Assembly: GCF_032062105.1 (NCBI RefSeq)
Contig: NW_026935111.1
Location: 1 to 62,942 of the forward strand
Source: Saccostrea cucullata
Taxonomy: Eukaryota
DNA length: 62,942 nucleotides
Direction of reading: 5' to 3'
Positions 1-62,942 of this stretch are shown one piece after another. Each line of letters begins with the position of its first letter. The stretch's first letter is position 1. The position numbers were made by a program, and so were the translations under genes. The notes beneath the pieces were generated by a model, which was not told the DNA's origin, made no database searches, and was given only the letters and a program-made list of their open reading frames with translations.

Positions 1-11975: not shown

Positions 11976-14900
11976 CCATTATATAGACTGTAACCAACTG
12001 AACTATCAAACCTCGACCAAGTGACCAGAAAAACTAATAGCGGCCCACGAGTTTCATTTCACGATACCCTCGGTCTCATTACAATATATATAAATATATG
12101 TCATAAATGGTTAATTTAACATGTCTTTTCTAGTTTTTAGGCTAAAGTAAATAAAGTTACCTAAGTTGCATAGTTCTTTAACATTTTCAACATTAAAAAG
12201 TTGCAACAATTCAAAATCTGTTATATCACCTAAGCTTGCATAAGTAGGAAACCAGCGATTTAGTGGACATTCCCCATATTAACTATTAATTATGGAGTAT
12301 GTAAATAATTATTCTCCTTGATGATTGCGACATATTTCAGGAGCTGAAAAAAAGTGTAAAATGGTGATTGACGATGACGTATTTATTAGTCTTTGTGTGT
12401 CGAATTCCTTATTCATATGTGTGTATTGTAAATATACTGCCCCTATACAGTATATTTATGCATTACTACTACCGATAAGTATAGTGTAAGATAAATAATT
12501 TATTTAAATACTTTTACCAAAAATCATCCGAGTATCCGGGTACTCGATCGGAAGATGAAGCGAGTAACCGGTTACTAAATATCGTCCGATTTGCCAACAC
12601 TAGTTGTGATACTATTGAATGTTGGTAAAAAGTAAACAATCAATAAATTATATAATTTTGGATGAAAATCTTTGTAAAAGGTTTTATTTTAAGTAAAGAT
12701 GGTAACAGTAAATTCACAGTTCAGTATTATAAATCTTGATTTATGAAATTCGAAAAATACATTTTCACAAAAAATCATCGAGAAAAAGAAGTTATTTAGT
12801 TCATAACTTTATGATGAATAATTGGTATTTCAGATGACATTAAAAAACTACACTGCGTTATCCCTGTGCATATTATATTTTTGGATTGATGATTTTGATC
12901 AATTTATATTACATGAAGCCAAGACATACCTCTTTCCACCTTTTACTTTGTAAATAAGTGATATTTTAAATGTTTATCTTAATGTATCTCTTTGTTATTA
13001 TTAAATTATAAAGGTAAAATATGGAATCAAATGTTTCAACACCTTTTTATGTAACAGTTATAAATTATTATCCCATATATATTGAAAGTTACCAGAGAAA
13101 GAAATTTCTAACCTTTTATCAATGTAACGGAAATGTGGAGAGAGTAAGTTTTTCAAAAATATATAAAGTAATTCTACACACGTATTTCAATATATGACCT
13201 TTATATGTTTAAGCACAACACGAGGTAGAATATATCAGGAAATGGATAGAGGAAGATTCGGATTTTGTGGAAACTCACGGCTTCCCTGAATTTCTTCAGA
13301 AGGTAAGAGAGCAGCCACATGTGACGTTTGTTGGAGTTCCCGAATCCGGCAAATCCGCCACAGTTCAGCACATTGCTCTTCTACTCCAGCAAGAGGGATA
13401 CGAAGTGGTACCTGTATTAGACTTTAGAGATCTTACCCAATAGTGTGATCCTAGTAACCCTCAGGTGTTTGTTATTAATATTGTAGTAGGTGTACTGGGT
13501 GTGCAAAAATCAAAGTTGGAATCCTTTTTAGAGTACGAGCAAAAACTTATAAAAGCGTCCTTTGAAAAAACAAAGGTTCTGATGACATGCAGAGAAACGC
13601 TTTTTAATCAATGCAACAAATCCTTCTTCACTAATGAACAAAATACCATTAAGCTTCACAACTCGGAGAATGAATTGAGTGAAGATGACCAGAGGAATAT
13701 TCTTGAAAACATGGATTAGACCGAGATTTGTTGTCCTCTGCAATGCTTACAGAATCCTCGCGAATGTTTCCTTTATTGTGTAAACTATATTCCAATGAAG
13801 CAAAGTTCCGAATCAATGGTGAACGCTTTTTTATCAGTCTCATCGAATGCATTGTCGAGGAATTTGACAAGATGCAACAACCAAACAATTTATTATATGC
13901 GACACTGGTGTTGTGCACACTAAAGAACAACATTTTGTCTGAAGACATTCTTAAAGATGTGAAAAATAGATGTTTTCAGGAAATGAAGCATAGGGTGTTA
14001 GAAAGTTGTGAAGTTAAAAGTTCAACAGATACATTTAAGTTTGTGAAAGCTTTCTTAGCGATGGAGGGGACATACACGAAATCTTGTGGTAGAGAGCTCA
14101 CATTTATTCACGATTCTATCTTTGAAATAACTGCATATCACTTTGGTAGACAGTTTCTATACCTGATTTTAGAATATATGAAAAGTAGTTACATTGCAAA
14201 CTGTGTCAAACTCATGGGAAACACAAAAAGGAGAAGAATATTGAAACAAATGACAAAAAAGCCTGGAGTCAACTTGTGCAAGCAGTGATGAAAAGCCTGA
14301 AATAAAGGAAGGTATAGATCTGTGTATAAGGGTTTCTAAAAATCAGTATCCAATGTTCGCTCAAAGGTTGTACAGAGATATAGAGAATATGGAACTCTAC
14401 GATGTGTTTATGAATAATGCTTGAAAGATAATCAGTTGTGTAAAGCATTTATTAATGTACTGGAGACAAAATCATACACAGAATTAAAATCACTTTTTCT
14501 AAGTAAACAAGAAAACGCTTCCAAAGTGCTGAGATGGGAAGTCAAAAGAAGTGGGAAAAAAGACAAAGGAATTAACGACTTTTATTATATAAAAGAGCTT
14601 TTACTTGGTTCACGACTGTTCGAATGATCAGATTACAACGCGAGAGTAATCAGTTGGATTATTGGCTATGGACATCACAAAATACTTAAGTACATCATAC
14701 ATCAAACCGAACTACACAAAGAGACATCATCTGCACTATTTGGAAATTTAAATTCTGACTTTGAACATTTTAATTTGAAACCAAACAGGGAACCAATGCT
14801 AGTGATATAAATAAAGTGATAGATGATTTTGATGAAATATTTTCAGACTCTCTAAAAGTTAGCTTTGCATCCTTGTATCAAAAGGAAAACATTCAAAACT

Positions 14901-17900
14901 TTGTCATAGAACAAACCCGCTTACTTGTTCTCAATTGTTATGGGGGTGATGTGAATACTGTTAAGATCTTACTGAAACATGTCGATTTAAACTACTCAAT
15001 CAACAGAACGCCACATGTCTACTCTCATTGGGCAGTGCCTAGGGGAACTGAAAAAATACCCCTCTTCATGTTTATTTGGTCATGTTTCTGTTGTAAATGA
15101 GTTGATAGGTGTAGGAGCTGATGTTAACAAACTGGGTCATAGTCATACACCACTGACAGCAGCATGCAGTGCTGGACATTTGAGTGTTGTGAGAGAACTT
15201 TGCAAAATGGATGCAAATGTCAATTTAGAGTGTAATTTCGATACACCACTAGTAAAAGCATGCAAAGGTGGATATTCAGGTATTGTAAAGGAGCTGATTA
15301 CTTGTGGAGCTTCAACAAATTTAGAGTCTGCAAGTAATTTACCACTTATAGCTGCATGTGAAAATGGACATCTAAATGTAGTACAAATATTGCTGCAATC
15401 AGGGGCCATTGTCAATCAAAAAAAGGATTTCAATAACCCTCTGATATCTGCATGTAGTTGTGGTGAATTGGTTATAGTGAGGGAACTTTTAAAAGCTGGG
15501 GCCAACATTAATTTACAATGTGGAAGTATATGTACAATGGATGCATTGACAGCTGCATGTAAAGGAGGACACATTTCTGTGGTGACAGAACTACTGAAGA
15601 AAGGAGCAAAAGTTAATCCTCAGGGTCTGTATGATTCACCATTAAATGCTGCATGTCGTGAAAATCATTCCGATGTAGTCATTGAACTGCTACGAGTTGG
15701 GGCCGATGTCAATTCATTGCGTTTGACCGGTACAGCACTGATAAATGCATGTTCAAGAATTCATCCAAATTTGTCGTTAATAAAAGAACTTCTTGAAGCA
15801 AAAGCTGATGTCAACCAGCAAGATGATGATGGGAATACACCATTATTAAGTTCTGTTTTCGAAAAAAGGATAAAAGTTTAATAAAATATCTAATTGAGGC
15901 TGGTGCTGATATCAATCAACACAATAAAGAATGGTATACACCACTGACTGCTGCTTGTTTAGATGGAGATTTAAACCTTGTGAGAGATCTTCTTGAAATG
16001 GGGGCTTCGGTTAATCCACAGCAAATATGGATTGATCGTTTAAAATATATACAGATGGTTCGATTAATCGCATCTTCTTTCGGCATTTACATCAATCCAG
16101 AGACAATTTCGGGGTTCCTAGCGAATGGACCGGGTTATCATCATACAACACCACTGACAGCTGCATGTCTAAATGGCAATCTGATCATGGTGAGAGAACT
16201 GCTTCAAAAAGGGGCTGATGTTAATCCAAAGTATGTATGGAAAACACCATTAATTACTGCTTGTAAATGTAGACGATTGGATGTTTTGAAGGAATTGCTG
16301 AAATTTGGAGCCAAAGTCAATTTCAATCCTTGGCATCCAAGGAAACCAAATAAATACAAAACACCGTTGACAGTTGCCTGTAAGAGAGGAAAATTAGAAA
16401 TGGTTAAAGAGCTTTTGAATGCAAAAGCAGTTGTTAATCCACAGGGTGCATATAATACACCATTGGTAGCTGCGTGCACAAATGGATTCGGAGATGTGGT
16501 GAAAGAGAATTACTTAAAAAGGGGGCTGATGTCAAACTACAGAGTAGATATAGCACTCCACTGACAGCTGCATGTAAAGGGGGACATTTGAATGTAGTGA
16601 AGGAGTTGATAGAGGCTGGAGCAGACGTCAATTTACACCATGATGCTGATGAAGATAATATGCCACTGATAATATCATGTAAGTATGGAAGCATAAATAT
16701 TGTAAAGGAACTGATTGAAGCGGGGGCTGATGTTAATTTACAGGGTAAATATAGCACTCCTCTGACTGCCGCATGCCATTTGGAAAATGTTGATGTTGTA
16801 AAAGAACTATTAAATGCTGGAGCTCAAATCAATCGAAGCACATTATGGAATACGCCTTTGATAGCAGCATGTACAGGGCATAATGCAAACACAGTGAAGG
16901 TGGTGCTTGAAGCTGGTGCTAACGTCAATTTACAAAATCAAGAAGGGGAGACGGCGCTGTATAAGACAGTCGATAGCGAGAATCCATCCATCATTGTATT
17001 GAAAATGCTTGTCGAACGCGGTGCTGATTGTACAATTTGTACAAAATCTGGAATATCACCTTTATACCATACATTAATTAACAACAAGATGAATATTTTT
17101 AAGTTCTTTAAAAAATCAGAAAATAAACAACAGCAAATTAGAAAAAATCTGCATTTGTTCACCATACTAAGAGATATTAGGCATGCGGACGTGGCGACTG
17201 ATAGTAAGGATGATGTGGTGTCAACGAAGAAACTAATGTGGGATCTAAAAAGTAATTTGCACGAAAAATTACTTCAAGCTGACTGTTATGTTTTAAATCA
17301 TTTGCTGCATATCGGTCTTGATTCCAACCAAGATATTTTTATTCGCCAGAAACCAAAACAGTCGGATATCAAACCCTTACTTTTCAGAGTTATTGATGGC
17401 GATTTATTTTTAAATCATAATTCCATATGCCACGAGAAAACAGTAAGCATTTTACTTGATGCCGGAGCAGATGTTAATGTGAGGGTCAAATACACAGAGT
17501 ATAACCGTTTAGTTGACAGCGAGGGTTTGTCCGCTTTAGAGAGAACAAACAAACTGATATATGAAAACAAACATTCCAAAATAGATCTCTTCTATAAGAG
17601 AATGAAGGTACGTGAATATCGAAAGTGTTTAAAAGAAATCAAGAAATATGTCAGAAGATACTCCATATGATTTGACTACAGGTAATTAACTTCTGAATAG
17701 CCATCCCCAACTGACAATGTTAAATTAGATTTTCAAATGATGTTTGATTCACTTCTCTGACCGACTGACAAAAACTGGTCCATCTCTAATGCTTTTTACG
17801 TTTCAAGACAAAATATTTTTATTCATTTCGTCATCTAATCCCGTAAACAAATTTGGTGAAATCTGGAAAGAAAATGGGGACTTACCTACCGACCCAATAA

Positions 17901-19002
17901 CATAAACTTGAATCTGATTAAGGCACGCAATCAATATTTAAAAGATATCCTTGAATGACTATAACAAAGCCAGGTATTATGTTTCCTTTGGAGAAAAAGA
18001 GCATTAAATTATTTGCTAAACGTGTATATTACCTACAAAACCCATGGTCATTTTTGTTGAGAAACATAAAAATTTGAATACATGTAACAATAACAGTCAG
18101 CTCTGTATCATACCAATTAGTTTGCTTAATCAGTTAAGTGCTACAAATGATGTTCAATTTTTTAAAGAATGTTTTCTTATTCAAGCTATATCTTAGAATA
18201 ACAAATTCCTGTTTCGATTGTATGTATGATATCAGTATGAATTTTAGGAAGTGCGCGTTTAAAGATGTTTTAAGCATTTTTGCATTTATATTTTCTGTAT
18301 ATTTTAAACTACATGTATGTAATGACATAAAATGAAATTATATTGGTCCTAACTTTAGGAGGCTGGGGTCAACAAATTAACCTTCAGATATAACTTGATT
18401 TTTTAAATATGTATGTTATGTTATTTGTCAAGTATCATTAAGCTAAGAAAAATTTCATACATATTAGTCTTTAAATTTGATAATTTTTGTTTAGCTTTTT
18501 ATGGAGCTTTTTTTTTTTTTTAAAGAGATCAATTCAGTCTAAAAATGTTCCACAAATGTTCCTTCCAGCTCTCTTGAGATTCCTGTATCTTTTTCAATTT
18601 CCTAACATATTTTTAAACAATATTTTTTTATTAATAATTTTCATGTTATACCAAGACATTGTAATTTTAACATTTTAAACATACATCCTTTGTAAAAGCC
18701 AATAAATATTAAAGATAAAACTTGGACATAATCTCTTTCATTTTCAATGAATTTTGTACCATATGAGCATCTTAGTACAAAACTAGGAAATATGGTGTTA
18801 GAAGTTTCACTTGAGCATTTAGTTACGATGCAGGATGACCCTGCTGTTTTGAACTCTTAATGATTTGAACATATTTAAATTAACGCCATTTGAGGATGCT
18901 CTCACATAAATTTCATTTATCAACCTTGTATTAAACATGGTATTTCTATGTCAATATTCGAAAAGATACCTCAGTCAATAGAACACAGAGTAATTATGAT
19001 AA

Positions 19003-19008
19003 TTTATT
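19003..19008 (-). terminator. Candidate polyadenylation signal of neogenin (3' UTR ~2 kb)
   Basis: AATAAA on the minus strand followed by GU-rich ctctgtgttctattg, at the end of a U-rich UTR-like tract. Confidence 0.45.
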
Positions 19009-21006
19009 GAAAAAAGATGTTTTGTTCAAGGTCAAAATGTCTACAAAAACACAAACACAACCAAAAGCAATATTCATCACTTGTGACGTCATCAAACGTG
19101 ACGTCACATGATTAAAGTACTAAGTATAAAATACAACTACGTATTGAAAACAAAAAAAATGTGTAAAACACAATGCATTTCTATAAATAACGAGTACACA
19201 ACCTTTGACATAAAGCAAATGATATATAAAAAAATATCTAAAATGTATCCAAGTTAAACATTTCACTTACAAATGTAAAGAAGAGTGGTTTATGTGTAAA
19301 AGAGAAATGGGAGTAATAAAAACAGGAAACTTTCCATTATACTTACTTCAGTAAAAAAATTCTTAAAATCCAGGATTTACATTTTGTGACAATAAGAACA
19401 TTTTTCAAGTCTATAGATTAAAAAAGCTTATTTTATGGTGAAATTTAAAGAAAAGAGTTGAAACCATCAACTTCCAATTGTGCAAAGAAAAATATAAACC
19501 AAGGTGCATTACAACATTAAATTCATTACAAATGAAGATTCCATGTTGTCAATACAAGAGCAATTTGTCTTTGCCAGTTTACATTATTAAACTACTATGA
19601 TGTATTTATCAATTAACACAAATGTAAAATAAAAAACACAACAGTTTTACATTAAAAATGATTAAGTACATATGTTTGTGGCAAAATAATACAGACATAT
19701 ACAAAATGATAAACAAGATATCAGCAGTACAGATCTATAAAAAAAAAACAAACATCTGAGTCGGGGTCTGTGTTCAATAAGATATTCTCTCCTGCTTTGT
19801 GTAATATTTATACTCAAATTTTGTAAACAAAGGACCTCCCTCTAAAAGAAAACATAAATAAAGGTAACTATAATTCTAGGTCAAAGTGTTGATGATGTTA
19901 CTAAAAATAGCACCACTAACCAGTCACAAAACACAAGGGATCTATGTTACACAATATAATCCTTGTTTAAGTGACCTAAAAATGACAAATTTGATTTCAT
20001 TCTCCTTAATAATTTTTGTATTTACAACATATTTAAAGCGTAATAAAGATCCATGTTTTGCCGAAAAAACAAGGCTTTGAAAAAATACAAAAAAATTGGT
20101 CTATTCATGAGAGATATACACTGCAGGTGTATATGGCTAAGGTTTGACACATGGTTTTAAGAATTCTAAAAACACTTTGTTATTGATAATATCAGGATAT
20201 CTTCAATGAAGGTTGGATTTTTGGCTTAAAATGACAAAATGTTTCTTCATGATAATTATTTTTTACATTATCACAAATGTATATGTATGAAATGACAATC
20301 TCTTTCTTACAATGCAGGCACCAAAAAACAACAATGTTCTGGCCGTCTCTCTCACATTGACTTATCTAGACTAAAGTGAGGCGACGTGAGAATGAGGCCG
20401 ATTCAGGTGGTTCATACTTCCACATTCTTTGTTATACAAGTCAAATGATCAGTTTAATATGGCATCTGTTGGCAAAGAAGAACATTGATATATTCTTCTA
20501 CAGATTTACTACTGTATTTGTTGATTAATTAATGAGTGTGTTAATTAACAGAAATTTCACTTTCCTTTTTACTTCTTCAAGCAGTAACCACTCATATTTC
20601 ACAGAGTTGGACTTTCCAATTTGGATCACATACTGCTCTTATTTCACGTTCACTTAAAAATGTCCTTATTTTGAAAATTCACTTCACTACCTCAAGCCAA
20701 AAATGCTTGTTTAATTCCATTTTCAATGCAATTTGATTACTGATAAACTGACTTTTTCATTCCATTTTGACATTATTGAATTACTCCAAGTGGAGAGTTC
20801 CAAATAGATGCCCAAAGACGTTTATTTAACATCACTTTCTCCCACCAGTACAATTGTACAAGGGTGACACCTTAATCCACAAAATCTTGTAGTAGAATCT
20901 TCACCCAGGTTTTCCTGTATTATACTAAGAATATTTCGTTTCCTGGGATTGAAGAATTTTCTGGGTTTATTTAACACTACACTACATTAGCTGACTAAGA
21001 ACGAGG

Positions 21007-24000
21007 CTACACTTCAAAGTTCTGCTGGGTAATGGCATTCAAGTCTTTCATTAAACAATCCAGGTTCGCCATTTCAGCAGATAATTCTTCTGTGCTCTCT
21101 GATTTCTGTGGAAAACAAAAACAAAACAAGGTACATGTAGTTTAAATACTATATCTTAATTTCATCAATATAATACACATGTCAAGGAACATTCCAAAGA
21201 ACATCTGGGGAAAGTTTCCTTACAGAAGGCACTCTTAAAATTAATTTAAAACAATAATGCTGATTTCTGTCCAGTATGTAGATGTAATTGTACATGTAAT
21301 TCTCTCCTAAAACTGAGGCAAACTTGAAATTTTTAATTTTTAATCTGATTATGTTTCTATTTTAACCACCCCCCCCCTTATTTTACCTGTATGTCTGGGT
21401 CAGCCCCTGCTTTCAGTACGACGTCTGGAGCCTTTGGTTTTATGACGGGTATGGCACGAGGTTTTACAGGTACAGCTGATAATGGTGGCCCTGCCTTCTT
21501 ATATGGAGATTGCTGTGGTTTTACTAAAACAGGAAAAGAATGCAAAGGTCAGATATACAAATAAAAATTTTCCATTCCAAGGAGTGCACTTTTGTCTCAG
21601 AGAAAAGGAGGAACAATTTTAAAATACTTTAACAATCTCACTTAAAATGGGTATCCTTGCCTTATACCAGTGAGTCATATAAATTATCTGCTTTTTATTT
21701 CCACATCAAAAACATGTTTAAAAAATTAGAAATTTTCTATTTAAAATAATGTTTATAGTGATTTTACTGTTGTAGTATTTAGGTATTTGGGTGTGGTGTG
21801 TTTGTTAAATGAATTTATTTAGATAACTTCGCTGTTGCAAGGCTTTAGAATTAAACAAAATTTTGTTTTGTCTAAATACCTGTTTTATTGAAAAAAAAAA
21901 ATAAGCATTAGGTTTAATTAATTTCTATCTCAGCAATATTTTAGTTTCTCCTGTTGCAGCAATGTATGCACCTGAATCTTTATTTGTACCTTATATAATA
22001 TATTCTATGGGTCATTTTTGCATCATTGAATTTTTATAATTTTAACTTCAAATCTGTGTTTTCCATGCATTTTCATGCACTGTATGTTTTGTAATTTCAG
22101 CCAAATTCTTGAGACACAAGTATCCTATTTTCTTTCTTGAATGTATTTAAAACAACAATTTTCTGAAAAGTAAACAGGTAAAAAACAAAAGTAGGTGGTA
22201 CATTTTTACACATGCAGCAAAGCTATGAAAACTACATGCAATGACAATTTGGCCAACCACCTTTGAGCACAACATTGAGATAAAAAAAACATTACAAAGA
22301 AAAAAAAAAGCAAAATTCATATATGACAGATCTTTTTTGATATTAGAAAATTGCATCCATACTGGAACAAAAATTTTTGAACCTATCCCAATTTTTAAAA
22401 TGAAGGGATACAATATATGTTTGTAGTTATATCTCATTAAGCAATGTTAAGCTCATAAATGAAGGCTAGCTAAATTCAATACATTCTAGTTAAAGCATGC
22501 AAAAATGAAGACACAGGACACATAATAAATCTCTGGAGATATTTGATCAAAATCCTTGCATTTCACAAATCTTGGGGTCCTTTCATAAAGCAATTTTTTT
22601 CTCTTTTTTTCATCACTAGAAAAATTTGTTTACTTAAAAAAGAGCTCACACAATATGGTGAAGGGCTTCAAATTTAAATCTTGACTTCTCATTTGGTGCC
22701 ATTGAGCAATAAAAGCCCTTTGGATGTCTAAGCGAACCATGGCATATCTTCGCTGGCAACCGTTTTGTGATAAAAAAAAAATCCAAATTTGGATTAGAAA
22801 CCCTTGGATAGCAAAGATGTGTCATAACACTGGACCCATTTTTAGCATCTAATCTCAAAGACAGACTGTTAAGAAAGGCAGCCTGCCTTGGGTTGAAGCT
22901 AAACAGTCATGTTTTATATCAACTGCTGTGAAATTCATTGTAGTAGTTTTAACTTATCATTAGAGGGTTTAAAAGGTTACTGGTTGGCAGGGAATGCTTA
23001 CTTCTCCTTGGCACCTGAACCCCCTCCCCCTTTCTTGTTTAAACAGGGGAAGACTGTCCTGCACTTTATTCTTGTTGCTTATACTCTATACATGAGTATA
23101 GGATGTATGAGATTGATCTATGTCCCTCATCTTATCCTTTTTCATTTCTTTACAAATAGATAAGGATGCCTCTATATGAGGAATCCAAAGAAAAATATAA
23201 GCCCCAAAGTATTTTGTAAAAAGGAATGCCAAATCACACATCCAAAAAGAGTATCAAAATAGAAAAATTCTTCCTTGAAGTGTTACCTAAATCTACCTCA
23301 TTTCTAGTGGTGAGGAGTCTTTAATTTATCCCCATAATCACTTTTTTGTGCAAAATAGCTTAGAAAAGGCTTATTTTGAATCTTACTATTTATTCCAGCT
23401 TGTATTTCTTTAAAAAATTTTAGTTTACACCTCTCTGTAGATAATTTATTGTTCAATGCTTGACATGCTTTATGCTTCATAAAATTCCAGCTTTTCGGTT
23501 TGAGGGTTCATTACTTGACTTTTCCCCTTAACATTGACACCATTTACATGGCAACTGGGGGTTTCCCGTCTTACCTATCTGATGTTTTGGGGTGCTATGG
23601 TGATGAACCCCTGACAACGGTTTGGGGTAATTATGGGGGTTCGGGGATGTAAAGCTTCTCATTGGTCGGTTTCCTCGGGGCAGACTTCGGTAACCGTCAA
23701 ACTCGTGTTGTCCGGGCGATATGACAGCCATAGGCTGACCTTGACCCAAGGAGTGACAGTCAGGGGGCCTCTGGCCTGAAAAGGGAGGGAGGGGTCAAAA
23801 GGTCAAAACTAAAAATAGCAAAACTACAATATCAAATAAAAGCAAGGAATTACAATACCATCAATAAAAAATAAAATGCACAACAGTTAAAGCTAAAATT
23901 TAAAAATGGTATTGATAAGATAAATGATATGTAAATGAGAAAAGCATTTGAAGGATAAAGGGCTGCAGATGATTGATTGATATGATGGGGCTACCCGAAG

Positions 24001-27000
24001 GTCACCGATAGGTCAAATTAAAATGTGTTTATATATTAAGCTTATGTTTCAGATATTGAGTAATGCAATGATTATTAAACTGTTATATATTGATAATATA
24101 TAATTCATAGGTTACAAAGAGCAAAACCTATTTCTAGGACAAAGATGTTACAGTAAATATTGTCAAAATAAAATACCCTGGAATGAAAAACCCATTTGAT
24201 AATACAGGGGGAAAAATTACAATTTGTTAATTCAGATAGAATGATTAAGTTAACTCTAATAGAACTAAACTAAACTGAATTTTTTTTTTTTAAATCCATT
24301 AACTACTACTGAAGAAATGTTAATATTTACAGACAGACCGTTAAAGGGAATACAATATAGATATAGAGACTGACAACGGGAATATGTTACAGACAGACAG
24401 ACAGACAGAGGGATACATTACAGACAGACAGACAGACAGAGGGATACATTACAGACAGACAGACAGACAGAGGGATACATGCCATAGCCAATGGATCTAC
24501 TGGAAAAGGAATGGTCGTCATGACAACTGTGTAAGCTGGAGCTATCGTCATCATCAAAAGCGGGACGTTTGTCTGCGAAGCAAAAATATCAGGAAATCGT
24601 CACAGCAAAAAAATATCAGGAAATCGTCACAACAAAAAAATTAAATATAAACTGCTGGAACAAGGCTATAGAAAAAAAAATAAGGAAAGAAGAAAAACAT
24701 ACAGATTTATACCAAACACTAAATAAACAGTTGTATAACAGGCTTAATTAGTTCAATCAATCTAAATTGCATTTTATGCTTTGCAGTTGGAAAAATTTGC
24801 TGGGCACTTGTTGGGCACTTATTGTCAATTAAAAAAAATATGAAATCAAAAACTGAAAATTCTAACAACTCGCACACACAAACTACAGAAAGGAATTTCA
24901 AACTTTTTGAAAAAGTGTTTTATCAAATTACTCATAAAACTAATATATAGTGTGCAAATTTGTCAAGGAAAATGATTAAAATTCTACAACTTCATAGCAG
25001 AAAAAAAAAACAATGAATAGAGCAAATGGCTAATGGTTAATTAAAATTAACTCGGGTCTGTTGAAGGAGAACACCCCACTTTTTTATTTTGTAATTTTCT
25101 CAAAAGAATATTGAGAAATGAAATTCCTAGCTGATTCAGTACAATAAATTTACCAAACATTTGAAAATAAATATTTATCTAAAGTAAGCATGGTGATTGA
25201 TCAAGAGTTATCTCCCTTGGCAGAGGATGTGTTCCACCTTAACTGAGCTGTATATAAGTTAATAGTGAGACACTTACATGCATACTCTACAGGAAATGCT
25301 TGAACTACAAAGAAAAGGAAACAAAACGTAAACCATGCAGCTCTACACAATATATAGTAGAAAAAAAATTGTCAGAAGAAATCAGGCCTATTTCATTTCG
25401 GTTTTGTTTGAGGTTCAACCACTTATGGTGGGACAAACCTGTGGCAATTTGTAGTTGTATTCCTACCCCTAAGGTTCTTTATATGAAAGAGAAAAAAAAA
25501 TGTTCAACGAGTTCCAATTGTTTCACAAAATGCTTGTTTGACACAGCTTTTACCACTGTTAAAAGGAGTGTTCATAAATGTGTTGAATTGTGTGTAGACT
25601 GGGCTTACTCTCTGGGTTATAACAAGAGAGGGAGTGGGACAGTGGAGGACCACAATCAGTATGTGTGTCTGAGGGGCGGGCATCTTCATTTTTATGAGTG
25701 TATAAGGCCAAAAAAAATTAATAAATTGTTTCTCAGGCCAAAAAATTCAAAATTCAATGCAGCAGGCAGGCTTTTTTTTGAAACAGGTTTTGCACCTTTT
25801 TTATAAGTCATTTGTGCAGTTAAATGATAATATCTACTAATTCTTAAGTTTTGTTCTCTAAAATTAGTTATAACATGTATTCAACATTAAATAATGTAAT
25901 TCCAAACATTTATTTAAAAGTTAACTGATAAAATACTTTAGATTTAGAAAATATATTGTTTTTCTAATAAAAACGTCTTTCTTAGCATTTATGAAAAGGG
26001 GAATAACTCGATTTTCTTTTTCAACTTGGAAAAATAGAAAATCGAGTTATTTCCCTTTTCAATATGTCAATAAAATTGATCAATGCGGCCGTTTTTGAAC
26101 TGATGCGGCGGTGCCTGAGAAACTATTTATTAATTTTTTTTGGCCTAAGAAGAGGCTGCTCTCTTGCTCTGGAAAGTATTTAAGAGGTTAAAGAAAGGGG
26201 CCTGGGAAATTTGTCACTCTAACACAAGGTATTACTTAAACATGTCTTAGTTTGGCTTTCTCTCTAGTTACTGTTTATGGTTATTATGGTCAGACTAGAT
26301 AAGAGAAGAGGAAGTTTACAAACAATTACTTGGGATGTTTTTACTAAAATGTGGGCAGAGTATGCTGTCTGGGACAATCTGAGGGTCTTGGAGGGGTAGA
26401 GGGGGTCACACTTCACACTTACTTGGTGGGGGTTGAGGTAGATCCCCAGCATTGACCCTGGGTCCCCCTCCACTGGTGTACTGCATGTTGTACTGGGTCC
26501 GGGGAAATCCCGGCCGTGATAACATCCCCGCCTCTCCACGGTCCATGTTCAACGCTCCATTAGGTAGAGCCGTCACCATGGCTATAGCTAGAAAAGAGAG
26601 CATTATATTAGCATTGTTTAATAGACTTTTGATACTGTTTCTATCCTATAGTCCTATATTTTTTTTCTTACGTTCCCTGGGTGGTGGCTGAGCATCAACA
26701 GAAATCATGAGAGGTTTGGTGGCCTTGGGGCGGATTATCCCGGGGTTAGGTTGTCTGGGGGGCAGGAACCTCTCCCGTTCTTCGTGATCAGATGGTGGAT
26801 GATAGTACATCTCATCTAGTTAACAAGACAATGAAAAATTTATAATGTTTTAACATGCTTTAGTCAAATTGAAAGATTGTTCAAATTTTATTTGTAATCT
26901 CTGTCCATTACTTGAATTCTCTGTTCCTGTTGTCAAGAAACATAAAATTTTCACTTGAATTAACTTTGATTTTAAGTCTTACTTCTCTCCTCATGGTAAG

Positions 27001-30000
27001 GTGGAAGATCATCCATCGATCTGTAATCATTAGAACTCCGGCGAGTTGTGCTCATTGTCAAGGTCGACTCGCTTCTCTGACCTTTGTCTATGTTCTTCAT
27101 CTCCATGTTGTCATGGATCCAGAGGTCAGGGGGTTTAAGGTCACGACCTTGACCTTTAGCCTTCAGTGGAGATTGCTGATTCTGTTGAGCTCTGCAAGAT
27201 ATTAGTAAGTTTTACAAGTTAGAAAGTTCATGAACTAATGTTAAGCACTGAAAATTTCTTTTTAATTACATGACAAATATAATGTTTGAATTCAAAGAAG
27301 AGCCTGAACATATTTGATGATTTACAAATAGCATGACAATTTCTTATCCAATGGAAAAAAAAAATCTTAAAATAATGAAATTCAGATTTTCACACTTTCA
27401 ACAAGCATTCTGAGAGTATTGCATAAGCAATACATGTCCCCTACCGGGTTCCCCTTTTTCTTTAGGATGTCATTTTATAATATGCAAAAGTCATGTGCAA
27501 GGTCAAACTGAAAGATTTTCAAGTTGTAAATGCCTTAAAACCAATAAAATAATCCACATTAAGACGAAAATTCAACTCATTTCTCCACCGTCTTTTCCTC
27601 GCTTCATATTTTTGTCGACAATCGGAAGTTTGCGCAGTTCGAACCCGATCTTAATTAAGCGATTATGAAAAATATTCAAAATGCCATAATTTTTTAAAAA
27701 ATCAATGAAGCGTAGCGAAATTCAAACTTGATCTGTAACTCATTAAGATACACTCGCATACCAAAATTCAGCTCAATATCTGAAAGCGTTTAGAAAAAAA
27801 GTGTGAAAAACCAAGTGGGACAGACTGACGGAGACAGACAGACAGACGGACGGACGGACGGACAGACGCAGAGGAAACCTATAGTCCCCTCCGGTTTCAC
27901 CGGTAGGGGACTAATAAGTGAATAACTTTGCATATTTAACTCTGATGAGTATCATTGGGTTGTTGTAATACATACTGTCTTTTTAGTCTCTGTTCATTGT
28001 CACGTCTCTTGCAGTAGATGACGGCGACAACAATGATGATGATACAGAACGTCGCCCCAACGACAGACGCAATGATGATGTTCATGATTCCCGTAGGCAG
28101 CCCGCCTTCAGAGTTACTTCCCCTTCGTCCGTCACTATTTCCACTGTCTGTACAAAGATATAACATTTAACAATTCAGAATTTACATATTTACTGCCATA
28201 CCTTACTATTCTTTTGTCTATTAATTCCTGACCATAATTATTTTAACTCAAAAAAAAAAAAAAAAAAAGACAAAATCAGAAAGACATTCCGATTTTGGTA
28301 ACTTTAAAAAAGAAAAAAAAAACTAATATTAAAAGGAAATTTTTCAAAAAGCCTGAATATCAAACGAATCTTTCTTTTAAAAAGAAAAGGACTACAGTTA
28401 CTGTCTTGTAATTTTGCCCAATGTATATCACCATTCTACTTAAAAAAAATGTCAAAAGTTGGACAAACACCAAATAATTTAAGCCCTTACTTATTATTTA
28501 ACATGCATTCTTGGGTCTTACCAAAATTATAACCAGGTAAGGTGGGAATATTTACCTTCATTATCTGCTGAGGAAGACTGTGGTATACTATTGCCGGGTA
28601 AGATTTTCCCGTTCTATATGTCCCTTCTGGTTTGGGAGACTGGGGTATACTATTGTGCGGTGGGATTTCCCTGTTCTATATTTACCTTCTGGTTTGGGAG
28701 ACTGTGGTATACTATTGTGAGGTGGGATTTTCCTGTTCTATATTTACCTTCTGGTTTTGGTAACTGCAGTATGCTATTGTTAGGTGGGATTTTCTCGTTC
28801 TATATTTACCTTCTGCTTTTGGTGACTGTGGTATACTATTGTGAGTTGGGATTTTCCAGTTCTATATTTACCTTCTGGTTTGGGTGATTGTGGTTTAGTA
28901 TTGTGAGGTGGGATTTTCCTGTTCTATATTTACCTTCTGGTTTGGGAGACTGAGGTATACTTTTGTGAGGTTGGATTTTCCTGTTCTATATTTACCTTCT
29001 GGTTTGGGTGACTGCGGTATACTATTGTGAGGTGGGATTTCCCAGTTCTATATTTACCTTCTGATTTAGCTGACTGTGGTATACTATTGTGCGGTGGGAT
29101 TTTCCCGTTCTATATTTATCTTCAGGTTTGGGAGACTGGTACACTATTGTGCGAGGGATTTTCCTGTTCTATATTTACCTTCTGGTTTGGGTGACTGTGG
29201 TATACTATTGTGAGGTGGGATTTTCCCGTCGATCTGTTGGGGATATTCGGGGTTTATCTGACCGCCACCACTGCCGTCCGCTAAAAACATGCCACAAACA
29301 TTACAAAGGTTAGTAAACAGTGTCAGTACAGGAACGCCTCACAAAAGATCTCCATATACATAACCATCACTAAACTATAGTTCAGGGCTATAACATTTCA
29401 CTGGTACGACTTTTACCCATAGCCTTACATCCCACAAACCAGATTTTTCAGGATCCTGAATTTTGATTGATTATCAAGCACCTCGTTCAATCTTATTTTC
29501 TTAGAGAAATTAAAGGTCGTTTAACTGGAACTAAATGTTTATTTAATAATCAGGGTTAACTGTAAAATCAATGACACAAAGATATAAGGTTTAGTAAATC
29601 TTAGATAACTTATAAAAGATATTTTGTGAGGAAGACCAATGTACCCTTCACCAAGCACACAATGTTCTCTTTTATACCGGGACTACATACATTTATTTCC
29701 TTTATCTTAAAAATACTATTGTGGTTTTCATATTCATATAATAAAATGTATGACATTTCAATAAAATATAGTATGAAAAATTTAAAGTTATCATAAAAGA
29801 ATTTTAAATCTGTAAGAAAAACCATATTTAACTACATAGAATATGAGAACTCTTGAGGATCTCTTTTACATTGTATACATCTTTCTCACACCACTGTCAA
29901 ATATTAATGAAATTAAAATGACACATTACATGAAATATCAGGTAAATGATATTTTAATCTTTAGCAAATTCTTTGACAGAAAAAAATAAACAATCTCTAC

Positions 30001-33000
30001 AAGATCCAAGCTATTTCTTGTGTGATTCAAAGTTCAATCTTTTTTTTTTTCATGTTAACTATATAATCCTTTAATATATGTCTACCACCTTCAATTATAT
30101 GGCAACCTATTCATTTTTTGCAATAATTGTTATATATAAACAAAATCAAATGAAAAATAATGAATTTCTTTTTAATAAATTCTATCACCATGTACACGTG
30201 CTGTAACAGTGCATAACCAGACAAAAGCATACAGTCTTATCTACATAAAACAAACCTAATGTCCCTACCCCAACACAAACAAAAGACATCACTAGTTTGC
30301 CTTTTCACCCATGCAATCATTTTGTTTGGGTCTTAAAGGATTTTGTGAAAAATTATGTGAAAAGGTCAAAAATAATATGAATGGGTCAAAAGATCTCAAA
30401 TGATCAAGTCTTAACAGTAGATGTACACAATTAGGGTTGTCCCCCTTTTGTGAGATCTAATATTAAGTAGTTAACTTAAATTCCCACATTCAACACATGA
30501 ATCTTCAGATAAAATGTTTTAACTGTTTAAGATATCTCATGTATGAGGATCTAACTACATGTACTTTCAAATAATTTCCTAAAATCAGCTGAAATAAGTC
30601 CAGCTTGGGGTTTAAATGAGATTTTTACTTTTTTCTGTTTTTCTTTTGACCTACCTGAAGCTATTCAAGTATCAAATGACCCACCAATACCTCTTGGTTG
30701 TCTGTTTACTGACCTTTGGGAGTTTTGTAGATGACAGTTTCAGACAGCGGTCCGTAGCCTTTACTGTTCCGAGCCTGTACTTTGAAGTAATACGTTGTGG
30801 ATGGTGTCAGTCGTTTTATCGTCGCTGATAATTCGTCCCCCTCCAGAACTCCATCCACCACCCACGCGCGTAATTCTTGTTTAGGATCCGTCGTATAGAA
30901 AACCAGGTATCCTACAAATCAAGTTGATCCTGTTAATTCACTTTTGATGATTTGATAACCCTTATCATTAAATTAATTTTTCAACATTTAGAGACTTCAC
31001 AGGTCAATCTGTATAAGTCGTGTTTCATTAAATATGCCATGTGAAAATTAACCCTTATCATTAAATTAATTTTTCAACATTTAGAGACTTCACAGGTCAA
31101 TCTGTATAAGTCGTGTTTCATTAAATATGCCATGTGAAAATTTAATGTGATTTACAAACCAATAACTCTCACAAAACTTAAAAACAATTCCTCAACTGAC
31201 ATCTGCGGTCATCTCACTCCTGATGTTGATATACCTATAACCTGATGATGATTTACCTGTAATTTTTCTGGTCACCTGATGACCTGACCTTGACCTCTGA
31301 TGTCACCTGATGACCTGACCTTGACTTACCTGTGATTTGTCCGTTCGGTTTGGCTGGGGGTTGCCAGTTCATGATCACAGCTCGGGGGTCATTTTCTTTG
31401 GGGACTGGAGTCAAATCTAGTGGCGGAGAGCCTGGGGCTAAAAATATGAAATATTACAATGTAATCCCATTGTTAAAGATAGCACCTTTTATAACATGGC
31501 CCTTGGTATTAGGTTATTTTACAGTGACAAAATGAACATCCTAATAACGAAATTCCACTGTATCTAAATAAGGATACAATATTCAGCAGGACCCAAAATA
31601 TGTCAATTAAGGCACATGTATAATATAAATGTCCAAAAATTCAACTATAAGGCCCAAAAAATTAATCAATAGTTTCTCATGCCAAAAAAATCAGAATTCA
31701 ATGTGGCAGGCAGGCTTTAAAGAGTTATCTCTCTTTTCAATATGTCAATAAAATTGAACAATGCAGCCGTTTTTGAACTGATGTGGCGGTGCCTGAGAAA
31801 CTATTGATTATTTTTTGGGGGCCTATCCTAAAATATTTTTTTTGTGAAAACCGTTGATTAAAAAATTCAGCGTTTTACCTGCTTCTTGTGTCCTGTTGGT
31901 TTCCTTCATGCTCCAGGGACTCTGTCGACGACCTTTGATGACCTTGACATCAAACTCGTACCTGGTGTTTGGCTTCAGACTGTCTATATGGGCATTTAGG
32001 TCAGTAAAGTTCTGGTACCAGTATCTGAAATGTAACGGTAAACCATTAAGGTCAGTAAAGTTCTGGTACCAGTATCTAAAATAAAACGGTAAACCATTAA
32101 ATGTTGGCAAAATTCTGGTACCAGTATCTAAAACAAAATGGCAACTCATTAATGTTGGTAAAGTTCTGGTACAAGTATCTAAAATAAAACGGTAACTCAT
32201 TAATGTCAGTAAAGTTCTGGTACCAGTATCTAAAATAGAACGCTAACCCATTTGGGTTTGTAAAGTTCTGGTACAGGTATCTAAAATATAAATGGTTACC
32301 CATAAATGTCGGTAAAATTCTGGTATCAGTATCTTAAATGTTACAGTAATTCATGAAGGCTTAGAGAAGTCAATGTTTTGCTTGTATTTTGATTTGAGGC
32401 AATGTCTCCTTCATCAGTTCATGTATTTCTAAGCCAGTTAAAGCTCTGTCATTTTCCAAAATTTGCCAGTGATGGGTAATTTTGCCTGGCTTTATCATGA
32501 TTTTACCAACTAAATATTCATTTGAGAAATAATCTGTAATCAAAATCATTTCCACCAGCTTTCCCCTTATTCTGTTAATGTACAAGCTATTTCTATTGAA
32601 AGCCCTAGCTGTAAATTACTACATGTGTACCAATTGTTTTTTACTTTCATGGGGATGCCATGCCTTAAAGTATTATCTGTACACAAGCTCACCTACTATT
32701 TTCACTCTACACGTAGGTCAAAAGCTCTACAGAGTTTATGTTACTTGTTTTAAAAAAATCTGACTGTAAACAAAATTTTCTGATTCTGATGGTGGCAACG
32801 AAGTACCTTACAACATGATCTGTACACAGACTGACCTGCTATTTTCACTCTCCACGTTGGTGGCCACACGATACCTCACTGTGTAGTAGCGGGTGTCCTG
32901 AACCATCTGATTGACCCCCAGTGTGGTGTCGGTCCACATTAAGACGATTGTCGTGGAAGATAAAACTTGTGTCTTCAGGCCAACTGGTGGCATCAGGGGT

Positions 33001-36000
33001 AGAACTGACTCATGCACTGGAAAAGAACACAATACATTCAAAGTAATACCACACACTCAAAATAACACAACACACTCAAAATAATACAACTCAAAGTTTA
33101 TCTAGTGATATATATGTTGCAGTCAAAGAGGGTCTCCATTAAGAAAAACCCACCTCTACTTGTTTTTTTTCCAAAGATAGCAGTAGAGCAACTAGAGATG
33201 ATCTACTTTTCTAACTCTAAGTGTTAACTCACTGTTATGTGGTATCTTAGGTGGTATCTTACCTGATTCTTTGGTGGTATTTTAGGTGGTATCTTACCTG
33301 ATTCTTTGGTGGTATTTTAGGTGGTATCTTACCTGATTCTTTGGTGGTATCTTATGTGGTATCTTACCTGATTCTTTGGTGGTGGTGGCAGTGGTGTATC
33401 GGGGCGGTCCCTCTCCTTTGTTGTTTTTAGCTTTGACAGTTATCACATACTCTGACGAAGGCACTAAAATTATGTACACATAAATATTAATATTACTGAC
33501 CCAATCATAGGAGAGGTAGCTGGAAGAAAATTGTCTGTTTAGCCCTGAATACCACATTCATCCATCCTCAACTTGCATGATAATATGAAACAATCAGATT
33601 CATTATGCCACTTAACAAAATACTTTAATATTTTATTATAATTTTCTGTTGTTCATAACATAAATATTAATGTAACACAGTAAAACTCTGTTATAACAAA
33701 GTCACTGGGACCAGTGAAATTCCTTCACTATATCCATAATTCGTTATATCCATATAAGGAACTCCTTAAATTTGTATAGTTGGGGATACAAAATAACTTT
33801 GCTCTATCCATGAATTCGCACTATCCGTGTTCATACTACGAGTTTTACTGTAGATACGCAATTACTAGTAATCAAATTAAATCATTCTGTCATTTAATTT
33901 ATTGAGAAGTAATGGTAATGATATGTATACTTACAGAGATCTTTGATGGTGAAGACGTGAGTCTCCGGCCCGAAGTGCCTCTTCTCGGTGTCAGGGACGC
34001 CCTTCCCCCAGCCCAGTATGTACCCCCTGACCATGATCTTGGACTCGGGGGGAGGGGTAGACCAGGAGACACGTATAGAGGTGTCGTCCGTTGTCACGTG
34101 GACACGGCGGGGGGCATCTGGGACTTTAGACTCTGTCAAGACAGTAATAAAGAGTTTACATGGCATAAAATGTATGTCTAGTAGTATCTGTCTTTTGTGT
34201 ACAGTGATCTATACACAGCAATTATTCTATACAGTATACATTTACTATTATTTTAGTGAGAAAAAATATCCAAGAGTTCTGCAAACTTCTTTAAATCACG
34301 AATATAAATTGCCATAAACAAATCATTTTACTTGGTATATGAAGAGAAATGTTTCCTCAGTCACAAAAAATTAATTGTTAGAAATTGATTTCAAACTTAC
34401 GAATCATAAATAAAAGATGACAAATACATATATAACTGTTGGTTTAGAGTTTAATAGAAATTATGAAATGTGGTGATAAAACATGGTTACAAATAATTTC
34501 AAAAATTAGGAAATCAATTCAAACAAATTAAAATTATATCTTTTAGGTATGACAGTTTTATCTTTTATACTTATGAAATTTAGTAAAAAATTTTACAGAA
34601 TCAATCTGAAACATACAAAAAAGCTTTTAAATCTTTAACTTATGAGTTGACATGTTCCCATGGTAAAAGTCTGTCTACTCACCGTCCAGGTCGTCTTTAT
34701 ACGTGGTGGCCCACAGTTTCTGGGTTAGCGGCCCGCTCCCGTTCACAGTAAGCGCTGAGATCCGCACCTGATACTCCGTATCTTTCTCCAGATTGGTCAG
34801 AGCATACAGTCGTCGGTTTCCGTCCGTGGTGACTGTAGCTCCGTTCCTGGATGCCCCCCGCGTCTTGTAGCGGATTTTGTATCCTGTTATGATTCCGTTC
34901 TGATGATCTGCGGGGGGTGGATCCCACCTCACAATCAATGACTGGAAAAAACAGAGTATTTATAAGCTAAATAAATAGTACAGGTATAAACACACACATC
35001 AATACAACACTTTAATTCAAGATATTCCTGCTGTTTTTAAGATAGTTTACTACAGTGAAACTTTGTTTTTTAAAATACAGTGAAACCTGTCTAATTTGAC
35101 TTGCACTGCAAGGCAAATTTTATGTTGAAGTACACAGAATGTCAAATACTACATTGTTAAGACTATGTAAAAAAGTAAAAGTGGGAATAAAAATGAACTC
35201 CAGAATTCCCCATGAAATGGATAGCCAGACATCAGATAATACTCAGACAGTTTTCACAGTATAAATATCAAAACGTACCGTGGAACTGGCCGTCTCTAGT
35301 GTGGCATTCTGTGGCGGCTCTGAAGGTTTGTCTGAGAACGTTTTGGCGGAGATTTCCCTGGTACTCATGCCCTCCCCATTCTCATTGACAGCCACGATGT
35401 GGAACGTGTACTCCCTAAAGGCCATCAACCCTAAAGAAGATGGAGAGGTTATCATGAAATTTCCTATTCATCAATTTATTATATAACATACAAAGATTAT
35501 CTCGCACTGATCATGAATATTGACAAAATCAAAATGACCGCACAATCATGAGACCGATCATAAAGCAAGTGTGACAGGTCAATGCTTTCTCCTCCATGGC
35601 ATCTGCTCCCACCTCTGATGCTGTTACAGTCCCGATATTTGCTAAGCTCCTAATTTGTCATTTCAAAGTACGTTTGAGATTGATTGCTGTTTGTCATCTC
35701 CCTATTTCATTTGAATGCTCACTGCCCCAGAGTTAATTACTATAGATTCGTACCTCTCAGCAGCTTCTTGGTGTCTGTGACCTCGATCTGACTCGTGTGT
35801 GAGCTGTCTGCCTCTGAGAAGATCAGCAGGTACTTGGTGATTTGTCCCTTGGGCTGACGGGGAGGGTTCCAGGAGACGAGGATAGAGCTCGGAGACTGAG
35901 GGACTGCGGACACATCAACCGCAGGGCTGGGTACAGCAACTGTAATGTAATAAAATGTATACTTAGAGTAATGGGAGAGGGGGTGTTGGGTACCGCAACT

Positions 36001-39000
36001 GTAATGTAATAAAATGTACACATCAAGAAACTCCCTAATTTCATTTAAGACTGTCCCACTCACCATCTTTATCAGTGCGTACTGTAGTACGAGCGAAGTT
36101 ACTGCTGAATCCGTAGTTGTTTACGGTTCGTACTCGGAACTCATAGCTCGTGTCTGGCTTCAATCTCGGGATATTGGCCTCAGTGTGAGTCGTGTTCAGC
36201 ATCCGTTCTCTGGAGAAATTAAAATTAACCAATTCTTACGTCTTTCATTTTTATCAAGGTTATATATTAAAATTGTTTGGTTGATACATGTATATTTTCT
36301 AGCATTATGATTGAATGCACCTAAAATGTACATTTATATTCTATTAGTTCTAAATTAATTTACCTCTTTGCAAATCTTTTGGACATAAAAATACTGTACG
36401 TGTACATAATTTGGTGTATTCAAAATTAAGCATAACCACTGGGTATGGATTTGTTGGCGTAATCATAAATTAGTGCTACACATGTCTGTTAAGTGTATTG
36501 TATATGTAAATGATTTCTTAGCGGTGTTCATGAATTAGCGCATTGTTGTCTGAGCCAAAGCCACAAAAATATGAAGCCCGCTTTTTAAAGTTTACATACA
36601 GTATTGAGAGATCATCCTGTTTCATCTGATAACATTTAATTATAATTATCTAAAGGTACAAATTATATCCTTTTTGTGGCTATTGCGATGAATCAAAGGA
36701 TTTTCAAGATTCCATACACATTATATTTTGAATGACATAGCAACTAAATCAATACATCGTGCATAACTTTATTTTTATCCCTGACCCTTTAACCCTTGAC
36801 CCTACCTTGTTGACCCCTGTTCTTTCCAGAAGACAGAGTATCCGGTCACCTGTCCATTACTGGGCTGAGTCCAGCGGAGCGTGATGAAGCGTTTAGATAT
36901 GATGGCCGCTGACAGATCGGATGGCTCCCTGGGTAGATTTGCTCCGTTACTGGAGTACGGACCAAAAAACTGATAGCTGTCTGTCGAGGAAATAGGGCCT
37001 GTAAATAGAAGGGAATGGTAAAGTTCATGTACAGATAATTCAAAGATGGTTAGCATAATACCCAGATTTACTTTACTTCTTAGTATTCAAAGTACTGTAG
37101 AAACCAAGATCTTTTTTTTTGTTTGTTTAAACAATAAGCTGGGTTATTTTTGTTGAGAAAAAAATTCTTGACCTACCAACCCTTCTTTTTTGGAAATGTT
37201 ACAGGATTAACAAACATATTAATATTTTTTTCAGCCTTATATGAGTTAGTCTTTCTATCTATAACTTACCATTTGGTAACACCACGAGCTGAGCTATAGC
37301 TTGTATACTCCCTAGCTCATTATTTCCATGACACTGATAGAAGCCAGCGTCAGACGGAACCAATCCCAGAATCCTGAGCTCGCTCCCGTCCTCAATGACG
37401 TAATCAGAGGTTACTATGGCGCTGCTGTCCTTCGTCCAATAGATTCCCGGGGTAGGAGCACCGTCCAGTTCACAGCGAAAAATGGCGTCCGTCTTCTCCT
37501 CAGCCAGCCGATCTACAGGCTTTACCAGAAATTTGGGTGGAACTGAAAAATAAAACAAGAAATAAAAATCTGAAAGAAAATGAAATGCAACACTTTGAAA
37601 AGCCTGCATCAACACTGCTATGTTTTCTGTGTGATTGATCTGTACCCACAATTTCAACAGAAAGGGAATTACAATTCTCTTTTCGGAACAAATAAAGTCC
37701 TTGCTGTGAAGATGTTTTTTAAGAAGCTATGGACATATTGTTACACATGCTAAATGCTAGAGATCAACTCATCAGCTTATAAAATGCTTCCATTTTGTTA
37801 AAATTCTAGAGATGAACTCAAGATGATAGACATTTCATGTAATGATCATAAAAATTTACTATAATCATTTGTAACCAACAGATTTTTCGTTGATGACTTG
37901 GAAATAAAAAATGTAGCAGAATATACTGCTGGATTATTTTACCTAGGACAGTCAGTGTGGCCTCCGAGTCTATGGAGTCCTCCATGTTACTGGGCCGACA
38001 AGAGTACGTCCCTGCATCTGATTTCTGGACGTTAAAAATCTGAAGACTGCCGGCTCCTGTCATCTGAAGTCTGCCTTGTGTCAGCCTGAAATATAGACCA
38101 TTCTACTTAATATCATACAGTTTATTACAATAAGCTCCTTATTAAGATATTACAGATATCATAGTAGTTTTAATCAAAGTGAAATAATTTTGGGTGCTTA
38201 TTTGTGTCCACTTTGAAAATATAAGATCTATTTCATTTATTTTTTGTGTGAAAAATCCTTATCTAAAATCACAATGACATGATCAGCATCATTAGTAGCT
38301 TAAGCTTAATTGCTTAAAAAGGTTTTAATAATTTCCTTTTATTAATAAACAGAAAGTAACAGATGGAAGCAGAACTAGCTAAGTATAAGAAAAAAATTTC
38401 TTTCCCAAGATTATGCTCTGCTTTATTAGCTATTTGAAATTAAAATGTTTAAATACAATTGAAAAGTATTTAGAAGATAATGTTACTTACTATAATTGAC
38501 GAAACTTTGTTAATTGCTGTTTTGAATAATATGAATAATATGCAATACTCAATTAAAATTTTAAAATAGAATAGCTAAATCTGCCAAAAAGATTTCTCAT
38601 ATCTGAAGGATACCTACAGAAAAACATGCTTATAGTTAACACTCTGATAATAAATTGATGCTTGAAGTGAAGAGAATTTTATTCCCACTGGATTTTAAAC
38701 ATATTTCAAATTTAATGGATATAATCAATGACATTTATAACAAAGCAAAATTGCCAATACTGACACTTCTTATCAAGCATGTTTTACTGTATCTGGATTC
38801 TACTGACTAAAGGTACAAAAGAACTAGATGTATTCGTGTATTTACGTGAAGTCTATGGTCAGTCCGTCCTTTAGCCACGTGATGACCGGCTGCTTCCCGA
38901 GATGGTCTCTCCCGTTAGCCCCACAGAACAGAACGGTGGATGACCCCTCCTGTATCTGAGTATCCAGGGGCGTGATGACAAACGACGGCGCCATGCCCTC

Positions 39001-42000
39001 CTTCAGAGATTCTACAAAACACAGACAATACACAACATGAATGTAGAAGACAATATAATATATGGCCCAGTGCCATTTTTGCCCTTTTACAAATTGCAAA
39101 AAACAATTTTACCCCATTTTAAGTTTGATCAGTCACAGTTCTGTGTAAGAAATTGTTTCTATGATCTTTGAATTTGCCCTGTTTTGAATTTTGTCACTTG
39201 TGACAATGGTGGAAGGGGCAAAAATAAAATGGGGACAAAAATGTCTCTGTATGAAATATCAACATAAAGACCATATATACATAAAAAAAAACAATAAAGT
39301 ATATTAAAGAATAACTTGTGAAGAAGACAACTGACAATTAATTAAGAAGACAATTAAGACAAAGAGTGAAAAACAATTAATTGTGAAAACAATAAAAACA
39401 CAATTAATGAAGAAATTTAGAGAAAAAAATCCACTTTCACTGTGGAATCTATATCACAGCTAGCCTCTATGACTTTACTATCATTAAATATATTGTTTAA
39501 GAATTGCTAGTCGTACCTATATGAAAAATTTAGCCTCCATTGTTTAATAATCGCTAGACGCATTTATATTGAGCCCCCATTGTTTAAGAATCACTAGACA
39601 TACCTATATTTCCGTTCTGTTCCAGTTTGGCCAGACGACTGCTTCGTCCCCTCTCTATGTTCTCCACCTGACAGTAGTACGTTCCGAAGTCCGCGAACTC
39701 CACAGGATTAATCTCCAACACCCCGTCCGGATAAATCCGGATGTTGGATTTGACGTCACGTAACACGCTGTTGTCTTTGTACCATGTGACATTTGGCGCG
39801 GGCAGTCCGTCGCCGCGACACTGAAACATGGCGACATCCTGGAGATAGATCGTCAGATCCTGAGGCTGGATTAGGAAGTTTCTTGAAAGATCTACAAATC
39901 AAAATAAATCAATATTAAATTAAATTTTATAATTCACAAAATCATGAGATCTATGCATTCTGCTGTATACCTAGGCTACTATAACTGATAAATTTGGAAT
40001 ACAGTTTTACTATATGAAAATTTGTAAAATTTTAATATGATAATCAGGATATTAACTTTATTTTCGTCCTGTGTTATTTTTGCCTTTTCACACTTTGTCA
40101 ACAATTTTGTCCCATTTTGAATTTGCCCAGTCACAATGCTGTTTAAGACTTTATACTGTGTTCTTTAAGTCTGCACTGTTTTAAATTTGCTCAACTGTGG
40201 GTAGGGTGAAAGAGGCGAAAATAAAATAGGGCAAAAATCTCCCTGTATGCAGCATCTTAAACTTGTGTTCCTTATGTGGATGTTTGAATAAAAAGTGTTG
40301 GCACTTTGCTGAAATAGTATAATCACATTATTATCCTCAATCTCATGTATATATTCTGTAAACATGGAAATTTTTGCCCTTTCGCCTTTGTCTCAAGTAG
40401 GCAAATTTAAAACAGTGCGAATCAAAAGAACAAAGTATAATTTCTTAAACAGCAACTATGACTTGGCGAATTTAAAACAGGCAAAATTGTTAGCAAGTGT
40501 AAAAGGGTGAAAATAACAAGGGGAAAAATAACCCTGTATATAGTACTTACAAGCTGTCCTAAGACTAGCGGTTCTGCTGACTATTGTCCCTAGGTTAGGT
40601 AGACTGGACATACACTGGTAGAGCCCCCTGTCTGAGTTCTGGACATCCGTGATATGTAGTGACCCATTGGACCAAACATTTCTGTAAGAAAACAAGTGTC
40701 TAATTATTAAAATCTAAGAAGCTGTGGTCAATGTCTTATGATGATAGTAAAAATACTCCAACAAGGCAACAACATATATTTGACTCCAGCGTAAAACCAT
40801 TTTAATAAAATATTCTCCTTGTCAAACCCTCTTGGCCAGTGAGTGAAGCCAAGTTATAACATGTAGGCATTGTAGGGTAGATTCAAATTTTTGGAATGGA
40901 TCAATTCAAAGTCTGATTCTATTACCTACAGATCAAAAAATTAATCGTCACAAACTTGTTTACCCCTTCCCCCATAAATTGTGAATTAAAGTCGTGAAAA
41001 ATGTTGGTTTACAGTTACTATAATTATAAACACCAAAGCAACTCCATAGCTGGGTTTTTAAAAGTTTGTTATGTCAATATGAATCTCTTTCAGAAATTGA
41101 TTTTTTTTTAAATCAATCATCTGGATATATGGTCATATATACCCCAGTTCAATCAGAGTCGTAATTACTAGCTAATATGAATTCCAACCAATGTCCCTGA
41201 AACTGTTTAAATCTTAAAATAGCTGGTCAGGTTAAATATTGATAAGTAACCTTTTCTTACAATAACTGGCCAGTTTATAAATCACGATAAATTGTACCTC
41301 ACAAAGCTTAACAATGCTCTCATCAAGGATAGTGTAGTCTTTAATGTGTACTACCCCCCCCCCCCCCCCCTTGTCTCATTTCCTGTATTTATGGTTACGA
41401 TTGTATATACTTCTCCAAATCACCATGCTTCATTCTATTTCCTAAATTGCAGTATCAAAATATTTTCTTACAAAGTGGAAGATGTACAAGTACATGAAAT
41501 ATTTTATAAAAATGTATTGACATCAGACGAGATTATAGCAGCAGATAAGACAAAATATATAATCTTGTTCCTCAATAATCTCCCCCCAGTAAACTAAGAT
41601 CTGACTTAATTCCCACAACAAAGGAATCCCTCAAATTAACCATGTAAAACATCTCCCCCTCCGTCTCAGATAAAAAACACACATACTCCATCATAATTTC
41701 ATATATCCGTGATATCTAAATGAAAATCTTTTCCTGATTAAATAATTATCCCCGGCTTCGGGGAGCTCGCTATGTCTACAAGATTGACTTTCATGTTTAC
41801 TATTAATACCTCAAAGTCTGATAGCGTGAGTCACTCATTCATCTCTCTACCTCTCTCTCCTTCATTTTCTTCTGGGTCTTTTGTATGTTTTGACATTTCT
41901 TCCTGACAAGCAGAAGGCTTAAGCTTCTTTTGACCCTGACAACACGCTCTTCCTCCCCAACATAACATTTGAAGACAAAAAAGGCCCTTTAATCTCGAGG

Positions 42001-44269
42001 CTGAACATCAAAACATCATCCATAGAACTTAACACAGACACATGGATCTACTGAGATAAGCTTCTGTCAAATAGAGGCGGCCATGTCAAATTTTTGTTTC
42101 TAATTGGGAAATATTTTCATGTCTCCCCCAACACAATTTTTCAGCCCCTCTATCACTGTGATTAAGATGTGTTGGTGTTATATTGATCTGCGACTGAAAG
42201 TTGGCATATGTTCCCACAGAAGTCCTAATCTTTCAGAAATTTGGAAAAAAAATCTATCTCTGAAGATGAATTACTTCAGTAAGTTCTATGCAGGATATGT
42301 GGTTGAAAGAAATGATCAAAATATTTACATCTATGTGATGTGGATCCAAAAAGTTGTATAAAGGTCACTCATGACTGTTGCAGCTGAACACCAATGGAAG
42401 TGAAGTTAACCTGATATAACCCCCTTCCCAGACAGAACCTTGATCTTTAATAAGTATAAAATTTACATCATTCAGCTCTTGATTAATTAATATCTCCTTA
42501 AGATTCTACAAAATAAAAAAAAAATTTAAAAGTATATACCCTCCCCCCTCCAGTCACTTTTTCAAGTTATTAGAATTCTTAACATCATGCTGTGATCAGA
42601 GAACACATCACTAATCATCTTTTTAGCTTAATGATGTTAATGTCTTATCAAGGTGATCAAAACGATTTAAATAAGCATCCCTTCTAGAAACATGATAAAT
42701 AAACCTAAGAGGTTTTCTTCTTTTTTTAACCAGGAATTACAGATAACTCTTTGGTGACCCCCAGATTCCTTTCTCTCTCTCTCTCTCTTTGTCTGTCTGT
42801 CTGTCTCAAGAATATATACACTCAGTGTTTTCAATAAGAGCCGGCAACCGGCAAAATTAACCGCCTGTACGAGAAATTTTGCCGGCTATGAAATTTCCGT
42901 CATTAAGATTTTGCCGGGGCTGATACGTGAAATCCATAGATTTTATCGCAACTATTTCCATGATTTAGAGTAGCTTCCCTTGAGTGCGCTCTTTTTTCAA
43001 GGAAGTTTGATTAGATCGATCGTGTCATGCAATGGCGGCGCGAACAACGAATATTTGAGCGAAGTCGTGGAGAAACGTGCTGCTGCTGCTGTAACACATG
43101 CGTTTGAGATCACATACATTAAGAGGCATAAAGAATGGTCCCTTCCAAAAAGAAATTTTTGTGTTTTATAATTTTGATTGAAAATTGATTTTGCGGCAGC
43201 CTTAATATCAAGTGAGGGGTTCCTCGGTGGAAAAAAACAGCAAATAAATATAATTTTAAGACCTTACGAAAAATGTTGAATTCTTACAGAATTTCCTCAA
43301 ACTGAAAATCTCAAGTGTTAAGCTAAGACGTAATAATTACGAATAAAAGTCTTATTATTTTGATCGTGACTCAGACGTACATGTAGAAATTCTTGCAGAA
43401 TTTCCTCAACACTGAAAATGTAAAATTTTATTCTCATTTATTCGTGTAAAGATATCTTGAAATACAGGAACAGTATCATTTTCACATTTGGGAAGGTTTT
43501 AATGTACTAGTATTTTGTATCAAATTCCAGTTTCTTAATTATTTTGTTCTGACAATCTGTACCAAATGAAAATGCCAAAGTAAATAAGTTTTAAAATAAA
43601 TTTATGAAACGTCTAAGATTGCAGAATATTTCAATTTTTGGAGGGTACTATACATCACCAAGTGTTAAAAAAATTACATTTTTAACTAAATATTTTTTTT
43701 TTTGAATTTTGAATAAAAGACCTGACTAATTTATGTGAAATGGACAAATATGTAGAATTTTCAGTATAATATTCTACCACAGACAATTGTCTGTACTAGA
43801 ATTTCATACTAAAGTTGTCTATATGTTTGTATAGACACTTAGTTTTCAGAAGAAAAAAAAACTCAGTCTGTCAAAAACTGCCAAACAAATCTGTGAAAAG
43901 GTAAAAAATGTTTTCTAATTGGCTTTTTAAGGTAAAATTTGCTAATTGATAGTGACAGGAATGTGAAAAAATGGTACTTTTTTAATAGCCTGAGAGGTAA
44001 GAAAATGAGTCAAAAATGCTGATTTTCTCTCGGCCTCTCTCTCCCCCATTTTCTACCAGGGCTCTGCCCTGTATGTGGGGGCCAGGCGGCCCCTTGACCC
44101 CTCGCCGAGACTGGTTTCCTGCTATTCCATCTATTTTTCCTTCTATTGAAAATCTTATTGAAAACACTGTACACTCACACAATACCAAACCTCGGATTAT
44201 AAATTCATAAATAAATGAAATTATAGTAAACACATAGAGAATAATACATGTCAAAATCTGTATCACACC

Positions 44270-44302
<33 letters not shown>

Positions 44303-47300
44303 CGACTGAAGCCAGAAGGCTGATACTGGTCAAGGGTTGATATGGGGTGTGATACAGATTTTGACATGTATTGTTGTTTTTTTAAATACAAGATTTTCTC
44401 AGGCTTATTAACAAATTTATCTCATACTACATAGACCTAACAATTTCCTGTTATTTATTTAATTTACGTACACATATTTAATATCATATGATTAACATGA
44501 TTCAGTTAATTATCCATATGAGCCTTATGAGTTAATTTTTCTTTTCTTCAACAGCCAAAGAAATTAGATATTAATAAATTCAACAAACAAGCATTGAAAT
44601 GAAGGACTTGTTTTCTTCACAAACCATAATTCCCTTTCACTTCTGCTACGAACTATTCAACTGTTACAGTGCAAGCCTCAAATCAAACTGGATCATGTTT
44701 TCGTAAAATTCAGTTTTAACCCTTGTACATATAAAATTAAGATTTAAAATTAATTCAAAATTAAGACAAGCAAGAACCAGAACATTCAACTTCAGATTTT
44801 GTCCCCCTCCCCCTACTCCAGCATGCTAGAGGTTTACGGCGAGATACTTTTGACTTGGCGCCGCGTAACCTCTAGCATCCATTGTAAAAATTCTCGCCGC
44901 TGAAACCCCAAGTGGAAAAAAATTATTTTATAAAGAAATAAGGCTTTGTATATTAACGAATGGTACGAAATAATAAAATACTCAATATTTACGATAAAAC
45001 TTATGCATTAAACACTGTTAACCTCTCGTATTAGCAATAAATTCATTATTTTTTAAATCGAAGCAGAAATTGAAACAAGTCGTCTGTTTACAATTCGGAT
45101 ATGGAATTCAGAAAAATCTGACGAAACGAAACCAGTGTAATGCAACGAAAATTTTGTTTTCTGACAAGCAATCCGTAAAATTAATGTGAAGTCAAATCGA
45201 AAGTACTTCTGGTGACAAATTGGAATAATGACAATTTTCATTAATTAACAATAATGCACTCTGAATAAAATGGATTTTATTATTTCTTGTGGCTTTCATA
45301 CCCCATGCAAACACGTAGGTACCTGAAAATTACTTGTTAACAGTTTATTTCACGCATAATACGTTCCGCCCAAAATCTCAGGCGGAACGGCTCGAAGAAA
45401 ATGGCCTTCGGATGTAAGAGTCCGAGGTATATAAGGAGCGAAGGGACATTAACCGAGGCTCTTACTTGTAGGAGTACCCCTCCCCCCACCCCCCCCCACA
45501 CACACACACCCACCCTCCCAAATATTTATGATATAAAATATTTACTTGTTTGCATCAAGGTCCAATGGTTGCCCGTCCTTGACCCACGTGACCTTGGGTG
45601 AGGTGGAACCTGATTGGGCGGAGCAGTGGAGCGTAGCGCCTTCACCCCTGGACACCACAAGGTCGCTCGGCTCTAATAGGAATGTGAATTCTGTGAAACT
45701 TGGTATTGCTGAAAATATACAAACGTAGATATTTATATGAAAATCTGGATTATTCAACAGTCCAATCCACACCTTTGCAATAAAAAGTTAAGTTCCTTTT
45801 TTGCAGGGTCAAGTAAAAGGTCAAAAGGGAAAGCAATGACATTTCTCCTCATCATGCTACTTAACATTTAGGTGTGCTCCAATAATCCACTGTGTTTAAA
45901 TTTTTTTCTTTCCATATATGGGTAGGGGCAATCATTATTAATTTATATATTTCCAGTCAGATGACAAAGTTATAATAAACCATTATACAGTAAAGTCTAC
46001 TGTGGGGATTCTATAGGTCTTTCCTCAAAGATGACGGCCTAGGGACATATTAACTTTTGAAAAGTGTGGATTCAACTAGGTCTACAAATGTAAGTTAGAG
46101 CACAGCTTACACATAGTAACAGATATCTGACAAAACATTATGGCGGTTTCAACAAAAAGTTTTTCAATGTATTAGCTGCATAGATTCCCTATTCTACAAG
46201 TGCATCATGGACTGCATTTCATGCAACTCTGATAGATCTCTCTTTTCCTTAAAAATAGGATCATTTTCTAATTTACATTTGAACTTTTGTAAAATTTTGC
46301 AAGATTTTGTTTTGGTTTTAATCAATATTGGTAATCATAAGAAATAAAAGAGTTCCAAACTGACAGACGTAAGTTCAATGAAAACAATGAAAGACAATCA
46401 GAAATCATTACTTGTATGTAAATGGAATGCATTTAAAAATGGTTCATCTGATTGAAATCTTAGGCTTATTGATGGAGTTCTCATCTCTTAAAGAGGACAG
46501 TCAACAGTGTCAGATATATACATGTAGGCATGTTTTTATATCCTCAGATACAGTCACTCAAATACTGTGAAGGCGCATATAAGTTATATAACCAACAACA
46601 GTAAATTTTATTAATATTTTAACTGTAACCAAGAAGATTGCTTTCAAAAGATGACATTTTCCAGTGAGTTAAAAATAAAGGTAATGAATGAAATTTAATA
46701 TTGAATGGCAAAAATTGTCATGATAAGCAGTGGCTACAATTTTAGGAATTTTGAATTTTATTTTTGTTAGGTTTCTGTCAACTTAGGTGAACTACCTGTT
46801 AAATGATAACGGACAACTTTTCATACAGTTTAATTTGTAGCAAGAAAGGAAAAAAATTCGACAAAGTTTTTTTTTTTTTTGAGAGAGAGAGAGATATTTA
46901 AATGACATAAGTATCTTTAACATTTGTTTAACAAATACTTTTACCTCAAATTTTACCAAACCACATCATTTTACCCTGCAAAAGAGCAGTACTGAAGTTA
47001 CTGTGAAACGGTCTATAGTAATTAGTATTACCGTATAATCCCTATTAACCACCCCTGCCCCTACAAGTGCCCCTCTAGGTCTTTTTTTAATTATCAGGAA
47101 ATAAGGGTCCCCTGTACAGTGATTAAAATCATCTAGAAAAACTATCAAAAGTCTGCCTGAGTGCCAAGATTTGAAGAAAGTGAAAATAATACTTTCTATA
47201 ATCCAATTTCTTGGTGGAAAATGAATCATTTAGCATAATATGGATGGATTATCTTCACTTAAAGTAAAGTTAGACATATTTTAGTGTTTCTTTGAATTTA

Positions 47301-47800
47301 TTTTTTTTTTTCAAAAGATTTTTTGAAATTAAACTTTGAAATTAAATTCTAGGAAGAGAATACCAAAATAACTGTCCCCTTTTCCATGTTTTCGCAATTT
47401 TCTTAGCACCCGGGACTGTTAATCAGTGATTATACGGTATAAGCAGAAGAACTGTAGCTCTCGGAAAAATTATATTGACGGACCGGAGAGCTACAGTGCT
47501 ACCCACTGAAAAAACTGTATACTTATTGAAGTTATTGTGCACATAAAAAGTGTGCTGCTTCTTTATTTATTTTTCTGCGTTTTCAAACTGTCATCTCAGA
47601 ATATAGATATAGTTTTCAACTGGCCTGAATTTAGCAGACGTTTCTTCCCGTTGACCACCATATTAGAGGTTGAAATAGCAAATATAAAAAATTCAAAATT
47701 GATTAAACAATGAAGGAATATGAGCATTTTATTTTTGAGTGCAAGATAATTCGGTCCAACATGCTTCTGGCAGATGTCAATCACGAGAGTACTTTGTAGA

Positions 47801-47831
<31 letters not shown>

Positions 47832-49230
47832 TTGTCCTACGGACCTGGTTTAACGATAGAATTCTTTCCGTGTATACTTAATGTAGCAAAAGAAACATAG
47901 GCGATAACACGTACTTAATATAACTTAGTGCATTTACTACGAACAATCTAGAGAGTTCCGAATGTAAACATGGCAGGTAAATTTGAAGGGAGAGAAAAAC
48001 GTTGAGAAAATTAAATGGATTTTCGTCTTTAGATGGATTATTTTCTGGAATAAAAGGCATAAGCAATCTTAAAAAGGTTTGTTTTGATTAATTTGATAGT
48101 TACCCTTTTATATTCTTCAAAATCGTTTCGGAGCGGATCCGCTCCGATTTGCTACACTGCAAGTATAAGGGACATATTCTAACTGTGGTGAGGGCTTGTA
48201 CCGAGACACAGTTAGCTCATTCTAACTATTTGTAGACGAGTAAGGAATTTTTTGAAACTAATCTTTCTTTTGATTCTGGTAAGAATTCGGAGGAATTAAT
48301 CCAGAAATAAGCGCAACTTTTTGTACACAATAAATATTCAGTTTTTAAAAAATGTGTGGCACTGTAGCTCTCCAGTCTGTGACAGTGAATTTAATTTTTT
48401 GGAGAGCTACAGTTGTGCAGCTACAGCCAGGTCCAGCACAATACCCCGATAAAGGTATATAGCTTGATAAAGTTATATAGCTTTATCAAGGTATTTAAAA
48501 TACCTTGATCAAGGTATTTTATGTAATGAAAATTCAAAAAAATTCTTTAAAAATTAATTACTGAAAGTCGAGTTCTGAGTTTTTGTCAGTAAATTCACCC
48601 ATGCATGTAAAGTACTCAAACACAAACAAATCAGTAGAAAAACGTGTCGTGTGAGGAGACGTTATTTTATGCTTTCTTTTTGATACCAGAGTGTTTTTCA
48701 TGCACGAGTAGACACACTGACAAAAACTCAGAATTCGACTTTCAGTAATTAATTTTTAAAGAATTTTTTTGAATTTTCATTACATACAGTACCTTGATCA
48801 AGGTATTTTAAATAGCTTGATAAAGCTATATAGCTTTATCAAGCTATATAACTTTATCAGGGTATTGTGCTGGACCTGACAGCCATGATAGTATTATCAT
48901 ATTTTATTCGATAAATTATTTAACAGTCATGTATCTCTAGTCATTAAACAAATCAATTAGGCTTAATAATGCTTGTATAAAATATAGCTCATTTGATTTT
49001 GATTCTTGTTGATTCAGTTTGATTGCACATGTAAACATTTACTCGTTTGTTTACACATTTTATATTGACATAAATATTGAATAAAGCTTAAGAAAAAAAA
49101 GACGATTTAAAATGATGCTAATTTCCAGACACCAATAATCTGTCTTACCCTGAATAAAATCACAAAATATCGCTGAAAAGGTCAACACACAAAAAACAAC
49201 CCGACACTTTCTTCTGTGGAACAACCCCAT
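21007..49230 (-). CDS. NEO1: Neogenin/DCC/frazzled netrin receptor (signal peptide, 4 Ig, 6 FN3, TM, cytoplasmic P1 and P3 motifs), ~1495 aa
   Basis: Phase-consistent exons, 5' to 3': 49230-49149, 45708-45546, 40681-40551, 39891-39604, 39011-38846, 38085-37943, 37542-37270, 36998-36806, 36209-36064, 35939-35754, 35430-35279, 34941-34683, 34132-33935, 33463-33368, 33016-32836, 32024-31879, 31437-31330, 30911-30714, 29280-29179, 28147-27976 (TM), 27191-26983 (P1 [10 protein letters not shown]), 26815-26672, 26587-26423, 25668-25609 and 24572-24483 (both less certain), 23775-23575, 21523-21387, 21105-21007 (P3 [16 protein letters not shown]). Invertebrate pro-orthologue of NEO1/DCC. Confidence 0.93.
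24388..24480 (+). repeat. (GACA)n-containing 31-bp tandem repeat, 3 copies
   Basis: tacagacagacagacagacagagggatacat repeated three times, ending next to a putative GC splice donor. Confidence 0.85.
25706..26145. mobile_element. PIF/Harbinger-type MITE
   Basis: ~33-bp TIR GGCCAAAAAAAATTAATAAAT.GTTTCTCAGG with 3-bp TSD taa. Confidence 0.8.
27400..27917 (+). mobile_element. Helentron-associated non-autonomous element (HINE/pearl type)
   Basis: AACAAG start, subterminal gtcccctaccgg, (GACA/GACG)n microsatellite, and 3' palindrome tagtcccctccggtttcaccggtaggggacta. Confidence 0.8.
28545..29230 (-). repeat. 62-bp minisatellite (~11 copies) that copies the 3' end and donor of exon 29280-29179
   Basis: Minus-strand unit gtaaatatagaacaggaaaatcccacctcacaatagtataccacagtcacccaaaccagaag. 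Confidence 0.9.
30956..31141. repeat. Perfect 93-bp tandem duplication (intronic)
   Basis: taacccttatcattaa...gccatgtgaaaat occurs at 30956 and again at 31049. Confidence 0.9.
31651..31823. mobile_element. Internally deleted copy of the Harbinger-type MITE at 25706
   Basis: Same TIRs and shared internal blocks (caatatgtcaataaaattga, gcggtgcctgagaaacta). Confidence 0.75.
31993..32345 (-). repeat. 51-bp minisatellite (~7 copies) that copies the acceptor and 5' end of exon 32024-31879
   Basis: Unit atactggtaccagaactttactgaccttaatggtttaccgttacatttcag, encoding [17 protein letters not shown] in the ORF track. Confidence 0.9.
33236..33382 (-). repeat. 35-bp minisatellite (4 copies) that copies the donor of exon 33463-33368
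   Basis: Unit gtaagataccacctaaaataccaccaaagaatcag. Confidence 0.9.
33678..33850. mobile_element. Tc1/mariner(pogo)-type MITE
   Basis: TIR CAGTAAAACTC/GAGTTTTACTG with TA at the right flank. Confidence 0.65.
39060..40545. mobile_element. Three degenerate copies of a short MITE family (~39060-39250, 40045-40252, 40350-40545)
   Basis: Shared motifs such as tttgaatttgccc, ggcgaaaataaaa.ggggcaaaa and ccctgtat recur in the introns around the Ig exons. Confidence 0.45.
42823..44169. mobile_element. Non-autonomous TIR element (hAT-like ends, 6-bp TSD)
   Basis: Perfect 17-bp TIR CAGTGTTTTCAATAAGA flanked by tacact on both sides. Confidence 0.85.
44243..44372. repeat. Long palindrome H8; probably the hairpin of another hairpin element whose far end is unresolved
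   Basis: aatacatgtcaaaatctgtatcacaccccatatcaaccc ... gggttgatatggggtgtgatacagattttgacatgtatt. Confidence 0.8.
47031..47437. mobile_element. pogo/Tc1-mariner-type MITE
   Basis: TA|CCGTATAATC ... GATTATACGG|TA. Confidence 0.7.
47451..48413. mobile_element. Non-autonomous TIR element with self-palindromic ~50-bp TIRs
   Basis: actgtagctctc...gagagctacagtgc at the left end and its inverted copy at 48359-48413. Confidence 0.65.
48428..48878. mobile_element. Foldback MITE with ~165-bp TIRs and a 5-bp TSD
   Basis: CAGGTCCAGCACAATACCC...GGGTATTGTGCTGGACCTG, flanked by acagc (48423-48427, 48879-48883). Confidence 0.9.
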
Positions 49231-49390
49231 GGTTTTTAGTTGTTGAATGATTTCCCCATTAAAATAAAATGTTTCTTTAAAAAATCACATTGTAGCAGAT
49301 TGTTATGGAAGAACTCTGATCAGTAGAAACAGGGGGAAATCACGATAGAGTTGTAATAAATCCGACATATTTTTCTGTTCTCTAACCCGT

Positions 49391-49458
49391 CGCCATTTTT
49401 TTCACAACACAAAAGCCGGGGTCAAGTTGCCCATATAAGGAATGACCCCAATTTGCAT
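49391..49458 (-). promoter_or_regulatory. Probable neogenin core promoter
   Basis: YY1-type AAAATGGCG (49391-49399), perfect CArG box CCATATAAGG (49431-49440) and octamer ATTTGCAT (49451-49458), lying 160-230 bp upstream of the signal-peptide ATG. Confidence 0.55.
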
Positions 49459-50904
49459 AATCGTTAGACGGCGCTATACAAAGATGGACAACTGCGTCAA
49501 TACCAAGGGAAATTCACGTTGAGTTACATATCCTGAAGCAATGGCCTGAATATTCTTGATCTGAACAAAGTACTGGTCTTTTTTTTCTTCAAATAAATAT
49601 TTTATTTTTCGAAAAATATATGTGATAGAGTGATATTTTATTTATTTTATTATGTGAATATTATTTAATTATTTCAGCTACTTAATATTCACGCGTATTT
49701 TATTTTATTTTTTTAGAGCTGATATTCGCGGAGTTTTTGCGCGCACCGCAATAAAATATTACAACACTACTTGGTTTTTAATTTTACTTATGTTCTAGAA
49801 GTCTTTACTTATCCTGAGGGTATTTAATATTATTGGTCAGTTCTAATATCCAAGCTTGCGATTGGCTCGGGACGTTTTCCCGCCGATCTCTTTGTTTGAT
49901 CTTTTAGACAGAGATAGACTATTGAGAAAGTTAGATCTATATTTTGGTCACCATATTGACATACATATTTACATCAGTGCATATTGATAATTTTGAGACG
50001 AGACCTCAGGACAGAGACTGTAAGTTGACTTCTATTTCTTTTATCTAATCTAATTCTATATTTTCAGATAATTCATCGTCTTTGATTTTTAATGTAATTT
50101 TAAGAAGATATACTGAGTTCAACTTTATCATTATTACCTGAAGCTTAAAGTATAAATTCTTTGAGTATGTGAATAAAACATCAGTAATGCAGTAGTGTAT
50201 ATAGAGTGTAATTATTGTTTAATATAGGAGAGTATATCAAGACCCATTATTTATCGGGTGGCCCATTGTTTTGAGCCCTGATCCACAATCAGGTATACCT
50301 ACTATTATTTTCTATTAATTGTGTGTGCATATATTATTGTAAATAGATTTGTGAACTATTCATTCTACTGTAATAGTTCTGTTCGATTCATTTTCTTATT
50401 TTCAATACGTAGATGTTGTAAGGGGCATTACTCTTCTTTTTACATGTATTCATTGAGTACTCAGTATAACATGGTATAACATGTAATATTTTTATGATCT
50501 ATTATTATAAAGTAAATCGTATCTATATTCATTAAGAAATAAGGTATCATTTTTAAACATCTATATCGGGATATAAATACGGGTTGGTCACGAGATTAAA
50601 TTCCATGAAGCCCGAAGGGCTTTATGATGAATTTAATCTCGTACCAACCCGTATTTATAGCCCGATAGATGTTTTAAAATGATACCTTATTACTTATATT
50701 TACATTTGTGACTTATTCATACTTTATATTTGTCTGATTATGACTTTTAACGTGTGAAATGCATTATTTTTCAAACCCAACGGCAAGTATTGTAATCCAC
50801 TGATCGCGCGTCGACCCTTTATGACGTCACTGAGAAATTACGTCAAACGGTTATCCAAACGCACATCTATGACCTCTTGACCCCATACCTGTATTTATAC
50901 AGTT

Positions 50905-52486
50905 ATATTTGCATATCCACTGCTCTCTCCCACTATAATTTAATTTTGCTTGTATTCTTGCCTCTCATTGGTTGATTTCCAAAAAGAAACGCATAACATT
51001 TTGTATAATCTGGTTTGGTAAGGGGACACACCCCCTTGACAACCAGCATAATCATCTGTATCCATCAATCCCCTCATTTCCAGTCCTTGGGATTCATGGA
51101 AAATTCCAGATTTAATGAATGTACCTTTAATTTCAAACAGTTACTCGATCTTACCTCATGCAAACAAGCATCATGGCTGCTAGATCTATGCATAAGTTTT
51201 TACCTCCCCTCGCTTCCCATCACTTCCGTTACTACGGTTGTATTATTGCGCGGTAAATTTGAACTCATAAAAACAACACAATTTTACATCCCCAGTTGAA
51301 TAATTATTTTAAAATTAAATTATAAGGAATGATTCTAATTCTTGGCCAAATTATCGAGTATAATATGGTTTATAATCCGCCAAGCGGATTATAAAGCGTA
51401 AACTGACCCAAACCATATTATACTCGATAATTTGGCCTTTTTATAATCCGCTTCGCGGATTATAAAGCGTAAACTGACTCAAACCATATTATACTCGATA
51501 ATTTGGCCAAGAATTAGAGTCATTCCTTAAATGAACCTGCAGGCTTCAACTGCGTTCATAGCACTAGAGACGCAACTGCTTCTGCTATGAGTGCAATAGC
51601 TCTATCACACTCGTGTAGAACAATCTCTACTAGAATTATTAATCGTGTTGAGAAGTATATATATGAAATGTTTCATGAGAGGAATAAAAATAAGTTTTTA
51701 ATAATATTCTTTAAAAAAAAAGGAAATTCAGAATATTTAAAATTGCTGATTCATATCTTTAAAAATTTAATTTTGGTCAATGTATTTAATTGTATAATAA
51801 AACTTTTTAAAAATTTAGAGAACGGCTACATTTATATTTTTTCGTATCATGTATATTTGTACAAAGAACGATAACTCTTCACACTTGGGTAATAACATTC
51901 AGAAAGAAAAAAATTCTACTTCAAGAATGATTTCAGCTATTAAAAAAAAATAGAAAAACTAAAAAAAAATCAAAGAAAAGCATTCTGGAGTAATAATCAT
52001 TATAAAAGCATTCTTATTTTTCATCATAGATCTAAATTATTGATTTTTGTCAGAGGGTTTCAATAACGTTGATCGATGACGTCACAACTGCATCAAAACA
52101 AAAATTAAGAGAATGTGATGACGGCGCTGCTTGTATCCAGATAACTGTGTTTGAGAGGGAAATGCTTTATAAATTGTTTGTGATTTATTAGAGAAAAGGA
52201 TCATTGATCAGGTGTAGTGATTATAAAGCCGTATGTTTTTCATTACTAAAGACAAAAAGCTGCGTCCTTATGTAAGTCAGGATTTCCTCTGATATTCTTG
52301 AAAAACTCAAAGAATGCAAATATAAGTAATAAACAACGATTATTCAGTGAACATGGCATTATGAATAGCAATAGCTCTGCTGGCATATTTTCCATGATGC
52401 GCTAGCGCGCATCATGGAATATGCCAGCAGAGCAATTGCTATTCATAACGCCATGTTCACTGAAAAACGTTGTTTATTTCTTAAAT
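50905..52486. mobile_element. Hairpin element H4 nested in H3; hosts H5
   Basis: ATATTTGCAT (50905-50914) pairs with ATGCAAATAT (52314-52323). Palindrome 52323-52483, whose tip region resembles that of H2. Confidence 0.72.
50934..51532. mobile_element. Hairpin element H5 nested in H4
   Basis: Perfect 14-bp pair TATAATTTAATTTT (50934-50947) / AAAATTAAATTATA (51311-51324). Rearranged palindrome at 51323-51529, related to H1. Confidence 0.78.
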
Positions 52487-52751
52487 AGATACACATTCCT
52501 TTCAGTAGTGTTATATAAAGGAAAACATTTGCAAATGTAAATATTGTATTATAAATGCAATATATTTGTTTTCTAAATACTTATAATCTGTTATTGATAT
52601 TTTCAGGGCTTTTGCTTGTTATACAATGCATTAAACATCTTTAATAAATTATATATGAGAACCTGAGCCACAGGAGTTGTTCTTCTATCGAAACCCTGTT
52701 ACATATAGACAAAGAAGGTTTGGTCATGTTGTTTGAAACATTATGTACACT

Positions 52752-52807
52752 CAGGGACCTATATACTAGGTATTATTATACTATATTATTTAGTATATAG
52801 GTCCCTG
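52752..52807. mobile_element. 56-bp miniature TIR element with a 7-bp TSD (P-element-like)
   Basis: 17-bp TIR CAGGGACCTATATACTA and TSD gtacact (52745-52751, 52808-52814). Confidence 0.8.
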
Positions 52808-53092
52808 GTACACTGTACTACTGTACAGAGATTAACAATAACATTTTACAGGGTCAGATCTAAGGTTTGCTGATGCATGAAGCATATTGCTTGCAGTGTT
52901 TGTGAACAGACCCCCATTATTTTTATTAATCTTTTTTCATAAAAAAAAAAATAAAAAAAAATAATGTAGAAATTAACGTTTTAACAAATCATACCCGCGG
53001 TATATTTGTACATTTTATAATGCCGCAGGTGTAAAAGTTTTACGTTATTTTTTTTTATTTTCACGTGGAATACATTTAAATGTCTATTAGAA

Positions 53093-53555
53093 TGTAACGG
53101 GACTGTCTAGGGGTTAGTCCCGTACATAAGTCCGAGTTCAAAGGATAAAAGAATGACAAGAATTTCAGTGTTTTAAAGAATACTATATTCTGTTGCAATA
53201 TTTACAATTTACAAACAAACGTAAAAGATATGAAACAATATCATATAAAATCCAAGAATGCAATAATTACCATTATAGAAATTTAGCCCCAGTCCCCAAA
53301 AATACGTCTGATCGATAATTGATAATAATGTAGACTGCACTGAATACACAATATACATAACAATAGTAATAGTAAACCCCGGCCGGGTACTGTAGACCCG
53401 GGCGCGCCCAACCCGAAGGGGTTATAAACAAAGGGGAATAACTCTAAACAACAAGTAATGACAAATAGAGGGAAATATGAATAAAATAAGGCACATATAC
53501 ATAAATACATATAATTGCATACACATATAATTAAATATAGGTAAAAACCACCACA
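53093..53555 (-). repeat. 3' LTR (463 bp)
   Basis: tgtaacgggac...aaaccaccaca, a direct repeat of 60548-61591. Confidence 0.95.
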
Positions 53556-53568
53556 CTCCCCCTTCCTT
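53556..53568 (-). other. Polypurine tract
   Basis: AAGGAAGGGGGAG on the minus strand, directly before the 3' LTR. Confidence 0.9.
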
Positions 53569-53827
53569 AAGACCTAATGTGGATAAAAATACACATTAGT
53601 CTACATATATATAATCACATGTATGCTAATAAATACAAGTATTACTTCAAAGTAACATACATTAAAATTCAATTATTATAAAATTAGAATACACCTGTTA
53701 GGTATCAACATTCAGAAACTTTAAGATAGCAGACATTCAATCAATTACATGTACTGTAATAAACACACTTTTTAAACGATAAATAAACAATTCCACAACT
53801 TTCACATATTTACACAGTTAATCGCAT

Positions 53828-54715
53828 TTACTCCTCAAACAGCTTGTCCATCGCTCGCAACTTCCTGATCTCGCTCTCTAATTCCCGGTTCTTCTTCTCC
53901 AGTTGACGCCTCGTTTCCCTCTCTCGCTCCAGTTCCGTTCGCTCACCGTCCTTTATCCTCTTTTTCACCAGTGCTCTCGCTCGTCCTACTACGTCCATGC
54001 TGTTGCACAGCCACATGAGGCACGACTGCAATTCCTCTGAATCACCTGCCTCTGGGAGGTTCGGTAGGTCGAGGCTGGGTAGGTTCACCCATGTTGTTTG
54101 GGTCCCTGTAGACCGGTGATCTGGGACCTCCCTGTCCCTGTACTCCTGTAGAGTAAGCCTTCTCTTCTTGCTGCTGGTCTCCAGCTCTTCTTCCTTAAGG
54201 TCGGTTGTTGGTGCAGTGGGCTCAGTCTGAGTAGAACATCTACTCTCCACATCCACCGGCGTTATTCCATCATCTGTAGTGGACTTCTCCTGTTCCTGGG
54301 TCACTACTAGGTCAGTAGTTTCTCTCAGGCATCCGCCTCTGAATACATATAGACCTGGGTCTAAATAACCCTTGTTCTCCCTGTGAATCATCTCACACTT
54401 AGTGAGTATAAACTCCACTCGGTCTGGATTGCTCTCATGTGCTCGACGAATGTGAGTTCGCATGTCTGATTTCCGTCTACACTCCGCGCTACACCCATTA
54501 ACAGAACATATAAATTTGGTGACAGATAGTTTGTGTCTCTCCTCCCAGTGTCTGGAGAATTTTGATTTGGAAGGAAACTTCGTTCCTCTGCATCCTAGCA
54601 CGGGGCAGATCATTCCTGAAGGATCGTATAGGACTTCAATATAGTCGGTCTGGCACTGTCCAAGGACAGCATTGACTTCACTCAGATCCGCGAATAGTTC
54701 AAGAAAATCTGTAGC
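53828..54715 (-). CDS. Accessory ORF3 of the retrotransposon: two C2H2-type zinc fingers, acidic linker, basic RRLTLQEYR motif, C-terminal coiled coil; probably spliced
   Basis: Open frame 54859-53828 with CPVLGC..HWEERH and CSVNGC..HIRRAH. An in-frame acceptor ttgtatttcag|GCT at 54715 marks the switch from AT-rich to coding-like sequence. Confidence 0.8.
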   Translation of the reverse strand, partial: ATDFLELFADLSEVNAVLGQCQTDYIEVLYDPSGMICPVLGCRGTKFPSKSKFSRHWEERHKLSVTKFICSVNGCSAECRRKSDMRTHIRRAHESNPDRVEFILTKCEMIHRENKGYLDPGLYVFRGGCLRETTDLVVTQEQEKSTTDDGITPVDVESRCSTQTEPTAPTTDLKEEELETSSKKRRLTLQEYRDREVPDHRSTGTQTTWVNLPSLDLPNLPEAGDSEELQSCLMWLCNSMDVVGRARALVKKRIKDGERTELERERETRRQLEKKNRELESEIRKLRAMDKLFEE

Positions 54716-55144
54716 CTGAAATACAATTTGTTTATCATTAAAGAACTGTATGAATACTTTCTTTTTACTAATAAAACTTGCATTATAACAGCAAAGAGTT
54801 GGAAAGGAAAATAAATAGACTGTATAACCTATCCCCGCCCAATTATACAACAATGACAACTGTCATTTCTCCGACACAACAAGTACACATCCCATCACAT
54901 CACTCAGAGAATCACTATTCTCTCATGGGAAATAACACCTGGTAGATAAGACACCGAAAGCTAAACCCATGGTGTACACAAAACAATTCTACCCAATTCC
55001 AACCTTAGGAATTTATACCATGTACTACATGTCATCATGTCCTCAACAGACATAAAATTGGGTCTTCCATAGGATTATACTTCATTAAAACAAACAAATA
55101 ACATAAACACCACCCCAAGAAATATATTTATCTTATTTATTTTT

Positions 55145-58100
55145 CTAAGGAGAATATCGAGAAACGGGTTTTATGAGCCTTCCTTTCCGCGAGAAAGCAT
55201 CAGCGCGTCTGGATTGAACCGCATCCAGATCTGGCGATTTGCAAGCCAAAGGCTCGATTTCCTCCCGATCGCTCATAGTATCATATTCGGAATCTGAATT
55301 TTCTTCGTATAGACAAGATTCGTCTTGGTCATTGTCAGAATCATATTGATTCTCTGCAATTCCGTCACCGTGAAGTTGCTTCAGATGATCAACATGGACC
55401 ACAACTGTTTTTCCTGTTGTTTCATGTTTTATCTCATAGGTTATGTCTGAGAATTTCCGAACAACCCTGTAGGGTCCTGTCCAACCGGATCCCAATTTTT
55501 GGTTTGCTTTTGGTGGGTACCATCTCCATACCAGATCGTCTATTGCAAACTCTCGTGGCTTCAGTCTAACATCGTGGTATCGTTTCTGTTTCTTAAAACT
55601 TGATCGCAAGTTTTCATGAACAATTCCATATGTCATTTCCATGGTATTGCGAATCCATTCTATGTAAGAATGATAGCAGCCAATCTCTGGTGTATTTGTA
55701 GGAGTTGTACCAGCTATAACATCTATGGGCAAATTGATTTCTCTCCCTAACATGACCAGATTGGGAGTGCATTTTGTACTCTCGTGAACCGTGGCACGAT
55801 AGGCCATCATTAAATATGGCAAGTGGTCATCCCAGTTAGATCTGTTCTCATTGACAAAGATGGATAAAATTTGCTGGAGTGTGCGGTTGAATCTCTCTAC
55901 CATACCGTCGGATTGAGGGTGATATGGTGTGGTACGGGATTTTATTATCTCCAAGAGAGAGCACAACTCAGCAAACAGAGCTGATTCGAATTCACGGCCT
56001 TGGTCGGTATGAATTCTAAATGGTATGCCTAAGCGGCATATTACTTCCGTTACAAGTTTATCTGCAACCGTCTGTGCTGTATGATCTTCTAATGCAAATG
56101 CCTCTTTCCATTTGGAAAAATAATCGCCAACAACCATAATGTATTGTTTTCCTTCTCTAGTTAATGGTAGGGGACCTAAGATGTCGATGGCAAGACATTC
56201 CATAGGACCAAATACTTCATGGTGTTGCATTGGAGACTTCCCTTGTCCAGGGCCTGGCTTTTTCTTTGAACAAGGTTGACAAGTTTGACACCAGCGTGCA
56301 ACATCATCAGTCATTCCTGGCCAATAAAAACGATTTCTGATAGAATGTAGAGTTCTCTCGCGTCCAAGATGTCCCGACGTCTTACTGTTATGCAAATGTT
56401 GCATAATTTCTCTCCTAATAGACTTTGGGGCAACTAACTGGAGACGACTTTCGTTTTCATTTTCTTCCCATACTCGGTAGAGTATATGGTTCTCCACTTT
56501 TAGTCGCTGCCACTGGCGAAGCAAGGTGATAACTGTTGGCAGAGGATCATTTAGTTTCGGACGCTCTCTCCGATTAATGATAAGCTGTTTAACCTTTGAT
56601 ATTGCCATGTCTTTGTCCTGTTGTTCTTGTAAGTACTGAGGACTCCATTGTTCTACCCAATTGGATTCAGGTCTACTAGTCTTGGTAATGTCTGAATCTT
56701 GAATAGCTGCTGAGCTCAAAGCATTGACTGAGCATTCTCCAGATGAACATTGGTTGCATCCTTCTCTTTTGCAACGTTTCCTTGGTTTCCTAGACAAGCC
56801 ATCTGCATTGCCATGAAGACTTCCTTTTCTGTGTTCAATTTTGAAGTCGTAGGTTTCCAAGAGAGATATCCAGCGTGCAAGTAAACCTTCTGGCTCCTTA
56901 AAATTCTTCAACCAGATCAACGAAGAATGGTCTGTTCTTAATAAAAAGGGTCTACCATATAGATAGTGTCGGAATTGTTTGACAAAGGTTACGACTGCTA
57001 TTAATCCTCGATACGTGGTGCAATATCCCATTTGGGATCTGGATAGTGTCTTGCTACCATAAGCAATTACTACTTCCTCGCCATTTTGCATCTGTGAGAG
57101 CACAGCTCCGACTCCATATGCGCTAGCATCAGTATCCAATATAAATTCGTCTGTTGGTGATGGGTACGATAATACTGGTGCAGTTGTAAGGAGATGCTTT
57201 AAGGTATCAAAAGCATTTTCACATTCCTCTGACCATTCAAACTTTCTGTTCTTTTGTGTCAAGCGGGTTAGCGGGTATGCGACATTCGAAAAATTGTTTA
57301 TAAACCTGCGATAATAGGATGCGAGTCCTATAAAGCTGCGTACTTCTGAAACGGAAGTTGGTACGGGCCAATTCCTTACAGCTGATATCTTGTTGGGGTT
57401 ACATCTAATACCTTCTTGGGATACAGTATGACCCAGAAATTCTACTTGTTCTTGAAACAAGGCGCATTTCTTCGGTTTTAGTTTAAGATTTGCTGTACGA
57501 AGTCTGTCAAAGATGACAGTCAGGTTCTCTAGAGTTTCTTCGAACGTGGCACCAAATGTTATGATGTCGTCTAGATAAACTAGACATTTCTCCCATTGTA
57601 GGCCAGATAGAACGGCTTCCATTAAGCGTTCAAATGTCGCAGGGCTATTAGATAAACCAAACGGTAACACATTAAACTGGAAAAGACCCCTGTGGGTTGC
57701 GAATGCTGTCTTGGTTTTATCGGATTCGTCCATAGCGACTTGCCAATAGCCACTAGCAAGATCGAGGGTACAGAAGAATTTAGCGCCGGAGAGTGTGTCT
57801 AGTGATTCGTTGATTCGTGGTAGGGGATAGGCATCCTTAATCGTTATGTTATTTAGCTTCCGATAATCTACACAGAATCGTGTAGTTCCATCCCGTTTCT
57901 TCACTAAAACTATTCGCGCAGCCCAAGGTGAACTGCTTGGTTCTATTATATCAGCTTCAAGCATTTTGTCTATTTCTTGATCTGCTATAGCTTTTTGGTG
58001 CATAGGGAGACGTCTTGGTGGTAACTTGATTGGCTTAGCGCTGTCAGTATTTATTGTGTGTTTCACAAGATCTGTACGCCCTAATGGGGTATTTGATCCC

Positions 58101-59023
58101 ATAAAAACGTCAGCATAACGTGCTAAGGTGTCGCTTAACAGCTGGCGTTGCTGTTCAGTTAAGTTACTCGAGCTGTTGTTGACCAGGGACTGCAAATAGT
58201 CTGGTAAGTTAGGCAAGTTTGTGTCCACTGGACGGCTCTCTGTGACTTTTTTGCTGTCGAATTCAGTGACAGAATCAATTGTTTGTACGGATGCCACTGT
58301 AGCGTTTCTTTTAAGTATCACTGCCTCTTTTGTAGGATTTAGGACTGAGAAGAGCACTTTGTTATCTTGTACTTTGACGACCGATTTTGGCAGTAAAATT
58401 CCTTTACTATTAGAGAGTGGTTCTATCAATCCGTCCACACCATGTGGAAATCCACAGTCTGTGCTTCCTTTCAAAAACATCTCGCTTTTCGCTGGTATGC
58501 TAATTGTCTCTGTAACATAAATGCGTGCGCATGTACTCTGTAATTTGTCCTCTTTTACTAGACCAATCTCACCAAAGAATGGTGAACGTAGACGTCCAGC
58601 ATTCATGTCCATTATAGCTTCATATTTTGAAAGAAAATCAAGTCCGAGTATACCGGACAAATCTCCAAGTTGAGCAACAACAACAGTTGTCAAAAATTCC
58701 TTCCCATTAATACATAAGTCTATATCGGTTTTACCCTTCACCGAGAGCAAATCTCCATCGGCAGTAGTTAATTTAGTCTGTAGATCATCTAGATCTTTGT
58801 TTCCAAGCAATGAATCAAAAATTTCATTTGATATTAGACTCCAACTGGACCCCGTATCGACAAGAAAATTAATTTCTTTATTACAAAGTTTTGCTTTGAC
58901 AAACCAACAACTTCTGGAAATACTGGACAAACGAGCTTTCATGTCTTGTTTTGGCCTATTTTCATGACTGGGTTTTTCAGGGGCTGGGCTTACGGCCGTG
59001 GGCTCAGCCCATTTTCGTTTAAA
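55145..59023 (-). CDS. pol: Pol polyprotein (aspartic protease, RT, RNase H, integrase with GPY/F), expressed by -1 frameshift
   Basis: FLVDTGSS, YLDD, LDTDAS, H..GH..C..C, IDILGP..TDQG..VER and WTGPY motifs. The frame is open from TTTAAAC at 59023. Confidence 0.95.
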   Translation of the reverse strand, partial: FKRKWAEPTAVSPAPEKPSHENRPKQDMKARLSSISRSCWFVKAKLCNKEINFLVDTGSSWSLISNEIFDSLLGNKDLDDLQTKLTTADGDLLSVKGKTDIDLCINGKEFLTTVVVAQLGDLSGILGLDFLSKYEAIMDMNAGRLRSPFFGEIGLVKEDKLQSTCARIYVTETISIPAKSEMFLKGSTDCGFPHGVDGLIEPLSNSKGILLPKSVVKVQDNKVLFSVLNPTKEAVILKRNATVASVQTIDSVTEFDSKKVTESRPVDTNLPNLPDYLQSLVNNSSSNLTEQQRQLLSDTLARYADVFMGSNTPLGRTDLVKHTINTDSAKPIKLPPRRLPMHQKAIADQEIDKMLEADIIEPSSSPWAARIVLVKKRDGTTRFCVDYRKLNNITIKDAYPLPRINESLDTLSGAKFFCTLDLASGYWQVAMDESDKTKTAFATHRGLFQFNVLPFGLSNSPATFERLMEAVLSGLQWEKCLVYLDDIITFGATFEETLENLTVIFDRLRTANLKLKPKKCALFQEQVEFLGHTVSQEGIRCNPNKISAVRNWPVPTSVSEVRSFIGLASYYRRFINNFSNVAYPLTRLTQKNRKFEWSEECENAFDTLKHLLTTAPVLSYPSPTDEFILDTDASAYGVGAVLSQMQNGEEVVIAYGSKTLSRSQMGYCTTYRGLIAVVTFVKQFRHYLYGRPFLLRTDHSSLIWLKNFKEPEGLLARWISLLETYDFKIEHRKGSLHGNADGLSRKPRKRCKREGCNQCSSGECSVNALSSAAIQDSDITKTSRPESNWVEQWSPQYLQEQQDKDMAISKVKQLIINRRERPKLNDPLPTVITLLRQWQRLKVENHILYRVWEENENESRLQLVAPKSIRREIMQHLHNSKTSGHLGRERTLHSIRNRFYWPGMTDDVARWCQTCQPCSKKKPGPGQGKSPMQHHEVFGPMECLAIDILGPLPLTREGKQYIMVVGDYFSKWKEAFALEDHTAQTVADKLVTEVICRLGIPFRIHTDQGREFESALFAELCSLLEIIKSRTTPYHPQSDGMVERFNRTLQQILSIFVNENRSNWDDHLPYLMMAYRATVHESTKCTPNLVMLGREINLPIDVIAGTTPTNTPEIGCYHSYIEWIRNTMEMTYGIVHENLRSSFKKQKRYHDVRLKPREFAIDDLVWRWYPPKANQKLGSGWTGPYRVVRKFSDITYEIKHETTGKTVVVHVDHLKQLHGDGIAENQYDSDNDQDESCLYEENSDSEYDTMSDREEIEPLACKSPDLDAVQSRRADAFSRKGRLIKPVSRYSP
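58978..59023 (-). other. -1 programmed ribosomal frameshift signal
   Basis: Slippery heptamer T TTA AAC, 6-nt spacer, then stem GGGCTGAGC/GCCCAGCCC. Confidence 0.85.
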
Positions 59024-60447
59024 TGACTAGAGTCATTATGGGTTCCCCTTTTATTTTTCGGCTTTGAGTTTTTCTTTGGACATTTTGAACTTATATGGCC
59101 AGTTTCATTACAAGCGTAACAAACTATTTCTCGAGGCCCATTACGACCATTAGGTCTTTTCTCGTAAGGACCATTGTGTCCTTTAATTTCCAAAGACTTC
59201 AGTGTTTTCTGAATCATGTGTTGAATAGATTCTTCTAGTTTTTCAAGATTTACATGACTATTGTCATTTTTATCCGTGGGCGGAAGAACAGCGCGTGCAT
59301 AACCAACATGTGGTTTCTCAATGTCCTGCGGTTTCCGTGGGGTGTCTTGTGACCCTTCAAACGACTCAAATTCGAGTGCCAGAGAAATAGCGCGATCTAG
59401 CGTTTTAGGATGAGTAAACTGCACGTAGCGTTTTAGTTCGTGACAACCTAAACCAGCGACAAACTGTTCAACAGTAAGACTTTCACGCATATCTGAAGGA
59501 AATGTAGGGAAAGCGCGACCAGCTAGTCGCCTTAACGAGTATCCATATTCGGACACTGTTTCACCTGGTTTCCGTTTTCTATTACGAAACTCGCACCTGT
59601 ATGCCGTTTCACGCTCAGGTGGAGAAAATCGCTGAGTTAGCGCGCATTTTAACTCGACATAGTTGCCTAGTTCCCTATACGAGAGCTCACTAAAAACTCT
59701 TTGCGCTCGACCTCTCAAACTCATAGCTAACTGTGTAGCTTTCTCAGCATCTGTCCACTCGTTCCACATTGCAACTTCCTCGAAATGGCATAAATAATCG
59801 GGCCATTCTGTATTCTCTGCGTTGTACACGTCCGGTTCTTTGTATTTTCTAAAACGATTGTTTCTTTTAGACTCAGACTGGTTTCCATAATTATTAAAAA
59901 CACTTTGTTCTTTCTCAAAATTAACCTGAGGTGTTTTACAAACATTAAGTTTATCTCTGCCATATTTATTTGCGTAAGAATCACGCAGTGTGCTAGCTTT
60001 CGTTCGCATAAAGTTAGCATCGGAATGGCTTTTCATACTCTTTGTGTACGACGTCACGTGATCTATGGATTCGTCTGTATTTTGTCTATACATCGGTGAA
60101 AAACATCTGTTTTCTGATTGATTAGGTGAGAAATACGATGAATTTCGGGGACACTCAGTATCAGAGTTTATTTTGGAATCAGAATTATCTGATTTATATC
60201 CACGTTCCATCGACAATGACGGAGAAAAAGATGAAACAAGCGTGTCGTATGCAGAATCTTCGTCAAGTAAGTGCGTGGATCTAACATTTTTCACTTTCGC
60301 ATTGTCGGAAACTTTAGCAGTTTCATTACATCCTATTTTAGAATTTCCTCCAGATTTAGAGGATTGTTCATCCGATTTACAAGTAACACGAAGAAAACTT
60401 GGAATGAAAAATCGCAAAATTGCGAGAAACCCTCCCCAAAAAGACAT
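58990..60447 (-). CDS. gag: Gag with CCHC zinc knuckle
   Basis: Retrotransposon capsid-like region (WPDYLCHFE...W, LRGRA, RKPGETVSEY) and CYACNETGHISSKC. First ATG at 60447. Confidence 0.92.
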   Translation of the reverse strand: MSFWGGFLAILRFFIPSFLRVTCKSDEQSSKSGGNSKIGCNETAKVSDNAKVKNVRSTHLLDEDSAYDTLVSSFSPSLSMERGYKSDNSDSKINSDTECPRNSSYFSPNQSENRCFSPMYRQNTDESIDHVTSYTKSMKSHSDANFMRTKASTLRDSYANKYGRDKLNVCKTPQVNFEKEQSVFNNYGNQSESKRNNRFRKYKEPDVYNAENTEWPDYLCHFEEVAMWNEWTDAEKATQLAMSLRGRAQRVFSELSYRELGNYVELKCALTQRFSPPERETAYRCEFRNRKRKPGETVSEYGYSLRRLAGRAFPTFPSDMRESLTVEQFVAGLGCHELKRYVQFTHPKTLDRAISLALEFESFEGSQDTPRKPQDIEKPHVGYARAVLPPTDKNDNSHVNLEKLEESIQHMIQKTLKSLEIKGHNGPYEKRPNGRNGPREIVCYACNETGHISSKCPKKNSKPKNKRGTHNDSSHLNENGLSPRP

Positions 60448-60517
60448 TGTATGTAAATAAATACACAGCGTCAATCGACGCGTAAAAATCCAAGATAAAA
60501 CACCAAAATATTCTTTT

Positions 60518-60537
60518 ATCCTCGGAACGAGCCCCCA
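60518..60537 (-). other. Primer binding site, tRNA-Pro
   Basis: TGGGGGCTCGTTCCGAGGAT compared with the canonical PBS-Pro TGGGGGCTCGTCCGGGAT. Confidence 0.85.
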
Positions 60538-60547
60538 AAAATATCTA

Positions 60548-61591
60548 TGTAACGGGACTGTCTAGGGGTTAGTCCCGTACATAAGTCCGAGTTCAAAGGA
60601 TAAAAGAATGACAAGAATTTCAGTGTTTAAAGAATTACTATATTCTGTTGCAATATTTACAATTTACAAACAAACGTAAAAGATATGAAACAATATCATT
60701 TGTTATACCCTTATAAATATCCTTCTATATATTTATTACTAATAAAAAGTCCAACAAAAGAAATGTTTATTACGTCGGTCTAACAATTTCACTATTGACC
60801 GGTCTTACATAAGAATTGTTAGACCGCAACGTCACTTGTCTGTTACGTCACAATTAATAATCATCGTTCAATATCGGCGACGCGAAAATAGCCGAAGTTA
60901 GGAGCTATTTTAAAAGAGTTGTTGCTAACAGCAAGGTAAGGTAGAAGGGAAGAGTATGTTTTGTGATAAATAATTTTTGTGATATAATAGATTTATAATT
61001 GATTTTGTTCTTTCTCAGCTTGATGTTTTATATTTACTGAAGAAGCCATAATTTTCCATATAAAATAATTGATAGTAAAGCGTGTATTGATAAAATTGAT
61101 CAATCTTAAGTGAGCAGTGAAGGGTAGAACAAAACAGTTATAGACTGGGATTCGGACAACATATGATTTGTTGGACCTGAAGATGAAAATGTTGCCCTTG
61201 GCCTGCGGCCTCGGGCAACATTTTCACCTTCAGGTCCAACAAATCATATGTTGCCCTCATACCCAGTCAATAACTGTATAATAAAATCCAAGAATGCAAT
61301 AATTACCATTGTAGAAATTTAGCCCCAGTCCCCGAAAATACGTCTGATAAGTAATTAATGATAATGTAGACTCTCTGATTACACAATATACATAGCATAT
61401 AATAATAGTAAACCCCGGCCGGGTACTATAGACCCGGGCGCGCCCAACCCGAACGGGTTATTAACAAAGGGGAATGACTCTAAACAACAAGTAATGACAA
61501 ATAGAGGGAAATATGAATAAAATAAGGCACATATACATAAATACATATAATTGCATACACATATAATTAAATATAGGTAAAAACCACCACA
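60548..61591 (-). repeat. 5' LTR interrupted by a 581-bp insertion
   Basis: Matches the 3' LTR on both sides of 60700-61280. Confidence 0.95.
60700..61280. mobile_element. Hairpin element H6 inserted in the 5' LTR without a TSD
   Basis: The 3' LTR gives the empty site aatatcat|ataaaatcc. TTTGTTATACCCTT (60699-60712) pairs with AAGGGTAGAACAAA (61120-61133). Palindrome at 61134-61277. Confidence 0.9.
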
Positions 61592-61629
61592 AGAAGATAA
61601 ATTTATGGCAAAAAGATTAATAATAAAAG

Positions 61630-62078
61630 TTTATTATATACCTAATGTGTATCACCCAATTTTACTGTTGAATTTACGCTATCACGTGACGTCGTGAACC
61701 GATTTTCCGGATCACCAACATGTTGTTTTCAGAATCCATATCACCACTCTCTGAACTGATGACGTAGTACGCAGAAATATGACGTTATTTTTCTTGCGCG
61801 TTAAAAATCCCTTGTTATTATGCTTTGTTTTATGGATAAATGTCATGCAATTGATTTCTGAAGTTTTCTTTTGCTATATTTTGCTAGTTATGAGGGGGTA
61901 TATAATAAATTTATCATTATAACAGTAACTTGATCCGAAGAGCCGTATCACGTCTCGTTTACAGGCGCGGATCATAAGATAAAAAAAGACGCTTCGCGTC
62001 TCGTTAGATCTGATGATCCGCGCCTGTCAACTCGACGTGATACGACCCTTCGGATCAAGTTACTGTTATAATAATATA
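61630..62078. mobile_element. Hairpin element H7
   Basis: Perfect 13-bp pair TTTATTATATACC (61630-61642) / GGTATATAATAAA (61897-61909). Palindrome at 61916-62072 with tip GACGC-TTC-GCGTC. Confidence 0.78.
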
Positions 62079-62095
62079 TATATCTCTGGACCCGC

Positions 62096-62410
62096 CCCGC
62101 ACGTAGCAACAGGGGGGCGGGGGGCTGCCCCCTCACTTTTCCCCCCAACCTTACTTATACTATTGATAAATGTACCTTGAAAGGCTGGTTGCCCCCCCCC
62201 CCCCACTGTATGTGATATAAGGAAAATGTAAAAAAAAATTGGTACTGAAAGAAGTTGGTTTTGAAAAAAAGTTGGCCTCTAACCCCCCTCCCCCTCCCAC
62301 GAAATTGGATTTTCGACTTTGGGAACCCCCTTTTTTGCTTGTAAACTTATTCAGTTAGGTAAATAAATATTTCTCTGCCTTCCCCTTTCAAAATCGGTGC
62401 TACGTGGCTG
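62096..62410. mobile_element. Probable short hAT-like MITE with G/C runs
   Basis: Imperfect inverted ends CACGTAGCA / TGCTACGTG; the TSD is unclear. Confidence 0.4.
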
Positions 62411-62942
62411 CCCGGGGTGTATATTTGGGGGTGGGGAGGGGGGGGGGTCTTGTCCACAAGCACCTGTGGGCTACAAGCACCGCTAGGATATGAGGTTGAA
62501 TTTCCGGACGGGTTAATCAGTGGTTGTGATTTTTGATAAAAAAGAATTTTCATTTATCATTGGAAGTAAATGCTAAATCCATGTATTTTCCTTAATGGCG
62601 ACCAGGAACAAATCCCTCCTTTAATTAAAAGTTAAAAATATAAGACTGTTTGATTAACTTAAAATTTGCTATTAAAATATAACATTGCGCCCATTACTCC
62701 TTGCATACTTCTTGACCTTAAAGGGATTGACATTATTATTAAATTTGCAAGATCGATTTGTCCTCATTCGGGACTGGAGTACTAGTACTACAGCGGGTAC
62801 TTATTTTATATACAGTATTGTATAAGTTGAGATAAAATAATTTTTTTCATGTTAAGCCATATTTTAAAATAATAATGTTTGTTTGCCATGCAAGAATAAT
62901 AATAACATGAACCAGGATTAAAATCGGGGCGGCACTATACGT

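Follow-up and report, generated by a model that had tools for sequence, protein, structure and literature searches.

The env position of a Gypsy retrotransposon in the oyster Saccostrea cucullata is occupied by ORF3, a real gene of the element that is under purifying selection. Sequence comparison shows ORF3 to be an accessory gene conserved within a clade of mollusc Gypsy elements, and its relatives occur in oysters and mussels. In our preferred reading, which we hold with about even confidence, its product is made from spliced RNA, binds DNA as a dimer, and activates the LTR of its own element.

A complete Gypsy element with a gene between pol and the polypurine tract

On its minus strand, the window (the whole stretch of DNA analyzed, 62,942 nucleotides of contig NW_026935111.1) carries a complete Gypsy LTR retrotransposon, in which the gag and pol frames are both open. 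The element has the features that define the Ty3/Gypsy group: LTRs of the form TG...CA, a target duplication (here 4 bp, flanking the element), a primer binding site, a polypurine tract, and gag followed by protease, reverse transcriptase (RT), RNase H, and integrase. The 5' LTR (60548-61591, minus strand, as are all element features below unless noted) is split by a 581-bp repeat at 60700-61280 and matches the 3' LTR (53093-53555) at 447 of 462 aligned bases. Between the LTRs lie the primer binding site (60518-60537), which we take to be tRNA-Pro-like; gag, with a CCHC knuckle (58990-60447, within an open frame at 58990-60561); pol (55145-59026), which encodes the four enzymes in an open frame that overlaps the end of gag; ORF3; and the polypurine tract (53556-53568).

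Several observations concern other parts of the element, its surroundings, or its copies. The 581-bp repeat is high-copy and lies 26 nt within the predicted intron described below; reads heap on it and run off both ends, and sister-copy reads skip it. At the start of gag (60380-60447), a short hydrophobic stretch precedes a long serine-rich region and then the capsid domain. Outside the element, short direct repeats with internal palindromes (48438-48869 and 51369-51508) are probably small non-autonomous repeats. Elsewhere in the genome, a sister-element array (G000:C3756:57064-97335, covering L003-L008, L032, L079, and L080) comprises six head-to-tail copies with a period of 7878, one LTR per unit, and an additional 413 bp near the gag start of each unit. 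Adjacent units are 100% identical over 2023 bp, and these copies represent either a tandem array or an assembly artefact.

From stop to stop, the ORF3 frame encodes 344 amino acids (53828-54862) on the same strand as gag and pol. The elements listed in a preliminary description of this DNA, namely two fingers, a T/E-rich linker, SSKKRRLTLQEYRDR, and a charged helix, are all present between pol and the polypurine tract, and the absence of a signal peptide or transmembrane segment after 54715 is also confirmed (highest 19-residue hydropathy, 0.96). The start at 54859 given there is too far upstream, as the 49 codons before 54715 are noncoding. Close sister copies (L002, L003, L008, L009, and L014) have stops in these codons, and coding therefore starts at the acceptor at 54715, which these stops mark as the true 5' edge of the exon, as had been supposed. 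The coding exon (53828-54715) has 295 codons plus a stop and is preceded by a splice-acceptor AG after a pyrimidine run (54716-54717).

ORF3 is conserved under purifying selection

A search of the same genome yielded at least 118 ORF3 matches (133 of 257 candidates scored). ORF3 was 3' of pol and on the same strand in all 20 loci fetched, within about 1 kb in 19 of them, and 36 of the 38 best RT matches, from a search in which 150 of 4932 candidates were scored, had an ORF3 match 2-5 kb downstream when compared by eye. The frame is kept in five families that are about 27-53% identical to the window protein. An RT tree was built from 39 loci of this genome, after two of 41 had been dropped for short RT sequences. 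In it, elements with long ORF3 genes formed a single branch (94/93, slightly below the starred level), which includes one locus without a hit. Named relatives of the element's ORFs come from Magallana, Saccostrea, Ostrea, and Mytilus.

Pairwise dN/dS values (Nei-Gojobori, 21 pairs) for ORF3 of the window against six sister copies were 0.09-0.21 in all six measurable pairs, with upper bootstrap limits of 0.33 or less; values for pol were 0.12-0.14. The remaining pairs gave 0.12-0.54, with intervals that include 1 for two very close pairs and saturation in three distant pairs. This purifying selection marks the frame as more than a chance ORF. The preliminary description had named loss or neutral decay of the frame in sister copies as evidence against its proposal; sisters keep the frame, under purifying selection. 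Two other identities for ORF3 could be rejected. Its pol-like dN/dS rules out a neutral passenger. No signal peptide or transmembrane segment, no Pfam env family, and no fusion-protein match was found in ORF3, and the Pfam null result together with the lack of a hydrophobic segment rules out an env or fusogen.

A finger module predicted to bind DNA

Two C2H2 fingers, followed by a helix, a strand, and a YxDPG sequence, span 54353-54607. Assignment to the C2H2 class rests on zinc-ligand cysteines and histidines that are invariant or nearly so among 27 relatives and on an AlphaFold2 model of the module alone (two fingers, helix, and strand) with a pLDDT of 93; the Pfam zf-C2H2 match is weak (E 0.009) and below its cut-off. 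Apart from the ligands, two prolines, and a tryptophan, the near-invariant residues in the 27 relatives are Arg55, Arg81, and Asp84. Positions -1, +3, and +6 of C2H2 fingers contact bases. Arg55 is +6 of finger 1, and Arg81 and Asp84 are -1 and +3 of finger 2.

The best sequence match in the PDB, which covers one finger, was CTCF finger 7 with an identical RKSD helix (E 1e-5). Likeness to CTCF fingers 6-7 (2ct1, 5k5l, and 5und) includes this helix, a long non-canonical linker, and similar pair geometry, and the accessible text on CTCF indicates that Asp451 reads the unmodified C of CpG or CpA and that full methylation blocks binding (PMC10484683). ORF3 differs in that its fingers number two, carry an additional helix-strand-DPG cap, and are accompanied by a coiled coil, and the local similarity, as an alignment result, would not indicate descent from CTCF.

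In Foldseek searches with the finger pair, DNA-bound Tramtrack and CTCF pairs ranked first (rmsd 2.0-2.7, 55-62 columns, probability 0.99), at weak E-values of 0.03-0.1, none under 0.001. With the whole ORF3 model, Foldseek gave no match at E 0.001 or better and VIA-align returned generic long helices only (Z 6.2-6.5). A viral structure library gave no match at E 0.001, and the ESM Atlas returned generic C2H2 clusters under 0.9, with 0.79 or less for the C-terminal half. ORF3 thus has the base-contacting residues and tandem geometry of DNA-binding C2H2 proteins, along with weak E-values and a non-canonical linker. The finger pair is predicted to bind DNA, and the C2H2 recognition code suggests a site like NCG-GNN. 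Pfam detected no chromatin-enzyme or known repressor domain in ORF3.

Features outside the fingers

In the AlphaFold2 model of whole ORF3, residues 226-288 form a helix and the rest of the protein outside the finger module is disordered. The N-terminal segment (54617-54715) is acidic and hydrophobic. Its first 33 residues include seven Asp or Glu and no Lys or Arg and have low pLDDT, and relatives are alike in this respect. An acidic make-up is usual for activation domains, and this segment may be one. The linker contains 11 threonines and eight glutamates in 53 residues.

A basic patch and a cyclin-T-like motif, KKRRLTLQEYR, occupy 54131-54175. The motif, of the form KK.SL.EY, is kept in 17 of 24 relatives, is missing from the other seven and from one whole long-ORF3 family, and is therefore not the core of ORF3 function. 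The proposed resemblance to cyclin T itself held up: cyclin T of this genome, identified by a Pfam CycT2-like_C match over the cut-off and by exon order, has KTSLAEYKER in a large downstream exon, although the motif amounts to five fixed positions and this one gene was inspected. The preliminary description had also placed a similar motif in SETD5/KMT2E; the genome has 83 SET matches, unsorted as to these proteins. Lys386 and Lys390 of human cyclin T1 are presumably inside the motif. According to the portions available, acetylation of human cyclin T1 at K380, K386, K390, and K404 releases P-TEFb from 7SK/HEXIM and binds BRD4 (PMC3717722, PMC3642088). Neither the ORF3 motif nor the corresponding stretch of host cyclin T matched any PDB sequence, literature titles gave nothing relevant for SLxEY, the accessible part of PMC13710762 is without it, and the literature yielded no binding partner for the motif. 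The motif includes a plausible nuclear signal, which could partly explain its conservation.

A TQT sequence (54092-54112) is a candidate site for LC8, the dynein light chain. A Q-anchored triplet just before the helix is present in 20 of 24 relatives, 12 with strict TQT, compared to 2.2 expected from shuffles; this count covers relatives with a C-terminus (three of 27 rows dropped), and the motif class was set after seeing the data. As in LC8 clients, the sequence around TQT is disordered and a coiled coil lies close by. The accessible text of one paper describes TQT as the LC8 anchor, insufficient alone for binding, and notes that LC8 also serves ASCIZ (PMC6607443). A predicted complex of two copies of host LC8 with ORF3 residues 176-225 scored a median of 0.31 against a mark of 0.34, in a run without controls that speaks neither for nor against binding. 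The long C-terminal helix (residues 226-288; 53852-54040) is zipper-like at its end and may dimerize ORF3.

Candidate target sites in the LTR

The LTR is AT-rich and contains a 55-bp CpG island (53371-53425, no strand assigned) that is also present in the 5' LTR. The island holds five YCGGK words (shuffle mean 0.9; 15 of 5000 shuffles as high), and the window LTR has three inverted CGG pairs (shuffle mean 0.13). Such pairs occur in five of six long-ORF3 LTRs vs four of 12 other LTRs, a comparison in which the CGG window was chosen after the data, the long-ORF3 LTRs share descent, and spacings differ; the LTR of the long-ORF3 family L036 has no CGG pair. These pairs are candidate ORF3 sites, a lead from sequence that was found after the prediction. 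Observed/expected CpG was 0.92-1.50 in 10 long-ORF3 LTRs vs 0.35-1.06 in 17 others, differences confounded by LTR length and shared descent. Promoter methylation is doubtful as a transposon silencer in oysters. A TAR-like hairpin in the island was considered and rejected, as the island folds no better than shuffles (z 0.2).

Predicted splicing, and expression

The acceptor AG is kept in all 11 close copies examined. In other families, an AG lies 0-2 bases ahead of ORF3's own ATG. The ORF3 exon of the window family has no ATG, and a predicted donor in the 5' LTR (61301-61309) follows an exon ending in ATG (61307-61309) that is in frame with the acceptor, an arrangement found in four of four close elements. 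A donor-like site that ends in ATG occurs only in this family, whose exon has none. Donor-like sites 159-212 nt from the LTR end are present in five of six long-ORF3 LTRs vs two of 12 others; the chance for each is 0.03-0.21, the position window was picked after seeing the data, and the LTRs are related by descent.

Eight sequencing runs were mapped, two as raw poly(A) reads and six as contigs, most of them merely guessed to be RNA. All eight cover ORF3 and carry sister-copy alleles; the reads match sister L002 at 25 of 26 sites and disagree with the window copy at many. ORF3 is therefore transcribed at the level of the family, from sister-copy alleles. The preliminary description had pointed to RNA junctions into 54715. 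One contig of X3, a probable RNA run, matches for 742 bases, ends exactly at the acceptor AG, and continues for 47 letters that match nothing in the element, which may be a host exon or another copy. Contigs of X1, X2, and X20 run through the acceptor, and no junction of the LTR donor to the acceptor appeared in the eight runs. Poly(A) run X23 had a depth of about 9-12 over ORF3 vs 0-3 over pol; 3' bias accounts for this excess equally, and we set it aside as evidence of subgenomic RNA. The indirect support for splicing, from AG and ATG positions and the LTR donor, is stronger than the read evidence.

Related genes in sister clades and host proteins

In elements of sister clades, the env slot holds either a shorter relative of ORF3 or a zinc-finger gene of a different kind. 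Among 20 further loci picked by RT, eight had a shorter relative, four a different two-finger ORF, and eight neither. The shorter relatives (L054, L055, L058, L060, L061, L068, L070, and L071, in a sister clade) are frames of 120-210 amino acids with an acidic start, the same finger module, and a charged helix (E 1e-8 to 1e-14), and the linker is missing from them, as are the KK motif and TQT. In L059, a close sister of L058, there is no ORF of this kind. Because eight of the 20 loci are without ORF3, some of them with near-identical LTRs, related elements can spread without it. The different gene behind pol (L065, L066, L069, and L072) encodes C2HC and C2H2 fingers, an acidic stretch, a basic patch, TQT or VQT in four of four cases, and a beta-rich end; it has 22 relatives, the named ones from oysters, including one annotated as 'zinc finger protein 407-like'.

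When 1.84 billion proteins were searched with a profile, 792 matched at E 0.001 and 197 at 1e-10. The best 150 of the 792 included ORF3-like proteins and large proteins in which the module is repeated up to about 15 times. Named examples of the latter come from Sinanodonta and Haliotis, and some carry an RRM or a P-loop motif. Seven (P0011, P0012, P0017, P0030, P0037, P0065, and P0101) have many finger-pair/DPG repeats and match no specific Pfam family. Three of the large proteins end in a P-loop motif, P0101 has an RRM, and one has acidic repeats; we take the P-loop proteins to recall YLPM1 and the acidic repeats to recall ZNF638/matrin. Annotations of oysters and mussels list the env-position ORFs as ordinary host genes, either uncharacterized or of the zinc-finger type.

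Discussion

The proposal that ORF3 is a transcription regulator was supported in part: ORF3 is a gene of the element, is conserved, belongs to a transcribed family, and has an anatomy that fits a transcription factor, whereas its nuclear location, DNA binding, and transactivating or anti-silencing role are predictions. The KK motif is present in host cyclin T but, being absent from some relatives and from a long-ORF3 family, is not the core of the function. In the activator mechanism, RNA initiated in the 5' LTR would lose gag and pol by splicing of the LTR donor to 54715, with the LTR exon supplying the ATG in the window family. The basic patch would take ORF3 into the nucleus, and the C-terminal helix would dimerize it, perhaps with help from LC8 at TQT. 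The finger pair would read a site like NCG-GNN, so that a dimer could sit on the inverted CGG pairs in the CpG island, with a preference for unmethylated C. The acidic N-terminus, with the cyclin-T-like motif in most families, might then bring in co-activators of Pol II or elongation factors, creating a positive feedback loop for genomic RNA.

Weighing against activation, the finger module is repeated in host proteins with RRM or P-loop motifs, which would also fit RNA binding; Foldseek E-values are weak and the CTCF match is to one finger; and three runs read through the acceptor, with no LTR-donor joint in eight. ORF3 might instead be a Rev- or CERV-like factor, made from spliced RNA, that binds the genomic RNA in unspliced form and either permits its export or prevents its splicing, a possibility to which we give modest weight. 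An element with a donor and an acceptor around gag-pol must export unspliced RNA, the accessible text on CERV of Cer1 describes a protein that does so from the same slot, with spliced expression, a basic nuclear signal, and a zipper (PMC10309623), and host proteins with the module carry an RRM (P0101) or a P-loop motif (three proteins). The conserved residues of ORF3, however, fall on DNA-contacting helix positions, fingers bound to DNA are its best matches in both sequence and fold, the N-terminus has the acidity expected of an activator, and the LTR island folds no better than its shuffles. Evidence for DNA binding from finger conservation, the CTCF match, and the fold applies equally if ORF3 binds the LTR and shields or represses it, as an anti-silencing factor, an insulator-like protein, or a feedback repressor that limits copies; the CTCF-like helix and the lack of CpG depletion in long-ORF3 LTRs would also fit. 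We regard this as rather improbable, given an N-terminus that suggests activation, the Pfam result for chromatin-enzyme and known repressor domains, and a CpG comparison confounded by length and descent.

A role after transcription, on particles or the pre-integration complex, would assign TQT to LC8/dynein transport and the fingers to tethering integration to CpG-rich DNA. The Q-anchored triplet, kept in 20 of 24 relatives, is more widespread than the KK motif, kept in 17, and TQT/VQT recurs in the otherwise unrelated zinc-finger ORF of the sister clade (four of four), but we think this role quite unlikely: TQT alone is no guarantee of LC8 binding and LC8 also serves ASCIZ, in the available text (PMC6607443), no feature of ORF3 suggests packaging, and the window copy sits in AT-rich DNA. 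That ORF3 is a captured fragment of a host gene, carried without function, would agree with a module common to host proteins and with the many broken copies; it is already contradicted by dN/dS values that match those of pol and by open frames down to about 30% identity in five families, and we consider it extremely improbable.

Among described systems, CERV, encoded by the C. elegans Ty3/Gypsy element Cer1, is the characterized case among non-env ORFs in the env slot, which are known and mostly unexplained, and it exports RNA; it lies in the same slot as ORF3, and its spliced expression, basic nuclear signal, and zipper (PMC10309623) have predicted counterparts in ORF3. On the descriptions, the two are set apart by the H, M, and G domains, possible C4 finger, and RNA export of CERV and by the two C2H2 fingers, DNA-type helix, acidic N-terminus, and TQT of ORF3. 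In the accessible text on MDG1-group Gypsy elements, sORF1 and sORF2 are likewise accessory genes of env-less elements, with sORF1 nuclear and sORF2 behind pol in some moths, but sORF2 is a short transmembrane fusogen, unlike ORF3, which has no transmembrane segment (PMC11952523). Errantivirus env shares the position and, as predicted for ORF3, is expressed by splicing, in the portion of the survey available (PMC13524379), and differs in the signal peptide, transmembrane segment, and fusion-protein match that ORF3 lacks. In its proposed role as an element-encoded nuclear factor that raises transcription of its own element, ORF3 is an analogue of retroviral transactivators (foamy virus Tas, HIV Tat, and HTLV Tax) and of the anti-silencing protein VANC of plants. 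Tas acts through an internal promoter, the target of Tat is an RNA hairpin, and VANC belongs to DNA transposons; no Tat-type hairpin was detected in the LTR island.

Literature titles and the starts of abstracts, with Repbase and most subscription journals outside reach, yielded no description of a C2H2 gene in the env slot of Gypsy elements, nor did those on accessory transactivators mention such a gene. The accessible main text of a mollusc LTR survey contains neither 'ORF' nor 'zinc' (PMC6238403), and that of the errantivirus survey does not contain 'zinc' (PMC13524379).

A bolder extension of the activator mechanism, which we offer as speculation and think doubtful, is that a broad mollusc Gypsy branch consists of 'complex' retrotransposons that encode their own transcription factor. 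A CTCF-like helix would read unmethylated CGG pairs in the LTR, LC8 and a zipper would hold the dimer, and a copy of a cyclin T motif would plug into Pol II elongation; at least two zinc-finger genes would have filled the env slot, and the finger module would have moved between elements and host proteins.

The gene offers a predicted LTR site, a predicted splice, and a short motif common with cyclin T, for which our literature search found no described partner. Some counts of bivalve zinc-finger genes likely include these env-position ORFs. In the usual view, LTR retrotransposons depend on transcription factors of the host, and animal hosts silence them with C2H2 proteins. If the activator reading is true, an element-encoded C2H2 factor reverses the usual role of such proteins as host silencers and gives a Gypsy element a regulatory gene like those of complex retroviruses.
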